NCBI GenBank assembly: GCA_050013255.1
Contig: JBEKFP010000003.1
Location: forward strand, 160,001 to 224,000
DNA length: 64,000 bases
Source of the DNA: Candidatus Bathyarchaeia archaeon
GTDB lineage: Archaea > Thermoproteota > Bathyarchaeia > 40CM-2-53-6
Direction of reading: 5' to 3'
In this document: piece by piece, positions 1 to 64,000 of the stretch
Numbering within the stretch: the first letter of the stretch is position 1
Layout of the letters: every line of letters starts with the position of its first letter
The notes under the pieces: model-generated
Databases searched by the model: none
Told to the model about the DNA's origin: nothing
The model's input: only the letters and a program-made list of their open reading frames with translations
Made by a program: the position numbers and the translations under genes

Positions 1-1412
1 CAGATGTCTTAATGGAAGTCGCTTTCGGCCCTGAGAATCTAGGCATACCAAGAGAGGAAATCATGCGAAGAGCCAAGTGGGCTCTGGAAGCAGTTGGCCT
101 AGAAGGACTCGAGTCACGTTCGCCAGCTGAACTATCAGGCGGGCAGAAACAGAGACTCGTGCTCGCGGCCGGCCTAAGTATGGAGCCGGAGTTACTAATT
201 CTCGACGAACCGACCTCCCAACTTGATCCGATTGGAACGGCTGAAGTTCTCAACTCTCTAATTGACCTCAAAACGAGGTACAACATGACCACTATCTTCA
301 CAACTCATGCGTCGGAAGAGGTTCTGAGGGTTGCGGATAGAGTCATTGTCCTGAGCAAAGGGGAAATTGTGGCGGAAGGAACTCCCAGAGAAGTATACAG
401 CAAGGTGAAATTGCTTGACTCAGTCGGCGTTCAGGTTCCGCAGATAGCAATGCTCGGGTATAAGCTAGCGCCGGAAATGCCAGTTCCCATGTCCATCGAA
501 GAGGGAAAGAAACTCATAATCGACATTCTACATGAAAAACACCGTGCTCCAAAGTTCCCTCCACAAGTAGCCACAAAGATGTCGAGCGGTGAAGTATTAC
601 TCGAGTGCGTTGACCTATCGTTTACATATCCTGGTGTGCAACCTGTAACTGCTCTGCGAAATGTTAACCTCAAAGTCCATCGTGGAGAAATGATAGGAGT
701 AATCGGACAAAACGGGTCCGGAAAGACGACGCTCGTGAAACAGTTTCTTAAGTTGCTGAAGCCGGCCAAAGGGAAGGTTTTGTTCAAAGGTAAGGATGTT
801 CAAGCTTTCACGACGGGAGAACTCTCCACCTCGATAGGTCTGGCGTTGCAGAACCCTGATGAGCAACTGTTCACCATCTCGTGCAAGAATGAAGTTGAAT
901 TTGGGCTTCGCAACCTCAAGCTCGCGGAAGACGAAATAAAGCGGAGGGTTGATGAAGCGCTAGGGTTCGTTGGCCTTCAAGATCAATGGGACACATTCCC
1001 GTTCAGGTTGAGTTTTGGGGACCGAAGGAGCTTAACCGTGGCCGCGGTAGTTGCGATGCGGCCTGAAATAATCGTGATGGATGAACCTACTACCGCTCAA
1101 GATTACCTGGGTAGACACCGAATCGCAAGGCTTGGAAAGAAACTGAACGAGGCCGGGCATACGGTCATAATGATAACGCACGACATGAGCTTAGTGACTC
1201 AATACGCTGACAGGACCATTGTGATGGCTAACGGTGAAGTGCTCTTAGACGGGCCCACCGCCAAGGTCTTCTCCGAGTTTGATACACTCAAGAAAGCTTT
1301 CATTAAGCCTCCTCCAATCGCGATTGTCGATAGGGAACTTGAATCCGAAGGCCTTCCGCAGGGTATCCTAACAGTGGACGCAATGGTGGATGCATTGACG
1401 GGGGCCTCTTAA
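1..1412 (+). CDS. ecfA: ECF transporter ATPase with two fused ABC domains (5'-truncated by window edge)
   Basis: LSGGQKQR/LILDEPT in first domain; GQNGSGKT, LSFGD, VMDEPT in second; frame open to window start; followed by EcfT. Confidence 0.92.
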   Translation, partial: DVLMEVAFGPENLGIPREEIMRRAKWALEAVGLEGLESRSPAELSGGQKQRLVLAAGLSMEPELLILDEPTSQLDPIGTAEVLNSLIDLKTRYNMTTIFTTHASEEVLRVADRVIVLSKGEIVAEGTPREVYSKVKLLDSVGVQVPQIAMLGYKLAPEMPVPMSIEEGKKLIIDILHEKHRAPKFPPQVATKMSSGEVLLECVDLSFTYPGVQPVTALRNVNLKVHRGEMIGVIGQNGSGKTTLVKQFLKLLKPAKGKVLFKGKDVQAFTTGELSTSIGLALQNPDEQLFTISCKNEVEFGLRNLKLAEDEIKRRVDEALGFVGLQDQWDTFPFRLSFGDRRSLTVAAVVAMRPEIIVMDEPTTAQDYLGRHRIARLGKKLNEAGHTVIMITHDMSLVTQYADRTIVMANGEVLLDGPTAKVFSEFDTLKKAFIKPPPIAIVDRELESEGLPQGILTVDAMVDALTGAS

Positions 1413-2234
1413 TTGGCGAGCATAGAGTACGTTCGGAAGAATACCCCGATTCACAATTTGCAAGCGATTACCAAAATGTTCTTGGTGCTAGCAAGCTTCG
1501 CCGTTAGTTTCTTCGCCTTGGACTTTGCCCTGATTGGCGTTTGGCTCATTTTTCTACTGGGATGGTGGGTTCTGGGTGGAATCGAGATAAAGCGTGTTGC
1601 AGTAATCCTGAAAATCCTTCTCGGAACCTACATTTTCTTCGTCATCCTGCAAGGGTTCACGTATAGGTTTGGGAGTACCGTCCTCTTCCAGCTCGGAGTA
1701 CTAATGGTTGGAAACCGAAACTACGCCGCCTACACACTGGAAGGTTTCCTCTTCGGAACACTCGTCTTCATGAGAGTCCTCGCAGTCGTGTTCACACTTC
1801 CGATTCTAACCATGACAACCCCAATGACCAAGATAGCGGCGACGTTGGGAAAGATGAAGGTTCCATACCAGTTCACAATGATCTTCGTAACCGGAGTCCG
1901 ATTCGTCCCACTGGTCTTCCAGACGTGGACTGGGATTATTCAGGCGCAGAAACTGAGAGGGCGGGACATAGACAAGATGCCCTTCTATCGGAAAGCCGGA
2001 GTCTACACGAGCGTGATAACGCCATTGCTACTCTACCTCCTCAAACTCTCGCAGACCCTCCAAACTGCACTTGAATGCAGAGCTTTCGGCTCCCCTGCTG
2101 TACGTTCCTACGTTGAGGAAGCTAAGCTGAGGGTGGGTGATTATGTAGCAATCATCTCGATATTGATTATCACCGGCGCATTAGTTGCAATGAAGGCAAC
2201 AGGTTACTCATTCACGCCTCATTTGTTCCTCTGA
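1413..2234 (+). CDS. ecfT: ECF transporter transmembrane component T
   Basis: Hydrophobic; AQKLRG and ALECRAF motifs; abuts ecfA. Confidence 0.9.
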   Translation: MASIEYVRKNTPIHNLQAITKMFLVLASFAVSFFALDFALIGVWLIFLLGWWVLGGIEIKRVAVILKILLGTYIFFVILQGFTYRFGSTVLFQLGVLMVGNRNYAAYTLEGFLFGTLVFMRVLAVVFTLPILTMTTPMTKIAATLGKMKVPYQFTMIFVTGVRFVPLVFQTWTGIIQAQKLRGRDIDKMPFYRKAGVYTSVITPLLLYLLKLSQTLQTALECRAFGSPAVRSYVEEAKLRVGDYVAIISILIITGALVAMKATGYSFTPHLFL

Positions 2235-2334
2235 TCAACATGATGTCACGCACGCCACCTGATTATCACGGAGAGAATTTGGAGAAAGGCCTTTCTTAGC
2301 GCTGAATCCACGCATGCGCCGATTGTGAGTCCTC

Positions 2335-3675
2335 TTGGTTTCGAGTGCGGTTACTGAAGAGAAGAGTCGCCTAGCCAAATCGCCTTCTTATGAGGACCTC
2401 GTTAAGCGTCGCAATAAGATGCTGGCTCCAATCTTCTCGCAAGATTGGCCAAACCTCCCCGTCGTCAAGGCTCAGGGACTGTACCTTTACGGGTTGGATG
2501 GTAAACGGTACATGGATTTCATGGCAGCCTTTGGAGTGGTAAATGTCGGGCACAACCACCCAAGGGTGGTTACGGCTGCACGAGAGCAGATGGAAAGGCA
2601 AATCCACGGGGCGGTCGGAGTCACACTTCATGAATCCGTTCTTCGGCTTGCCTACATGTTGCCTGAGATTCTTCCCGGCAATTTGGACATGTTCTTCTTT
2701 GGAAATAGCGGTTCAGAGGCTGTTGAGGGAGCAATCAAGCTTGCACGCAATGTTACCAGAAGACCCGGAATCATCGCTTTCATGGGAGCGTTCCACGGCC
2801 GCACATATGGCGCTGCATCTTTGACTGCTTCAAAAGCAATCTACAGGACAGGACTCGACCCCTTCCTTCCCAGCATCTACCACGTCCCTTACGCTGACCC
2901 TTACCACTCTTCACATCCGGACAACCCAACACTGTGCGTCGAAGAGTCGTTAGCTGAGCTCCAGATACTCCTCAAACGGATCATCGCTCCATCACAAGTT
3001 GCAGCGGTAATCGTTGAACCGATTCAAGGCGAGGGCGGCTATATTGTTCCGCCCAAAGAATTTCTGAAACGCCTCCGTGAGATATGCACGAGCAATGGGC
3101 TGCTCCTGATATTCGACGAAGTTCAGTCGGGTTTCGGTAGAACTGGCGAATGGTTCGCTGCCCAAGCATTCGATATCACGCCGGATGTTATGGCGATTGC
3201 GAAAGGCATAGCCTCAGGCTTTCCATTGGGGGCAGTATGTGCCCGAAGTGAGCTCATGAGCCGGTGGGAGCCCACAGTTCATGGCACGACTTTTGGTGGC
3301 AACCCCGTATCATGTGCCGCGGCCGTCGCCACAATAGACACAATCAGAGATGAAGGGCTCCTACAAAATGCGAAGAAAAGCGGCGAGTATCTACTTAGCC
3401 GATTGAAGGAGCTGAAGGCGAAGCACAAGATGATTGGAGATGCACGTGGGCTTGGATTAATGACAGCTATCGAATTCATTGTCCCAGGTACAGATAGGGA
3501 ACCGAACAGTGCCGCGGCGAAGAAGTTCCTCAACGAATGCCTCTCAAAAGGGTTGCTGATGTACCCTTGCGGACTTTACGGCCACGTAGTCCGCCTAGCA
3601 CCACCCCTCAATGTCACTCGCCAACAGATCGATGAAGCCATGAGCATTGCAGATCAAAGCCTGAGCGTCGTTTAA
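2335..3675 (+). CDS. Class III PLP aminotransferase (4-aminobutyrate aminotransferase-like)
   Basis: SGSEAVE, FHGRT, EPIQGEGG, DEVQSGFGRTG, AKG lysine. Confidence 0.9.
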   Translation: MVSSAVTEEKSRLAKSPSYEDLVKRRNKMLAPIFSQDWPNLPVVKAQGLYLYGLDGKRYMDFMAAFGVVNVGHNHPRVVTAAREQMERQIHGAVGVTLHESVLRLAYMLPEILPGNLDMFFFGNSGSEAVEGAIKLARNVTRRPGIIAFMGAFHGRTYGAASLTASKAIYRTGLDPFLPSIYHVPYADPYHSSHPDNPTLCVEESLAELQILLKRIIAPSQVAAVIVEPIQGEGGYIVPPKEFLKRLREICTSNGLLLIFDEVQSGFGRTGEWFAAQAFDITPDVMAIAKGIASGFPLGAVCARSELMSRWEPTVHGTTFGGNPVSCAAAVATIDTIRDEGLLQNAKKSGEYLLSRLKELKAKHKMIGDARGLGLMTAIEFIVPGTDREPNSAAAKKFLNECLSKGLLMYPCGLYGHVVRLAPPLNVTRQQIDEAMSIADQSLSVV

Positions 3676-3770
3676 CAGAACAATCCCGGAATCATGTTTT
3701 GCGGGTACCCGCTGCATAGGCCAAAACAAGTATAGCATACGAACATTCGAGACTTGCATTAAGTGGGAAA

Positions 3771-4691
3771 ATGGACGTTAGCGTTCACCAAGTTGTATGC
3801 GATAACTTGACCAAGGTGTACGGCAAGAGTGAAACGAAGGCCCTCGACTCCGTAACCTTCTCTCTGCCTTCTCGTGGCATCTTCGTGCTGATTGGGAGGA
3901 ACGGTTCTGGAAAGACCACGCTCGTGCGAATCTTGGCCACGCAGCTCGAACCAACGTCCGGAAAAGCGACGATAAACGGGATCGATGTCGTAAAGGAGGC
4001 TCGAATGCTGAGAGAAAAAATTGCGATCGTTCCTCAAGAAGCTAGACCAATACCTTGGATGACACCCATACAGACGGTGTTCTCGTACCTTCTCTGGAGG
4101 GGGTTCGATTACGGTGAAGCTAAGCGGCGGGCGTACCAGGCACTTGAAAGGCTAGGGCTAGCTCAATCATCCAATGTCTTGAATCGCTCGCTTTCTGGCG
4201 GAATGAAAAGAAAAGTCATGGTGGCTACGGTCCTCTCGTCGGAGGCAGAAGTGATTTTCTTAGACGAACCAACGACGGGACTCGACCCGATTTCACGGAG
4301 AGAGTTTTGGGGAACGCTACGAGAAATCGGAAACCAACGCCTCACGTTTCTTACAACACACTATCTCGAAGAAGCAGAACAGCTCGCCGACCAGATCGGG
4401 ATACTTGACCGAGGTCGTCTAATCCGCATAGGCACCTTGGAAGAATTGCGCCAAAGCGTTAACTACAATTACAGCATGAGGCTCCTCGAAAATCCCGCGC
4501 CCCATCTACCAGCCGTGGAAAAGGGAGAAGTAGTCACCGGATCGGACGGCAGTATCAGAATCCTCACAGTTGAAGATGAGGCCTTTAGGATCTCAAGCGA
4601 GCTTGCGAAACACGGCTTCAAGTTCACGATCAATCCTGTTTCACTTGATGACATATTCTTTTACCTTGCGAGCCAGAAGGGGGACAACTGA
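3771..4691 (+). CDS. ABC-2 type exporter ATP-binding protein
   Basis: GRNGSGKT, LSGGMKRK, FLDEPTTGLDP, TTHYLEEA. Confidence 0.92.
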   Translation: MDVSVHQVVCDNLTKVYGKSETKALDSVTFSLPSRGIFVLIGRNGSGKTTLVRILATQLEPTSGKATINGIDVVKEARMLREKIAIVPQEARPIPWMTPIQTVFSYLLWRGFDYGEAKRRAYQALERLGLAQSSNVLNRSLSGGMKRKVMVATVLSSEAEVIFLDEPTTGLDPISRREFWGTLREIGNQRLTFLTTHYLEEAEQLADQIGILDRGRLIRIGTLEELRQSVNYNYSMRLLENPAPHLPAVEKGEVVTGSDGSIRILTVEDEAFRISSELAKHGFKFTINPVSLDDIFFYLASQKGDN

Positions 4692-4692
4692 A

Positions 4693-5457
4693 ATGTCCGA
4701 TAGTATTGCTGTGAGGAAGAGGAATAAGTTCAGCCAGTTTCTCGCGGCCATACTCGTCAATTCCGTTTACGAAATGAAGAACTATCCGATCGTTCTGATC
4801 AACACTGTTCTTTCTCCTCTCTCGTTTCTCCTTCTGATTGTTTTCGTGAGTCACGGTAGCCTGATAGGGGAAGCCGTTGAGGGCGGGTTCATCATGAGCA
4901 TGTTCTCAGCGGGCGTTTCGCTCCAAGGGGACCTCTCACATCTGAAAAATGATTTCAAGCTGCAAGATATGGTGGTCAGTTCCCCAACCTCATGGCAGAC
5001 TTACATGTTTGGGATGGCGATTTCAGAAATTGTTTACTCTGTCCCAGCTCTGCTCGTGCTCTGCGTACTTGCATATTACTTTACGAATTTGAGCCCAATA
5101 GGGACCCTGGCGTTTATCGGCGTACTTCTCTTGATGTTTCTCACTTCGGTTGCGATTGGTTTCACCCTTTCAACCTTCTCGTCCGACATCGTTCAAAGCT
5201 TTGCCTTCTCAAGACTCATCTCAACTCTTTTCTCAACGATACCGCCGGTTTACTATCCGATAACTTACATTCCGGTTCCATACAGGTACCTCGCATATCT
5301 CTCACCAACTACCTACGCAGCAGAACTGGCCCAGAGTTTTGCTGGATATCTAACCCTGTCACCATCAACTGCCGCCCTTAACTGGGGGATTCTGGTGGCT
5401 GTGGCTTCAACTCTATTCCTCGTAGCGAAGAGCAAAGCGAGATGGAGAGAAATCTAA
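4693..5457 (+). CDS. ABC-2 type exporter permease
   Basis: About 6 TM segments, PVYYP...LSPTTY motif; ATG at 4693 directly after ATPase stop preferred over 4570. Confidence 0.85.
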   Translation: MSDSIAVRKRNKFSQFLAAILVNSVYEMKNYPIVLINTVLSPLSFLLLIVFVSHGSLIGEAVEGGFIMSMFSAGVSLQGDLSHLKNDFKLQDMVVSSPTSWQTYMFGMAISEIVYSVPALLVLCVLAYYFTNLSPIGTLAFIGVLLLMFLTSVAIGFTLSTFSSDIVQSFAFSRLISTLFSTIPPVYYPITYIPVPYRYLAYLSPTTYAAELAQSFAGYLTLSPSTAALNWGILVAVASTLFLVAKSKARWREI

Positions 5458-5615
5458 TGATTTACAGTGTGGTTCTCAATGTCGAGCCCTTGAAGGAGCC
5501 GACGAGCCGACGCGTCACGATGGGAACAGAATATCATCGGAGATACTCTGCGAGGTCCTTGTGATTCAATGCCTATGTATTTGTGGGCTTTGGGGTTGGT
5601 GGGATCTCATGATGA

Positions 5616-6827
5616 TTAGGCTGCCCATATGTCGCCGTTGGAATCGACGGTCACCTTGACTGAGGGTAATGGGAACTGAGCCGGGCCTTGGAGAACCGTC
5701 GCGCCGTGGGATGGGTCGAATGCTGCACCGTGGCAAGGGCATCTGATTATGGAGGATGAGTTATCGTATCCTACAGTGCAGGGTCGATGCGTGCAGGTTG
5801 AAGAATACGCAACTACGCTTCCGTTCTGAAGCCTGACTAACATGTCCTGATTTCCCTGCTGGTCTGTAAAATAGATGGAAGAGTTCATTGGAATGTTGGC
5901 GATATTGCCTATCTTGACCCCCGTAGGAATGGGATTCTGTGGGTTAGTGGCCGTCTGCGGTTGAACTACGGGATGTTGGATTTGGGCCTGTGCCTGCGGG
6001 GGGACTTGAATTGAAGGGAGCATTTCTGCTGCCCATGTGGCCATCCCACCGAATGTCACTGCAACGGCCGTCCCAGCAGCCAACATGCCAATCTTCTGCA
6101 GCGCCCTTCTGCGTGTGAGGTCTGTTCTTCCGCTAGCGCCAACGGCTTGCGGTTTCAGGAAGCGTTTTGTATTCTTGAGGACGGCGTACTCTGCGCCAGC
6201 TCCTATTAGCGCAACTGTCCCGAAGAGTAGCCACATGGAAACCGTGGGGCCCAGTGGAGCGATGGTTGAGGCTGCTGTGATTGCATGGACTTCAGCCAGA
6301 GTGAGCGCCCCCACCATCAGCCATAGGTGAAGCTTTTTGATCGAGCCGAAAGCCTTCACCTTGCGCTTTGACTCGAGGAAGATGCCGGAAAAACCGAGGA
6401 TTAAGAGAACCAAAAAGCCTGCAGCTCCGAGCAACGTGCCTGCGAATAAGGAGGTGATGCTTGGGAGGAGAAATATGCCGTGAATTGCAGCAAAGACGGT
6501 TACGAGGATAGAGAGTGCGACGTGCATTTCCCGCCAACCGTAAACGCGAGCATCCGTGTAAAGCTCCGAAACCACTCGACTCCCTTCGTGCCCTAGCGCG
6601 TTCGCTCGTAATTGGGACATGTACCGCTTATCCGCCCAAGCCTTCCAGAAGCCTTGAATTACGAGGACTGCGGATGCGGCGAGAGCGCCCCACCCCAGCA
6701 GTTGAGCGTAACTGTAGCTTGTTCCGAGGATTGCCGATTGTTGTGTGGAGAGATTGATTCCGATGCCTGTGGCCGCTGCGAGAATCGTGATAAGTAACCA
6801 TATCTTTGAACGCACTGCAAACACCAC
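5616..6827 (-). CDS. Polytopic membrane protein: His-bearing cytochrome b/ferric-reductase-like TM domain fused to C-terminal Rieske [2Fe-2S] domain
   Basis: TM His pairs (EMH..AIH, KLH..EVH); internal TRRRAL before last TM; CTHRPC and CPCHG. Confidence 0.8.
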   Translation of the reverse strand: MVFAVRSKIWLLITILAAATGIGINLSTQQSAILGTSYSYAQLLGWGALAASAVLVIQGFWKAWADKRYMSQLRANALGHEGSRVVSELYTDARVYGWREMHVALSILVTVFAAIHGIFLLPSITSLFAGTLLGAAGFLVLLILGFSGIFLESKRKVKAFGSIKKLHLWLMVGALTLAEVHAITAASTIAPLGPTVSMWLLFGTVALIGAGAEYAVLKNTKRFLKPQAVGASGRTDLTRRRALQKIGMLAAGTAVAVTFGGMATWAAEMLPSIQVPPQAQAQIQHPVVQPQTATNPQNPIPTGVKIGNIANIPMNSSIYFTDQQGNQDMLVRLQNGSVVAYSSTCTHRPCTVGYDNSSSIIRCPCHGAAFDPSHGATVLQGPAQFPLPSVKVTVDSNGDIWAA

Positions 6828-6840
6828 GCGCTGTTAAGTG

Positions 6841-7086
6841 CTAATCGTCGCCGCTCGAACAGCCGTCGTCATTGTTGCAGGTCTGATTCCGCTGGGGCTG
6901 TGGAGTCGAGTTTGACGTGCCCGGATGTGGCGAGTTAATTTGGGAAATACCGGAGATCGGTTGGTTTTGTTGATTAGTTTGACCAAGTGCGGGCGCATGT
7001 GTTCTGATTATTGCAGCTCCGCCAACTGCGGTGATCGCCAATATGGCGATTAACAGTGCGACTACAATTGGCGTTGTTGTTCTCAC
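6841..7086 (-). CDS. Small secreted or membrane-anchored low-complexity protein
   Basis: N-terminal hydrophobic helix, Q/N/P/S-rich body, C-terminal CNNDDGC; co-oriented with cluster. Confidence 0.6.
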   Translation of the reverse strand: MRTTTPIVVALLIAILAITAVGGAAIIRTHAPALGQTNQQNQPISGISQINSPHPGTSNSTPQPQRNQTCNNDDGCSSGDD

Positions 7087-7105
7087 GCGTTCGTCAACTC
7101 ATGTT

Positions 7106-7122
7106 AACTACACAGTGTAGTT
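7106..7122. promoter_or_regulatory. Perfect 8-1-8 palindrome, candidate operator
   Basis: AACTACAC-A-GTGTAGTT 20-36 nt upstream of the 7086 start. Confidence 0.4.
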
Positions 7123-7136
7123 GAGAAGCATAGGAT

Positions 7137-7385
7137 TTAGGCTTTATGTCGAGGCTGCACGGAATATGCATCGTTAAGTATGGACAGCCTCCTATGTGCA
7201 CTTTCCTCTCCCTCATAGTTTGGTACGCTCTTCGCATGTCTTGCGTAGTAATGCCGCTTCAATCGAAGTTTTGTGTTAAATTTCCGTTCGCATAGGAGAC
7301 ATTTGTAGATTCCGATGATGGAGCGGAAGCCAACGGATTTCCCGTCCTGATAATCTTGAGATGTTTGCCTCAACGATTGCACCAT
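7137..7385 (-). CDS. Small C2H2 zinc-finger protein
   Basis: YKCLLCERKFNTKLRLKRHYYARH. Confidence 0.7.
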   Translation of the reverse strand: MVQSLRQTSQDYQDGKSVGFRSIIGIYKCLLCERKFNTKLRLKRHYYARHAKSVPNYEGEESAHRRLSILNDAYSVQPRHKA

Positions 7386-7465
7386 GTGATTTGCGTTATC
7401 CAGTAGAGCGCCTTATAATCCGGATTCATCTTAGGTGCACACCAAAAGTAGTATCTGAGTCGGAC

Positions 7466-7663
7466 CTATTCTGCGAAGTCTGGAATTGCTTTTCCATGTT
7501 TTTCGCCGTAATGCCGGTTCAGTAACAGCTTCAAGCCGAATACGGTGTCGCAGTACAAGCACGCATATCGTTTTACAAGTGGTAAGCGGGGCGCTTCAGG
7601 GATTGTTCTATTGAGGAATGTTCCTTGAATCTCAAACATAGGGTCATCCTTTTTCCTCAGCAT
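7466..7663 (-). CDS. Small C2H2 zinc-finger protein, paralog of 7137..7385
   Basis: YACLYCDTVFGLKLLLNRHYGEKH. Confidence 0.7.
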   Translation of the reverse strand: MLRKKDDPMFEIQGTFLNRTIPEAPRLPLVKRYACLYCDTVFGLKLLLNRHYGEKHGKAIPDFAE

Positions 7664-7667
7664 CTTT

Positions 7668-8297
7668 TCACCCGCTCAAGTAGATGTTTCCCGTCGATGC
7701 GTCGTATTGTATTGGGATCTTCTGCAGAGGATAAGGTGCGGGTCCGGCTACAACTTGCGCGTTATTGTATGGGTCATAGATTGCGCCGTGGCATGGGCAG
7801 GCGATATCTCTACCTGCCGGGTCGAACTGGACTTGACAACCCGCGTGCGTGCAGATCGAACTGTAAGCGACGACCTGCCCGTTATCCAGATGAATCAAAA
7901 TTATCGGGCCGAACGTTGGGTCATTCAGCGCCAAAGACTGGTTTACTGGAATGTTCGCCGCATTTGCCAGAAGCCTGCCATTCTGAGTGCCTGGTTGAGA
8001 CACGTAGGTCGGTGTTTGCCCTTGAGAGCTGGGGAGGGTTGCGATCTTTAGCAACACTAAAGCTGAGACAGAGACCGCCGCAAATCCAAGCGTGCTGTGA
8101 AGGAAATTCCTACGTTCCCTTTGGAATCGTGTTCTTTGTTCCGTTCGAACATCAGCGTCAGGTCGAAAAGAAGCACGGGAGAGCAGTACAGGAAGCTTAG
8201 GTTGGCCTAAGAAGACTGAAGTTACGATTTCCTTTGGAATCTTTAGCCCATACTTTTCGATTAATGCCTCCGCAGGTTGATTTCCTTCCTCTGTCAT
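7668..8297 (-). CDS. Rieske [2Fe-2S] protein with twin-arginine anchor
   Basis: RRNFL plus TM; CTHAGC and CPCHG; overlaps doxD-like stop (ATGA). Confidence 0.88.
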   Translation of the reverse strand: MTEEGNQPAEALIEKYGLKIPKEIVTSVFLGQPKLPVLLSRASFRPDADVRTEQRTRFQRERRNFLHSTLGFAAVSVSALVLLKIATLPSSQGQTPTYVSQPGTQNGRLLANAANIPVNQSLALNDPTFGPIILIHLDNGQVVAYSSICTHAGCQVQFDPAGRDIACPCHGAIYDPYNNAQVVAGPAPYPLQKIPIQYDASTGNIYLSG

Positions 8298-9055
8298 GAT
8301 CCTTCGCCTCCACTACGGTTTACGAGGTTTTCAAGCCCGTGCAACAGCCTAGGCGTATCGGTACGGTCAACGCCTAGACTAATCACAAATGCTCGCACAA
8401 ACTCGATTATGGTCTGTGTTTCACGATGTGATACGAACTGCTGCTTTATTCTGTCAAAAGCTCTGTTTACCTCGAGCACCTGTTTGGGGTAGAGGGTAGC
8501 TTTTCTGGCGAGGGGAACCTGAACTTGATTAGGTTGCGTGTTAGTCGGCGCTGCTATTGCAATTACTTGGTTGGGTCTTGCTATTAACCAACCTAGAGAT
8601 TGAAATCGCCTAGCTAATACATTGTCTATGCTTTGCCCTGCCTGTGGCCCCGTTAAGAGTAAAGTCAACCAGCACGCGGCGAATACAATGTCAGAGCCGA
8701 AATAGAATGGGAACGCATTCCACGTCGCAGACAGAAAAAATGTGAAGTTGAGCAACAACCCAGCGAACGCAGCAATTCTGAAGAGAAAGCCAACCAAAGT
8801 GGCAATCCCTATCAGGGTCTCGCCAACTCCAACCACATATCCAAAAGTGATAGCATTCGGTACCACTACGCCAAGTAGGAAATCATGAATTGGGGAACCA
8901 ATTGCATATTGCGAAATCAAATGACCGATGTAACCTGACTTGGACGGGTCGAAGTAAGATGGATCCGTCAAATGTTGCAGTCCTGCGTACAGGAACGTTG
9001 CCCCCATGAAGATTCGTAATGGCCAAAGCGAGCTTGTAACGGAGTTCAGTCGCAT
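8294..9055 (-). CDS. DoxX/DoxD (TQO small subunit-like) membrane protein
   Basis: PLRIFMGATFLYAG, GETLIG, YFGSD; ATG at 9055 preferred over TTG at 9139. Confidence 0.8.
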   Translation of the reverse strand: MRLNSVTSSLWPLRIFMGATFLYAGLQHLTDPSYFDPSKSGYIGHLISQYAIGSPIHDFLLGVVVPNAITFGYVVGVGETLIGIATLVGFLFRIAAFAGLLLNFTFFLSATWNAFPFYFGSDIVFAACWLTLLLTGPQAGQSIDNVLARRFQSLGWLIARPNQVIAIAAPTNTQPNQVQVPLARKATLYPKQVLEVNRAFDRIKQQFVSHRETQTIIEFVRAFVISLGVDRTDTPRLLHGLENLVNRSGGEGS

Positions 9056-9216
9056 GTTGGACGCTGTTGCTTCCAATGAAAGTTCACAGGTGGGCAAGCT
9101 ACTCAAAATCGGATTTAGGAAGAGTGGTACAAACCTCAAAACGTAGCTCGTTGAATCATCTTAAAGGCCCACCCGGTTTTGTTGAGGAAAAGGATTTGTT
9201 GCAGGTTAAACCTTTC

Positions 9217-9228
9217 ACGCTTGTACCA
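9217..9228 (+). promoter_or_regulatory. ACGCTTGTACCA promoter motif (copies at 10370-10381 and, inverted, 9125-9136)
   Basis: Identical 12-mer starts 41 nt before both the 9258 and the 10411 start codons. Confidence 0.55.
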
Positions 9229-9257
9229 TAAGCTTCATAATCCATAAGAAATGCCAA

Positions 9258-9887
9258 GTGAGCACAGATGGTCGCAACTCAGGATACTCAGAGTGTCAGC
9301 AGGATGAGCGAACACGCGTAAGTGACGGACTTGTGGACACCAACACTGAGGATTATCACGAACCTAGACGCGATCAGATCCTTGCATTCATTAAGACACA
9401 TCCTGGGTCGCACCTACGCCAAATACAAAGGGAATTGGGCCTGGCTATGGGCGTGATGCAATATCACCTATATGCTCTCGAGAAGGAGAATAGGATAGCT
9501 TCCCGCAGAAGAGGATTGTACAAGAGATTTTACCCCGTCCTCCAGTTTGCTGGCGGACAGCTGGATATCCTAGACGTATTGTCGCAGGAAACGGAAAGAG
9601 ACATTCTCCTCTTCCTGATTCAGAAACCGGAAGCAACCCAGAAGGAACTCTCTGAATACATGGACATCTCACCTGCTTCGGTTAACTGGCATATTCGGAG
9701 GTTGTCCGATTCTGGACTTGTGGATTCTAGGCGCGAGGGAACTAATGTAAGATACTCAGTTCGAGGAGGTCATGGTGAGATACTTGCTCTTCTTAGGAGT
9801 TATCATCCAATGGTTTGGGAGAGATGGGCCGACAGGTTGGCTGATGCTATCTTGGAGATATCAGATTCCGAAGGAGAGGTACGTTGA
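9258..9887 (+). CDS. Double winged-HTH transcriptional regulator (archaeal ArsR-like)
   Basis: Two HTH units (PGSHLRQIQRELGL..YHL; ATQKELSE..S.ASVNWHI); divergent from the redox cluster. Confidence 0.85.
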   Translation: MSTDGRNSGYSECQQDERTRVSDGLVDTNTEDYHEPRRDQILAFIKTHPGSHLRQIQRELGLAMGVMQYHLYALEKENRIASRRRGLYKRFYPVLQFAGGQLDILDVLSQETERDILLFLIQKPEATQKELSEYMDISPASVNWHIRRLSDSGLVDSRREGTNVRYSVRGGHGEILALLRSYHPMVWERWADRLADAILEISDSEGEVR

Positions 9888-9896
9888 GGGGTTAGA

Positions 9897-10256
9897 ATGA
9901 TGATTAGTCATTACTTGCATTCTTTGGTCATTCAGGTTGGTCTGTTCGAGGGAGCGGAGAGAGGAACCGCTGAGGCCTTGGGAATCGCTTCAGGCATTTT
10001 CGCTTTGTTACTATTCTCGCTCTCAATGTACGCTTGGTCTAGGCGAAGGCAACCTGCATTAGCAATCGTATCCATCGCCTTCTTGCTCTTCTTTTTCCGA
10101 CACATAGTTCAAGTCCTCGCTGAAATGTACGAGTTTGACTCAGCTGTAGCGCTAACCCTAGTCTTCATGGACTTCATAATTCTCGCGCTCTTCTTCGTTG
10201 CGATCGTCATTAGACCGAGGAGAAAGCAACCGGCAGGAGATACAAGTAGCCCTTGA
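9897..10256 (+). CDS. Small 3-TM membrane protein
   Basis: Three hydrophobic segments; directly behind regulator. Confidence 0.7.
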   Translation: MMISHYLHSLVIQVGLFEGAERGTAEALGIASGIFALLLFSLSMYAWSRRRQPALAIVSIAFLLFFFRHIVQVLAEMYEFDSAVALTLVFMDFIILALFFVAIVIRPRRKQPAGDTSSP

Positions 10257-10410
10257 TTGAAACCAGTTACGCTAAAGACCGGATTTAAGGATAGAAAGGG
10301 CGCACTTACATTATCCATCCAAATCTAATTGTCTGCGTCTGCGATTCAGAAAGTTCTGGGAGAGGTTATACGCTTGTACCAGAACCCTCTTAGGTCGTGC
10401 GACTTACGAG

Positions 10411-11535
10411 ATGCAAATCAGTGAACGGGATTTGCCACGACGAAATCGAAAGTGGGCCAAGCGTGTTGGCATTACTGAGCGTAGGACGATCCTCGCAATC
10501 TCAATCCTAATCATCGTCGTAGCCTCAATTGCATCCTATTATGCAGGCTTCGCTGTCGGAAATGCAAGGTTGAACGCTGTCAGAATCTACGCAAACTCTA
10601 GCCGCAGCGTAGTTACCATACAAGGAGACAGCGCAACCCAGACTGTCCTGGGGTCCGGGTTTGTGATTCGCTATGCGAATTCGAATTACATAGTGACAAA
10701 CTTTCACGTGGTTGACGGAATGGTCAACGTCACCGTAACATTCTGGGATGGCAACGCATATGCGACGAAAGTCATTGGTTCAGACGGATATGAAGACACC
10801 GCGATCCTCGCTGTTTCAGCTCCATCTGATGAGTTCTATCCGTTACAACTTGGTTCATCGTCCTCTCTGAGCGTCGGAGACCCAGTGGCAGCGATTGGCA
10901 ATCCATACGGTCTTTCAGGTTCCATAACCGTAGGTATAGTTGGCCAGTTGGGAAGAACAATCCAATCCGATGCCACTACGGGCGGTTATGCTATAGCGGA
11001 CGTGATCCAGTTTAGCGCTCAGATAAACCCTGGAAATTCCGGAGGGCCCCTGCTCAATGCAGACGACTTTGTTGTCGGCGTAACCACGGCTCAGGTCACC
11101 GGGTCGCAAGGGCTTGGCTTCGCGATTCCCTCTAATACAATAGCACGAGAGTTGTCATCGTTGGTGAATACAGGCAAGTACGCGAAGCACCCCTACCTCG
11201 GCATTGCAGCAACTGACATGAACTACCAGCTCTCCCAAGTGACGCATGGCATAGTTACCTATGGCGTCCTGGTCGAAAAATCCGTAGGCAACGGACCGGC
11301 AAGCCTAGCTGGGGTGAAAGGTGGCACGAATCTCGTTACGGTTGCAGGGCAACAATATCTTACCGGGGGTGACATAATAATTTCTATCAACGGAGCTAGG
11401 ATTGTAAACAATGACGCGCTCTCAACCTACCTAGAAAGATACACACTTCCGGGAGAGACTGTTCAGGTCGGAATTATCAGAGATGGCAAATTCATCTCGG
11501 TTCAGGTAACGCTGGGAACCCGACCGCCTCTGTGA
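10411..11535 (+). CDS. htrA: HtrA/DegP-family serine protease with PDZ domain
   Basis: N-terminal TM, GSGF, TNFHVV, NPGNSGGPL, GDIIISING. Confidence 0.93.
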   Translation: MQISERDLPRRNRKWAKRVGITERRTILAISILIIVVASIASYYAGFAVGNARLNAVRIYANSSRSVVTIQGDSATQTVLGSGFVIRYANSNYIVTNFHVVDGMVNVTVTFWDGNAYATKVIGSDGYEDTAILAVSAPSDEFYPLQLGSSSSLSVGDPVAAIGNPYGLSGSITVGIVGQLGRTIQSDATTGGYAIADVIQFSAQINPGNSGGPLLNADDFVVGVTTAQVTGSQGLGFAIPSNTIARELSSLVNTGKYAKHPYLGIAATDMNYQLSQVTHGIVTYGVLVEKSVGNGPASLAGVKGGTNLVTVAGQQYLTGGDIIISINGARIVNNDALSTYLERYTLPGETVQVGIIRDGKFISVQVTLGTRPPL

Positions 11536-11746
11536 CATCAAAATTCACGTTCAACATACCATCACTCATCCGGGCGAAGAGCCCAGTTCTTTAGCAGCTG
11601 AGGATTCAGCCCAGTCACACAGTCGGTCGCTTGGACCAGGGTCTAGACGGACTAACCAGCCAAGACACACTAAAAAAATCCTTCATAAAGTCACACACTT
11701 TTCCTAATCCTAGTTCTACTCTCATTCTGGTTCCTGGTCTGGTTAG

Positions 11747-11911
11747 TTGAGGGAGGAATTGTTGCGAAGACAAGACACTAGGGCTCTAAGAGAAGGAATC
11801 TTGCATCTAACGAATGGTGAAGCGAAGAAGCTTGGCGTAGGCGAGTGGACGCTCCACTACTTACGCAAGAATGCAAGAGGGCGCGGTGTATCAAACTACC
11901 ATTGTTGTTGA
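11747..11911 (+). pseudogene. Small HTH ORF or fragment resembling the C-terminal HTH of archaeal solo Cas1
   Basis: Translates RRQDTRALREGILHLTNGEAKKLGVGEWTLHYLRKNARG; below ORF-track cutoff. Confidence 0.45.
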
Positions 11912-11915
11912 TAGC

Positions 11916-12824
11916 TTAGTAGGCTTTCCTTATGATCGCGAAACCAGAGTACCCGTATCTTCGGATCCTAGTTTCCCCCTCAACGCCTTCTACGTACACG
12001 CCCTTTCCCGCTTTGATGTCTTGGGCCGCCTGTAGGACTCTTTCAAGCGCGGCTTTCTGAACGTAAGGTTCGTTGTGGCTGGGCAGTAGCCTGTCGTAAT
12101 GTGAAGAGAGGGCGATCATCCGCTCGTAGCTTTTGATGAAGGCGTCGAGATCGCTTCCTGGCAGGTGGATGTAGATTGCGGCTGGATAGAAGGTGTCCCC
12201 CGTCCACAGTAGCCTTGCATTTCTATCGAGGAGGCATATGGAGTCGGGGCTGTGCCCGGGTTGTATAAACAACCTCTAACTTCCTGTTTCCCAAATCGAT
12301 GACGTCGCCATCCTTCAGCCATTGTGTCACCGTGAATGGTGGAACATGGTAATTCTCAGGATCAAAATCCTCGGGTAGGGGTTTCCATAACATTCCGTCC
12401 GCGAGTAGACGTGACATCTCTGCCTTGTTGCAACCGTTCTTGGCGGCTTGCCGGGCGTTGGGGGCATCAAATATTGCGACACTGTCGAACAGGTAGTTCT
12501 GCGCGATGTGGTCGTAGTGGCTATGCGTATTCACGACCATGATGGACAGGGATGTGAATTCTTCGGCGAGTCTCTTCACGTTACCCATTCCCAATCCCGT
12601 GTCGATCAGAACCGCGCGCTCCTTCCCAACCACTAGGTATGATATGACTTCCTCAAACTGGCCAGGCTCATAGAACAATAGACGTCGGGGTTGATCTTGT
12701 AGACCTCGAACCACGGTTGACTAGACTGGAGCCTCTGAAGCTCCGAGAAAGTCTTCCTGGGCAAGGCCTTCCACCAGTCCGTCGGTGCAACGGTGGTTCC
12801 CTCGCCGATTCTCTTGGTGGACAT
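11916..12824 (-). pseudogene. Metallo-beta-lactamase fold hydrolase split by two frameshifts
   Basis: Segments 12633-12824, 12223-12714 (LIDTG, THSHYDH) and 11916-12272 (PGHS, TGD, PSH) form one MBL fold. Confidence 0.85.
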
Positions 12825-12931
12825 CGCTCGTCACATCCCGACAAAGATTCAATTGGGGATATTATAGTGGCTCTGAGGTTAATCCCAAAGTTCGATTTTC
12901 CCCAGCCAGTTTAAGGCTTGCAGTCCCTTAA

Positions 12932-14173
12932 TCAGCGCCGAGATCTAGCAGGTTTACGCTGGCGTCCACCGCATTCACCACAGAATTTTGCGCCTTGGGG
13001 AAGCTTAGTTCCGCAGCTCATACAAAACGGCCCAGGTTGCTTCGAGGTGTTTCCAGCACTGGTTGTCTGCGAAGGGGTTGCATCCGTCGATGCTACGCTG
13101 TTCTCTTGCGGAGAATTGCTCGATTGGTTATTCGATGAGGTTCCACGCCTCATCAGAAGAAATATCGCTGCTAGAAATAGCCCTGCTAAGATACCGGTTA
13201 ATACGCTAAGCGTCGTAACGAGTGTTGCGTCGGTAGTGGTTGTGATACTTGTGAATGTCGATATCGCAGTGACTGCTTCGGGAGTTTCCGTCGAGGTTGA
13301 GAAACTTGTCTCCGTGAAGGCAGAGTACATAGTGGCGGTCGTAGTGGCCGTCTGATATTGGTTCGGGTAACCGTAGTTTGGATTGCAATTGTACGGGTAA
13401 TTGGGATAGTTCGGATAACAAGTCGGGTAGCAGTTGTAATAATTGGTGTAGCAGTTGTTGTAGTTGTTGTAGCAATTACTATCGTAACAATTCCCATTGC
13501 AGTTGTTGTAGTAACATGTGTATTGGTGGCAGTTCCATTTGTTTCCATAGTGGTTGCAAGTTCGAGTCGGGGGATCGCTCGACACGGTTGTGGTCGAACT
13601 AGTGACACGAGTTGTCGTTACGGACGATGATGTAGGGCTTTCAACTGTCGCAATAGCGGTAGTAGTTGTAGACTCTGATGATCCCATCGAAGACGTTAGA
13701 GAGGTTGAACTCGTCGACGAAGTTGATGATGTCTCGGTGCTTGTGGAAGATGTCATGGCGGCCGACGTAGACGTCACACTCGTTGACACCACTTCTGTAG
13801 GAGTCGTGGACGTAGAGCTTGCCGAAGTAGGTGAATCTTCAGAAGTGCTCGACAAAGAAATAACAGGTGATGTTGAGGCCGTCGTAGCAGTTGGCGTGGC
13901 CAATGTCGTGAGTGTAGTCGAGGATTCAGCTGATGTGGCGGATGAACTTGAGGTTGTAATCGTTTGCGATTCAGGAGCTGTGGGTGCAGCTGAGGTTGAT
14001 GTCGACTCTGAGGCTGAGTCGGAAATAAAGGCTGATGTTGAAGAGGAACTCATCACGGTAGAATTATCCATTTGCTGAACTGCAATGGCCGACGCTGTGT
14101 ACCCGTTCGAGATCAAGCCCACGACGGCTAACAGGATGATTCCGCCCAATACCCATCGCATGTTCATCGACAC
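12932..14173 (-). CDS. Ser/Thr-rich single-pass surface protein with Cys/Tyr/Asn-rich segment and C-terminal zinc ribbon
   Basis: Signal peptide, mucin-like S/T tract, TM helix, FCMSCG..FCGECG. Confidence 0.85.
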   Translation of the reverse strand: MSMNMRWVLGGIILLAVVGLISNGYTASAIAVQQMDNSTVMSSSSTSAFISDSASESTSTSAAPTAPESQTITTSSSSATSAESSTTLTTLATPTATTASTSPVISLSSTSEDSPTSASSTSTTPTEVVSTSVTSTSAAMTSSTSTETSSTSSTSSTSLTSSMGSSESTTTTAIATVESPTSSSVTTTRVTSSTTTVSSDPPTRTCNHYGNKWNCHQYTCYYNNCNGNCYDSNCYNNYNNCYTNYYNCYPTCYPNYPNYPYNCNPNYGYPNQYQTATTTATMYSAFTETSFSTSTETPEAVTAISTFTSITTTTDATLVTTLSVLTGILAGLFLAAIFLLMRRGTSSNNQSSNSPQENSVASTDATPSQTTSAGNTSKQPGPFCMSCGTKLPQGAKFCGECGGRQRKPARSRR

Positions 14174-14361
14174 AAATAGCAGACTCCGGCCAATGCACCA
14201 ATGCTAATCCTGTATACCTCACACACTTAACTATGGCGCGTAGTTAGGGCAAATGGATGAATCATCCTCTACCTTAATTACGGGACTAAGAAGCCGGTTA
14301 GGCTTTGCTAGACGAGTCTGGCGGCAAGAACGGCGATTTTGGCCTCTCTTTGATCGTATGG

Positions 14362-14922
14362 TTATAGGAGACCGAATCCAGGCCTTGAAGCGGCAGCATG
14401 AATTACAGCTATGCAAAGTGCAACAATAGTCAGCCATAAATGGAACCGGTTAAGTGTTTTGAAAGACTTACGCCCGCGCCTGCTTTCGAGAAGGATGCCT
14501 GACACACCAAGAGCTAGGATGAAGAGAAATGCCGCAGCGCCAATAACGTAACCGATAAACCCTGATTCGAGGGTCGGTAATAGGATGATGCTATGAACGC
14601 CGGCAAAGACAGTTAAGAAGAGAGATAGTAGCAGGTGTGTTTCCAACCAATCATGAATCTCTAACTTTGCAAATGCCTTGGCGCCACCAGCTTTCTGTTT
14701 ACTCGCAGACCGCGTCGCACGGAAACTGATTCCAAGCCATGGTTTCCAAAATCCCTGAATGATTAGGGCAGCGAAGATGAAGATTGCCGCATAGCCCAAC
14801 GAATTCGCATACCTGTACCCTAACCTAACGAACGCGCCGCTCTGAACAAACATGACCGTAAAGATAATCGTCGTCATCAGAGCAAACACAATCAGCCAAT
14901 GCTTCATCTGCATGATCTGCAT
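14362..14922 (-). CDS. Stand-alone cytochrome b/ferric-reductase-like membrane protein, paralog of N-terminus of 5616..6827
   Basis: Shares QGFWK, W.E.H, LG.SGI.LES, HLWL and all four TM His. Confidence 0.75.
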   Translation of the reverse strand: MQIMQMKHWLIVFALMTTIIFTVMFVQSGAFVRLGYRYANSLGYAAIFIFAALIIQGFWKPWLGISFRATRSASKQKAGGAKAFAKLEIHDWLETHLLLSLFLTVFAGVHSIILLPTLESGFIGYVIGAAAFLFILALGVSGILLESRRGRKSFKTLNRFHLWLTIVALCIAVIHAAASRPGFGLL

Positions 14923-14998
14923 CAGCTCGTTGAAAGTTTTCCTATGCGTTGTGTACGTCGGGTTATCTTGCCTAACCGAGAAACGAATTATGAAAGCT

Positions 14999-15406
14999 TT
15001 ACGGGTTCCGAGTTCTCTTTTTCTTTCTTAGCCGGGACCCGATTTCTATCCAATTGCCATTCGGGTCTCTGACATAGGCTAGAAGCCATCTTCCTTCTTC
15101 AAAGGGCGGGATTGCCCCCTTATGTTTCTTCGATATTTTTCCGTACGTGGCATACGCATCACTTACTTCAAAGGCTAGATGGTCCAGCCCAGATTTGCCG
15201 CCGTATCTGTATTTTTTTGGATACCAGTTGAGCTCTAGAACTTGCTTAGAACCTTTCGACATTAACCACGCGACCCGGCCGCCTGTCTCCTTGATTTTCG
15301 CTTTGAAAAGGAGACGCATTCCCAATGTTTTCCTATAGAAGTTGATGGACTTCTCAAGGTCAGCGACATGAATCCCGGTGTAAATGAACTTCGCCGGCAA
15401 GGTCAC
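14999..15406 (-). CDS. VOC/glyoxalase family protein
   Basis: VADLEKSINFY, LEL, DHLAF, DPNGNWIE. Confidence 0.88.
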   Translation of the reverse strand: MTLPAKFIYTGIHVADLEKSINFYRKTLGMRLLFKAKIKETGGRVAWLMSKGSKQVLELNWYPKKYRYGGKSGLDHLAFEVSDAYATYGKISKKHKGAIPPFEEGRWLLAYVRDPNGNWIEIGSRLRKKKRTRNP

Positions 15407-15501
15407 TATCTCCCAATCGTAGTGTATCTTCGACTAATAATGGGTACGTAGTCGATTTTTGTCAGAACCTTATGCGTCCCACATCGCACAGGATGAGCGC
15501 A

Positions 15502-16071
15502 TTACTCCTTCATCGTTGAGACTCTCTCTAGTGCAGCCGGTATCTCCTCCCACCGTTCTACCCTGAATACTCTCTGCATGTCCCCAGCGTTTCGGTTCCA
15601 GGGTTGTGAGTAAAGGATGCCGCACTTGTCTAGGCTGGAGGCAAGTAGAGACATTAGCTCAGCAGAATCGTCGATGAAAACGTCGTAGCCCAATCTTGCC
15701 TTTGCTTTGGTGCTCTCGGTTCGGACGAAGGCGTCATACGGGATTTTGTGTTCTTTCAGCCAATTCATTGCAGCCTGAACGGTAACTTGACTACGTCCCG
15801 TAACAACGTCGACCCGTCCGAATCTATGTATTCCCTTAACCGCCTCCACGATATGATCCTCCACAGCTGGAATGTTTTCCCATTCGAACCAGGCTTCATC
15901 GAGAGTTCGAAAGAACTCCTCCTTTGGAATGTGGGCTATTTGCCAGGCGTTCCATTGAACAAAGGAGTTCACTGTGAATTGGGTTGAGTGATGTTGGTTT
16001 AGGATTTTGCAGAAGGTTACCATGGTGTCCGCTAGGACGCCGTCCAAGTCGACCGCGATGCGCAAAACCAA
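15502..16071 (-). CDS. HAD-superfamily 5'(3')-deoxyribonucleotidase-like protein
   Basis: IAVDLDGVLAD, VTGR, FIDD, PWN. Confidence 0.85.
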   Translation of the reverse strand: MVLRIAVDLDGVLADTMVTFCKILNQHHSTQFTVNSFVQWNAWQIAHIPKEEFFRTLDEAWFEWENIPAVEDHIVEAVKGIHRFGRVDVVTGRSQVTVQAAMNWLKEHKIPYDAFVRTESTKAKARLGYDVFIDDSAELMSLLASSLDKCGILYSQPWNRNAGDMQRVFRVERWEEIPAALERVSTMKE

Positions 16072-16279
16072 ATTGGACTTGCCCCTTCCACAGAACCTGC
16101 GGGTTCAGCTTGTTTTTCGTTTTCTCATTCTGCGAATGGCGTAGACTATGAGGTATACTGTGGCTAGGGCGGTGGCGATCTGCAGAGACAGGAAAAGGGC
16201 GACCAGTATGAGAATCGAGGCTACGATTATGCTAAACTTAGCTTCAGATTGCGAACTCCAGCCCTCCCAGTTAGATTAC

Positions 16280-17686
16280 TCAAGGCATCGATTCCATTTT
16301 TATCATTTCTTCGTGGACCTTGAAAAGGTACCCTTCCGCCGTCAACCCTCGTTTTTTCGCGAGCTTGCGAATTGCATTCTCCACTCCCGTGCCGTGCTGA
16401 ATTGCCTTCTTTCGGCGCCATACCATATCCTCGGGCAAACCTTCCTCCTTGGCTACATTGCGAAGAACCCACTTCCTCGTAAGATCATTGCCAGCCTTAA
16501 CCTTGAACTGGGAAGGGATTGCTAGCGAAAACTCGATCACATCTAAATCGGCGAAGGCAGTGCGTAACTCAACACCAAACGGGGCTGTTGCTTGGTCGTC
16601 CCTCTCGTAGTTGACCTGAGCTGAGTCAAGAAGGCTGCGATACAGTTCTGTGACAAGGGCTCTGCGGCCTTTCCCATCCAACGTTCGAGCATACTTGTAA
16701 TAGCCGCCATAGAGTTCGTCGCTGCCTTGCCCGCAAAGCATAACTCTGCACCTTCTTTTTGCGGCGACCATCGCTGCCCAGTGAAGGGGCACAGCTACAC
16801 TGACCTTCATGAGGTTCGGTTCTTCGATGAGCCAGACCACGCGCTTCACATACTCTTCCAGCGAATCAAAGCCGAATGTTTCGATGGTGATAGGCAGATC
16901 GAGTTCCTGTGCGAATTGCTCTACGTTGGAAAGTTCCTGTGACCCGGGGAGGCCCACGCTCACAGCTTCCAAGTTGCAATTTGCCTTCTTAGCGAGAAGC
17001 GCAGTTAAGGCGCTATCCAGCCCGCCGGAAAAGGCAACAGAAACCTTGTCAACTCCACGTGTTATTCTCCGAATGGATTTTCTTAGCAAAACGGAAAGTC
17101 GTGCCGAAGCCTGGTTAATGGTCAGCTTCCTCGCCGCGGGGCTGGGAAGACGGGCGAGTCGAATCTCATTGAGCTTTCGTTCTGAAATTGAGTAAAGGCA
17201 TCCGGGTATGGCCCTTAGGGCATCTTTCAAACCAATCTTCCAGAGGGCTTTTCTCTCTGAAGCGAAAGCCGTGACGTTTCGGCTTCTCGCATAGTACAAT
17301 GGTTTTAGCCCATTCAGGTCTCGGAATGCGCACATTTTTTTCCGTTTTTGATATACGCAGGCGAACCCTCCTGGTTCCTTAAGAAGCGACCTTGCCGCCA
17401 TAATTAGCGACGGGCCTCTTGTTAGGCGTTCGTGGGCAAAACGAGCAACTCTTGGGGTCTCATAGAATGCCCCCTCCAATACCGTAGCAGTTCGGTCTGT
17501 TTCGTAGATTTGTGCTTCGGAAGCGTCTTGCGAGGCATATCCAACCAATAGATTGACGTTTCCGCGCTCCGTCATTTTAGCGATCCTTGAGTGAGTTCCC
17601 CTGTGGCTCAGAATGCGAAGCATGGCCTCAACAAGTGGTTCGGCACTTTCTGACCCAGTGGTGAACACGGCGGCAATTGCGCCCAA
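16280..17686 (-). CDS. Asparagine synthase-related protein (N-terminal Cys absent)
   Basis: RD.NG.KPLYY, FASE, SGGLDS, GQGSDELYGGY, RKK. Confidence 0.85.
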   Translation of the reverse strand: MGAIAAVFTTGSESAEPLVEAMLRILSHRGTHSRIAKMTERGNVNLLVGYASQDASEAQIYETDRTATVLEGAFYETPRVARFAHERLTRGPSLIMAARSLLKEPGGFACVYQKRKKMCAFRDLNGLKPLYYARSRNVTAFASERKALWKIGLKDALRAIPGCLYSISERKLNEIRLARLPSPAARKLTINQASARLSVLLRKSIRRITRGVDKVSVAFSGGLDSALTALLAKKANCNLEAVSVGLPGSQELSNVEQFAQELDLPITIETFGFDSLEEYVKRVVWLIEEPNLMKVSVAVPLHWAAMVAAKRRCRVMLCGQGSDELYGGYYKYARTLDGKGRRALVTELYRSLLDSAQVNYERDDQATAPFGVELRTAFADLDVIEFSLAIPSQFKVKAGNDLTRKWVLRNVAKEEGLPEDMVWRRKKAIQHGTGVENAIRKLAKKRGLTAEGYLFKVHEEMIKMESMP

Positions 17687-17755
17687 AGCTTGTCGCGTCG
17701 GTGTGCTCTGCTGGTTTTATATTAAATGCGATGAGTATCGTCATGTGTTAGGTAC

Positions 17756-17890
17756 AGACTGCACAAGAACGAACTACTCGGCCATCAAGTGTCCAAGCGC
17801 GGCGGGGTAATACGCGTGAGGGTTGGAGACAAACGAGTGTTCATCGGTGGCAAACCTGTAGCGGTCCTCACCGCCGAACTCCATGAATAA
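17756..17890 (+). pseudogene. 3'-terminal fragment of a PhzF-family gene
   Basis: RLHKNELLGHQVSKRGGVIRVRVGDKRVFIGGKPVAVLTAELHE* matches the C-terminus of the PhzF at 47676. Confidence 0.85.
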
Positions 17891-17944
17891 CCACATTAAG
17901 AATGGGCACTTACTGAGGGTCCCAACCACGAGCGGGTTGTTGAA

Positions 17945-18892
17945 ATGAAACTAGTCGTAGTAGACCACGTTCACCTGAAAGACCGCCACATCCAACAGCT
18001 TCACCGGATGGGAGAGCTGCAGGTTTTCGGTGATCCGCCCAGCTCCGAAGAAGAATTGAAGAAGAGAATGCAGGGAGCGGACATCGTGATTGTAGGCTGG
18101 AGCAATATAACGAAAGAACTTCTCGAGTCTCTTCCGAACCTCAAGATGATCGCTATCTGGGCCACGACATGTCACTACGTTGACCTTCAAGTGGCCAAGC
18201 AACGGGGCATAGTTGTAACACATGTCCCGGGTTACGGCACCGAGGCAGTAGCCGAACACGCCTTTGTCTTACTGCTCGCGGCAATTAGAAAGCTACTGCT
18301 GGCCGATCGTCACGTCAGGGAAGGCAAGTTTGATTGGCGACCGCTGAGAGGAGCAGAACTGGCAGGTAAGACGATCGGGCTTATCGGCACTGGAGCTATC
18401 GGCCTTAGGGTCGGCGAAATAGCCAAAGGTTTTGGAATGAATATTCTAGGCTATGACATAATGCCAAACGCCAAAAGAGCCCAAGAAATCGGAATGAAAT
18501 ACGTTGACTTTCAAGCCTTGCTCAAGGAAAGCGATGTCATAAGCCTGCATGTCACACTAAGCAGCAAGTCGGAACACCTAATCGGAAAGAGAGAATTCGA
18601 AATGATGAAGAACGGTGCAATCTTGATCAACACTTCTCAAGGCAAGGTACTTGATGAGAAAGAGTTAGTCAACGCTCTCGTTTCAGGTAAACTGTCTTGT
18701 GCCGGCCTTGATGTTTTCTCCCAAGAACCACCGGCGCCTGATAATCCACTGTTCAAACTTGACAACGTAGTCCTAACGCCTCACGTCGGTTTTCACACAA
18801 CTGAGGCCGTGGAAAGGTGCAGTGACATATGCATTAACAACGTGGCAAAATTCTTGGAGGGACATCCGCAGAACACTTGCGCGTCCCCCTGA
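17945..18892 (+). CDS. D-isomer-specific 2-hydroxyacid dehydrogenase
   Basis: AVAEH, GTGAIG, LDVF..EP, TPHVG; the usual NTAR Arg appears as NTSQ. Confidence 0.9.
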   Translation: MKLVVVDHVHLKDRHIQQLHRMGELQVFGDPPSSEEELKKRMQGADIVIVGWSNITKELLESLPNLKMIAIWATTCHYVDLQVAKQRGIVVTHVPGYGTEAVAEHAFVLLLAAIRKLLLADRHVREGKFDWRPLRGAELAGKTIGLIGTGAIGLRVGEIAKGFGMNILGYDIMPNAKRAQEIGMKYVDFQALLKESDVISLHVTLSSKSEHLIGKREFEMMKNGAILINTSQGKVLDEKELVNALVSGKLSCAGLDVFSQEPPAPDNPLFKLDNVVLTPHVGFHTTEAVERCSDICINNVAKFLEGHPQNTCASP

Positions 18893-19017
18893 AACGTCGA
18901 GTACAACATACTCTTCGTCTCGGTTGAGTTCTCGTGGTTAGCGTGTTTCTCGTGATAATATGTAGACCAAAGCGATAAATATGCTCATAAACGATAACAG
19001 TAGATGAGGCAAGACTA

Positions 19018-19851
19018 TTGTCTGAAAAAAAATCTCGTAGAGGATTCGTCAAAACTGTCGGCGTTGGCGTCGGTGGCTTAATTGTCGGCGCACTTGCAGG
19101 CACGGCCATCGCACCAATGATGACACCACCTCCACCCAAAGCAAAATTTGCCGACCCACCCCCATCAGGCTCCACGGTTATACACGGAATGGACGCCGCA
19201 TATCCGCCCTTCACTCAGATCGATCCTTCCGGCAACGCAGTAGGCTTCGATGTCGATGTAGTGAACATGATTGCCAAGAAATACGGCTGGCAGGTAGTTC
19301 ACAAACCCTGGGATTGGTCCACCATTATTACGGCTGTGCAATCAGGCGACCTTGACTTTGTAGCGTCAGGAATGACAGAGACTGCGGCAAGGTCTGAGAT
19401 TGCTTGGTTCGGTGTTCCCTACTACAGCTTCATTCACCAGCTAATCGCGCTTGCAACTGACACTAGAACAAGAGACCAAATCCTAAACTCAAATTCATTC
19501 ATCGCGTGCCAGACGGGCGCGACATCAGATGAATGGGCCACAAAACTCCTCGCCGCAGGCTATACCTTCCAGAAACTCGGGCTTGACTCGTACGAACTCG
19601 CCTTTGAAGCAGTTACAGACGGTAGAGCGGTCGCGGTCATCAGTGACAGCGCTTTCACAGGACCTTACTTCAAGACCCAACCAGACCAAGCAGCCAAGTT
19701 CCGTGTAGTTTCAACAATCGGTGGCGACGCGACGTACGGATACGCCACTAGGCCGGGAGACTTCGGACTCAGAAACCAAATCAATCAAGCATTAGAAGGC
19801 ATAATGGGAACCACCGACTGGCAGTCGCTAAGAGACAAGTGGAACGTCTAA
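19018..19851 (+). CDS. Polar amino-acid ABC substrate-binding protein with Tat-like anchor
   Basis: SRRGFVK plus TM; YPPF, GFDVD, SGMT.T..R. Confidence 0.9.
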   Translation: MSEKKSRRGFVKTVGVGVGGLIVGALAGTAIAPMMTPPPPKAKFADPPPSGSTVIHGMDAAYPPFTQIDPSGNAVGFDVDVVNMIAKKYGWQVVHKPWDWSTIITAVQSGDLDFVASGMTETAARSEIAWFGVPYYSFIHQLIALATDTRTRDQILNSNSFIACQTGATSDEWATKLLAAGYTFQKLGLDSYELAFEAVTDGRAVAVISDSAFTGPYFKTQPDQAAKFRVVSTIGGDATYGYATRPGDFGLRNQINQALEGIMGTTDWQSLRDKWNV

Positions 19852-19930
19852 GCTGACAGAAGTTTGAACTTCCTCATTCCCCCATGAATGGGAGAAAGAC
19901 ACCGCAAACCATGTTTGGAGCCGTGATCTA

Positions 19931-20593
19931 ATGACGGCGTTTGCGGAATTTCTCCCCTACATTCTTTCTGGCATGGTTTGGACTCTTGGTTTGGTCGCAG
20001 GCGGTGTAGGAATCGGCTTCGTAATCGGCCTATTCATGGCGATAGGGCAAATTTATGGCGGCAACGAAGTCAAAGCAATCATACATGCATACGTCTGGTT
20101 TTTCAGAAGCATTCCGCTTCTAGTCCTTCTCTTTCTATTCTATTGGGGTGTTTTTCCTGCAACTGGCTTCAAGCTTGACCCTTTAGCCTGTAGTATTGTC
20201 GTTCTTGGACTACGCAGTGGCGCCTACCAATCTCAAATTTTCCTAGGGGCCATAATGTCTCTTGGAGACACTCAACTGCTCGCCGCGCGAGCGTTGGGCA
20301 TGAGCCAGATGAGAGGCATATTTCACGTTGTGTTGCCTCAAGCTCTTCGAATTTCAATGCCTGGCTGGTCCAACGAATATGCGACCATGATCAAAGATTC
20401 GTCCATTACATTCGCGTTGGGGGTACTTGAAATATTGACCAGGACCAGGTACGTGGTCAATGCGACACATGAGCCACTCATACCGTACTTTTTCGCGGGT
20501 GGGCTTTTCTTGGTTCTAACATACGCTGGCACAAAAGCCGTCAACATAGTCTACGAAAGAACAAAGATACCCGGCTTAGTCGGGAGGCTATGA
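19931..20593 (+). CDS. Polar amino-acid ABC permease
   Basis: FRSIPLLV, AARALGM, LPQA, IKDSS. Confidence 0.9.
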   Translation: MTAFAEFLPYILSGMVWTLGLVAGGVGIGFVIGLFMAIGQIYGGNEVKAIIHAYVWFFRSIPLLVLLFLFYWGVFPATGFKLDPLACSIVVLGLRSGAYQSQIFLGAIMSLGDTQLLAARALGMSQMRGIFHVVLPQALRISMPGWSNEYATMIKDSSITFALGVLEILTRTRYVVNATHEPLIPYFFAGGLFLVLTYAGTKAVNIVYERTKIPGLVGRL

Positions 20594-20594
20594 A

Positions 20595-21359
20595 ATGACT
20601 GAAACAAATGTAGTACTGAAGGTTGAGGGTCTGCAAAAAAGCTTCGCAGGTAACAAAATTCTGGACGGTGTGTCATTCGAAATTGATAGAGGACAGATTA
20701 AGGTCATATGTGGACCCAGCGGCTCCGGGAAGAGTACGCTTCTCAGATGTTTGAACCTCCTAACCATGCCGGACAAAGGAAGGGTCTGGCTCGAAGGACG
20801 AGAGATAACGAATGAGGAGAGTAATGCGAACAGCGTGAGGCAGAGAATTGGTTTTGTCTTTCAGGAATTCAATCTGTTCAACCATCTCACCGCGCTAAAG
20901 AACGTCAGCATCGCTTTAGAAATAGTGAAGAAAATGGGCAAGGATGAGGCGAAGGCTCTCGCATTGAAGGAGCTTGAAAAGGTCAACCTTGCGAATGATG
21001 CGCACAAGTATCCAGCCGAACTCTCAGGTGGGCAGAAGCAAAGGGTTGCGATAGCAAGAGCCCTAGCCATGAACCCTGTAATAATGTTCTACGATGAACC
21101 CACATCCGCCCTGGACCCTCACCTCATCGGAGAGGTCCTAGATGTCATGAAGAAACTCGCCCAAGAGAAACTGACTAGCATCGTCGTGACGCATGAGATA
21201 GGATTCGCTCGCACAGTCGCCGACGAAATCATGTTCATGGGCGAAGGAAGAATACTCGAACATGGGCCCCCCAGCCAGATCATCGAGAACCCCAAGCATG
21301 AAGCTGTCAAACAATTCTTCAGGCGCATCAACGAACTCTACAGGAGAGACGAGCAATAG
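20595..21359 (+). CDS. Polar amino-acid ABC ATPase
   Basis: GPSGSGKST, LSGGQKQR, DEPTSALDP. Confidence 0.93.
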   Translation: MTETNVVLKVEGLQKSFAGNKILDGVSFEIDRGQIKVICGPSGSGKSTLLRCLNLLTMPDKGRVWLEGREITNEESNANSVRQRIGFVFQEFNLFNHLTALKNVSIALEIVKKMGKDEAKALALKELEKVNLANDAHKYPAELSGGQKQRVAIARALAMNPVIMFYDEPTSALDPHLIGEVLDVMKKLAQEKLTSIVVTHEIGFARTVADEIMFMGEGRILEHGPPSQIIENPKHEAVKQFFRRINELYRRDEQ

Positions 21360-22015
21360 CACTCTGGGACACGTACATTCCACAGTTACTTGTTGGGGCA
21401 GTAGTGACAGTCGAACTGATCATTGTATCCGTCCCCATTGGGGTTGCTCTGGCGATCATTCTAGGGGTGGCCAGAGTCTACGGAAACAAAGCAGTTTCCC
21501 TCGTCGCAACGAGCGTCGTAGCTGTTTTCAGAGGATTTCCGGCGATAGTGACTCTATTCATCATCTTCTTCGCTCTTCCTGATGTCGGAGTTTACTTCTC
21601 TCCGTATTGGTCAGCTGTTTTAGGATTCGTGCTTGTAACCGGCGCATACCAGTCAGAGTATGTTAGGGGCTGTATACAGTCCGTGCAGGCAGGGCAGTCG
21701 CTCGCAGCTCAAGCGCTCGGAATGAGCAAACCTCAGGAAGTCTTCCACATTATTCTCCCGCAAGCCCTGAGGGCAGCGCTCCCGGGAATTTCGAACGAAA
21801 TAATTTATCTAATTCTATATTCCTCGTTAGCCTCTTACATAGGCGTCCAAGAGATCTTCGGGGTGGCGAGGACGTTCAATTCACTGAATTTCAGGCCAAT
21901 CGAAATCTTTCTCACGGCTGGACTCGTTTACGCGGCCATAGCCACTGTCTGCTTCCTAGGATTCAGGTTACTTGAAAGGAGATTTCGCATCCCCGGGTTG
22001 GGAGCAACACGCTGA
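21356..22015 (+). CDS. Polar amino-acid ABC permease (probable ATA start at 21356; first canonical start GTG 21404)
   Basis: FRGFP, GQ..AA.ALGM, LPQA; in-frame extension IALWDTYIPQLLVGA. Confidence 0.88.
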   Translation: MALWDTYIPQLLVGAVVTVELIIVSVPIGVALAIILGVARVYGNKAVSLVATSVVAVFRGFPAIVTLFIIFFALPDVGVYFSPYWSAVLGFVLVTGAYQSEYVRGCIQSVQAGQSLAAQALGMSKPQEVFHIILPQALRAALPGISNEIIYLILYSSLASYIGVQEIFGVARTFNSLNFRPIEIFLTAGLVYAAIATVCFLGFRLLERRFRIPGLGATR

Positions 22016-22028
22016 GGAGTGAAGCCGC

Positions 22029-23228
22029 CTGCATCTAACTCGTGAAGACGAACAGATTCTCAAAGGAGAGCACGGGGTTGGAAGGCAGGCGGCGATGGAA
22101 CTACTCGTAGCCATCGGAGAAGCCTTCGATGCACCAAGGATGATACCTGTCAACCGTGCTCATGCAGCCTCCAGCGGCCAAGAAGGCGACCTGTACTTTG
22201 TCGAGATTCTCGCCAAGGGCGGCGCCTCATGCAAGGTGACCACGACAACAAACCCGATCGCGGACTTCGACTATTTCCAGCAGATCATGAACATCGCCGA
22301 GGAACATGACGAAGCCTCGGTAGCATGGAAAACGAAGAACTACTACAAACAAATTGGCGCAGTCATGAGCCAATCTTGCATTCCATACCTTGCTGAGAAT
22401 ATTCCTGAATACGGAGAGCACGTAGCCTTCTCCGAATCCAGCGCAACCCCATACGTAAACTCGGTCATAGGTGGGCTGACGAATCGTGAGTCCATTCAAA
22501 CCGCCCTTGCGGCGGGAGTACTCGGCGAGACACCCGAATACGGAATGCACTTGAAAGAAAACCGAAAAGGAACAGTTCTAGTAAAAGTGGAAGCGAACCT
22601 GAACGATGGCTACAGCTACTCACTTCTAGGCCAATACGTCGGAAAGAAAATCGCATCTGGGATCCCCGTCTTCGTTGGCATCTCAAAGCGTCCCAGGATT
22701 GACCAGTACATCAACTTGTGCGCCATGTTGAACGTAACGGGTGCAATAGCGATGTTCCACATCCCTGGCGTAACGGTAGAGGCTAAAACCGAGGAAGAAG
22801 CTTTCGCGGGCGACAAGCCGAAGGACAGGATCGTAGTTACCAACCACGAGCTTGAGGAAACTGAGAAGGAACTTCAAACCGCAACTAGTCCCGTAAGCGT
22901 CGTCATACTTGGGTGTCCCCATTACAATCTAGATCAAATGGCAGAACTAGCAACCCTCGTGAAAGGAAAGAAGGTTCGTGACGGCATGACTTTCTGGGTA
23001 AACACGTCCGCAACGACGAAGCTCATGGCAGACCGGGCCGGTCACACCCAGACCATACAGGAGTCAGGAGCTCACCTCGTCGTAGACACATGCATCGACA
23101 TGTTCTGCTGGAATAACCTACGAGACAAGACCGGAATGACTGACTCTCCAAAGTGCGCATACTATAGAAGGTTCGGCCCCGTAAGGGTCGGCAAAATGGA
23201 AGAGTGCGTCGCCACTGCCATGGAATAA
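22029..23228 (+). CDS. Aconitase X catalytic (large) subunit, DUF521 (probable CTG start)
   Basis: HLTREDEQILKGEHG N-terminus, TTTNP, SCIPY, ESSA, GCPH, DTC. Confidence 0.85.
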   Translation: MHLTREDEQILKGEHGVGRQAAMELLVAIGEAFDAPRMIPVNRAHAASSGQEGDLYFVEILAKGGASCKVTTTTNPIADFDYFQQIMNIAEEHDEASVAWKTKNYYKQIGAVMSQSCIPYLAENIPEYGEHVAFSESSATPYVNSVIGGLTNRESIQTALAAGVLGETPEYGMHLKENRKGTVLVKVEANLNDGYSYSLLGQYVGKKIASGIPVFVGISKRPRIDQYINLCAMLNVTGAIAMFHIPGVTVEAKTEEEAFAGDKPKDRIVVTNHELEETEKELQTATSPVSVVILGCPHYNLDQMAELATLVKGKKVRDGMTFWVNTSATTKLMADRAGHTQTIQESGAHLVVDTCIDMFCWNNLRDKTGMTDSPKCAYYRRFGPVRVGKMEECVATAME

Positions 23229-23233
23229 GGAGA

Positions 23234-23656
23234 GTGGCTAAGTTCACGGAAATGAGCGTGAAATGCCACAAGCTCGCCAAAGGGTACGGGGAAGGCGAAG
23301 CTTTGGTCTCCAAAGACCCAATCTGCTTCTACCTCGTAGAGCCAAAGACAGGCGTCGTTAAGGAGAAGGGACATCAACTCGAGGGCAAGTCGGTCGCGGG
23401 AAAAGTGCTCGTATTTCCGACGGGAAAAGCAAGTTCCGCAGTCCAAATGGACGGCCTAGTCAAGTTATTGATCAACAAGAACGCGCCAAAGGCCATGATA
23501 GTTACGGACGTGGAACCAGTTCTTTTGGGCAGTGCAGTTCTGACGAAAATCCCCCTCGTCGACAGGTTAGAAAGGAACCCATTCGAAGCCATCAGATCCG
23601 GAGATTTCGTGAAAGTTGACGCAGACAAGGGTTCAGTAACCGTAACAAGAAACTAA
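23234..23656 (+). CDS. Aconitase X swivel (small) subunit, DUF126
   Basis: GEGEALVS, GH.LEGKS..GKVLVFPTGK.SS, APKA. Confidence 0.85.
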   Translation: MAKFTEMSVKCHKLAKGYGEGEALVSKDPICFYLVEPKTGVVKEKGHQLEGKSVAGKVLVFPTGKASSAVQMDGLVKLLINKNAPKAMIVTDVEPVLLGSAVLTKIPLVDRLERNPFEAIRSGDFVKVDADKGSVTVTRN

Positions 23657-23674
23657 CACCGAATTCCCAACACA

Positions 23675-24193
23675 CTACTGCCCCTTCACCAAACCCAACA
23701 TCCTGCCGTAAACGCCGAAATCTGCCTTCGAAAAACAGACAAAAACCACTTTCTCGACACTCGTTCCCTTCCCAATATATCTCTGAACGGTCCCGATGGC
23801 AATCTGAGCCGCCAGCTCGATTGGAAAATGGTATGCGCCAGTGATGATCGAAGGAAACGCTACGGTCTTCAAATCATTTCCTTCGGCCGGTTCAAGCGAA
23901 TTCTCGTAACATTTCTCTAGTAACTTGCCTTCGCCCTCACTTCCCCCATGCCATACCGGGCCGACGGTGTGAATAACATACTTAGCAGGAAGTCGATAAC
24001 CCATAGTGATTCGCGCTTCCCCAGTGGGGCAACCGTCGAGTTCGCTGCATTCCTCTAGCAACTCCGGCCCTGCGGCTCGATGGATAGCGTCATCAACACC
24101 CCCTCCACCTAGCAAAGTTGCGTTGGCCGCGTTCACTATCGCATCAACTTTCAGTTTTGTAATGTCACCAAGTGCGAGCTCAATCTTTCCCAA
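23675..24193 (-). CDS. Macro domain protein (O-acetyl-ADP-ribose deacetylase family), divergent copy
   Basis: [24 protein letters not shown]. Confidence 0.88.
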
Positions 24194-25088
24194 TTAACAC
24201 CCAGCCTTTCAATTGAAGAATTATGACTCCTGACACGATTAACGCTGTTCCCAGTAGTTGTATCTGGGTTACGGATTCTCCGACGAACAAGTAGGCGAGA
24301 ATTATCGCCGCTCCTGGTTCAATTGTTAATGTTATGCTGGATTTTCCAGCCTCGATGAATCGAAGCGAAAGCGTGTACAAACCGTAGCCTATCAAAGTGG
24401 GAACGGACGCTATCAAGATGATCATGACCATGACTTGCTGCGTTACATCGACCTTGGGACCATATTGAAGAAGATAGAATCCTCCCAGGGTCAATGCCCC
24501 GAAAAGAAAACTATAGAACAACACGGTCAAGGCACCGTAACTTACCTGTCCCTTCTTAGCTGCAAGTGTGAAGATAGTAGTACCAACACCTCCAAGCAAG
24601 CCGAAGATCAACCCTCGTATGTCCCATGTGATGCTTGAGGAGGATAGGCCAAAGGCGGTCACTAGTACACCTGTGAATGTGAGTACCAGCGCGGCTACTT
24701 TGCGGCTTGTAATGGGTTCATGAAATATGAAGAAGGCAGCAACAACGACCATCGCCGGGTATGAGTAGAGCAACGTTATGGTCGTAGCCACTGTTGTGAG
24801 TCTTAGAGCGTAAAAGTATCCTAGATAGTTCACGGCGACTCCAAAGATACCAAAGGCGACGAAGAATGGTATGTCCCGGCGCTTGATTTTGAAACGTCCC
24901 ACATTGGTCAGTGCAATTGCCACGCCGACAATTCCGGTCGCCACGAAGGCCCTTAGCGTTATGAGAGCTAATGGGTCGGCCCCAAACGAGTAAGCGATCT
25001 TTCCAAGGAAGCCGATCGTTGATAGGAGTATGGCAGCACAGGCCGCTAGCCCGTACCCAAGCCTGTTTCTTTCTACGACGGGCTTCAA
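24180..25088 (-). CDS. EamA/DMT transporter
   Basis: About 10 TM in two repeats; EP motif. Confidence 0.88.
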
Positions 25089-25407
25089 AAGCGTTCAGAT
25101 TCCGATTGGCGTTTAGACAAGCGGTCTTCTAAGAACTTTGACAAGTTAGACATATGGAAACATGAAGAAAAGATGCGCTGCCTATCGGTAGGCTCCGTCA
25201 CCTCCTTCGTTTCCTTCTCCACATTATCGCATTGGGGGCAGTGCCATTCCCGAATGTAGGCTAACGCGACGCCAGTCTCCCTTTGTGGCCGGACCGCGCC
25301 CTTCCCCGTCCTGCCAAGAAGCTCGGAGCCCCCTGAGCTCAAACACAGACTCAAATCCCCGACGTTTTATATTACGTGCGAATGTTAGGTGGGCTTTGGC
25401 GTTGGAC

Positions 25408-26778
25408 TTGCCAATTTTGCCGATAGATTCCGGCCGGTACGGATCTCCGGAGATTCGCAGGGTGTTTGAAGATGAGGCGCGGTTTCAGAAGATGCTTGAC
25501 GTTGAAGCAGCTTTGGCTTGGGCAAGAGGGCAGGTGGGGGATATCCCCCGCGAGGCAGCTGAGGAAATTGAAGGTCACGCAACGACTCGGCACGTCAAAT
25601 TAGAGAGGGTTCGCGAGATCGAGAAAGTTGTCGACCATGAGACCATGGCCCTTGTCGAAGTCCTTTCGGAAGTCTCGGGGAAGGGCGGAGCATTCGTGCA
25701 CCTCGGTGCAACGTCTTCGGACATTCTCGATACTGGATTGGCGTTGCAGATGCGAGAGGGCTTGGACATAGTCGCAGCGAAGCTGGACAAGCTTGAGGAA
25801 GCTCTCCTAGGCCTTTCGAAGAAGTACCGGGACACAATGGTGATTGGCCGAACTCATGCTCAACATGCGTTGCCCATGACTCTGGGGCTCAAGTTCGCCG
25901 TCTGGTTACGCGAAGTCGGCAGGCACATCGAACGCCTCAACCAGTGCAGGGAGCGTGTGCTCGTCGGCAAGTTGAGCGGCGCCGTCGGAACAATGGCTGG
26001 GTTTGGAAAGAACGCTCGCAAGATTCAGGACCTCGCTATGAAACGCCTCGGGCTTCGAATTGCCGACGTGACCAGTCAGATCGTTCAGCGTGATAGGTAC
26101 GCGGAAATGGTCTGTGTTTTTGCAATGATTGCTAGTTCCTTGGACAAGTTTGCGGTCGAAATTAGGAATTTGCAGAGGCCCGAGATAGATGAATTAGGCG
26201 AATCGTTTGATGTTGACAAGCAGGTTGGAAGTTCCACAATGCCCCAGAAAAGGAATCCTTGGAGAAGTGAAAATGTTTCCAGCCTCGCAAAGATAGAGCG
26301 AAGCCTTGTGGCTCCCGCGTTGGAAGGGATTGTGACGTGGCACGAACGTGATCTCTCGCAATCGGCTTCGGAGCGTTTTGTGATCCCGGAATCCTTCATA
26401 TTGATTGATCACATGCTGAATTCGATGGTTCGAATTCTAGGCGGCTTAAGAGTTAACGAGAGGCGCATGTTAGAAAATTTGGAGAAATTCAAAGACCCGA
26501 TGATGTCAGAGGCCGTTATGATTGCGCTCGTAAACAAGGGCATGCCGCGGCAGGAAGCTCATAAACTGCTGCAGCAACTAGTGTTCCATAGCCAAGAAAA
26601 GAACAAACGCTTCAGTGAAGTCCTGGAGGACGACACAAGAATAACGAAGTATCTGAGAAAGGATGATATCCACTCGGCTTTGAACCCGAAATCATACTTA
26701 GGATTCTCAAGCGAGCTTGTGAACGCGGCCGTCGAAAAAACGGTGACCGAACGTAAAGCACGCGGGGTCGCAACCTAA
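25408..26778 (+). CDS. purB: Adenylosuccinate lyase
   Basis: RYGS, HLGATSSD, GRTH.QHA, GSSTMPQKRNP, WHERDL; TTG at 25408 is the likely start. Confidence 0.93.
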   Translation: MPILPIDSGRYGSPEIRRVFEDEARFQKMLDVEAALAWARGQVGDIPREAAEEIEGHATTRHVKLERVREIEKVVDHETMALVEVLSEVSGKGGAFVHLGATSSDILDTGLALQMREGLDIVAAKLDKLEEALLGLSKKYRDTMVIGRTHAQHALPMTLGLKFAVWLREVGRHIERLNQCRERVLVGKLSGAVGTMAGFGKNARKIQDLAMKRLGLRIADVTSQIVQRDRYAEMVCVFAMIASSLDKFAVEIRNLQRPEIDELGESFDVDKQVGSSTMPQKRNPWRSENVSSLAKIERSLVAPALEGIVTWHERDLSQSASERFVIPESFILIDHMLNSMVRILGGLRVNERRMLENLEKFKDPMMSEAVMIALVNKGMPRQEAHKLLQQLVFHSQEKNKRFSEVLEDDTRITKYLRKDDIHSALNPKSYLGFSSELVNAAVEKTVTERKARGVAT

Positions 26779-29036
26779 AGGTTTTCGTCCTCCCGGTAAT
26801 CGGTCAGAAGGCTCTGCTCCGTTGTCTCAACCGTCTTAGATTTCAACGTCTCCCACTCTTCCGCCTTAATGAGGCCGCCCACTTGCTCTTTGATCTTCTT
26901 CGCCAGCGATGGTCCGATTAATGGAACGTTCATCAGGTCTGTCACGGAGGCGTGCTTTAGGTCGTCAAGGTTTCTGTACCCAGCATTGAACAATGAGCGC
27001 GCCCTTACGCGTCCTACACCGTCGAGTTCAACCAGCGGAACAAGTTCAGACTTAACCCCCTTAGCGCATCGAATCTGTAGCTCGTACGTTGCGGCCAGAA
27101 GGTCCTTGTGCCCGAATAACTCAGCCAACTGATAAGTCGCATGCAAAAGCCACTTGGAAGTGTCCACCATCCTCAACATGTCGCCCGGTTCAACCTTGTG
27201 GACTTCAAGTATTCCGTCCTCGCTGGTTTCATTGATCCATTCATACATGACCCTCGCGCACTTGATCTCCGCCAAGAATTCTTCATACGTCACACCGTTC
27301 GTATCGCCGAAGAACTCAGGCGTTTCACACATGAATTCGTCTTCATGCTCCTTCGCGAAAAGGTCGAGCATTTCATCTTCCCCGCGTCGCGGGTAGAGCT
27401 TAGGAGATATGTCTGGCGTTCGTGATATCAGATGCAAGAAGCTGACCTCAGTCACGTGTTTGGCGCGGGTATACAATCCGTCACGGAGCACCACCGCTGA
27501 CACTGGGTCTATGTACAGTTCTGAGACTCGCCGGCCGAACTTCGTGGCCTTCAAATCTTCGCCCTCGAATTCAACCATCTGCTCCCTATGAAGGAAAGAA
27601 AGTATGTCGCCGAGTTTTCCCTTAATCATCTTAGGGTCGTATTGGAAAGCATAGAAGGTCTTCGCGAAAAATCTAGTTAATCCATCCTCAGTGTTGGCGA
27701 AATGCGTGGCGATGGTAGCCAAGACGTGAGGTCTGAGAACTTTCTCAGCCCCCAGCTTCGACCAGATTCTTTCAGGTTCTGCGAGGGCGTAGTTCTTCAG
27801 GAGGTAGTCCTGTTCATCTTCTGTTTTGGCAATGAGAATAGCCTCACCATACTTGTCGTACTTCGGCCTACCCGCCCGGCCACAAAACTGCTTATACTCC
27901 AAGACCGAAATTGGGTAACGCCCGTACCCAGCTTCATACCTTTCGTAGCTGCTTATGATCACCGTTCTCGCGGGTAGGTTTACTCCCGCAGCCAATGTCG
28001 GGGTTGCCGAGAGAATTTTCAGCCGGCCAGCCTTGAACGCATCCTCAATAAGCTTACGATGGGCACCCGGCAAACCTGCGTGGTGGAAGGCCACGCCATT
28101 CAGCGCTTGTTCCGCCAAAACGTCCCCTAGACGTGTCCTTTCGCCGGTGGCGAGAATTCTTTGGGCAAGGTTTTCCAGACCCCTATGGTCCGGCCTAGGC
28201 ATGTGCCTTCTGAGAAGTGCCGCAGCTTTCTTACCCATTTCCACAGCTGAGCGCCGGGTTTCAGCGAAGATTAGAACTTGACCGCCGTCCCGCACTACTT
28301 CAAGCGCTGTGTCAAAAATCGGATTCATGTCAGTGTGTGGGATGAAGCGCGAGGACCCATCCTTGAATTGAATTTGGCCATCACAATAGACGCCTTCCCT
28401 GAGTGGGACGGGCCGCCACTCCGTAGTAATCGGGATGCCTTTGAGCCACTCACCAATCTCCGTTGCGTTCTTGATGGTCGCGCTCAAAGCTATGATTTGG
28501 ATTTGTGGGTTGAGTTTGAGTAACCGGGTTATTACGACCTCAAGGGTCGGGCCCCTGTCGGCTTCAGTGATGAGGTGAATTTCATCGGCGACAACTACCG
28601 ATACGTCCGCAATCCAGGGTGAGCGGTGTCTTAGGAGTGAATCGGCTTTCTCGTTTGTACAAATGATGACGTCGTAGTTGGCGAGGTATATGTCAGAGCT
28701 ATCGTAGTCCCCGCTAGTAACGGCTACTCTTACCTTTCGGCCTGGTGCTTTTTCAACGGATGTATACTTTTGGAAGTCTTCGTACTTCTCACTCGCCAGC
28801 GCTCGCAACGGTGTGAGGTATAGGGCTTTTCCGCCCTTCTCCACTATCGACTTGAGAACTACCATTTCTGCGACAAGCGTCTTTCCAGAGGCCGTTGGGC
28901 TTGCCAGAACGATGTTCTTGCCCTTCAATGCCCCAGCTTTGATAGCATCCTCTTGGGGAGGGTACAGTATGTCGTAGCCGGCCTTAGCCAGGACGGCCTT
29001 AACAGAGTCTGGGATGGCTAGTTCGTCAACCCGCAA
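26775..29036 (-). CDS. hel308: Ski2-like helicase Hel308/Hjm
   Basis: PTASGKT, DEIH, FHHAGL, TPTLAAGVNLPA, GRAGRP, HhH; C-terminal PIP-like QSLLTDY. Confidence 0.93.
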   Translation of the reverse strand: MRVDELAIPDSVKAVLAKAGYDILYPPQEDAIKAGALKGKNIVLASPTASGKTLVAEMVVLKSIVEKGGKALYLTPLRALASEKYEDFQKYTSVEKAPGRKVRVAVTSGDYDSSDIYLANYDVIICTNEKADSLLRHRSPWIADVSVVVADEIHLITEADRGPTLEVVITRLLKLNPQIQIIALSATIKNATEIGEWLKGIPITTEWRPVPLREGVYCDGQIQFKDGSSRFIPHTDMNPIFDTALEVVRDGGQVLIFAETRRSAVEMGKKAAALLRRHMPRPDHRGLENLAQRILATGERTRLGDVLAEQALNGVAFHHAGLPGAHRKLIEDAFKAGRLKILSATPTLAAGVNLPARTVIISSYERYEAGYGRYPISVLEYKQFCGRAGRPKYDKYGEAILIAKTEDEQDYLLKNYALAEPERIWSKLGAEKVLRPHVLATIATHFANTEDGLTRFFAKTFYAFQYDPKMIKGKLGDILSFLHREQMVEFEGEDLKATKFGRRVSELYIDPVSAVVLRDGLYTRAKHVTEVSFLHLISRTPDISPKLYPRRGEDEMLDLFAKEHEDEFMCETPEFFGDTNGVTYEEFLAEIKCARVMYEWINETSEDGILEVHKVEPGDMLRMVDTSKWLLHATYQLAELFGHKDLLAATYELQIRCAKGVKSELVPLVELDGVGRVRARSLFNAGYRNLDDLKHASVTDLMNVPLIGPSLAKKIKEQVGGLIKAEEWETLKSKTVETTEQSLLTDYREDENL

Positions 29037-29052
29037 TGCAGGGAGGCCTCTG

Positions 29053-31095
29053 TCAAGCAGCTGTTCGCTTCAAGTGGCCAGGTTTGGGCGAGTAAAGTAT
29101 TCCTTCCTTGACTAATTGATCGACCAGCCTTCTTGCGTCTTCGTCTGTTACGTCAACCTTCCGCGAAAGTGCCTGGTACAGCGTCGAGTCTTCGACGATT
29201 CCCAACTGCTTCTCCAAATCAGCGAAGGTGCTCAGGACCACCTGCATCTTATCTCTCAAGCTCTTTGGCTTGCCCGTCATTATGACATCAATGTCCATCT
29301 TCCCAGTAGTCGTGTCGATGCCCACATCCTGCAGTGATAGGGTCATCAGCCGAATTATACTGCGGGCGTCCTCAGCTTCAACACGGTCACGCAAAAAGCT
29401 CCTAGCCCTTGCTTCAGCCAACCTAACTAACGCTTCGAGCTGTCTAGGTGTTATGACAAGGGGTGATTCTGTTGAGCCCGACATTGAACGCATCTTAAGG
29501 TAATACTGCCTAATCTCATTTACAGCCTCTTCAGACAGGACTGGTTCGACGCGCTTGGCGTACGCAATATACTTGCGTAGGAGGTCCGGAAGGAGTGGTG
29601 GTTCCTCCGGAGTAGTCTTCAGCCTGTGAAGGGTTAGTATGTGTTCCGACATTCTTCTGTCCGAGTCGGGTTCTGGAACATCTTTCATAATGAAGAGTAG
29701 GTCGAAACGGGTCAGTAACGTTACGGGTAGGCTAATGTTATCCGTGATGTTCCGGTATGGGTCATATCTCCCCAAACTTGGGTTGGCAGCCGCGAGGACG
29801 GCGGCCCTGGCGTTCAGGGTTGCAACGATCCCTCCCTTGGCTACGCTGACCGTGTGCTGCTCAAGCACTTCGTGTATCGCCACTCGATCTTCTGGGCGCA
29901 TCTTGTCGATTTCGTCGATGCAAGCGACCCCTTTATCGGCCAGAACCAGGGCGCCAGCTTCTAGCACCATTCCTCCCGATTTTTCGCGGACTACCGCGGC
30001 GGTTAAGCCTGCGGCTGTTGTGCCGCGGCCGCTTGTGTATAGCCCTCGGGGTGCGATTCTTGCAACGTATTGTAGCAACTGACTTTTCGCCACTCCCGGG
30101 TCTCCCACGAGGAGAACGTTGATCTCGCTTCGTATCGATACACCATCAGGGAGTCGTTTGGGCACTCCCCCAAAGAGGAGGTACAGGACGGCCTCTTTGA
30201 TATCCCCGTAACCGTAAATGGAAGGGGCTAATGAGGCGATTAGCTTACGGTGGATGAACGGGTCTTTTGCCAGTTCCCTTATCAGCCTCTCATCCTCAGG
30301 CGTTATTTCTACAACCGCAACTTCCTTCCCCATGATGTCAACATAGTTAGCGTCGAGCAGAAGCTCGAATGTTCGGAGCCTCGCCTTTCGGCCAGCGAAC
30401 TCTTGCTGCGCCCGCGCAATACCTATTATTGATACGCGGTCGCCAGGGCGGGCGATGTCGACTAGGTCCTCCGAAAGTTTGATGTCAACTGCCCTCGGTA
30501 GCTGGCCGGGGGGAAGGTCTTCAGGCCTCTCCTGAATGCGGATTTCCTGAGAGTTCATGAAGGTCGACATTTTCTCCATGAATTCAAAAATCTTCGAGCG
30601 ACAATGGGCGCAGACTCCGGGCCCGCGCATCAATGTTCCTGCCTGTTCGACATAGCTCATGGCGTTGCACTTACGGCATTGGAAGGCTGCTTTGAGGAGC
30701 AAAGGTTTGACGGATGTTGATCGGACGATTATGCCATCGATCGATAGCAACCGGCCAATGTTTTCCGAGCCGATCTTACGTAGGGAATGTTTCTCCGGCA
30801 GTTTTCTAAAGCGAACACGAAGACGTTTTATGATCTCAGCGTATTCAGGGTCTTCGATCTTGAGTTGCGCCCAGGCGCTTCGGTCTAAGTATTCTAAGTA
30901 CTCGTCGGGTTTATCGAGAATGGAGCGGGCGAGGTCTGCATCGTGGGCTATGAGGTCTTCAAAATCAACAATGATTGATCTAAAGCCGGAGAGGGCTACG
31001 TGGCCTAGGCGCTTTCTGTATTTGTACTCCTCGTCAGCCATGAAAGTCCTGAGGAAGTCTTGGAAACGTTCCTCGGGGTTTTCGAGTGTGGTCAA
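29053..31095 (-). CDS. mcm: MCM replicative helicase
   Basis: Zn finger, GDPGVAKSQ, IDEIDKM, AAANP, TRFD, TPRQLE; no intein. Confidence 0.97.
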   Translation of the reverse strand: MTTLENPEERFQDFLRTFMADEEYKYRKRLGHVALSGFRSIIVDFEDLIAHDADLARSILDKPDEYLEYLDRSAWAQLKIEDPEYAEIIKRLRVRFRKLPEKHSLRKIGSENIGRLLSIDGIIVRSTSVKPLLLKAAFQCRKCNAMSYVEQAGTLMRGPGVCAHCRSKIFEFMEKMSTFMNSQEIRIQERPEDLPPGQLPRAVDIKLSEDLVDIARPGDRVSIIGIARAQQEFAGRKARLRTFELLLDANYVDIMGKEVAVVEITPEDERLIRELAKDPFIHRKLIASLAPSIYGYGDIKEAVLYLLFGGVPKRLPDGVSIRSEINVLLVGDPGVAKSQLLQYVARIAPRGLYTSGRGTTAAGLTAAVVREKSGGMVLEAGALVLADKGVACIDEIDKMRPEDRVAIHEVLEQHTVSVAKGGIVATLNARAAVLAAANPSLGRYDPYRNITDNISLPVTLLTRFDLLFIMKDVPEPDSDRRMSEHILTLHRLKTTPEEPPLLPDLLRKYIAYAKRVEPVLSEEAVNEIRQYYLKMRSMSGSTESPLVITPRQLEALVRLAEARARSFLRDRVEAEDARSIIRLMTLSLQDVGIDTTTGKMDIDVIMTGKPKSLRDKMQVVLSTFADLEKQLGIVEDSTLYQALSRKVDVTDEDARRLVDQLVKEGILYSPKPGHLKRTAA

Positions 31096-31652
31096 GCCTT
31101 CAATTCCTGTCCAAGAAGTTTAGATTTCCAATTCTCAATGGTTTTGTTCAGAGTAGAATAGAGAACCCGTTCTTCGTACGTCAAACCCTGAATGACTTCC
31201 TCTGAGGGTGTCGGGGAGGCCGCAATGGAAACTATCTTTCGAAGCCTGCAATTGACGATGTCGCGTACCAAGCTTTCACTTCTTTCAAGTTCCCGAAGCT
31301 TTACTTGGTCTTGTTTGCTCGTCTGATGGAGTTCAGCTAAGTGCCGCCTGAGTAGGCAGTAGAAGTTTGCCTGCAGTGCTGGCAATTGCCTTGACGCTGG
31401 AATGGTCTCCCTCCAGTGAATTTTCGACAACGAATTATAGGTGAGAACATCCTCCTCTCTGAATCTTGCGTATCCTAATTGGACGAGTTCCTTCGCGGTC
31501 CAATATGGAACTACAACTTCTTGCCCAACTTTCGCGGAGGACAGTTTCGCCATCCTGGGTGTTTCGGGCAACTCCCGGGTCACAACTACCCGGAACTGAG
31601 AGTTTTCAAAATCAAAGTCAACGTCGTCGACTGACATCAAGGCTTCTGCCAA
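31092..31652 (-). CDS. gins: GINS subunit (Gins23-type)
   Basis: VPYW.A..L, RLRKI, LTYEE; directly upstream of mcm. Confidence 0.85.
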   Translation of the reverse strand: MAEALMSVDDVDFDFENSQFRVVVTRELPETPRMAKLSSAKVGQEVVVPYWTAKELVQLGYARFREEDVLTYNSLSKIHWRETIPASRQLPALQANFYCLLRRHLAELHQTSKQDQVKLRELERSESLVRDIVNCRLRKIVSIAASPTPSEEVIQGLTYEERVLYSTLNKTIENWKSKLLGQELKA

Positions 31653-31875
31653 GAATGAACCACCAAACCAATAACCCGCCCTTTTCCAAGTTAAATGCTT
31701 AACTCGAATTCTTTTTGCTATTCAGTCGAGATTTCCATTGGAGCGACAAACGCGATGGGAGAGGAGGCTGAAAGTGTAATGGACGTTTTCACATGCAGCC
31801 TAAGCACGCCTTCCGGAGTGGGCCAAGGCTTTTGAAGGTGGGTTGTAAACTTTAGTTGCACTGGAAATCGAACGT

Positions 31876-32880
31876 GTGATTGAACGCGGTGGAGAAACAT
31901 TGAGCCAAGGGGATGTCATGTGGATCGAAAAGTATAGACCCAAGTCTCTCGACGAGGTCTTCAACCAAAAGGAAACGGTAGAAGGAATCAGAGCGTTACT
32001 GAAAACGCCTGCAACGATGCCCCATTTTCTTCTTGCGGGCCCCCCAGGAACTGGAAAAAGCACGGTTGCTCTTTGTGTGGCCCGGCAATTGATGGGTGAA
32101 AGTTTTCGCAGCCTAGTCTTGGAGTTGAATGCCTCAGATGAGCGCGGAATCGGTGTTGTTCGCGAGCGGATCAAAGGGTTCTCTCAGATAATTCAGTCCA
32201 CCCCGTCAGGGGTTCAATTCGGCCTTGTCATCCTTGACGAATGCGATGAGATGACCCGGGACGCCCAAACTGCGCTTAGGAGAATCATGGAGACGTCGTC
32301 CAGAACCTGCCGCTTCATACTCATCTGTAACTATCAGAGTGGCATCATAGAGCCTATCCAAAGCCGATGTTCTGTCTTCCGGTTTAGGCGATTGGAGAAA
32401 GCGGAAGCTGTCGAATATCTAACGAAGGTCTGCAAATCTGAAGGAGTAGACGCAGATTCAAGGGCTGTTGAACGCATTTTCGAAATCTCGGAGGGTGACC
32501 TCCGAAGAGCGGTTAACTACCTTCAAGTCGCTGCGACGAGCACGAGGGGCGGAAAACTGGACTTAAAGGCACTCGACAAGACGGTGCCGGAGGCCCAGAG
32601 CGAGCTTATCAGTGAAATGTTAAAGCTCGCCCTCCAAGGCGAATTCATGAAGTCACGAGACGTGATGTATGAGCTAATGGGTAAACACGGCGTCAGCGGA
32701 AGAGAAATCATCCGTGGAGCGAACCGGGAGGTCAGCCGCATACCAGAAACTACGGCCGATAAGCAGGCTGAGATTGTGCGTGCCCTCGGTGAATGTGATT
32801 TTAGGTTGACGCAGGGTGCGAATGAGGATATTCAACTCAGCGCCATGTTGGCCCAGTTGAGCCTGATTGGAAGAAAGTAG
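31876..32880 (+). CDS. rfcS: Replication factor C small subunit
   Basis: WIEKYRP, GPPGTGKS, ELNASDERGI, SRC; start may be ATG 31918. Confidence 0.95.
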   Translation: MIERGGETLSQGDVMWIEKYRPKSLDEVFNQKETVEGIRALLKTPATMPHFLLAGPPGTGKSTVALCVARQLMGESFRSLVLELNASDERGIGVVRERIKGFSQIIQSTPSGVQFGLVILDECDEMTRDAQTALRRIMETSSRTCRFILICNYQSGIIEPIQSRCSVFRFRRLEKAEAVEYLTKVCKSEGVDADSRAVERIFEISEGDLRRAVNYLQVAATSTRGGKLDLKALDKTVPEAQSELISEMLKLALQGEFMKSRDVMYELMGKHGVSGREIIRGANREVSRIPETTADKQAEIVRALGECDFRLTQGANEDIQLSAMLAQLSLIGRK

Positions 32881-34675
32881 CGTGCAAGCGCTTCAAAGTG
32901 TCGCTTGGACAGAGAAGTACCGCCCCCTGTCCACAGCTGCACTTCTGGGCAACGAGGAATCGGTTGAGGTATTCAAGGCCTGGATGAAGCAATGGACCTT
33001 GAAGAAAAAACCCACGAAGGCATGCCTCCTAGTCGGGCCGCCTGGTGTAGGAAAAACAACGCTCGCCAGAGCCGCCGGGAACGATTTCCAGTTCCGAGTC
33101 CTCGAAATGAATGCAAGCGACATCCGGACTGAGAAAGCCATCAAAAACTTCCTCGCTCCCGCAAGATCATCTGTAACGCTCGACAGCTTCACCGCCGACA
33201 GTCGAGGAAATATGATTCTCATGGACGAGGTGGATGGTGTTTTTGGGCGGGAAGACCGCGGAGGGTTGGGAGCGATTCTTTCAGTAATCAAACAGTCGCC
33301 CGTGCCAATTGTCCTGACGGCTAACAATGTCGACGACGAAAAGTTTGACGACCTCAAGAAAGCCTGCATTGTCGTCCCGCTTGTTGAAATTCGCCCTCGG
33401 CTACTGCTGCTGCTAATCAACCATATACTGGCCGAAGAGGGACGCTCAGTTCCTGAAAAGGCAAGGAGACGAATTGCCAGCGAAAGTCAAGGGGACATAA
33501 GATCCGCGATCAATGACATTCAAACCATCGCAACCAGCGGCGCCTTTAACTTGCGCCAGGAACGAACGAGGGAGCTAGATGAAAAAGGCACGTTAAGGGG
33601 GCTATTTGCTTCTCGAGGAGTAAGCGAAGCCAGACGCGCCCTCAACGAGACTGAGATTCCACTTTACCGCGACGAACTGCTCCTGCTGATTCACGACCTA
33701 CTACCGTACCTGTACACTACGCCCATCAAATTGGCGAAAGCCTACGACAGCCTCTCCCGCGCTGACATTGGATATGGCAGGGTTGGTGCGAGCCGTTCCC
33801 GTGGCATGATGCCGCCTCCATTCAACCAGCCGCGCAGGGACGCGGTCCCAGAATGGAACCTTCTGCCCGTCGCACTGAACGAATTGGCCTCGGTGGGAAC
33901 GGAACCAGTGGATAACGACACAGAGCATGCGATGGATGTAGCCCCACTGCTCTCGAGGAAAATTGTTGATCGTTACCAGTACCGACTCTGGGCGTTGGAC
34001 CACCTGTCCGGCAGAATAGCCAGGGCGTGCCACATGTCGAAACGCAAGGCGTTGCATGAAGTTGTTCCGTTCCTAGTTGCAATTTTCAGGTCTGATGGAG
34101 AGCGGGGTCGAGAAATTGCTCTGAGCTTGGAAGCAGAGGAGCGGGACATAGACTTCCTGGTTTCAGAATCTAAGACGCAAGCTGCTGTGAAGGGCCCTGG
34201 GGAGGTTCTAGATCCGACGGGCTTCAAGTTGCCGTACATGGGCAAGGACAAGTTCATCCAACTCATGCGAGCTGGCATCAGCTACGATAGGAGCGGCGGC
34301 AAGTTCGCTGTGCGTCGCCTCGACAACCTTGATACGGTTGAAGAAAGGGTGTCGGACATAATGGCGAGGCCTATCAAATTCCAGCGCCCTGAGCAAGCTG
34401 CAACAGAAGTTGAGGGCAAGGCCGTCAAGGAATGCTTTGTGGACGATCAGAAAATCACCTGCGACGAATGTGATTTCGTTGAGAATTGCCCAACACACAT
34501 AATCCCGTCCCTGAAGTTCTGTATCTGCGATCAAACGCTTTCGGACCCGACAGGTTATGAGAAGTACGTGGCAAAGAACGACATGGCTGCGAAACCGGTT
34601 AAAGCAGTTAAGCCGGTTAAGGCGGCCAAGACGGCAAAGGTGGCGAAGCGGGTTGTGGCCCGCAAAAAGGGTTAA
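32867..34675 (+). CDS. rfcL: Replication factor C large subunit with Cys-rich and Lys-rich C-terminal extension
   Basis: WTEKYRP, GPPGVGKT, EMNASD, DEVDG, GDIRSAIND. Confidence 0.92.
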   Translation: MEESSVQALQSVAWTEKYRPLSTAALLGNEESVEVFKAWMKQWTLKKKPTKACLLVGPPGVGKTTLARAAGNDFQFRVLEMNASDIRTEKAIKNFLAPARSSVTLDSFTADSRGNMILMDEVDGVFGREDRGGLGAILSVIKQSPVPIVLTANNVDDEKFDDLKKACIVVPLVEIRPRLLLLLINHILAEEGRSVPEKARRRIASESQGDIRSAINDIQTIATSGAFNLRQERTRELDEKGTLRGLFASRGVSEARRALNETEIPLYRDELLLLIHDLLPYLYTTPIKLAKAYDSLSRADIGYGRVGASRSRGMMPPPFNQPRRDAVPEWNLLPVALNELASVGTEPVDNDTEHAMDVAPLLSRKIVDRYQYRLWALDHLSGRIARACHMSKRKALHEVVPFLVAIFRSDGERGREIALSLEAEERDIDFLVSESKTQAAVKGPGEVLDPTGFKLPYMGKDKFIQLMRAGISYDRSGGKFAVRRLDNLDTVEERVSDIMARPIKFQRPEQAATEVEGKAVKECFVDDQKITCDECDFVENCPTHIIPSLKFCICDQTLSDPTGYEKYVAKNDMAAKPVKAVKPVKAAKTAKVAKRVVARKKG

Positions 34676-34701
34676 CCTTGGAATGTTGATGGAAAATCCT
34701 G

Positions 34702-35235
34702 CTAATGTTCGTGAGCTATACTGATGATGTGCCCTAGTTCTGGAAGTATCAGTTTCTCCATGGCTGTTTGAACGGCATCCGGTGATCCTGGAAGGCAGAA
34801 GATCGCTTTTCCTTTGCTCGTCCCCGCGAATGCGCGGCTGAGAATAGCTGAAGAGCCGATACTTTCAAAGCTGATTTTCCTGAAGAGTTCTCCAAAACCG
34901 GGGATTATTCTGTCAACGAGCGGGGCGATGCTCTCTGGAGTCACGTCCCTCGGGGAGAGGCCCGTCCCACCAGTAATGATTACCGCGTCAACCTTGCTGG
35001 CTCGCAGGGCCTGTTTTGTTGCTTTGGTTATCATGGGTTTGGAGTCGGAGATCAGCTTGCGCCCTTCAATTCTGTTGCCTGCCCCCACTGCAAGACGCTG
35101 AATAATATCTCCAGAGGCATCATCGGGCTCTTGACCTGCCTTGAGTTGATTGAACTTTGACGTGCTGCAGGTTATGATGTAGATTGCGACCGACCTTGGC
35201 GCCGACGCCTTGTGGAGTTCCGGAACTTTGGCCAT
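34702..35235 (-). CDS. moaB: Molybdenum cofactor biosynthesis protein MoaB/MogA
   Basis: DDASG, TGGTG.SPRDVTPE, PGFGE, LSRA, LPGSP. Confidence 0.9.
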   Translation of the reverse strand: MAKVPELHKASAPRSVAIYIITCSTSKFNQLKAGQEPDDASGDIIQRLAVGAGNRIEGRKLISDSKPMITKATKQALRASKVDAVIITGGTGLSPRDVTPESIAPLVDRIIPGFGELFRKISFESIGSSAILSRAFAGTSKGKAIFCLPGSPDAVQTAMEKLILPELGHIISIAHEH

Positions 35236-35679
35236 TTATCTTCGCTTAATTTTCTTTATCACTCTGATGTTCTCGATGGCAGTGTTTGGGTATTGGCCTT
35301 TCGCGTCCTTCTCGTACTGCTTTACCATATCCCAAACCGTAAGAAGGTAAGTTGCAGCAGCGGTTAGCGCCTCCATCTCAACCCCAGTCTTAGCCTGCCC
35401 CTTCACATATGATTCCACCTTCAACGCGTTTCCAACATAGGAGTGCTCGGTACGCACTGTTGTTATCGGAATCGAGTGGCAGAAAGGAAGCATCTGGGGC
35501 GTACTCTTCGCTGCCATGATTGCCGCCACCTCCGCCGCAGCAATGGCATCCCCCTTCCCAATCCTACCCGACCTAAGCCGCGCGATCGTGCCGGGCTTCA
35601 ACCTAATCTCGCCCACCGCCGTAGCTTCCCTCATAACCACTTCCTTTGGCGAGATGTCAACCATCGAAAAACGGCGCAT
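35236..35679 (-). CDS. moaC: Cyclic pyranopterin monophosphate synthase
   Basis: MVDIS.K, LPFCH, TGVEMEAL, WDMVK. Confidence 0.93.
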   Translation of the reverse strand: MRRFSMVDISPKEVVMREATAVGEIRLKPGTIARLRSGRIGKGDAIAAAEVAAIMAAKSTPQMLPFCHSIPITTVRTEHSYVGNALKVESYVKGQAKTGVEMEALTAAATYLLTVWDMVKQYEKDAKGQYPNTAIENIRVIKKIKRR

Positions 35680-35760
35680 TCACCATCAACCCTCTTGCCC
35701 CACGTTAACGCCGCGCTAGCAAATTAGCTATTATGCCCGGGGGGGATGGTACGAGCCGGT

Positions 35761-37011
35761 TTACTTTCGCTGTACGCGTTTCTTCCGACTTGTGGTTAGT
35801 GCGGCCTCTAGTTGTTCGCGCATAGTTGTGGCTGGTATGTTTTGTAGGCCGAGTAGGGTTGTTTTGCCGCGTACGCCTTCGCCTGATTTTGAGGCTGTTA
35901 TTACGCCAATGGCGCCTAGGCCGCGGGCGTACTTCCAGATCTGGGTATGCTTTCTGGGTTTGTCATCGTACTCTTCACAAACAGCCTTGTACTCGCGTTC
36001 AACAACGCCTATAGTAGCGTAGGCTTCCTGTGATTCCCCTAGAACCCTTGCTAAGGCTAGCAGCATGTATTTTTCGTGGGATGATAGGGCGGCGATGTAT
36101 TCGCCCCTGAGCATCGGGTAAACGCTTCCGGCAGCCTTCCGCACATGGTCGGTTAGAATGTGCTTTGCACTTTCAGAGTCAGCGTATTTTCCGGCGCGCC
36201 AGAGTAGTTCGATTGAGTACCTGGCGTCACCGCTCTGCCCTCCTATGTCGGCGACGAGTTGAAGCGCCTCGTCGGCCACAACGTTCTCTTTGAAAGCTAA
36301 ACCAACGCGGTCTTTGAGAATGTCAATTAGTTGGCGGGAATTGTACTTGTCGAGTTTAACGATATTCCGTTGCAGGGTGTCGATGGTGCTCTTGTCGAGT
36401 TTTTGCAGGTATTCAATCTCGCGGAGTATGAAGATGAGTGAGAGCCGTATCGGTTTGCCAACCCTTTCCTCTTGGATGCGGGTTAGGTTGTAGATGGGCG
36501 TGGATTCTTCCACTCTGATTAGGTGTTCAAGTTCGTCGAGTGCGAGTATGAGGTGTATGTTCTTGTCGTCGAGCATGTCCATGAGGGTGTGGAGAAGTTC
36601 CTCGGGCGCGAAACCCCGCTTCGGAAATTCAGGTTCGAACTGAGTTAGGACTCGTTTTAGAATCATGAAGAGGCTGCCTTTCGCTTCGCGGCAGTTCACG
36701 TGAACGTAGTGAAGGTTGACCTTGCGGTTTCTCGCAGCCTTAACAAGGTCTGTCCCGAAACGTTGGGCGAGTACCGTCTTGCCGGTTCCCACGTCGCCCG
36801 TGATCAGGACGCGTTGGCTTGTGGAGAAGGGGCTGTCGAGCGTGAAGCGGAAGAGTTGGGTGAGAAAACGCATTTGCTCGTCGCGGTGGGGAAGCTTACG
36901 GGGCATGTATTCCAATGAGAGGGGCGTTTCGTCTTTGAAGACTGTGGGCCTTTCCAAAGTCTCCTTAACAATATCTGAAGACAATTGAACGAGAGCCCCT
37001 ACTCTCGACAT
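35761..37011 (-). CDS. cdc6: Orc1/Cdc6 initiator family protein
   Basis: LPHRDEQ, GDVGTGKT, LALDE, GDAR, C-terminal winged helix. Confidence 0.93.
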   Translation of the reverse strand: MSRVGALVQLSSDIVKETLERPTVFKDETPLSLEYMPRKLPHRDEQMRFLTQLFRFTLDSPFSTSQRVLITGDVGTGKTVLAQRFGTDLVKAARNRKVNLHYVHVNCREAKGSLFMILKRVLTQFEPEFPKRGFAPEELLHTLMDMLDDKNIHLILALDELEHLIRVEESTPIYNLTRIQEERVGKPIRLSLIFILREIEYLQKLDKSTIDTLQRNIVKLDKYNSRQLIDILKDRVGLAFKENVVADEALQLVADIGGQSGDARYSIELLWRAGKYADSESAKHILTDHVRKAAGSVYPMLRGEYIAALSSHEKYMLLALARVLGESQEAYATIGVVEREYKAVCEEYDDKPRKHTQIWKYARGLGAIGVITASKSGEGVRGKTTLLGLQNIPATTMREQLEAALTTSRKKRVQRK

Positions 37012-37098
37012 GGCTTAACCTACCCCCATCTTATCTGCTTTTGTTCCCCAACACGATAAAAGCACGAGAGCCGGGTGAAACTGATTGACTACAATTCA

Positions 37099-38121
37099 TC
37101 ATTTCGTTCGGTACGATTCGATGACCCTATAGAGTTCATCCCGCTCGGACGCGCCAATCTCCCGCGCCTTCCCGTTCAGCGCAACCAGCTTCCGTCCCCG
37201 CCTGCGCTGTGTCATCATGCCTATGATGGAAGCCTGAATCCGATGCGCCCTCAAGCGACGTAAGATCAATGTGCTCTTTCGTTTATCGGCGGCTATGAGC
37301 AGACAACCCGAGCTCATCAGCCGCAACGGGTCCACCTTCAACGCGGAGCATATTTCCTTGGTTTCGGAACGAATTGTGATGCGTGACTCATGAATCTGGA
37401 AACCGGCGCCGGAGGCTTCAGCCAGTTCCCAGACTCCCTGGAGCAATCCGCCTTCGGTTGGGTCGTGCATGGCTTTGACTCCTCCTACTTGCACAGCGAG
37501 CAAAGCGTCATTCACGACGCTGATTAGGCTCCTTAGGCTTCTGGCACGCCTGAGTAGTTTTCCACCTATCTTCGGCCTTAGTTTGTGAGCGAAATCCGAG
37601 GCTAGGACAGCGGTTCCTTCGATGCCAACTGTCTTTGTCATGATAAGGTGATCTCCGGGCTGCGCACCGTCGGAAGTAACGAATCGCTTTCTTGGGACGA
37701 CGCCCATCATGTATCCAACTACGATGGGGCGCTTCAGCCCAGGGGTTACCTCGGTATGTCCTCCCACAACGGCAACGCCAACCTGCTTCGCAGCCTTATC
37801 GATCTGCTTCATGATTGCGTTTACCAATCTAACGTTCGACCTTTCAGGTAGGAGGAGGTCGCAGAGGAACCATCTTGGTTTCGCGGCCCTGCAGGCCACG
37901 TCATTGGCGTTTATGTGCACAGCGAGCCATCCGATATCAGACGCTGTACCTGTGACCGGATCCGTTGTTAGGACGAGTACATTCTTGCCCAGCGAAACTA
38001 GCGCGGCGTCCTCGCCTACGGAGGAGCCCATGATTACTGCCCGGTCTTTGATGCCCTTGTAGCGAAACACGCTACGGATTAGGACCTGGGTTGGGATTTT
38101 CCCAGTACGGAAAGGCGGCAT
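37099..38121 (-). CDS. AIR synthase-related (PurM/HypE-like) protein
   Basis: GEDAA, TDP, ANDVA, GGHTE, MHDPTEGGL. Confidence 0.85.
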   Translation of the reverse strand: MPPFRTGKIPTQVLIRSVFRYKGIKDRAVIMGSSVGEDAALVSLGKNVLVLTTDPVTGTASDIGWLAVHINANDVACRAAKPRWFLCDLLLPERSNVRLVNAIMKQIDKAAKQVGVAVVGGHTEVTPGLKRPIVVGYMMGVVPRKRFVTSDGAQPGDHLIMTKTVGIEGTAVLASDFAHKLRPKIGGKLLRRARSLRSLISVVNDALLAVQVGGVKAMHDPTEGGLLQGVWELAEASGAGFQIHESRITIRSETKEICSALKVDPLRLMSSGCLLIAADKRKSTLILRRLRAHRIQASIIGMMTQRRRGRKLVALNGKAREIGASERDELYRVIESYRTK

Positions 38122-38191
38122 TGCGCATCAGGCTCCAAACGTCGTGTCATGCTTTAAGTAATCACCTTGAATAAGTGTGCCCCGATGATAG

Positions 38192-38533
38192 TTGATTAAG
38201 TCGATAATTGATGTGGCCGTTGTTGTATCCGACGAAAGCAAGTCGGCTGAATGGTACAAAGAAAAACTCGGCCTGGAAATACGTGATAAGCAAGACCACT
38301 GGGTCACGGTGGCCCCAAAGGGATCCGACGTGGTCCTTCATCTATGCAAGACAACGCCGCTTGAGCAGGGCAACACAGGCATCGCTTTTCGTGCAGATGA
38401 CTTGGATAAGGCCTACAAGGAAATGAGCAGCAAAGGCGTCGAGTTCACCGTCAAGCCGACGAAGGAAGAATGGGGCTACTACGCAATGTTCAAGGATCCG
38501 GACGGAAACGAATTCTGGCTTTTTGCAGAGTAA
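38192..38533 (+). CDS. VOC/glyoxalase family protein
   Basis: WYKEKLG, TGIAF, FKDPDGNEF. Confidence 0.88.
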   Translation: MIKSIIDVAVVVSDESKSAEWYKEKLGLEIRDKQDHWVTVAPKGSDVVLHLCKTTPLEQGNTGIAFRADDLDKAYKEMSSKGVEFTVKPTKEEWGYYAMFKDPDGNEFWLFAE

Positions 38534-38820
38534 ACAGTACCAAGAAGAAACTACTCTAAAGACGTCTGCACGCTTCGAAATGGTTCATGGACTTCCGGGC
38601 GTTCGTCACATGAGTTGCTAGTGCGCGCACTGGTCCGGCAAGTAAGAGAAAGATCGCTCAGCCGCGGTTGCCGAAGTGCAAGATGGATTTCCCATATGCA
38701 TTTCCACATGATCCTCCATAGGCCTAGATTTCGATTTCTTAACCGGTAAAATTGAGGTGTATGAGTCAAGCCGTTTTTCGTCCTTATATGGCCCGCTCTA
38801 CCTGCATTGTCTAATCGTCG

Positions 38821-39276
38821 GTGGGTACTAGTTCTTTGGAGGAAAACCCTCTGCGCGAGCTTAGAAACCGCAACTCGGTTGGATTAGGTTCAACCTTAAC
38901 TTATGCCGGTGCAAGGACTATTGAAGCTTTGCTCGGTGATTGCATAGATCACGTTCTCTGCGAGGTCCTTGGCATCAAAGCCAAGGAAGCCATTTACGAT
39001 TACATGGAAAGAAATTACGCGGTCGCCAGAGAAGACATTCCTACGAATATGGGTAATTTCTTCACACTCACTGAGGAAGCCTTTGGGAGCGGGAGCAGGA
39101 CAATTGCCCGATGCATTGTGAAGCAGATGTGGCAGGAATTGGGATGGACCTTCACCGACATGCCTGGTCTTGAGTTCTGGGATTACTTGGAGATTGCCCG
39201 GGCTAGAATGGCGAGGGAAGTAGTCGGAATAACAAAGGTCAGCTTGACGACAAGTGGGAGTTTATCGAGTCAATAG
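38821..39276 (+). CDS. Hypothetical helical protein (DUF3227-like)
   Basis: ID..L.EVLG....AIY.Y.E......EDIP....F....E..FG pattern. Confidence 0.6.
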   Translation: MGTSSLEENPLRELRNRNSVGLGSTLTYAGARTIEALLGDCIDHVLCEVLGIKAKEAIYDYMERNYAVAREDIPTNMGNFFTLTEEAFGSGSRTIARCIVKQMWQELGWTFTDMPGLEFWDYLEIARARMAREVVGITKVSLTTSGSLSSQ

Positions 39277-39969
39277 ACTGTAGAGCAACCACCCAAATAT
39301 GCAAGTCATACCGAGCAACGCAGCAAGCCATAGTCCAAAGAGCAGGGATGACGAAGATGTCGCCCTGAAGCTCAAGATCGCCCCCTCTGCATCGTCCATT
39401 TCAAGCTCAAAATGCGTGGATCGTGCAACGAGGAAAGGTAGGTACGTGCCGCGCACTTTCCACCTACTGCTCGCTGAGTGATATGTGATCTCATTAATGG
39501 AAACCCGAGAGGATTTGCTCACTGAGGTAATGTAATCTCGGGCGATACGTCCAGCCTCAATTACTGATTTCACCGCGCTAAGATTCTTGGCTGCAGTTTC
39601 AGATTTCTTCATAAGGCCAGGTAGTTGGTCGCTCACTAGAATCATTGCGTCGCCTAGGCTTGAGGTTTCCGTGCTGACTGCCAGCAGTTTATCTTCGCTG
39701 ATATTCGTCAGAATTAGGCCCAAGTCACCGTAGAGAATTCCGACAAGCCCTAGAGATTCCTGGGTTTTGCGGAATTGTGCTGCTGCTCCCGTGATCAGCC
39801 AAAGGCCGAGGGAAGCACTTTCAGTCATTTCGTCGATGATGTTTGATAGTTTCTCAGCGTTGTCTCTAGCTGCCTCTTCTACCACAGCGAAGCGGCCTGC
39901 TCTTTCTTCTAAGATGAACGCCTCGTCTATCCCCTGATGAAGCGCCAGAATGTCCTGGGTCAGCGTCAT
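39262..39969 (-). CDS. Hypothetical protein, roadblock-like N-terminus and C-terminal TM
   Basis: 235-aa ORF, alpha/beta pattern, terminal hydrophobic helix. Confidence 0.55.
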   Translation of the reverse strand: MTLTQDILALHQGIDEAFILEERAGRFAVVEEAARDNAEKLSNIIDEMTESASLGLWLITGAAAQFRKTQESLGLVGILYGDLGLILTNISEDKLLAVSTETSSLGDAMILVSDQLPGLMKKSETAAKNLSAVKSVIEAGRIARDYITSVSKSSRVSINEITYHSASSRWKVRGTYLPFLVARSTHFELEMDDAEGAILSFRATSSSSLLFGLWLAALLGMTCIFGWLLYSLLTR

Positions 39970-40079
39970 CGCTAAAGGCCCGTTTCTACCTAGAAGAACG
40001 ACCTTCGTGGAGATATTACGTTTTGGACCAGCCCACGTCTTTCCAATTCCAATGTCAGGCTAAATACCGCATTCTCCAG

Positions 40080-40399
40080 TTGTTTCCAGAGTATACCAAC
40101 AAGAAAGCAGCCTGATGCAGCCTTAGTCAAGGCTCCTATTCTAGGGTGTATTACACCCCTTCCTTCATTTCGCCAAATCCTGCCTTGAAACGTGCGAGAA
40201 GAACGATCTCTCAGACACCATACATACGGCATACGAGGGAATGGCAAGAGCACATGCGATTGGCAGAGACTACAAATCTGCGCGAGAATACGTCGCCAAA
40301 GCACGCGAGCAACTCGCCCGCCTAACTGGGCTAGACAAAGAGGACACAAAAATCTACTCAGACCAAATTCATGAAAGTGAAGAGTTGATAGACAGATAG
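40080..40399 (+). pseudogene. Degraded 3' part of a TPR-like conserved protein
   Basis: SRVY (other frame), then LHFAKSCLETCEKN..AYEGMARAHA..DKED..* with no intact 5' end. Confidence 0.45.
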
Positions 40400-40446
40400 G
40401 CAGAGCGCTGATGCTCCGAAGTGCCAGTGAAGAAACATCCGCTCGT

Positions 40447-42279
40447 TCAAGTTGATGCGAAGGCCCTCGCCGAGTTGAAAATGACGAAGAGGTCTGCGAT
40501 CTCATGAATTGTTGCGCCCATAATTGGATTGATGAGCCCGGCCGCCGATAAAGCAACCCCGATTGCGTTTGCCGAGAGCCCAATTGCAATGCTTTGTTTA
40601 GCGATTCGGAGCATTCTTCTGCTGAGGCTGATAGCCGACGGGACTTTTTCTAGGTCGTCGGTCATTATTGTGAAATCGGCCGTTTCGATAGCTATGTCGG
40701 AACCCGCAGCGCCCATTGCTATCCCTACATCTGCCGAGGCTAGTGCGGGAGCATCATTTATCCCGTCGCCCACCATTGCGACCCGATAACCCGCTTTCTT
40801 CAATTCGGTTATGTGCATGGCTTTTTCTTCCGGCAGAACCTCAGCGAAGACATCCGCGATGCCGACCTTCTTCCCGATTTTTGCGCCCGTTCTCTCCGTA
40901 TCCCCTGTAAGCATCACGACCTTGCTGATTCCCAGTTGCTCTAGTTTTCTGATCGACTCACGGGCGTTCGGTTTCAACGTATCCCCAAGGACAATTGCAC
41001 CGCATATTTTCTCGTTACGCGCCATGAAGATCGTGGTATCATCAAATTCTGATAAGGAAGCTTTCGTTTGGAGTGGAACGTGGATTAGTTGGCTTGACAT
41101 GAATTTCGCATTTCCGACGAGGACCCTAGCACCTTCGAATTCAGCCATCACTCCTCCTCCAGGCAACTCTCTGAAATCGTCTGGATATGGAATCGTCAGG
41201 TCGTGTTCGTCGGCAAAGCGTTGCACAGCCCCGGCGATAGGGTGCGTAGAGAAACGCTCCGCAATAGCAGCATCCGTTATCACATCTGCGTCGCTGTATC
41301 CATTGAACCCCTTCACAGAGGCGACTCTAAGTTTTCCGAATGTCAAAGTGCCAGTCTTGTCAAAGACAACCGCATTAACAGTCCCGGCTAACTCTAGTGC
41401 GTCTCCGCCCCGAACTAGGATTCCAGATTTCGCAGCTCTTCCAATTGTGGATACAACGGCTACGGGCGTTGCCAAGAGGAGTGGACAAGGGCTAGCTGTT
41501 AGAAGAATCGTCACTGACCTTACCACTTGGCCAGTGAATACGTAGACAATTATTGCCAGCCCGATGATTAGCGGCGTAAACCATTTCGCGTAACGGTCTG
41601 CGACTCGCTGGATTCTTGCCTTGCTACTTTGAGCTTGACGAACGAGTCTGATGATGTGTGCAAATTTCGTGTCCTCTCCGACCCTAGTGGCCCTGACGTA
41701 AAGAGCCCCATTCTGGCATATCGTCCCACTGAGGACGCTACTGCCGAATGACTTTTCCACCGGCAGAGATTCCCCCGTGATAGGTGATTGGTCTACCGCC
41801 GCGTTTCCGCCGACCACTTCGCCATCGACGGTGATTCTGTCGCCCGGTTTGATTACTAGGACGTCGCCAGGTTTGAGCTGTTCGACTTGTACTGTTTCAA
41901 CTTTCCCTGCCCGGAGGACGTTTGCTGTCTTTGGGCGTATTTTGACGAGGGCGTCGATTGCTCGTGATGCCCGGCCTGCGGCGTATTCTTCTATGGCTTG
42001 GCCACCGAGAAGCATTACGGCAACAATTGCGGCTGGGAGAAACTCGTGGATGGCTACGGCTGATATTACCGCGATGCTGGCCAACAGGTCCACGCTAAGG
42101 TTTCCGTGCACCAATTCGGCGAGTGCCCCGTACAGCATAATCACACCGCCTACAATTGCGACTGTCAAGGCCACAATGTCACTAAGTTGTTCCGAAACAA
42201 CGGCCAACAAAAGCCAGCTAATTACCACTAGGACTCCGAGCACCACGGGGAAAATGACACGTGTGCTCGGACGGGCCAT
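40447..42279 (-). CDS. P1B-type heavy-metal ATPase without N-terminal metal-binding domain
   Basis: TGES, SPCP, DKTGT, THP, GDGINDAPAL, HEIAD. Confidence 0.93.
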   Translation of the reverse strand: MARPSTRVIFPVVLGVLVVISWLLLAVVSEQLSDIVALTVAIVGGVIMLYGALAELVHGNLSVDLLASIAVISAVAIHEFLPAAIVAVMLLGGQAIEEYAAGRASRAIDALVKIRPKTANVLRAGKVETVQVEQLKPGDVLVIKPGDRITVDGEVVGGNAAVDQSPITGESLPVEKSFGSSVLSGTICQNGALYVRATRVGEDTKFAHIIRLVRQAQSSKARIQRVADRYAKWFTPLIIGLAIIVYVFTGQVVRSVTILLTASPCPLLLATPVAVVSTIGRAAKSGILVRGGDALELAGTVNAVVFDKTGTLTFGKLRVASVKGFNGYSDADVITDAAIAERFSTHPIAGAVQRFADEHDLTIPYPDDFRELPGGGVMAEFEGARVLVGNAKFMSSQLIHVPLQTKASLSEFDDTTIFMARNEKICGAIVLGDTLKPNARESIRKLEQLGISKVVMLTGDTERTGAKIGKKVGIADVFAEVLPEEKAMHITELKKAGYRVAMVGDGINDAPALASADVGIAMGAAGSDIAIETADFTIMTDDLEKVPSAISLSRRMLRIAKQSIAIGLSANAIGVALSAAGLINPIMGATIHEIADLFVIFNSARAFAST

Positions 42280-42380
42280 TGCTCATGTCCACTTGCAAAG
42301 CAGATTCTGTGAGTCCGGTATAAGGAAACGCGGCGATTCCCGCCGACAAGAACGACTAAGCGAGCAACAAATGAACTTGC

Positions 42381-42527
42381 TTGTTCGATGGCGTTATCGA
42401 AATCTACGAGCGGGAGCAGAAGGAGAGAGCAAGACGGTTTTTGGTAGCCAAGAGATTGTCCCACCGCAAGTATTCCGAAACGGAGGCTGTCACCCGCGAC
42501 GCTTTTGCCATAGCGTTAATTGGCTAA
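42381..42527 (+). pseudogene. Fragment resembling the C-terminus of a KaiC/RAD55-like ATPase
   Basis: LFDGVIEIYEREQKERARRFLVAKRL..RKY. Confidence 0.4.
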
Positions 42528-42783
42528 CGCTGAAGCGATCGGAAAAACAAGTCTTCGCAGCAGCTGGACCTTCACCGGCTAACAGTATCCATTATTCTGC
42601 GGGCTCCCGCACTCAAGATCCATCTCACGTTATGATCAATTGGGCCAGACTCGTCATCGCCCGCCAGTAAAACTACTCCGAGCCCCGCTAATTTGCGTAT
42701 CTAAACTGAGTGCTTTGCAAGCTTATTTTCAACCTGACTCGTAGTCGCACTTCAAGTGTGCGAACGAAGGTAAATCCAAGAAA

Positions 42784-43758
42784 TTGCCTGCGGTGCGAAT
42801 AGTCCCCATCGGCTTCGAGAGTTTGGGCGTCAGGTCGATGTGCACTTTCATCGAGACGCCCGACGTGAGGGTCCTGGTTGATGCGGGTGTTGCGTTGGGG
42901 CCACGGTTCCGAAAACTTCCCCATCCGCGGGAGTACCGTGCACGCGACCAGTGCCGTATGCGGATTAGGGAGTATGCGGCGAAGGCCGATGTTGTAATTA
43001 TTTCTCACTACCACAACGACCACCACACGCCAAACTACACTGAACCCGTATGGCTGGGAAGCAGCGCCGAAGAATCAGAGCAAATCTATCGGGACAAACT
43101 CGTTCTTACCAAGGACATTCGTAATGCGATTAACTTCAACCAGCGCAGAAGAGGCTGGATGTTCCAAAGATTCGTGAAACGAATCGGGAGCAAGTGCGAA
43201 GTGGCTGATGGGAAGAAGTATGAATTTGGCGCCACGACGATAAGCATCTCTAAACCTGTCCCACACGGTGAAGACGAAACTGTACTAGGCTGGGTTCTCA
43301 TGACTATGGTGGAAACTCAAGGGGAGAGAGTACTTCACGCCTCAGACGTTCAGGGCCCCATGTCGAAAGTAACGACACGCATGATACTGAAAAAGAACCC
43401 TGGGATTCTAGTGCTGGGCGGGCCGCCGCTATACTTGGAAGGCGTCCGCGTGGAGAAAACCTCCATTCAAAAAGGACTAGACAACGCCTCTACTATCGCG
43501 GGGAAGATCCCGAAGGTAATCTTCGAACACCATGTACTCCGATCCGCGAACTGGAAGGAACAAGCAGGACAGGTCATTGAGGCCGCTTGTAGGGTGGGTC
43601 ACGAAGTCGTTACCGCGGCTGAATTCTCGGGGGAACAGCCGATGCTGCTTGAATCAATTCGGGAACGTTTGTATGAAGAGGAGCCGCCTTCTGAGGAGTT
43701 CATGAAATGGACCCAGCTCAACCACGAGAAGCGAAGGCAACAAGCCCCACCTGTTTAG
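42784..43758 (+). CDS. UPF0282-like MBL-fold hydrolase
   Basis: ESLGVRSM, SHYHNDH, PHG, SDVQGP, GGPP, EHH. Confidence 0.85.
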   Translation: MPAVRIVPIGFESLGVRSMCTFIETPDVRVLVDAGVALGPRFRKLPHPREYRARDQCRMRIREYAAKADVVIISHYHNDHHTPNYTEPVWLGSSAEESEQIYRDKLVLTKDIRNAINFNQRRRGWMFQRFVKRIGSKCEVADGKKYEFGATTISISKPVPHGEDETVLGWVLMTMVETQGERVLHASDVQGPMSKVTTRMILKKNPGILVLGGPPLYLEGVRVEKTSIQKGLDNASTIAGKIPKVIFEHHVLRSANWKEQAGQVIEAACRVGHEVVTAAEFSGEQPMLLESIRERLYEEEPPSEEFMKWTQLNHEKRRQQAPPV

Positions 43759-43874
43759 GGCCTACAGCTAATTGCATTCGTGACCTGATTTGGTTGGTTT
43801 ATGTCACGGTTTGACTTGTTTCCATGTAAAATAAACGGGAAATGGGATGGAGGGATGGACGGAGAGAGTTCCGC

Positions 43875-44036
43875 TTATGCGCCTGCTAGCTTTGTCGCTA
43901 GCCTGAACTTCTTTCCGCACGAGGGGCAGGAGAAGTGTTTGATGTGCAGCGCCGGGCCTCGCCCGTCTTTGGGGTGCATATCCCATTCCTTTGCTGGGCC
44001 TGTGACTTCACCGCCGCATTTGAGACATTTCACCAT
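43875..44036 (-). CDS. Cren7-like small DNA-binding protein with zinc-ribbon cysteines
   Basis: MVKCLKCGGEVTGPAKEWDMHPK..HIKHFSCPSCGKKFR; GAGGTGA RBS. Confidence 0.7.
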   Translation of the reverse strand: MVKCLKCGGEVTGPAKEWDMHPKDGRGPALHIKHFSCPSCGKKFRLATKLAGA

Positions 44037-44262
44037 GAGTTTCACCTCTTCGCATGTTGGCCGCCGGACAGTGGGCATGGGCTGTGAATGGTGAGGTGGA
44101 TTGGGGGTAAGTTCAGGAGGATTTCCCCGTGTCCAACCGAGCGGGCTGCCATGGCCCGGCCATACATAATTATTGGTATATGAATGTTTCATTTATGGTA
44201 CATTAATATACCTCGGCAACCAATTCCCAATTCAATCGCAATCACAGGAGGTAAGTCAAGCA

Positions 44263-44412
44263 ATGAATGGAGAATCCAAAAGAAGCTTCGCCGTAGCCCT
44301 CGCATCCTTCGCAGTGGGCGCAGTCATCGCCGGTGTCCTCGGTAACTCAAAGACACGCGAGAAGCTGGTCGAAGCAAGCAAGAAGCTATCAAACCACACA
44401 AGCGTCGCGTAG
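44263..44412 (+). CDS. Small single-TM protein (YtxH-like)
   Basis: AGGAGGT RBS; FAVGAVIAGVLG followed by TREKL. Confidence 0.65.
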   Translation: MNGESKRSFAVALASFAVGAVIAGVLGNSKTREKLVEASKKLSNHTSVA

Positions 44413-44422
44413 ACGACCTCTA

Positions 44423-44449
44423 AAAGGCCAAACGGCCTTTCCTATTTTT
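44423..44449 (+). terminator. Hairpin plus T-tract terminator
   Basis: AAAGGCC-aaac-GGCCTTT followed by cctattttt. Confidence 0.55.
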
Positions 44450-44492
44450 CCATCCTTCCCGTACTCTCGGAAAGACTTATTTTCGATTTCAA

Positions 44493-44569
44493 CGCCTTTG
44501 CAGCAAGGCGCGTGAGTGGGGCCTCCCACCCGTTGCGCTGAAGAAACCCCGGAGTAGGGAGGTAAACTA
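44493..44569 (+). promoter_or_regulatory. Structured 5' leader of queT (candidate translational switch)
   Basis: GTGGG/CCCAC hairpin overlapping anti-SD CCTCCC complementary to SD GGGAGG. Confidence 0.45.
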
Positions 44570-45103
44570 GTGAAAAGCAAGAGTTCAATATTCGTTACTT
44601 TGACCGCCGTGTTTGCAGCCATTTACGCTGTAGGCGTTGTGGTTCTCGCACAGATTAGTTTCCTGCCCTTCCAAGTAAGAGTCGCAGATGCGCTTCTACC
44701 TCTAGCGATTGTTTTTGGTTGGCCAGCGGTGATTGGGTTATCGATTGGTGCTTTCGTTGCCAACGTTTTCGGCGGCTTGGGGCCTATCGATATGTTTGGT
44801 GGATCCATGGCCAACTTTCTTGCCACCTTCGCCGCATGGCGGATAGCCCGCAACAGGTCAAAATCCTGGGGATTGGTTGGAGTAACCGTCGAGATCCTTG
44901 TAGTTACATTGATCGTGGGGAGTTACCTTAGCTACCTGTTTGCAATTCCCCTCGAGGTGGGTTGGGCTGATGTTATGTTAGGGAGCATCATAGCCATCGG
45001 TATACTGGGTTCGATTCTGTACTTCGCGGTAAAGGAGCGAGCAGCCGCACTCCTCAAGCCATACGGATTAGCCCAAAGTAACACCAACTCGAAGAAACGC
45101 TAG
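44570..45103 (+). CDS. queT: QueT family transporter (ECF S-component)
   Basis: AAIY, ISF.PFQVRVADAL, GL.IG...AN, G.IDM.GG. Confidence 0.85.
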   Translation: MKSKSSIFVTLTAVFAAIYAVGVVVLAQISFLPFQVRVADALLPLAIVFGWPAVIGLSIGAFVANVFGGLGPIDMFGGSMANFLATFAAWRIARNRSKSWGLVGVTVEILVVTLIVGSYLSYLFAIPLEVGWADVMLGSIIAIGILGSILYFAVKERAAALLKPYGLAQSNTNSKKR

Positions 45104-45189
45104 GCGCTTCACGGCTCTTTCCAGCCGGATATTCTAGGAATAAGCCTCATAGCCGTGGCCGACGCAGAGCCGGGACTTGTGACCTGTGA

Positions 45190-46167
45190 ATGGCCCCGCA
45201 ACCTTCACGCCCAAAAATCGCCCTATGTTCCGTTGACGAATCCATTGAAGAACTTCAAGACATGCTTGCTAAGCATTTTGACGTTAAGATGAAGCCGTGC
45301 AAGAATGAGGACGAATTAATCGAGTTCGCCGCGGACGCGGACGGAATATTCGTTGACCTCTTGCCGGTAACCGAGAGTGCGATTGAGAAGCTCCCGAAAT
45401 GTAAAGCCATAGTCTTGTACAGCGATGGTTTTGATTACGTGGACTACGCGGCCGCCGCGAAACGTGGAATAAGCGTCTCACACATGCCCGATTACTGCGT
45501 GGAGGAGGTAGCCGACCACGCGGTCATAATGGCCCTCGCTCTCACGAGGAAATTATGGCAAGCAAATGCGGATGTCAAAAACAAGATTTGGGACTGGCCA
45601 AGGCTTAGGCCCATTAAGGCGCTTCGAGACAGCGTCATGGGGATCATCGGCTTAGGCCGTCTAGGGTCCGTGGCCGCTCTCCGAGCGCGCGCCTTTGGAA
45701 TGCGAGTTTTGGAATACGACCCTTACATACCGCCAGGGCGCGAGAAAGTTTTCGGAGCCGAAGCAGTTGATCTTGAGACTTTACTAAAAGAAAGCGATGT
45801 CGTCACTATACATGTCCCGCTAACCAAAGAGACCCACCATATGGTCGCCGAACGCCAATTGCGCGCAATGAAGGAGACAGCTTATCTCATCAACACGTCG
45901 CGGGGCAAGGTGGTGGATACACTTGCCCTCTACAAGGCGTTGAAAGATGGTTGGATCGCTGGCGCGGCCCTGGATGTCCTCGAAGAGGAGCCGCCAAAAA
46001 CTTCGGACCCCTTACTTGCATTACCGAACCTCATTCTCACGCCACACACCGCCTTCTACTCGGAGCGTTCAATCAAGGAGAAGCAGAGGAAGGTCGTTGA
46101 AGAGTTCTCTAGGATCCTAAGCGGCCAGCCCGGTCGCTATAGGGTTCAGCCTCCAACCTACGGATAA
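45190..46167 (+). CDS. D-2-hydroxyacid dehydrogenase (CtBP-like)
   Basis: DYCVEEVADHA, GLGRLG, NTSRG, EEPP, TPHTAFYS. Confidence 0.9.
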   Translation: MAPQPSRPKIALCSVDESIEELQDMLAKHFDVKMKPCKNEDELIEFAADADGIFVDLLPVTESAIEKLPKCKAIVLYSDGFDYVDYAAAAKRGISVSHMPDYCVEEVADHAVIMALALTRKLWQANADVKNKIWDWPRLRPIKALRDSVMGIIGLGRLGSVAALRARAFGMRVLEYDPYIPPGREKVFGAEAVDLETLLKESDVVTIHVPLTKETHHMVAERQLRAMKETAYLINTSRGKVVDTLALYKALKDGWIAGAALDVLEEEPPKTSDPLLALPNLILTPHTAFYSERSIKEKQRKVVEEFSRILSGQPGRYRVQPPTYG

Positions 46168-46209
46168 CTGCTTGCTGAGGGTAACCGCAAAGGCGTTGGG
46201 GAGAGCAAG

Positions 46210-46725
46210 TTGGGTAAGATTGAGCTCATGCTTGGCGACATTACCAAGCAAAGCGTTGACGCAATTGTAAACGCTGCCAACACAACACTGCTGGGTGGCG
46301 GCGGAGTTGACGGCGCTATTCATCGCGCCGCTGGCCCTGAACTCTTAGAGGAATGCCGCAGAATCGGCGGCTGCCCGACGGGAGAAGCAAGAATTACGAA
46401 AGCATACCGGCTTCCAGCGAAACATGTGATACATACGGTGGGTCCGGTTTGGAGCGGAGGAAAAACGAATGAAGAAGAGCTTCTTCGAAACTGCTATAGG
46501 AACTCGATGAATCTTGCAGATGAAAACGGGGTTAAGACGATTGCTTTTCCATCAATAGGCACGGGCGCATATGGATTCCCCATCGAAAGGGCCGCGCCGA
46601 TTGCCCTCCGAGTAGTCCGCGAGAACCTCGAGAAGATGAACCGTATCGAGAAAGTTGTCTTCATGTGTTTCTCGCAATCTGATTACGAAGTTTACGAGAA
46701 ATCTATGAAACTAAAAATAGCATAA
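46210..46725 (+). CDS. Macro domain O-acetyl-ADP-ribose deacetylase
   Basis: [33 protein letters not shown]. Confidence 0.92.
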
Positions 46726-46779
46726 GCCATTGGTTAACCATTAAATCAGACTCAAGGCACAAAAGCTAGGCTGACCATC

Positions 46780-47280
46780 ATGGATTCTCATCGTGTCGTG
46801 GGTGCTGTGCACCAAATGAGCGTCAAGCCAGAGGCGCATGGCGAGAGGGGGCTCCCGAAAACCCCGGTCGATCGAGCCTTAGTTAGGTGGACTGGGCTTG
46901 TGGGCGACTTCAACAGGTATAGACATGAGGAAACGCACGACGACCTTGCGATGGCTGTGCTTCTCATGCCCATCGAAACCATTCAAGAACTCAACGGGGA
47001 AGGTTGGCCGATTAAGCCGGGGGATATCGGGGAGAATTTCACCACATCAGGAATTTCATATGATGCTTTTGCGCCTGGGAAGCGATTTAAGGTTGGGAAA
47101 TCGGTGGTCAGGATCACGAAAGCTTGTGACCCCTGCAGCAACTTGTACCTCCTGCCCTACGTTGGGAAGGACAAGGACATTGTGAAGGCAGTGTACCGGA
47201 GAAGGGGATGGTACGCCAGCGTGGAACAGGAAGGAGAGGTCTCGAAGGGCGACGCGATAGAAGAACTGAGCGGTTCATGA
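46780..47280 (+). CDS. MOSC domain protein
   Basis: GLPK, GL.GD, PG..GEN, CDPC..L, RG.YA. Confidence 0.85.
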   Translation: MDSHRVVGAVHQMSVKPEAHGERGLPKTPVDRALVRWTGLVGDFNRYRHEETHDDLAMAVLLMPIETIQELNGEGWPIKPGDIGENFTTSGISYDAFAPGKRFKVGKSVVRITKACDPCSNLYLLPYVGKDKDIVKAVYRRRGWYASVEQEGEVSKGDAIEELSGS

Positions 47281-47372
47281 GCTACAATAACTAAAATGGT
47301 AAGGGCTACCACAGCCCATAGCGGCTACTTATCCATCTCAGTCACTGCCGAGGGTTCTAAGCGCTAATCGTG

Positions 47373-47492
47373 CTACATTTCGAAGTCACAGTCGGGATTG
47401 GAACATTTCCAAGTATCCGCTACTGGGAGTAGTGTGCCATCATCACATTTCATACATTTTGGAAAGTTGGCTACCGTTATGTTTACTGTCAT
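47373..47492 (-). CDS. 39-aa zinc-ribbon microprotein
   Basis: MTVNITVANFPKCMKCDDGTLLPVADTWKCSNPDCDFEM*; GGAGGTGA RBS; below ORF-track cutoff. Confidence 0.7.
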   Translation of the reverse strand: MTVNITVANFPKCMKCDDGTLLPVADTWKCSNPDCDFEM

Positions 47493-47675
47493 TCAACTCA
47501 CCTCCAAGAGTATCTGATCGTCTAGGGTTGTTTCTAGTGTAGGCACATGCTTTTGTCCGGCTTATATTTGCTAGTGGAAAGTGTAGGAGAAGATTGGACT
47601 TCAAAATGTAACTGCTAATGGGCGTGACGAGGATATTGACACCGGAAGTTCAATGTGCTTATGCATTTCGATTCC

Positions 47676-48467
47676 TCACTCGCGGAGTTCCGCTTCCAAT
47701 ACTGTAACCGCCTGGCCACCAATGTACACTCGCTTATCGCCGACTCGGACACGAATTACGCCGCCGCGTGCAGAGGCCTGGTAAGCTAGGAGTTCGTTCT
47801 TGCCTAGCCGGTCCCGCCAGAAGGGGCCCAAAACGCAATGCGCCGAACCAGTTACTGGATCCTCGTTGATTCCAGCCCTGGGAGCGAAGAAGCGACTAAC
47901 AAAATCATATGGCTCAGTTGTTGCTTTAGCGGTCACGATTAGCCCCCGGATCGGGAGGGCGGAAAGCCGAGTGAAGTCCGGCTTTAATTTTCGAACAGTC
48001 CTTTCCGAGCTAACTTCAACGATGTAATCAAAGCGACTTCTTCCAACGTACTTCGGCTTCGTCCCGAGAGCCTTCGGAAGGCCGGGAGGAACTTTTGACC
48101 GCTTATCTGGTAAGGAGGGGAAATCGAGTTCAATCCATTCACCCTGCCGTTGCGCTGTCAAGAGCCCACTGCGGGTGTGAAACCGAGCAGCGTCCTCGGG
48201 CCTGATGACCCCTTGTTCCCATAGAGTGTGTGCGCTTGCGAGGGTGGCGTGGCCACAAAGGTCCACCTCAACAGTTGGCGTAAACCAGCGCAAGTTGAAT
48301 CCGTCCCCGCGCCTCTGAAGAAAAGCGGTCTCGGATAGGTTCATCTCCCGAGCCACATTCTGCATCCAGGCATCGTCACGTGGTTCCGGAAGGATGCACA
48401 CCCCCGCAGGATTTCCAGCGAAGGGCTTCTCCGTGAATGCGTCCACTTGGAAAATCTTCAGTCCCAT
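47676..48467 (-). CDS. PhzF family epimerase/isomerase
   Basis: VDAF..GNPA, SETAF, EVDLCGHAT, EDPVTGSA. Confidence 0.92.
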   Translation of the reverse strand: MGLKIFQVDAFTEKPFAGNPAGVCILPEPRDDAWMQNVAREMNLSETAFLQRRGDGFNLRWFTPTVEVDLCGHATLASAHTLWEQGVIRPEDAARFHTRSGLLTAQRQGEWIELDFPSLPDKRSKVPPGLPKALGTKPKYVGRSRFDYIVEVSSERTVRKLKPDFTRLSALPIRGLIVTAKATTEPYDFVSRFFAPRAGINEDPVTGSAHCVLGPFWRDRLGKNELLAYQASARGGVIRVRVGDKRVYIGGQAVTVLEAELRE

Positions 48468-48661
48468 GAATCGCTGGTTACCCAAACATGCGTATTATGC
48501 TTTGGATGGCCTGGTTTGTTCGGATAAGGGCCTGCGTACGTGAGCCGTTCAGCCTTCTTGAAGCGTGACCAGTGGCGGTGCGCGCACGCTTGAAGTGACC
48601 CCCCAGGGGGGTGACTCAGTTTTCTGAGTCAAACCGGGCCTGTTTTGCTGTTTTATCGGCC

Positions 48662-49306
48662 TTAGAACAGAAGCGGCAACAGCTTCCAGCGCGTCTTTTG
48701 CGCGTAGGCTTGGTACGCTTTGTCTTCCTTCAGGAGTCGCTCTTCTCCCTGCAACCTCAGAACAAGAAAGAAGCTAGCTATTGCAAATATGAGCAAGTTG
48801 AAGAGTAAAAAATTATTGAGGACGAAACCAGCTTCGACGAGAATGTAGCCCGAGTACATCGGGTGCCGCACGATGCGGTACATTCCATTCGTTTTGATGC
48901 CCCGGTTTTCAGGGCCAATCCCGAAACTCTTATTCAACGATAAGATTGCTCCAACTGTCTGAACCGCGCCCACAAAAACAAACAGATCACCGACAAGTGA
49001 ACCACTCGAACCAACCGCTGGCCGAAAGAACATTGGCGAAACTAACGCGACGAGTGTGTAGACATAGTCTGAAATCCTAGACGAAAAAACAACCATGCTC
49101 TTTCTGATAGCAAACAGAGCAAGAGCCGTTACCTGATAGATCAGGAAGAACGTCTGGTATAACAAGAATGAAGGCTGAAGTTGGAGATTGAAGAAGAATG
49201 AACGAGCATAAACTAAAAGAAAATAGAAGGCGAGTATTACAAATATTAAATCTGTAAATAATGGGAGAACACGAGCCCCGCTCACCTTGCTCATATCTTT
49301 CTCCAT
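48662..49306 (-). CDS. Isoprenylcysteine carboxyl methyltransferase-family membrane protein
   Basis: GMYRIVRHPMY, EERLL, Y..Y; start ATG 49306 or 49294. Confidence 0.85.
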   Translation of the reverse strand: MEKDMSKVSGARVLPLFTDLIFVILAFYFLLVYARSFFFNLQLQPSFLLYQTFFLIYQVTALALFAIRKSMVVFSSRISDYVYTLVALVSPMFFRPAVGSSGSLVGDLFVFVGAVQTVGAILSLNKSFGIGPENRGIKTNGMYRIVRHPMYSGYILVEAGFVLNNFLLFNLLIFAIASFFLVLRLQGEERLLKEDKAYQAYAQKTRWKLLPLLF

Positions 49307-49400
49307 ACCAGGTCTCTCAGGAAGAACGCTTTGGTATCCTCTGCGAGCAGCTTCGGTTCCCCTGAAACTGCGAAATGACCGCCGGTGGGCGGTTCGGAGT

Positions 49401-50795
49401 TTAGGATATAGGGTGGGTGCGAAGGGCTTTGATGGATTCCTCCGCGGCGGTGAGTGTTTCTTCAATTTCGCGCTCTGTGTGGACCGCTGAGAGGGAGATG
49501 CGTTCAAGCCCATCGGGGTGCATGTAGACGCCGTGTTTCAGCATCTCATCCCTGAAGCGTTTGTACTTCTCCTGGTCCGACTGGGCTGATTGTCTGTAGG
49601 TGGAGACCTTACGAAGTTTTGTGAAGTAGATGGAGAGCAACGGACCGACATTGTTAACGACCACTTGGTAACCTGCCTCTCGGAATTTCGAGGACAGGCC
49701 TTCCTTCAGTTTTGCACCATTGGCTGCCATTCGACGGAAAGCTACGCCATCGTTCTCCATCAATGTCTCCAAGGTTGCTTTTGAAGCGGCGAGCGAGAGT
49801 GGGTTAGAATTGTATGTTCCGCCGAAGCCTATTCTTCCAGGCCCAATCATGCTCATGAACTCCCTTTTCCCAGCAACTGCGGCCACGGGGGCGCCGCCTC
49901 CAAGTGCTTTAGCGAAGCATGCAAGGTCGGGGATTACGCCGTACAATTCTTGCGCACCGCCTTTCGCAACACGGAAACCTGTTAGGACTTCGTCGAAGAT
50001 GAGCAAGACATCATACTTGATGGTCAGTTCGCGCAGGTGCTTGAGGTATTCAGGTTCGGGTGGAATGACGCCTTGGTTTGCCATCACCGGTTCAGTTATG
50101 ATGGCTGCCACGTCGCTGCTGTGTTTCTTGAGTATGCGTTCTAGGGCGGCTAGATTGTTCCATGGAGCGACGATCACAGTTTTCGCGACCTCTTCGGGGA
50201 TGCCAGGGAAGTAAGGTAGCCTAGTCGGGCTCGCTTCTAACCCTGCGACAGGGGAAGGCGCGTCCACGCTGAAGAGAACGGAATCGTGGTGGCCGTGGTA
50301 GTGGCCTTCGAATTTGATCAGCTTATCCTTCCCAGTGACTGCCCTTGCAATCCGCAGCGCTTCCATTGTTGCTTCGGTGCCTGTGTTTGCGAAAGTGACC
50401 ATCTCCGCGCAGGGAACTGCGCTGGTGACCATCTTCGCAACCTCAATTTCCAGTTCGGTTGTGGTACCGAACATGGTGCCATCTTGCAGTTGCTTCTGAA
50501 TTGCGGAGATTACCTTGGGGTGCCTGTGGCCGAGAATCAGGGCGCCGTACGCCATGAGGTAATCAATGTACTTGTTCCCGTCTACGTCCCAAACTCTTGG
50601 TCCTTCACCATTCTTGAAGAGGATTGGGAAGGGTTCATGCATGTGAACTCGGACGTTGGATGACGCTCCGGCAGGCATGTAGATTCTGGCCTGTTCGTTT
50701 AGCTGCCTCGATCTCTCAAGTGAGGCGACCTCCGGTATTGGATTAATCACGCCGAGAAGTTTTCGTTCTTCGCGGCGGTCTAGGAGGGCTTCCAT
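49401..50795 (-). CDS. Glutamate-1-semialdehyde aminotransferase-like class III aminotransferase
   Basis: DVDGN.YID, GTEAT, FEGHYHG, FDEV.TGFR, AKALGGG, GGTYNSNP. Confidence 0.88.
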   Translation of the reverse strand: MEALLDRREERKLLGVINPIPEVASLERSRQLNEQARIYMPAGASSNVRVHMHEPFPILFKNGEGPRVWDVDGNKYIDYLMAYGALILGHRHPKVISAIQKQLQDGTMFGTTTELEIEVAKMVTSAVPCAEMVTFANTGTEATMEALRIARAVTGKDKLIKFEGHYHGHHDSVLFSVDAPSPVAGLEASPTRLPYFPGIPEEVAKTVIVAPWNNLAALERILKKHSSDVAAIITEPVMANQGVIPPEPEYLKHLRELTIKYDVLLIFDEVLTGFRVAKGGAQELYGVIPDLACFAKALGGGAPVAAVAGKREFMSMIGPGRIGFGGTYNSNPLSLAASKATLETLMENDGVAFRRMAANGAKLKEGLSSKFREAGYQVVVNNVGPLLSIYFTKLRKVSTYRQSAQSDQEKYKRFRDEMLKHGVYMHPDGLERISLSAVHTEREIEETLTAAEESIKALRTHPIS

Positions 50796-51265
50796 TTCTA
50801 TCAACTCTTTCACACAGAATTTGCCTAGTTCTACCATATAAGATAGTATTATGGTTCTCACGCTCGTTTTTCACATTTTTTGACCTCAAAATTGCGTTTT
50901 CTGACTCCAAAGTGTCAGGGAAAAATCGAATCCAAAGGAATTCCGGATGAATTTGAACTGTTCAACTGTAAGCTTCACAATTCAATATGATTTAAACCGA
51001 TTAGGCATTTGAAACGGAAGATCCGCAAGGTTGGCGTGTCGATATGCTGGCCGTTCTTCGGTCGGAGCTGACATCGACCCGGGAAACGTTCGTGATTTCT
51101 CGGAAACAAGTTCGATTGAACCATAGGCAGAGGTAAGGGTGTTAGTCACCCACGAGCGCACCGCCAAATTAGTTTAACCCATTTTCAGTTGGCTAAACAA
51201 ACAAAATGCTACAGCTAAATGCTAAACGTTAAAGCTAGATTGCCGGCACGTATCTCCGCTAGTAG

Positions 51266-53140
51266 ATGGGATCTATTTTGCAGATGAAGTTTCGATTGGG
51301 CAGAGCAGCTATTGGAAAGATGCAGGGCATCTTAGTAATCGTAGTGTTACTGCTTGTGATTGCCGGAGGTGTATACTTCTACTCTTCAAACAGGCCCGGA
51401 ACCCCAAGTACAACCACCCAGGCGCCTACGACGCTAGTTGTGGAAGAAGAAAGCCAGCCCGACTCAATGGATCCTGCGGTCAGTTACGCAACTTCTGGAT
51501 GGGAAGTTGTCGAGCAAGTCTACCAGGGACTCCTCGCACCGAACGGCCAAAGCTACACCACCTACGTAGGCGTTCTCGCACAAGACTGGACAGTTTCCGC
51601 TGACGGGATGACTTACACATTCACGCTGAGGCCAGGCGTGACATTCAGCAACGGTGATCCATTCAATGCCTTTGTGATGTGGTTCTCGATTTACCGGACC
51701 CTTGTAATGAATCAGGGACCCGCATGGATTCTTGGTCAGAATCTCGGTGCCTCGAATGGCGCCGGCTTCAATATTACCGATAGTATCCTGAATTCCATAA
51801 ACTACACAAGTCCGTCCCCAAGGGATTTGAATTACATGACCTATCCGAATCAATCGGTTCAAGTGACCGGGCCCAATCAACTGATTATGCATCTTGGATA
51901 CGGTTACAACGGGCAGCTACCCTATTCGTCGTTTCTAGCCACACTCAGTACACCTACGGCTTACGCTGTCGACCCGATCGTTGTGGAAGCAAACGGTGGG
52001 GTTTTGGCGGATCAACCGAACAATTGGATGGAAACTAATGCCGTCGGAACGAGCTTCTACAAGCTTCAATCATGGATCCAAGGCCAGAGCGTGACCCTAG
52101 TCAAGAACCAAAACTATTGGGGGGCGAATGTTCCAGCATCGGAGGAAAATTCTGCGATACAGCCCGCTATCATTAACACCGTAAACTTGTACTATAAACC
52201 CACTTCCACCATGGTTGCTGACCTAAAGTCCGGCTTTGCTCAAATCATCGTTGCCCCAACGTCCCAGCATGGTGTTCTAAGTCAAATTCAAGGGGTTTCC
52301 GTATCAGTTTTGCCGCCTGTATTCGGCTCAGCGCAAGGTGTCCACTTCCTATACATGGACCCATATGCCTTTCAGCCCTTCCAAGACGTTCGGGTCAGAG
52401 AAGCTATCGCCAATGCAATCGATTACAAATCCATAATTCACACAGTCTTCAATGACCAGGCAACTCAATGGATTGGCCCAGTGCCACCCGGCTTTCCATA
52501 TTACAATGAATCAACCACAGGCCTGCAACCATACCAATTTGACCCAGCGATGGCTGCGAATTTGCTCGCCCAGGCCGGGTACAAGGCCACCCTTCCCGAT
52601 GGAACGAAACTCAATCCTGGCGGGAAGACTTTTCCAGCCGTTAACTTTCTGTACGATGCTGACTCATCCACAGAGGGACAGACCGCCGAAATCATAGCGA
52701 CGGAATTGGGTTCCATAGGAATTACAGTGACGCTCACGCCGCTAACGTTTAAGCAATATGCAAATGTCATAACCAGCACGTCAGACGCAAGCACAACGCC
52801 TTACCCATTTGGAATAAGCTTCTACAGCGAAGACTACACAGCTAGCATAGACTACGTGTCAGCCATTACCACAACTCCACAGATAGGCTTCTCCGCATAT
52901 AGCAATGACACCGTTGCGGGTTGGACAACTGCGGCGGCCTCAGCTCTAGATGAGAACACAGTAATCAGTAATTTTAGTCAAATCACAAAAGCCATGTATT
53001 ACGATTACACGGACATATGGTTGTACGTGCCGTACTTCATGACAGCCAACAAGAGCAATGTTGTCGGAATGATACCGAACCCTGCAGGCTCTGGTGCAGC
53101 ATACTTCATGTTCTACAATACAGTCCACTACAGCCCCTAG
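51266..53140 (+). CDS. Dpp/Opp (family 5) substrate-binding protein
   Basis: N-terminal TM anchor, S.DPA, YTFTLRPGVTFSNG.PFNA, VREAIA.AID. Confidence 0.9.
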   Translation: MGSILQMKFRLGRAAIGKMQGILVIVVLLLVIAGGVYFYSSNRPGTPSTTTQAPTTLVVEEESQPDSMDPAVSYATSGWEVVEQVYQGLLAPNGQSYTTYVGVLAQDWTVSADGMTYTFTLRPGVTFSNGDPFNAFVMWFSIYRTLVMNQGPAWILGQNLGASNGAGFNITDSILNSINYTSPSPRDLNYMTYPNQSVQVTGPNQLIMHLGYGYNGQLPYSSFLATLSTPTAYAVDPIVVEANGGVLADQPNNWMETNAVGTSFYKLQSWIQGQSVTLVKNQNYWGANVPASEENSAIQPAIINTVNLYYKPTSTMVADLKSGFAQIIVAPTSQHGVLSQIQGVSVSVLPPVFGSAQGVHFLYMDPYAFQPFQDVRVREAIANAIDYKSIIHTVFNDQATQWIGPVPPGFPYYNESTTGLQPYQFDPAMAANLLAQAGYKATLPDGTKLNPGGKTFPAVNFLYDADSSTEGQTAEIIATELGSIGITVTLTPLTFKQYANVITSTSDASTTPYPFGISFYSEDYTASIDYVSAITTTPQIGFSAYSNDTVAGWTTAAASALDENTVISNFSQITKAMYYDYTDIWLYVPYFMTANKSNVVGMIPNPAGSGAAYFMFYNTVHYSP

Positions 53141-54196
53141 GTGAATCCTTCGGTCTACCTCAAGGATTTTCTTAGTCTCCTTGTAAAGAGAACTATAGGC
53201 GCGATTGGAGTTTCACTTGGAACAATCACAATAATCTTCCTCATCTCACACGTCCTCAGCCCCAACCCAGCCCGTCTTTGGGCAGGACCGAGGGCGAGGG
53301 CCTCGACAATTCTAGCAGTCCAAGCGAGGTACCATTTGAACGACCCAATCTTCTTGCAATTCTACTATTTCCTGCGCGACCTAATTACTGGCAACTTCGG
53401 GATTGACCCGCTAAGCGGACAACCAATTCTCGCCGAGATCCGGTTCTACCTCCCAAACACGCTCGAGTTGGTGTTCGTTTCATTCGCAATTTTGGTGGTA
53501 GTAGGGATCGGGTTAGGCTACATGTCAGGGATGCGGTTCAGCACTCCCGTGGATTCTATGATAAGAACAATCTACTTGGCCTCTTGGTCAACTCCAATGT
53601 ACCTAGCAGCCATTCTCGGAATCTTGGTTTTCGCCACATACATTCCAATATTTCCGTCCGGCGGGATGTACTCGTTATCGCTCTCCCCCGTGCGAAGCGT
53701 GACTGGGTTCTTCCTCGTGGATTCTTTAATCGAACTCAACATCCCGGCATTTCTGTCTGGCCTTCAACACCTCATTCTGCCCGCCGTAGTTTTAGCGGCT
53801 GTCAACTTCGGCTTGATCTCGAGAGCCGTTAGGTCTTCAATCCTGAATGTGAGATGGTCGACCTACGTGAAGACTGCACGAGCAAAGGGTTTGAACGAAG
53901 ATGAAGTGAAACGTAAACACATTCTCAGAAATGCGTTGATAGATGCTACAAGCCTTAGCGCTGTTTTGTTTGGTTGGGTTCTGACAGGAACCGTGGTGGT
54001 GGAGGAGTTATTCGCGTGGCCGGGTTTAGGGCAGTTCGCATTTCAGGCCATATACTCTAACGATTACCCTGTCCTGATTCCGATAGTTGTGGTGTTCACG
54101 CTCGGCGTAATCATAGCCAACTTTGTCGCGGACGTGCTTTATTCAATTCTTGATCCACGAATAGCGATGGGTGCTCAAACTGGCGCAATCTCTTAA
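53141..54196 (+). CDS. dppB: Dpp/Opp permease B
   Basis: YVKTARAKGL, EELFAWPGLG, DPRI. Confidence 0.9.
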   Translation: MNPSVYLKDFLSLLVKRTIGAIGVSLGTITIIFLISHVLSPNPARLWAGPRARASTILAVQARYHLNDPIFLQFYYFLRDLITGNFGIDPLSGQPILAEIRFYLPNTLELVFVSFAILVVVGIGLGYMSGMRFSTPVDSMIRTIYLASWSTPMYLAAILGILVFATYIPIFPSGGMYSLSLSPVRSVTGFFLVDSLIELNIPAFLSGLQHLILPAVVLAAVNFGLISRAVRSSILNVRWSTYVKTARAKGLNEDEVKRKHILRNALIDATSLSAVLFGWVLTGTVVVEELFAWPGLGQFAFQAIYSNDYPVLIPIVVVFTLGVIIANFVADVLYSILDPRIAMGAQTGAIS

Positions 54197-55121
54197 GTTC
54201 AGGCAACTGCTCTTTTCGAACCGCCTTTCCGCGTTAGGCCTTGTTATCGTTATAATTTCAGTTACATTAGCGGTCCTATTCAGTCTCTTAGGCAGAGGAA
54301 TTACGCCGTATGACCCATATGCGCTCAACCTTCAACAATCAAACCTTCCCCCTAGTACCTCCCATTTCTTTGGGACCGATTTTCAAGGACGTGATATTTT
54401 CTCAAGGGTAATCGCTGCTCTGCCTATAGACCTCGGCCTACCTATCGCGATCGTTTTGTTTTCGTCCATGTTGGGAATTTTCCTGGGGATGGCGGCCGGC
54501 TATTTGGGAGGATTAGTCGATGAGGTTGTCATGAGGGTTACGGATCTTTTTCTCGCCTTTCCGACTATAATCATGGTCCTCGCTGTTGCGGCAACCCTCG
54601 GTTCGGGCTTAGTAAATGCGACCCTGGCCTTCATCTTCGTTTGGTGGCCGCCCTACGTCAGATTGGTCAGGGGCGGCGTGCTCGAGGTTGCTGCCGAGGA
54701 TTTCATTGCTGTTTCCAAAGCGTTGAATTCATCCGTCCGCAACATAATGTTCAGGGGTATTCTTCCGAACATAATACCGTCTGTTCTGACTTATGCAACC
54801 CTTGATGTCGGGACAGCACTTCTTGAGGTATCCATACTCGGCTTTCTCGGTGTCGGAATCCCGCCAGGAACCCCAGAACTGGGCACGATGGTGGGTTCCA
54901 TCAGCTACGGCCTCTATACCTATCCTTGGCAGGCCCTCATACCAGCCTTCGTAACGATGATCCTAGCCGTCGGGTTCAGTTTCTTGGGAGAAGGCGCGAG
55001 AGAAGCTTCCGACGTGAAGGTTAGGCCCTACATTCTCTTCAGAGCGTTCCGGAAAACACCGCTGCCCGGGCGGGTCCCGATTACGCAGCCGGCGATTTCA
55101 ACTCCGAGTTCTGGAGATTAG
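54171..55121 (+). CDS. dppC: Dpp/Opp permease C
   Basis: FGTD.QGRD, ILPN, FLG.G..P..PE.G. Confidence 0.9.
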   Translation: MLKLAQSLKFRQLLFSNRLSALGLVIVIISVTLAVLFSLLGRGITPYDPYALNLQQSNLPPSTSHFFGTDFQGRDIFSRVIAALPIDLGLPIAIVLFSSMLGIFLGMAAGYLGGLVDEVVMRVTDLFLAFPTIIMVLAVAATLGSGLVNATLAFIFVWWPPYVRLVRGGVLEVAAEDFIAVSKALNSSVRNIMFRGILPNIIPSVLTYATLDVGTALLEVSILGFLGVGIPPGTPELGTMVGSISYGLYTYPWQALIPAFVTMILAVGFSFLGEGAREASDVKVRPYILFRAFRKTPLPGRVPITQPAISTPSSGD

Positions 55122-56079
55122 TTTTCGCATACAAATGGCAAGCGGCAAACTGGTCGGAACCCAGATTGTACATCGGCGGGGGTTCCACACATTTGTCGAA
55201 CACAGAGGGACAAATCTTGCTGTATATGCACCCGCTAGAAGCTGGCCCCTGCTCACTCAACAACTCCTGTTTCACCTCAACACGTTGAAGCCGCGGAACG
55301 TTCGCCATTAATTTCACCGTGTAAGGGTGCTTGGAATTAGTGACCACGTCGTACGTTCGGCCTACTTCCACAAGTTTTCCGTAGTAGAGGATTCCCAGGG
55401 AATCGCTCATGTACTTGATGACATTGATGTCATGCGTAATGAAAAGAATGGAAAGCGACAACTCTGACTTCAGGTTCCTGAGCGTGTTCAAAACTTGCGC
55501 TTGGATTGACACGTCCAACGAGCTCGTGGGTTCATCCAGCACGAGTAACTTCTTTGGTACGACAAGCGACCTTGCAAGGCTCACCCTCTGCTTTTCACCG
55601 CCGCTAAGCTCCCTCGGATAGGCCTTGATGGCGCTTTTCCGCAAGCCCACTTGGTCAATGATCTCATTGATTCTCTTGTCGTAATCTTTCCTATCGAATT
55701 CCTTCGTGGCAACGAGAGCCTCTTTCAGAATTTCGCTGACTTTCAAACGGGGGTTCAGGGAGCCAACTGGGTCTTGGAAAACTATTCCGATGTTTCGCCT
55801 CAAGTAGGTTACGTCCGCCTTTTTGCGGAAATTTACCTCCCTGCCCAGCAGGGTGATGGATCCAGCTCTAGGCTTGTAGAGGCCCACTAGGACTCTGGCG
55901 ATTGTTGATTTTCCGGATCCGGTTTCCCCTGCTAACCCGAAGGTTTCTCCTTCCCGAACCTGGAACGAGACATCGTCAACTGCGTTTATCGTCTTTGAAG
56001 ACCGTTCGAATAATAGTGAGCTAGTTCCTCTTGCCCGGAAGGTAACTGTGAGGCCATCTGCCTCGACAATATTGCTCAT
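55081..56079 (-). CDS. dppF: Dpp/Opp ATPase F
   Basis: GETGSGKST, LSGGEKQR, LDVSIQAQ, HPYT, C-terminal Cys cluster. Confidence 0.9.
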   Translation of the reverse strand: MSNIVEADGLTVTFRARGTSSLLFERSSKTINAVDDVSFQVREGETFGLAGETGSGKSTIARVLVGLYKPRAGSITLLGREVNFRKKADVTYLRRNIGIVFQDPVGSLNPRLKVSEILKEALVATKEFDRKDYDKRINEIIDQVGLRKSAIKAYPRELSGGEKQRVSLARSLVVPKKLLVLDEPTSSLDVSIQAQVLNTLRNLKSELSLSILFITHDINVIKYMSDSLGILYYGKLVEVGRTYDVVTNSKHPYTVKLMANVPRLQRVEVKQELLSEQGPASSGCIYSKICPSVFDKCVEPPPMYNLGSDQFAACHLYAKTNLQNSELKSPAA

Positions 56080-57089
56080 TTTTTCTCTTCCAACCAGCAG
56101 GCGACCCGCGCCCCATCAGGGGCTTCGAAAATCGGTGGCTCAGTTTCCTTGCATTTCGGCATAACGAATGGACACCTGGGGTGGAATTTGCATCCAGCAG
56201 GCAGTCGCCTGAGGTCGGGGGCTTCGCCGGTAGGAGCAGGTAGCGGGGGGGAATCAACGAAGCCTTGTGGAATAGCAGCCATCAATTTCTGCGTGTAAGG
56301 GTGCCGAGAGTTATTCAACACGTTCTCAGCTTTGCCCTCTTCCATCACCCTGCCAGCATACATCACACATAACCTATCACAAATCTGAGAAGCGACTGTT
56401 AGGTCATGCGTAATCAATATCATCGTTGTCCCAGTGCGTTTATTCAAATCCTTGAGTATGGTCAATATCCTGTTCTGGACGTAAACATCAAGCCCAGTGG
56501 TCACCTCATCCAGAATCAGCAACCTCGGCTTTTCCACTATGGCCATAGCTATCGAGATGCGCTGCCTCATGCCGCCAGAAAGCTCATGGGGGTACTTCTT
56601 CAAAACAACCTCTGGCTTGTCAAGCCGCAAATCTTTGAGAATCTCAACCATCATTTCGGCTTCTGCTCCAGCCGTAAGGTGCAGTTTCTGCGCTCTCTGA
56701 AGAACTTCTATCGACTCTCTTAGCTGCGTTTCAGTCTTGTAAACCGGGTTTAGCGCAGCCAATGATTCTTGGAACACCATTCCTATTGCTGTTCCGCGAT
56801 AGCGTGTTAACTCGGCGGGGTTCAACGAGCGCATGTCGGTTCCTTCGAAGGCTATGGAGCCCTTGATGATGTCTGCAGGCGGCGAGTCTAGTAGGCCGAT
56901 TATTGCTAAACCAAGTGTCGTCTTGCCAGACCCGCTCTCACCCACAATCCCAACTATCTCCCCTTTCTCAATGTGCAATGAGACATTCTCAAGAACGCGC
57001 GCCCGTCCGTCGACCGTCGCGTAATCTAAGGTCAGCCCATCAACCGCTAGAAGGTTACGGCTGGGCACTTCAGGCGATTCCATAAACAC
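56076..57089 (-). CDS. dppD: Dpp/Opp ATPase D
   Basis: GESGSGKT, YPHELSGGMRQR, HPYT, GC.FHPRC. Confidence 0.9.
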   Translation of the reverse strand: MFMESPEVPSRNLLAVDGLTLDYATVDGRARVLENVSLHIEKGEIVGIVGESGSGKTTLGLAIIGLLDSPPADIIKGSIAFEGTDMRSLNPAELTRYRGTAIGMVFQESLAALNPVYKTETQLRESIEVLQRAQKLHLTAGAEAEMMVEILKDLRLDKPEVVLKKYPHELSGGMRQRISIAMAIVEKPRLLILDEVTTGLDVYVQNRILTILKDLNKRTGTTMILITHDLTVASQICDRLCVMYAGRVMEEGKAENVLNNSRHPYTQKLMAAIPQGFVDSPPLPAPTGEAPDLRRLPAGCKFHPRCPFVMPKCKETEPPIFEAPDGARVACWLEEKK

Positions 57090-57370
57090 ATCTCATTCGA
57101 CTGGGACCAAATTCAAAGGGCTTGCGTGACCCGTTTGCGATTTCTCAGCCAATCTAATCCAATCTCTCCAGCTTGAGATTAAATTCTTGTGGTATAATGC
57201 GCATGAAAGCTCGGGTTACCTCGTTGCAGCCCCAATACTCAAACAATGCCTGTTTGCCCCGTTTGGAAGAAAAGGATTCGTGAAGAAGATGGGGTCCATT
57301 TCGATTCGGAAGCAGCACGGTAAAAAGACAGACATAGCTTGTTGGGTCGCCGCCAAGAGCCACCACTGGT

Positions 57371-58702
57371 TTGGTCGGGCCGACCGAGGGAATCAACTTG
57401 GCTTCCTCAAGTGAGAACGTAAAATCAAAGGATGTTAAGCACGATTGGATTTACTCCACTCTGCCCATTAACATTGCAATTGGGCCCGTATCAACATTCG
57501 TTCAATTGTACATTCTGACCCTCCATGGGACGGTGATCGATATTGCCCTCGCAACTACACTGTTCAATGCGGTAACTATCCCAGCCGCAATCATCTGGGG
57601 GTTTACAACAGACCGTTCTGAAAGAAGAAAACCAATCATAGTCCTGAGTTACGTGGCCGTTGGAGCAACGCTCATCCTGTTTGTATCTGCCAGAACGATC
57701 TATGGAGTGGACGTTCTTTACTCAATCTTCTCACTTGTCTCATCTGCGGCTGCGACGCCGTTGAACATGCTGATAATGGAAACTCAGCCGAAGGCTCGTT
57801 GGGCGCTTGTCTTTGCCCGCTTGTCGATGATGTCGAGTGTCGGCGTAGTCGGTGGATTGCTGCTTGGTGTTGCGTGGGGCGATTTCCTGCCATTCACTCT
57901 TCTCGTCATTCCACTAACGTGGCTCTCGATACTCTCGGCCGCAATGTCGGCGGTTATGGTCAAGGAGCCTGGCTTCGCCTTTGAACGTGATATGATTGTA
58001 ATGTTCAGCCGGAGCTTCTTCCAGCGGCTCTTAGCGTTGCCCCTATTCTTCTTGAAGATACCGAGCTTGATGGATTTCAGGCGGTTCTTCAAAGGCGGAA
58101 GGTCTCCGTTAACCCGGGAGCCCGTTCTGCTTTACAGCTCTATTGCGGCATTCTATTTCGCTAGTGGAATATTCAACACGTCCCTGGTTCCGTCGCTTTA
58201 CAAGGCCAATGTTTCAAAGAGTGGGGTCTTCCTTGTATCCCTAATCTCAATGATTGTTCAAACAATTTCGTTTAGTTACTATGGGAAGCGTATGAATCAG
58301 CAAAACTTGAGGCAGAGTGCCTTCGGGGGGCTTGTGCTGCGGTCTGTTAGCTATTTGGCGATAGGCGTCTCCGCTTTCTTCTTCACAGGGCTTCCATTCT
58401 TGGCGTATACGACAGTATTCTACACGTTGGCCGCGGGGCTTGCTTATGCAGTCTACTATGCGGCTTCCAATGTGATGGTCTTCAACACGCTGGGCCGAAG
58501 TGGGCAGGGCTCCGCCTTGGGGATATACAGCGCCCTCGTAGGGTTCGCAACAATGATAGGCTCATTCATCTCAGGATTCATCTCCTTCTACACAGGATTC
58601 TACCTAACCTTCCTAATCGCAGGGCTATTCATGGCCAGTGGAGCGGCCTTCACGTACTTGCTTAGCCCTTCGAACCCTTACTTCGATGAAGATGTTGCGT
58701 GA
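57371..58702 (+). CDS. MFS transporter
   Basis: About 12 TM; WG..TDR..RRK motif A; start may be TTG 57398. Confidence 0.88.
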   Translation: MVGPTEGINLASSSENVKSKDVKHDWIYSTLPINIAIGPVSTFVQLYILTLHGTVIDIALATTLFNAVTIPAAIIWGFTTDRSERRKPIIVLSYVAVGATLILFVSARTIYGVDVLYSIFSLVSSAAATPLNMLIMETQPKARWALVFARLSMMSSVGVVGGLLLGVAWGDFLPFTLLVIPLTWLSILSAAMSAVMVKEPGFAFERDMIVMFSRSFFQRLLALPLFFLKIPSLMDFRRFFKGGRSPLTREPVLLYSSIAAFYFASGIFNTSLVPSLYKANVSKSGVFLVSLISMIVQTISFSYYGKRMNQQNLRQSAFGGLVLRSVSYLAIGVSAFFFTGLPFLAYTTVFYTLAAGLAYAVYYAASNVMVFNTLGRSGQGSALGIYSALVGFATMIGSFISGFISFYTGFYLTFLIAGLFMASGAAFTYLLSPSNPYFDEDVA

Positions 58703-58735
58703 TGGCCTTCCATTCCGGAAAGGTATGACGGAAGT

Positions 58736-59002
58736 TTAGTTTGGTTCGGCGTCTCTGCGTTTTAGGAATAGTACCATGAGCCCAACGGTTGTTAGAAGTG
58801 GAATCGTGAGGTCGATATGTTCAGGGACGGACGTTGCGGAGACCATCGTGACCTGACTAGTGCTGCTTGGACTTGGGGTAGTTGTCATCGTCTTGCTTCC
58901 TCCTCCGCCGCCATAGCCTGCTCCAAAGTCTGGGAGGGCTGAGGACAGGACTGGAATCAAGGAAAGGATGAGAAAGCTACAAAGGAGCCATTTCCTGGTC
59001 AC
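58736..59002 (-). CDS. Small exported protein with PEF-CTERM-like sorting signal
   Basis: Signal peptide, G- and T/S-rich linker, VPEH plus TM plus KRR. Confidence 0.65.
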   Translation of the reverse strand: MTRKWLLCSFLILSLIPVLSSALPDFGAGYGGGGGSKTMTTTPSPSSTSQVTMVSATSVPEHIDLTIPLLTTVGLMVLFLKRRDAEPN

Positions 59003-59083
59003 TAGGTCACACCTACTACAGACGTAGTATGTTTACTGATTCATAACCCTTACGCCCAAACAGCTAACGCGACCGGTTGCCAA

Positions 59084-59698
59084 TCACAGTTTAGTAGCGA
59101 TTTTCTCGATGAAGTTCTCAAGGATTCGCTTGCCTGCCAAGTTCTCTTCGTTCCATCTCTCTGGGTGGAATTGTACGCCGTACAAGGGTTTCTGCTCATG
59201 CTTCATCGCCTCATTTTTCGTATCTTTGGATCTCGCAATTCGCACGAAACCCGGTGGCAGGCGCTTCACTACCTCATAGTGACTTTGCATCACCCTGATC
59301 TTTGCTGGCAACCCCGCCAAGAGGTGATCCTTGTCTTCGAGTTCAACCGTCCGAAAGCCATCAACATGATGGCCTGACTTTGCCACTTCACCACCATAAG
59401 CGATTGCCAGCGCCTGATGGCCGCCGCATATTCCCAATGTCGGGGTCTCGATTTTGGGAAGGAAGGCGAAGAGATTCTCGAATTCCTTCCGGTCGGCTGT
59501 TCGCGTGAACAATGCTTCTGTGCCGCTGAGTATGATGCCGTCGTAGCTGGTGAGTTGGGATGGGTCAAGGTCGGGTAATCTTGCATGGTCAGAAATTGAG
59601 ACTTCTACACCAAGCGTCTTGACTCTCGTTACGAGTTTGTTGAAACTTAGCTTACGTTTAGGGCCAAGGAAGAGGTTCACGACTAGGATCTGCTTCAT
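59084..59698 (-). CDS. Class I glutamine amidotransferase (GMP synthase subunit A-like)
   Basis: GIILSG, LGICGGHQ, SH, GVQFHPE. Confidence 0.88.
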   Translation of the reverse strand: MKQILVVNLFLGPKRKLSFNKLVTRVKTLGVEVSISDHARLPDLDPSQLTSYDGIILSGTEALFTRTADRKEFENLFAFLPKIETPTLGICGGHQALAIAYGGEVAKSGHHVDGFRTVELEDKDHLLAGLPAKIRVMQSHYEVVKRLPPGFVRIARSKDTKNEAMKHEQKPLYGVQFHPERWNEENLAGKRILENFIEKIATKL

Positions 59699-59709
59699 CC
59701 GTCACAGCA

Positions 59710-60083
59710 CCAGGGATTTGTCTCGGGGGCATTTCCATGCGCGTGCATTTTGGTGTTGCGTCTATCGGTTCTGTCAAGTCTTCGCCTGCTTGACTCATCC
59801 GCATCGACTTTGGGCGTTACCGTCAGTCGCGGGCTACCCTACCATCGCTTCACTTGCAGACGCGACGGCCCCGAACCTCAGGGCTCTCATCCGGCATCCA
59901 CCGGATCAGCTAGACCATTCGCGCAGTCAGGGTTTTACGCTCGGTCAAAGCAGCCAGTTACCCAACATCGGCCCAGTCGGCTAATTCGGGCGAAAGCCCA
60001 TATACCGCCGTTGACTCGGCTTCATCGACTGATGACTTGCATGCGTTGATCCAGGAGGCAATGGCCCCTTGAGCAAATCTTGG
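59710..60083 (-). ncRNA. Candidate large structured RNA of unknown family
   Basis: Long terminal pairing, multiple hairpins with minus-strand G-U pairs, K-turn, loop-loop complementarity; no credible CDS. Confidence 0.5.
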
Positions 60084-60212
60084 ATGAGAGCAACGTGCAT
60101 TAGTTCAAAACCTCTGCATTTTTCATCAATGTGAAGAGAACCTAGTGAAATTATGTGTACCAAAACATAAATTTACAGGCATTCCACACTGTGGGACTGA
60201 GGACACTAAAAA

Positions 60213-60464
60213 ATGCCACTCTACATGGACATACATTACAAGATTACCGGGCTTACGGCGGAGGCGATTATGGCCGCACATGCAAAGGATCTTCAGGTTC
60301 AGGGAAAATACGGAGTGAAATATCTGAAGTACTGGTTCGACGAGTCGACGGGCAAAGCGTTTTGTATGATCGATGCCCCCAACAAAGAAGCCGCCGCAGC
60401 AGTCCACCGAGAGGCACATGGTCTCGTTGCGGACGAGATCGTTGAGGTTAAAGAAGGCGCCTAG
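60213..60464 (+). CDS. DUF4242 / SCO4226-like protein
   Basis: MPLYMDIH, AH.KDL.VQ, YW.DE..GK.FC, VHREAHG. Confidence 0.88.
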   Translation: MPLYMDIHYKITGLTAEAIMAAHAKDLQVQGKYGVKYLKYWFDESTGKAFCMIDAPNKEAAAAVHREAHGLVADEIVEVKEGA

Positions 60465-60500
60465 GCGTCGGGCCGTCTATCGTCGAGTAACAGGCCCGCA

Positions 60501-61367
60501 ATGAAGAAAGACCTTCAAGTTTGGTTTGCTCTATTCGTAATCATGACATTTTTCGCTGCTAACAGCGTAATAACAAGATACCTTGTCTTGCTAGGCCGAG
60601 TCTCACCTTTTCTCCTTACCGTAATCAGGTTCGTTAGCGGACTAGCCACCCTCTTGATCCTTCCATCTGTGCGGCCGACGATCTTCCATCATGATAAGCC
60701 GAACGTCTCCTACCTGCCTGGCGCATTCTTCTTGGGGGCGTACGCGTTTTCGATATCTTACGGATACGTTTTCATATCCGTAGCCGCGGGAACCTTCATC
60801 TTCTATACCTTCGTAGTACTAGCAATGACCACCTATTCTGTGCTAGTAGACAAGGAACAGCTGACACCGCGTTTAGTCTTGGGACAGCTCCTAGGCATAG
60901 CCGGGGTCCTGGTCATAACTTTCGGCAAGATAAGCTCTGTTACTCTGCTTGGCGTCCTTCTGATGGCCGGGACCGGCGTATCGTGGGGATTGTATTCCGC
61001 ATATGGCAAGAATTTCACGGTAACGTTCAGCTACACGTACAATAGTTTCCTGATTTTGGGAACATTCGCCATTATTAGTTCGGTAGCGCTTCCACTTCTA
61101 GGTCAGCCGATTTCCACCAACATTTCCATTCCGAACCTTGGACTAGCGTTGTACATGGGCATGATCAGCACGGCGCTCAGCTATGTTCTGTGGAACGCCA
61201 CAGTGAAAAAAATACCTGCATCCCTCGGAGGACTTGTCCAACTCGTTGTCCCTGTTCTGGCTCCAGCCATGGGAATAATTTTCTTACGTGAACAAGTAAC
61301 CACATCGCTAATGGTCGGCGGCGCTCTGGTCCTCGTTGCAATCTACCTGGTGGGATCAAAACGTTAA
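60501..61367 (+). CDS. EamA/DMT transporter
   Basis: FAANS, SWG.YS..GK, QL.VPV, about 10 TM. Confidence 0.88.
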   Translation: MKKDLQVWFALFVIMTFFAANSVITRYLVLLGRVSPFLLTVIRFVSGLATLLILPSVRPTIFHHDKPNVSYLPGAFFLGAYAFSISYGYVFISVAAGTFIFYTFVVLAMTTYSVLVDKEQLTPRLVLGQLLGIAGVLVITFGKISSVTLLGVLLMAGTGVSWGLYSAYGKNFTVTFSYTYNSFLILGTFAIISSVALPLLGQPISTNISIPNLGLALYMGMISTALSYVLWNATVKKIPASLGGLVQLVVPVLAPAMGIIFLREQVTTSLMVGGALVLVAIYLVGSKR

Positions 61368-61455
61368 GCTGTACTTCCAGGCTAGAATCAGCAACCAATT
61401 TTCTGACATCGCTCCAACACGCCGTTACTGTTCAGCAGGTTTAGTCGTTTTTCGA

Positions 61456-61553
61456 GTGTGTGATACTAGTGGTGCGACCGTCGTAATTTGAACCGTCGTT
61501 CAGGTCGTCCTTGTGTGTGTGGTATCAGTGGTGCGAGCACCCAAATTTGAACC
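61456..61553. repeat. Tandem pair of tRNA-3'-end-like repeats (left of marC)
   Basis: Cores TGGTGCG-N9-ATTTGAACC at 61470-61494 and 61529-61553, each preceded by GTGTGTG. Confidence 0.85.
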
Positions 61554-61569
61554 ACCAGACATAAGGGGG

Positions 61570-62241
61570 CTATGGGAGTGTGATGCCGAATACACCTACG
61601 GCTCCTCGTATGAGGAATGAGATGCCAATGGCTCCCATAAGTATGTCCATGACTTTTCCAGTTATTACCATGACTGATGGCTTCAGGACTTTCATGAGTC
61701 TACTGCTCAAACTGAACAGTAACCAAACGATCACGCAGTCAACCACAATCGCGACTGCCATGCTGAAATCCATCCACCCCTTCGCGGCTCCATACTGAGG
61801 ATTGTTGAGTACCATAACTGTCGCAATCGCCCCTGGTCCAGCCAATAGTGGAATAGCCAACGGGAAAACGGCTATACTGTCAGTAACGCCACTTGACAGG
61901 GTGCGCCCCCTCCTCCTGTATAGGGATTTGGCCGCGCTCTGGACTTCGGATGAGGCGACATCTTTGACCGCGAAGACGAGAATGAATACGCCTCCCGCGA
62001 TCATCACGGAATTGAGAGTGATTTGGAGGGCGCCTAGGATTGCGTCGCCCAAGTACGCGAACACCAACAGTACCGCTATGGCGACTGTAATCGTCTTCCT
62101 GGCAATCGCAGCCTTCCGTTCCCCTGTGGCCCCAGCTGTAAGCCCCTGAAAGAACGGAATAACCCCGAGTGGGTTTAGGATGACGAATAGTGTAATCAGG
62201 GATTCGGTAAGGTCCTGCAGAAAGCCGGTCGAGAATGACAA
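61570..62241 (-). CDS. marC: MarC family membrane protein
   Basis: LF.ILNPLG, IAGG, PLAIPLLAGPGAIAT. Confidence 0.92.
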   Translation of the reverse strand: MSFSTGFLQDLTESLITLFVILNPLGVIPFFQGLTAGATGERKAAIARKTITVAIAVLLVFAYLGDAILGALQITLNSVMIAGGVFILVFAVKDVASSEVQSAAKSLYRRRGRTLSSGVTDSIAVFPLAIPLLAGPGAIATVMVLNNPQYGAAKGWMDFSMAVAIVVDCVIVWLLFSLSSRLMKVLKPSVMVITGKVMDILMGAIGISFLIRGAVGVFGITLP

Positions 62242-62283
62242 AACGTCAACACGCCTACCGTAATGCGCTCGGGGCTACCTAAA

Positions 62284-62400
62284 TGTGTGTGTAGGTAGTG
62301 ATGGTGCGGGCGCCGTAAATTGAACCGTCGTTCGTCGTCAAAAAAATGTGTGTGTGGGTCTTATGGTGCGAGCATCGCAAATTGAACCGTCGTCGTTCGT
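62284..62400. repeat. Tandem pair of tRNA-3'-end-like repeats (right of marC)
   Basis: Cores TGGTGCG-N9-AATTGAACC at 62302-62326 and 62364-62388, flanked by TGTGTGTG and GTCGT. Confidence 0.85.
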
Positions 62401-62963
62401 CCGTCAGGATGGAATAGTTAGAATGGCCTTCGTAAGAAGGAGTGCGGGTATGCTGGTGCGCGCACACACACTGCCTCATCGTCGAGCTGAAGGAACCACG
62501 CCCCCGCCGTCCGTAACTAACTAATGACCCCTCTCTGAAAAAGGGCATGAAGAAGTACTAACTCTAACGTCGCCTCTAGTCTGCGTTTCCACGTATCGTG
62601 AATTTCTTCGAGTGAGTTTGTCAGTCTACGACCTGGACCGTAACACTTTTCGTTGATAATGATTTAGGAGCCTTCTGATTAGGGCCAAGTCTTGTTCAAT
62701 TCTTGGTAGATTCTGTTTTAGAATTGGTTCCGTCATCGCCCTGGCCGGGGCTCGGGACTTGTTAGCAATTGGCACAGAGTCAGGTTCTTTCTCAAAAGTT
62801 TTCTGGCCTGAAGGTCACTTATTCAACTGTAGAGAGGCCTGGTAGGCGAGGCAGGCGCGTTGACCCTCGCCTGCGAGATACATTCTGTATATTGGCAACC
62901 ATTAAACCGACTTGACGTTGTACTCTGTTCTATACCGATACGAAGGAAGGGTGATTTCAACCA

Positions 62964-63164
62964 TTGAGCCACCAGTGTAAATTGTGTCACCCACCTAAGA
63001 TATTTCGATCAATCGACCGACTGCATGAACATCATTGGACGACTCATCGACGATGGTGCTGCAATGTTTGTCATCATTTGAGTCGACTTCACTCAGGATT
63101 TCATGGTTGTGCAGTCTGTGGTTGCAGATACTCGAAGAAACAGCAAGAGCGCCTTCGTGACTAG
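62964..63164 (+). CDS. Small Cys/His-rich zinc-finger protein
   Basis: CKLC..F.S...L.EH...TH plus CCNVC and CAVCGC; GGGTGA RBS. Confidence 0.6.
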   Translation: MSHQCKLCHPPKIFRSIDRLHEHHWTTHRRWCCNVCHHLSRLHSGFHGCAVCGCRYSKKQQERLRD

Positions 63165-63236
63165 AACTCTTTCAGGGCTTCGGAAGTTGCTTATTCGAGT
63201 GTGAGTGCTATGTTGTATCTGAGAGGTGACTAATGT

Positions 63237-63353
63237 ATGGCAAAGCAGAGTAGGGGAGCTAAGAAAGCGTGGACGGCTGCTAGAGATAAGAAGGTGTCGA
63301 AAGCACGCGAGAAGAAGAAGGAACGAAAAGCCGCCCTTTCCACGTATCACTAG
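63237..63353 (+). CDS. 38-aa highly basic protein
   Basis: MAKQSRGAKKAWTAARDKKVSKAREKKKERKAALSTYH*; GAGGTGA RBS. Confidence 0.5.
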   Translation: MAKQSRGAKKAWTAARDKKVSKAREKKKERKAALSTYH

Positions 63354-64000
63354 GAACGCTGTTCTGACGTAGCGGGACGCTTGTGAGGATCACGGGAATA
63401 GCCTATTCAAGGCAGCAATCATTCCTATCATGGTGTCTGCTCGTCAAAGGTGACTTGGATGAGAACTTGCCCTAAGTGCGGTCACGAGATAAATGGAAGA
63501 GTTTGTGTTGTTAAAGACTGTACTTGTGACTGTTACTATGGTTTGAAACAACCCTAAGCCGATGAGAATTTTGAACCGTCGATCTCGTGTGTGATTTCAT
63601 GATTTTGTGATTTTGTCTACGTGTGGGGGGGTAAGGGTGGTTGGGTCTGGGAGAATGTGTTGTTGTGCGCACCATTAGACAATGCCTACTACTCAAAGCC
63701 ATCCAGGAAAGAGCAACCTGACAATTTGCCGCCAGAGGAAGAAGGTGAAGCCCAGAAACAATATTGTCACAATTGTAAATGATACATTCATTCGCTTGTA
63801 TTCAGCCCGCTCACGGAGAAAGCCTCTATGTGAAATTTTAATTGTACACACAGTAAACGATCATAGGTCTGTGATTTTATGAGTCTTCCGAATTTTCCCG
63901 AAAAGATGGAAGGTAGCCTTTTCTTCAGGGAAATAATGCCTCAGTTTCTTCCTGAATACAATCCGTTTAAACTTGCTATGCTTGGTTTGATTGTTGAAAA

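Follow-up and report, generated by a model that had tools for sequence, protein, structure and literature searches.

The window analysed here, 64,000 nucleotides from the genome of an uncultured Bathyarchaeia archaeon (G000), contains a gap between two divergent genes that raises a simple question: does it hold an undescribed RNA of the cell? A class-I glutamine amidotransferase (GATase) gene (PF00117) lies at 59084..59698 on the minus strand, and an SCO4226-like gene lies at 60213-60464 on the plus strand. The GC content of the gap between them is 0.59-0.61, against about 0.50 around it. A preliminary description placed a large structured RNA on the minus strand at 59710-60083 and suggested that it was new in kind, either an RNA bound by L7Ae, a ribozyme or a cis-regulatory leader of the GATase gene.

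The open reading frames that cross the region (59550-59984 and 59750-60049 on the plus strand, 59981-60163 on the minus strand) have no match in Pfam. The last of these is a 19-codon stub of a KaiC-like gene read on into the structured segment. A scan for promoters and terminators of the bacterial type, which is ill-suited to archaea, found nothing. The preliminary description had also noted that signatures of RNase P, SRP, tmRNA and introns are absent. This is confirmed by the cmscan search that it proposed: at the gathering score, the whole window has no match to any family in Rfam 15, archaeal RNase P (RF00373) included. When 59600-60250 was searched at E<=10, only a meaningless 14-bit match to an lncRNA appeared.

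Single-sequence folding gives a first indication of structure. Compared with shuffled sequences, the MFE of the minus strand has a z score of -1.69 and that of the plus strand -0.61. Because the minus-strand value is only marginally unusual, the observation would be weak on single-sequence evidence alone.

Related sequences are more informative. The segment 59700-60100 was searched in its own genome and in 40 relatives, and only its middle part, about 59767-60037, proved to be repeated. This core has nine matches in its own genome and is present in 15 of 24 other genomes of the same family, with most genomes of the same genus carrying copies; in 16 genomes from other families of the order, there was no match. 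On the minus strand, the core (59767..60036) runs from GTCATCAG... to ...GACTTGACAGAACC.

BLAST, together with an nhmmer profile of the 280-position core, lists six copies in G000 that have no gene, the window copy included. The closest, at C1:262260-262529, is 89% identical to the window copy. Others lie at C1:668681-668959, at C2:426183-426484 and at C2:477538-477819, the last within a mini-element that spans C2:477462-477819. One further copy, at C2:82882-83527 (L023:1304-2028), carries an insert of about 375 nt in the 5' domain of the RNA. Inside this insert is an antisense ORF of 109 amino acids (L023:1481-1810), with no Pfam match at E<=0.1.

Full copies of this gene-less kind are about 350 bp long and have inverted ends of the IS6 type, GGTTCTGTTAAC, with target duplications of 8-9 bp. 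Such inverted ends (GGTTCTGT...) and direct repeats of 8-9 bp are found at five complete gene-less copies in G000 and five in relatives. Seven elements of 1.25-1.34 kb that carry only a tnpB gene have the same ends and the same 8-9 bp duplications. The left-end consensus is (G/A)G(T/C)TCTGT(T/C)AAC, and the right end is its reverse complement, ...ACAGAACC; in one element the inverted repeat is perfect over up to 24 bp. Full copies also have a left arm of about 76 nt, where the left repeat is accompanied by a TATA-like box (TTTAATT, CCTAAAGG or CTTAATTC). This box is located about 30 nt before GTCATCAG and recurs upstream of tnpB in full elements.

The family therefore consists of many dispersed, short, non-coding copies, as expected of a MITE. 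Many copies with target-site duplications, a pattern that the preliminary description had itself set against its proposal, are what the search found. Two solitary GTTAACAGAACC ends, which adjoin neither a tnpB gene nor a full mini-element, occur in G000 at C1:421820 (L029, about 2821-2832) and at C2:479453-479464 (L030, about 954-965), the second of them 1.6 kb from the mini-element at C2:477462-477819. They may be broken ends or further scars of rearrangement.

Insertion sites have a common feature. In 15 of 16 independent insertions, the three nucleotides before the left duplication read [A/T]T[A/G] (W-T-R), a motif with a frequency of 0.055 in the genome (P about 2e-18). Since a guide would begin with the duplicated 8 nt, this position suits a TAM.

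Ten core copies from five genomes were aligned (alignment A1), and a second alignment (A2) joined the 3' domain to the 3' ends of eight tnpB genes. In A1, the consensus structure comprises 78 base pairs in 16 helices. Of all cells in the paired columns, 96.6% are paired, compared with 27-42% when the partners are slid by one to three columns. Compensatory changes occur in 26 of the 78 pairs, compared with 1-10 after sliding, and none of 500 shuffles reached the observed values. The search for homologues and covariation that had been suggested thus gave copies in relatives and a covarying fold.

The window copy keeps 75 of the 78 consensus pairs, nine of them G-U, and each copy uses 8-13 G-U pairs. 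Because of these pairs, the fold exists only on the strand that is sense for tnpB, which is the minus strand of the window, in line with the earlier remark that several stems need G-U pairs working on that strand only. The dense, strand-specific RNA structure at 59767-60036 is real, with its main support in the comparison of the ten copies, and selection on the fold in the element family is clear. The structured RNA of the preliminary description stands in this sense, within the limits 59767-60036 rather than 59710-60083.

The scaffold can be divided into two domains. The 5' domain (59913..60035, minus strand), defined by covarying helices and the nhmmer profile, contains a hairpin at 60022-60035 and a long-range helix between 60013-60020 and 59971-59978, with five covarying pairs, which closes around a hairpin at 59987-60000. 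It also includes a possible contact of ACCC (59930-59933) with GGGU (59960-59963); both sides are invariant, hence no covariation signal is available for these bases, which may pair. The 3' domain (59767..59915, minus strand) can be aligned to the last 150 nt or so of tnpB genes and includes the hairpin 59886-59909. At its end, the right terminal inverted repeat (59767..59794, minus strand), with the tip ...TTGACAGAACC, forms a terminal hairpin in which 59789-59794 takes part. This is helix 16, which covaries, and the conserved structure stops there, 6 nt before the last base of the repeat. The same terminus is found on the MITEs, on the TnpB elements and on a 3.1-kb element that encodes a DDE transposase.

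Several details proposed from the single sequence can be judged against this consensus. Of eight hairpins, five (59773-59794, 59868-59884, 59889-59906, 59988-59999 and 60022-60035) correspond to covarying helices, whereas those at 59826-59866, 59921-59940 and 60007-60020 are alternatives specific to this copy that other copies are unable to form. A K-turn had been suspected in the hairpin 59886-59909. Its stem runs on without a break, having one conserved 1x1 G/G mismatch but no 3-nt bulge, and the A that a K-turn would leave unpaired is part of a covarying Watson-Crick pair (G-C 6, A-U 3, U-A 1). A loop-loop contact between ACCCU and AGGGU fails as well, having no single register across the copies and drawing its AGGG from a covarying helix. 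Likewise, a pairing of 59971-59979 with 59805-59815 conflicts with covarying helix 2.

The MFE fold does contain the outermost pairs (59715-59733 with 60060-60079, and 59739-59747 with 60038-60046), but what they bring together is unrelated host flanks. One side comes from the GATase upstream region and the other from codons 7-14 of the KaiC-like stub; since these two sequences are at different loci in relatives, their pairing is an accident of rearrangement. The reverse complement of 59700-59766 resembles 60060-60085 at about 19 of 27 positions, also in the versions of the relatives. The apparent closing helix follows from this similarity between the GATase upstream region and the 5' coding sequence of the KaiC-like gene, a similarity that is taken to be chance.

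Two partial matches to the core in G000 reveal where the structured sequence comes from. They are located at the 3' ends of tnpB ORFs of 404 and 383 amino acids (L021:1707-2921 and L022:1602-2753), whose products have the Cas12f1-like TNB domain (PF07282) and match solved structures of Cas12f and of ISDra2 TnpB. The genome has one intact 404-aa tnpB gene, at C2:62206-63417. In nhmmer, the profile of the gene-less core aligns with the 3' region of this gene over profile positions 31-280, and the core aligns to the last 250 nt or so of both ORFs and of six tnpB elements from relatives. The similarity begins in the codons of the zinc-finger CxxC. From the profile alignment and this starting point, it follows that the core corresponds to about the last 250 nt of tnpB. 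The stop codon of tnpB is the TAA inside the right repeat. In alignment A2, the 3' domain and the tnpB 3' ends have their central helices in common, with compensatory changes; over this domain, the scaffold of the window and that of the intact TnpB element share only about 80% identity.

In characterised systems, it is the 3' end of tnpB that encodes the guide RNA of the protein (omega RNA or reRNA; Karvelis 2021, PMC8612924; Nakagawa 2023, PMC10097598). In the present family, the RNA overlaps the 3' end of tnpB on the sense strand, although the window copy itself has no tnpB. The scaffold of the predicted RNA ends at the right end of the element, and its secondary structure is backed by covariation. 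By position, strand and homology to the 3' ends of tnpB, the core thus appears to be the scaffold of a TnpB omega RNA (reRNA). Because no Rfam model matches, the sequence is not directly tied to any omega RNA characterised so far; a model for this lineage may be missing from Rfam. The RNA is not undescribed in kind, since tnpB genes encode an RNA of homologous fold at their 3' ends.

A candidate for the enzyme that moves these elements can be found in the same genome. The 3.1-kb element mentioned above, at C1:182371-185509 (L028:872-4010), has the tips GGTTCTGTCAAA and an 8-bp duplication, CGCATCAG, and its 12-nt tips are the same as those of the MITEs and the TnpB elements. Its transposase gene (C1:183284-184531), the single intact copy in G000, specifies a DDE_Tnp_IS240 protein of 416 aa that includes a SWIM zinc finger. 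The element is far longer than members of the IS6 family, which are typically about 800 bp. It also holds four small ORFs (106, 153, 92 and 161 aa) that have no Pfam match. The three nucleotides before its duplication are GTC. Because this single DDE element lacks W-T-R, the preference for W-T-R may be either the transposase's or TnpB's own.

The hallmarks of IS6 elements are GG tips, the motifs cTGTt and caaa, and direct repeats of 8 bp (Varani 2021, PMC7986276), and the ends of the family, GGTTCTGTTAAC or GGTTCTGTCAAA with 8-bp duplications, fit them. A second copy of an IS6-type transposase, at C2:560136-561359, is 54% identical and has one in-frame TAG, and many short C-terminal fragments of such transposases are scattered over about ten further places in G000. 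Such remnants indicate that IS6-type elements have been active, and have decayed, in G000 for a long time.

Together, these observations suggest how the family may have come about. The MITEs very probably arose by internal deletion from the tnpB-only elements of 1.25-1.34 kb with IS6-type repeats. A full MITE has kept three parts: the left end, including the TATA-like box of the tnpB promoter region; a few bases at the start of the transcribed sequence; and about 250 nt from the 3' end of tnpB. Their RNA would be transcribed from the promoter in the left arm, through the right end and into the flank. TnpB made by full elements, such as that at C2:62206-63417, would bind this RNA in trans, and the RNA would guide it to the uninserted version of the element's own site, with W-T-R serving as the TAM. 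Mobilisation in trans, of tnpB elements and mini-elements alike, is probably the work of the IS6-family DDE transposase.

A different function of the fold is conceivable. It might serve the transposon otherwise than as a guide for TnpB, as an RNA or DNA structure used in transposition or its control, for instance as an antisense or decoy RNA that titrates TnpB, as a stability element, or as the target of the antisense gene that has invaded one copy. Clear selection on the fold is compatible with such a role, as is the copy whose 5' domain carries the insert of about 375 nt. In addition, copy-in transposition of the IS6 type leaves no excised donor, so that the classical rationale of "restorative homing" is weaker here (PMC13565253). 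The scaffold, however, adjoins the right end, an arrangement common, to our knowledge, to every known TnpB system, and W-T-R is found exactly where a TAM is required. Through its G-U pairs, the structure is specific to one strand, which argues for RNA and against duplex DNA. Moreover, IS6-type transposases need terminal repeats only (Varani 2021, PMC7986276). A role other than guiding is therefore considered quite unlikely, and the fold is treated below as a guide-RNA scaffold.

The copy in the window differs from its full sister copies. These have terminal inverted repeats at both ends and a target duplication, whereas the window copy has the right repeat only. The left inverted repeat is absent, as is the whole left arm of about 76 nt with its TATA-like box, and so is the second copy of the target duplication, of which only the right one, GATAGACG, remains. 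A candidate for the left inverted repeat, GGTTCTCTTCAC near 60140, was rejected, since in relatives that have no element it is host sequence of a promoter region.

At the right boundary, the insertion can be traced through two relatives used for comparison of the locus, G004 and G014. From 59766 down to 59054, the window is colinear with both at 91-94%, and the homology ends exactly at 59766, one base past the right repeat. At this boundary, G004 reads ...cctgag followed by GATAGACGcaacacc. Because the homology stops exactly at 59766/59767, the loci in G004 and G014 are empty sites. The right flank (59747..59766, minus strand), which would be the guide, reads GATAGACGCAACACCAAAAT, and its first 8 nt are the expected copy of the target duplication. 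At the empty site, GATAGACG is preceded by GAG in G004 and by a different triplet in G014, neither of them W-T-R, and at its own site the guide-like flank is preceded by ACC, again not W-T-R. A second match for the flank was not found in the window's own genome.

The left boundary is formed by a damaged gene. The KaiC-like ATPase stub (60043..60100, minus strand) comprises 19 codons and one nucleotide of a 244-aa gene, the rest having been deleted. In three relatives (L020:1501-2235, L007 and L008), the KaiC-like gene, recognised by Pfam KaiC, is intact and adjoins the same SCO4226-like gene. A tblastn search for the missing part elsewhere in G000 found only paralogues at 44-55% identity. The genome has about ten KaiC-like paralogues, with clusters at C2:588926-593592 and C1:1355499-1357093. 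Only six bases, the hexamer ATGCAA (60037..60042, minus strand), separate the stub from GTCATCAG, and BLAST homology to the sister copies begins at 60036/60037.

From this comparison of sequences, 59767-60036 on the minus strand is very probably a 5'-truncated, immobile copy of a gene-less MITE of about 350 bp that carries the scaffold of a TnpB omega RNA. Its insertion, in the lineage of G000, would have taken place 68 nt before the start of the amidotransferase gene. A later deletion or rearrangement would then have removed the left end, the promoter and all but 19 codons of the KaiC-like gene.

The proposal that the element is a cis-regulatory leader or riboswitch of the glutamine amidotransferase gene can be judged at the same boundary. 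The element shares the strand of the gene, and its right end precedes the ATG by 68 nt, rather than by about 12 nt as the preliminary description had it; transcripts reading through from the KaiC stub would enter the gene. In G004 and G014, however, the GATase orthologues have no element; beyond 59766, their upstream regions continue as unrelated sequence. Other copies of the element are found in unrelated contexts, and the helix that seemed to close the structure draws on the sequence of a different gene. A leader function is accordingly very improbable.

A free-standing, undescribed cellular RNA encoded once at this place, whether a K-turn RNA bound by L7Ae, a ribozyme or an RNA like that of RNase P, is scarcely credible, for although high GC content, dense pairing and ORFs with no Pfam match would suit it, the sequence is multi-copy with transposon ends and target duplications, is homologous to the 3' ends of tnpB, contradicts K-turn geometry by its covarying pair and its missing bulge, and has no meaningful Rfam match even at E<=10, while the genome has its normal RNase P RNA at C1:1403419-1403713 (175 bits).

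With a truncated MITE as the preferred reading, the present state of the window copy can be considered. Because its left end is gone, it is immobile and has lost its own putative promoter. Its expression is uncertain, since left repeat, duplication copy and TATA-like box are all missing, and it would now be transcribable only by read-through from the promoter of the KaiC-like gene. Most likely, the copy is an inert relic with an intact scaffold, although transcription that reads through from the KaiC-like promoter might yet produce scaffold RNA.

An unlikely possibility is that the window copy, though no longer mobile, has captured the promoter and start of the KaiC-like gene for its own expression, and that the resulting omega RNA, with the fixed guide GAUAGACGCAACACCA..., programmes TnpB made elsewhere. 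If so, the locus would be a stationary "guide gene" directed against the ancestral, uninserted allele of the site before the amidotransferase gene. This would be a step towards domesticated use of a transposon RNA of the CRISPR or TldR kind. If the copy is expressed, its read-through transcript might now also influence the amidotransferase gene, by driving or by modulating its expression.

For annotation, the immediate consequence is that a false lead to a novel ribozyme or riboswitch is removed at this spot. Omega-RNA scaffolds left behind by transposons resemble orphan structured RNAs and are thus a source of such leads. The family appears to be a natural case of a TnpB guide-RNA module on ends of the IS6 type (DDE, copy-in). 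Its gene-less mini-elements persist under selection for the RNA fold, with W-T-R where a TAM would be needed. This makes it a system in which two questions can be tested: of what use is an RNA-guided nuclease to a transposon that does not excise, and do the MITEs parasitise TnpB in trans? The window copy further suggests that such elements mark the breakpoints of rearrangements, here with loss of a KaiC-like gene, and that rearrangement at them can fuse an intact scaffold to a foreign promoter.

Among known systems, the omega RNA of ISDra2-type TnpB (IS200/IS605) offers the closest parallel for the RNA. In both, it lies on the tnpB-sense strand, overlaps the 3' end of tnpB and forms a scaffold of many helices. 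This scaffold ends at the right end of the transposon, so that the adjacent flank becomes the guide. The associated protein here likewise has a Cas12f1-like TNB domain and matches the structures of ISDra2 TnpB. In contrast, the present scaffold is longer, at about 270 nt with an extra 5' domain, it has no detectable similarity to a characterised omega RNA, and the RNA gene in the window stands without tnpB. The ends differ as well: those of IS200/IS605 elements are asymmetric hairpins, whereas the present ends are inverted repeats with 8-bp duplications.

TnpB is also known in association with DDE transposases. One survey describes TnpB branches that have inverted ends and a DDE transposase (DDE-1 to DDE-6). 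It also describes solo TnpBs whose ends are the same; a transposase whose gene lies elsewhere is presumed to move these in trans (Altae-Tran 2023, PMC10691335). As described there, the present TnpB is bounded by inverted repeats, and no more than 250 bp separate its 3' end from the end of the element. A 2026 review names IS630, ISL2 and IS1031 as DDE partners and calls such associations rare in prokaryotes (PMC13565253). The ends and the candidate partner here are instead of the IS6 type. In the passages of PMC10691335 and PMC13565253 that were consulted, we found no mention of IS6-type ends with TnpB, though supplementary files may list a case, or of gene-less derivatives that keep only the RNA.

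Likeness to the IS6/IS26 family extends from the GG tips, the cTGTt and caaa motifs and the 8-bp direct repeats to a DDE_Tnp_IS240 transposase with a zinc-finger N-terminal extension, encoded inside an element with the same tips. Members of this family cause adjacent deletions and rearrangements, and IS6 MITEs of 227 and 336 bp are known that consist of ends only (Varani 2021, PMC7986276). Unlike these, the MITE described here carries a conserved structured RNA derived from tnpB, and the window copy lacks one end.

Gene-less derivatives of IS200/IS605 elements, called PATEs, and stand-alone omega RNAs used in trans have reportedly been described. In the same manner, the present mini-elements are short, non-autonomous derivatives that keep the RNA-coding right part of a TnpB/IscB element and would rely on proteins made elsewhere. 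PATEs, however, have hairpin ends, no target duplication and a Y1 transposase, whereas the elements described here would be moved by a transposase of the IS6 DDE type.

Follow-up and report, generated by a model that had tools for sequence, protein, structure and literature searches.

The window, that is, the whole 64,000-nucleotide stretch of DNA analyzed here, corresponds to C3:160001-224000 of a 2.46-Mb genome in three contigs (C1 to C3). Toward its right end lies marC (61570..62241, minus strand), which encodes a 223-aa MarC-family membrane protein (Pfam PF01914, E 1e-38) and is bracketed by copies of a short repeat. The motif TGGTGCG-N9-AWTTGAACC has exactly four matches in the window (61470, 61529, 62302, and 62364), all of them exact and on the plus strand; the chance expectation is 0.08, and none of 100 shuffles yielded four or more. 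As the original prediction had described, the copies are arranged as two tandem pairs, one with a 59-bp and the other with a 62-bp period, that enclose marC, GTGTGTG precedes each of the four cores, and GTCGT-rich sequence follows three of them.

Each copy belongs to a composite unit on the minus strand. Unit 1 (61456..61512) consists of a (GT)n terminus (61456-61462), a 14-mer (61463-61476) that reads CGCACCACTAGTAT on the minus strand, a tRNA-mimicking segment or pad (61477-61494), and a terminal inverted repeat (TIR) stub (61495-61512). Unit 2 (61513..61553), 16 bp past the marC stop codon, comprises a (GT)n terminus (61513-61521), the 14-mer CGCACCACTGATAC (61522-61535), and a pad (61536-61553) of a widely conserved type, GGTTCAAATTTGGGTGCT, identical to a pad occupied by a Cas1-encoding element in the related genome G004 and to one pad in G034, a genome from another family; marC itself sits between a (CA)n terminus and this pad. 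On the far side of the gene, Unit 3 (62285..62347) carries a (GT)n terminus (62285-62294), the 14-mer CGCACCATCACTAC (62295-62308), a pad (62309-62326), and a stub (62327-62347), and it is followed by Unit 4 (62348..62446) with its own (GT)n terminus (62348-62356), the 14-mer CGCACCATAAGACC (62357-62370), a pad (62371-62388), and a longer stub (62389-62446).

Two partial copies that had been noted beyond these units are also real. One is a complete 14-mer, GGTATGCTGGTGCG (62447..62460, minus strand), which is followed by CGCACACACAC and represents the third direct copy of a duplication flanking a Cas1 element; the other is a transposon right-end stub, AATTTTGAACCGTCGATCTCGTGTGTG, at 63566-63593. 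The four units at marC are all left ends in a single orientation, and no GTGTGTG partner ends were found further on from them. The variable halves of their 14-mers (CTAGTAT, CTGATAC, TCACTAC, and TAAGACC) are all different, so that no duplication event can be read from them; with its right end absent, the marC unit thus lacks both flanking duplications and paired inverted termini. Alignment matches Units 1 and 3 to the outermost 45-48 bp of the left inverted repeat carried by intact Cas1-less casposon-type elements, the references being element E2 of G014 and the element at C2:279795 of G000, the pad of which is unoccupied. Unit 4 shares this stub and pad but shows no clear CACACAC tip.

The resemblance of the copies to tRNA 3′ ends, which had been proposed from the motif, is borne out by alignment with the 3′ end of tRNA-Gly, which places all four units in the register of tRNA positions 52-76. 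They are neither tRNA genes nor recognizable pseudogenes: neither ARAGORN nor Rfam reports an RNA gene in the window, the T-stem positions are unpaired, as had been anticipated, and the 5′ half is absent. The supposed imperfect inverted repeat around a variable center comes down to five matching nucleotides (GTGGT/ACCAC) in copy 2 alone.

Read on the minus strand, which is the tRNA sense, a site consists of the stub (A)ACGACGAACGACGAC, the pad GGTTCAAWTT-N6-CC, which mimics the tRNA T-loop and 3′ acceptor strand, the 14-mer CGCACCA-N7, and then CACACAC. The genome contains 20 exact matches to the motif, one being a true tRNA, and a profile search recovers ~100 full or partial copies, arranged in approximately nine clusters with gene-sized spacing. 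Dispersal of the motif through ordinary promoters had been named as evidence against a mobile array; the copies are indeed dispersed genome-wide, but they reside in islands rather than in ordinary promoters. Sites are present in both orientations, upstream as well as downstream of genes. Non-tRNA copies were found in all 22 congeners searched (1 to 28 each), and matches outside the genus are mostly true tRNAs, with the exception of G034, which has 12. Across 26 pad sites, the GCC just before CGCA, which had not been selected for, is conserved at 1.0-1.8 bits, and the pad N6 and 14-mer positions 8-14 are variable.

The 14-mer occurs in several sequence contexts, namely, between a pad and CACACAC (29 sites, including all four marC copies), between GTGTGTG and CACACAC (25 sites), between GTGTGTG and other sequence, and abutting CCGCCCCC or GGGGATATTACATA in place of CACACAC. 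Since three unrelated termini (CACACAC, CCGCCCCC, and GGGGATATTACATA) are thus found next to the same 14-mer, the 14-mer is part of the target rather than of a particular element. A third terminus class, GGGGATATTACATAAGGCTCATTTTCTGAT, is found against the same pad and 14-mer at C1:254435, C1:716091, C2:744711, and L063:3351. Elsewhere on C1, a 6.4-kb segment (C1:1346545-1352993) lies between 72-bp inverted repeats with pads facing outward, and the inner 32 bp of these repeats (GGTTCATATATACCGGTAAATTGGGGTCAGAA) recur by the casposon-occupied pad on contig C45 of G004.

Insertion events can be read most directly from perfect 14-bp duplications around elements that encode Cas1, which, together with TIRs, are found in G004, in G014, and in the island studied here. 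On contig C3 of G014, three copies of the 14-mer CGCACCACTATACC delimit two elements in tandem: the first copy follows a pad, an 8.6-kb Cas1 element with CACACAC..GTGTGTG ends lies between the first and the second, and an 8-kb element lies between the second and the third. On contig C45 of G004, two copies of CGCACCAGCTGACC enclose a 7.1-kb Cas1 element whose inverted repeats read CCGCCGCC; its upstream pad is the very sequence found in Unit 2, and a CACACAC stub lies downstream. The latter locus was also considered as the occupied counterpart of an empty orthologous site in G000, and this pairing was rejected, as the flanks are homologous only over the 70-80-bp pad region and the loci are therefore not orthologs. 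In the present genome, GGTATGCTGGTGCG occurs only five times, and three of these copies lie within the island, in direct repetition and one orientation (C3:239044, C3:228065, and C3:222447, i.e., window 62447), where they form the borders of two pieces, the Cas1 segment, 11 kb long and with CCGCCCCC repeats, and the composite element of 5.6 kb. Finally, G034 has a true tRNA gene whose end, ...CCCGGTGGC, runs into CGCACCAAGGTACC and then CACACAC. The 14-mer at this tRNA junction recurs exactly at nine other distinct junctions among those read and, with a single-base difference, at one more, and its core motif has ~20 matches across G034.

Genome-wide, the duplication signal is weak. Among complete (CA)n..(GT)n units with direct flanks, the two 14-mers agree within one mismatch in 5 of 22, against a background of 10%, and a further 23 units are flanked by inverted 14-mers, an arrangement that a simple duplication model does not give. 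Such inverted flanks could stem from inversion between inverted repeats or from insertions into inward-facing pads. Because the Cas1 element and several small units have inverted 14-mer flanks, we also considered whether the 14-mer and (GT)n form part of one element's inverted repeat. As a general rule this was rejected, given the three terminus classes, the perfect direct triplets, and the junctions seen in either orientation: the terminus of one cassette meets the 14-mer in one orientation in G000 and in the other in G004, which is what a transposon with inverted ends should produce.

The four marC sites constitute the distal portion of an island of ~20 kb downstream of a tRNA gene. The original prediction had suggested looking beyond the right end of the window for a minus-strand tRNA-Leu; a minus-strand tRNA is indeed present 17 kb past that end (C3:241310-241401), and its identity is tRNA-Gly(UCC), with a gene ending in GGCGGCCGCACCA. 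In tRNA sense, this gene is followed by a 2.2-kb segment, a ~30-nt copy of the tRNA 3′ end, a pad, a 14-mer, the Cas1 element, a 14-mer, the 5.6-kb element, and, within the window, another 14-mer, Unit 4, Unit 3, marC, Unit 2, Unit 1, and an EamA gene. The 5.6-kb composite element extends from window position 62461 to C3:228064 with (CA)n..(GT)n ends, and G004 and G014 carry its first sub-element (62461-63593) in other contexts, with 94-96% identity. At window 62678-63340 it includes small modules of 130-190 bp, one of them with a basic ORF of 38 aa; numerous contigs across the genus have copies of these modules at 81-96% identity. The ~30-nt tRNA-Gly 3′-end copy is direct and includes 8 nt of flank (C3:239079-239110 and 241307-241340, equivalent to L003:19079-19110 and L004:1307-1340); the two copies bracket the 2.2-kb segment, which encodes an HTH_5 protein, and have the look of an att pair with no integrase. 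A ~270-bp repeat marks the distal edge of the island (window 59767-60037); it has no Rfam hit, at least seven more copies in the genome (69-89% identity), and further copies in congeners.

Comparison with relatives corroborates the proposal that the region is an accretion array of accessory genes whose content differs from genome to genome with breaks at the sites. On contig C8 of G004, 74 bp separate the counterpart of the GATase gene (window 59084-59698) from that of C3:239104-241323, and the intervening 19.3 kb with EamA, marC, and Cas1 are absent. The same genome carries a further 2.7-kb insert at the same tRNA-Gly. Pieces and units of the island are found again in other genomes of the genus (90-96% identity), with their breaks located at 14-mers. 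The accessory genes of the islands encode transporters, a methyltransferase, and TIR-domain and AIPR proteins, the last two families suggesting a role in defense.

MarC is itself an accessory cargo gene with a patchy distribution, a homologue of any kind being present in 10 of the 22 congeners. The closest, at 73% amino acid identity in G002, sits behind a short pad-like GGTTCAAATTGCC, a 14-mer, and ACACACA; no homologue above that identity, and hence no close one bounded by the same sites, was found in the other genomes. Homology to the G002 copy runs from ~45 nt upstream to ~10 nt past the stop codon and is shorter than the unit, so that the gene module and the unit are not co-extensive. We infer that marC arrived as cargo of a pad-bounded unit, and we take the gene and its four sites to be the oldest, distal, and now diverged or rearranged part of the island.

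A candidate enzyme is encoded nearby. The genome has two Cas1 genes, the first of which (C3:231179-232393, equivalent to L003:11179-12393) lies 9 kb to the right of the four repeats and outside them. Its best match among solved structures is the Methanosarcina mazei casposase 6OPM (E 8e-77), over the full length: residues 4-395 align to 6OPM 21-405, with the C-terminal HTH included, and the catalytic VEG, GFLHE, and EPFR motifs are intact. CRISPR Cas1 proteins, by comparison, score ~1e-22. An HNH gene adjoins it, and the Cas1 segment (C3:228079-239043; L003:8079-19043) encodes, in addition to this HNH, a TIR-domain protein and a TPR protein. It also holds an extra internal copy of CCGCCCCC (C3:237100-237121) followed by an inverted 14-mer. 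The second Cas1 gene, 60% identical to the first, adjoins a gene for an AIPR-family protein (L005:11656-14640; C1:1331656-1334640), and no ends were found for its element. No Cas2 was found in the genome and no PolB among the ORFs of three Cas1 elements; the genome does have three PolB genes, but all map to C2, a long way from either Cas1 gene. Among congeners, nine that have sites gave no casposase match, two of them being 96-98% complete. G017 gave 12 matches, several of which are fragments with in-frame stops, a pattern that suggests a burst and subsequent decay of such elements.

The casposons of M. mazei offer the closest comparison. They integrate at the 3′ terminus of tRNA-Leu and duplicate 14 bp there; this duplication opens with CGCA, the final four bases of the tRNA. 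Their target requires CGCA, the preceding 4 bp, and an upstream tRNA block (bp 12-17) (PMC6977970, PMC4779613). Tandem insertions and solo inverted repeats occur in natural casposons (PMC4779613, PMC6977970, PMC10359463). Like the M. mazei family-2 casposons (MetMaz-C1 and MetMaz1FA1A3-C2), the elements described here combine a Cas1 that possesses a C-terminal HTH, as the C3 protein does, an adjacent HNH, TIRs, a tRNA 3′-end target, and a 14-bp duplication starting with CGCA, the target and this start being evident from the site catalogue, the conservation profile, and the tRNA of G034. Unlike them, none of the Cas1 elements examined here includes PolB, a feature of family 2, and the duplication starts with the longer CGCACCA; the tRNA genes of this genome encode CCA, which accounts for the extension from CGCA to CGCACCA. 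They differ further in that many of the inverted repeats include their own tRNA-mimicking target, Cas1-less units of one to few genes stand in arrays by the dozen, and at least three terminus classes share one target. The minimal target of the Aciduliprofundum boonei casposon is reportedly its 15-bp duplication together with 18 bp from the 3′ end of tRNA-Pro, the T-psi-C loop included; that system differs in the tRNA used, in being a single PolB-bearing element, and in having no arrays. The published natural casposons that were compared have cas1 and polB and occur singly or as tandem pairs, sometimes with solo repeats. In the literature that could be searched we found no natural arrays of the present kind, no natural non-autonomous casposons, and no casposons of Bathyarchaeia.

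Two other systems share part of this organization. Integrons likewise consist of promoter-poor arrays of one to few genes separated by short recombination sites, with content that varies among relatives; here, in contrast, there is no IntI tyrosine recombinase (PF00589 occurs only at a distance of 90 kb or more) and no attI/attC structure, and instead of one foldable palindrome per cassette in a single orientation there are sites in both orientations, inverted termini, 14-bp duplications, and folds no better than those of shuffled sequence. CRISPR arrays resemble the present loci in their Cas1-family integrase, a leader-like adjacent sequence, and a short duplicated repeat, and the likeness extends to the tandem 59-62-bp units, in which a 14-mer is joined to a stub of 45-48 bp. 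Unlike CRISPR loci, those described here have no Cas2 and no effector genes, and their 45-48-bp "spacers" are conserved transposon ends, or whole genes.

We consider it probable that the copies around marC are casposase integration-site units and solo inverted repeats within a casposon accretion island near tRNA-Gly. A complete unit would comprise the tRNA-mimicking pad, the 14-bp CGCACCA target that is duplicated upon insertion, and the CACACAC transposon tip, and the C3 Cas1 casposase or its relatives would insert elements at such pad-plus-14-mer sites. Inverted repeats of Cas1-less elements contain an inward-facing pad of their own, so that each insertion brings with it a new landing site; repeated insertion would in this way have built the ~20-kb island downstream of tRNA-Gly(UCC). 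Units 1, 3, and 4 are, we infer, solo repeat stubs left by elements since lost. We count as observations the make-up of the sites, the presence of a casposase gene, the perfect duplications flanking Cas1 elements, and the differences in the island among genomes; casposase activity on these sites is a prediction from sequence.

This account has to be weighed against three others. According to the original prediction, the copies would be attP-like units of an array anchored at a tRNA gene, into which circular, integrase-less cassettes recombine through a tyrosine integrase, leaving direct att repeats in the manner of an integron. The four marC sites are direct and share one orientation, a tRNA does head the island, and the tRNA-Gly 3′-end copy at C3:239079-239110 brackets 2.2 kb in the manner of attL and attR. 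Yet no tyrosine recombinase was found within 90 kb: the three Phage_integrase genes (C3:28755, C3:131514, and C2:259232) are at least 90 kb from any array, beside tRNAs ending in CCCACCA. Moreover, across the genome the sites take both orientations and many units have inverted termini, the autonomous elements lying between perfect 14-bp repeats encode Cas1, and both the length of these repeats and their CGCA start fit casposons. The repeat resolves into a target, a 14-bp target-site duplication, and a transposon terminus rather than an attP, and an integrase-driven array is accordingly very improbable; casposase target sites with solo inverted repeats are the most likely mechanism.

A second possibility retains transposition or recombination and dispenses with the casposase, such that the units would form a MITE-like (CA)n family moved by another transposase or by recombination, with casposons merely sharing its tRNA-like hot spot. 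That most units lack Cas1, that nine congeners have sites and no casposase match, and that the duplication statistic is weak and inverted flanks are many would all be in keeping with such a family. We nevertheless regard it as unlikely, given that the Cas1 element on contig C3 of G014 has the same CACACAC..GTGTGTG ends together with perfect 14-bp duplications and a tandem second element, that no other transposase was seen in the annotated arrays, and that an artificial Cas1-less mini-casposon integrated in vivo at the resident target in M. mazei and formed a tandem (PMC10359463). It is also conceivable that the units are functional RNAs or regulatory elements under selection, such as tRNA-like small RNAs, promoters, or terminators, a notion that draws on the genus-wide conservation of a short motif and on a minus-strand T-run between Units 3 and 4. 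Against it stand the lack of any Rfam or tRNA hit, the unpaired T-stem and missing 5′ half, unit folds no better than shuffles (z -1.35 to +0.18), the placement of units on either side of genes and in both orientations, and the fact that they mark the breakpoints of shuffling between genomes, which together render a functional role of this sort extremely improbable.

Casposase target sites and solo repeats thus remain our preferred explanation, and they invite a bolder extension that we advance tentatively, with the balance tilting slightly against it. In this Bathyarchaeia genus, casposases devoid of PolB may mobilize many Cas1-less "mini-casposons" of one to few genes in trans, their own-pad ends allowing the island to extend itself as each insertion creates the next target; this would amount to integron-like gene capture run by Cas1, in which the tandem 59-62-bp units, each a solo repeat with its 14-bp duplication, would bridge casposon ends and CRISPR repeats as a natural intermediate. 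The CRISPR adaptation module has been proposed to descend from casposons. In this genus, ~100 casposase-type sites per genome organize accessory genes into variable islands, with the target sequence forming part of the transposon ends. Should the units be mobilized in trans, they would constitute a second kind of gene-cassette platform besides integrons and a living example of short-repeat arrays made by Cas1, with which the casposon-to-CRISPR scenario would become testable with real sequences.
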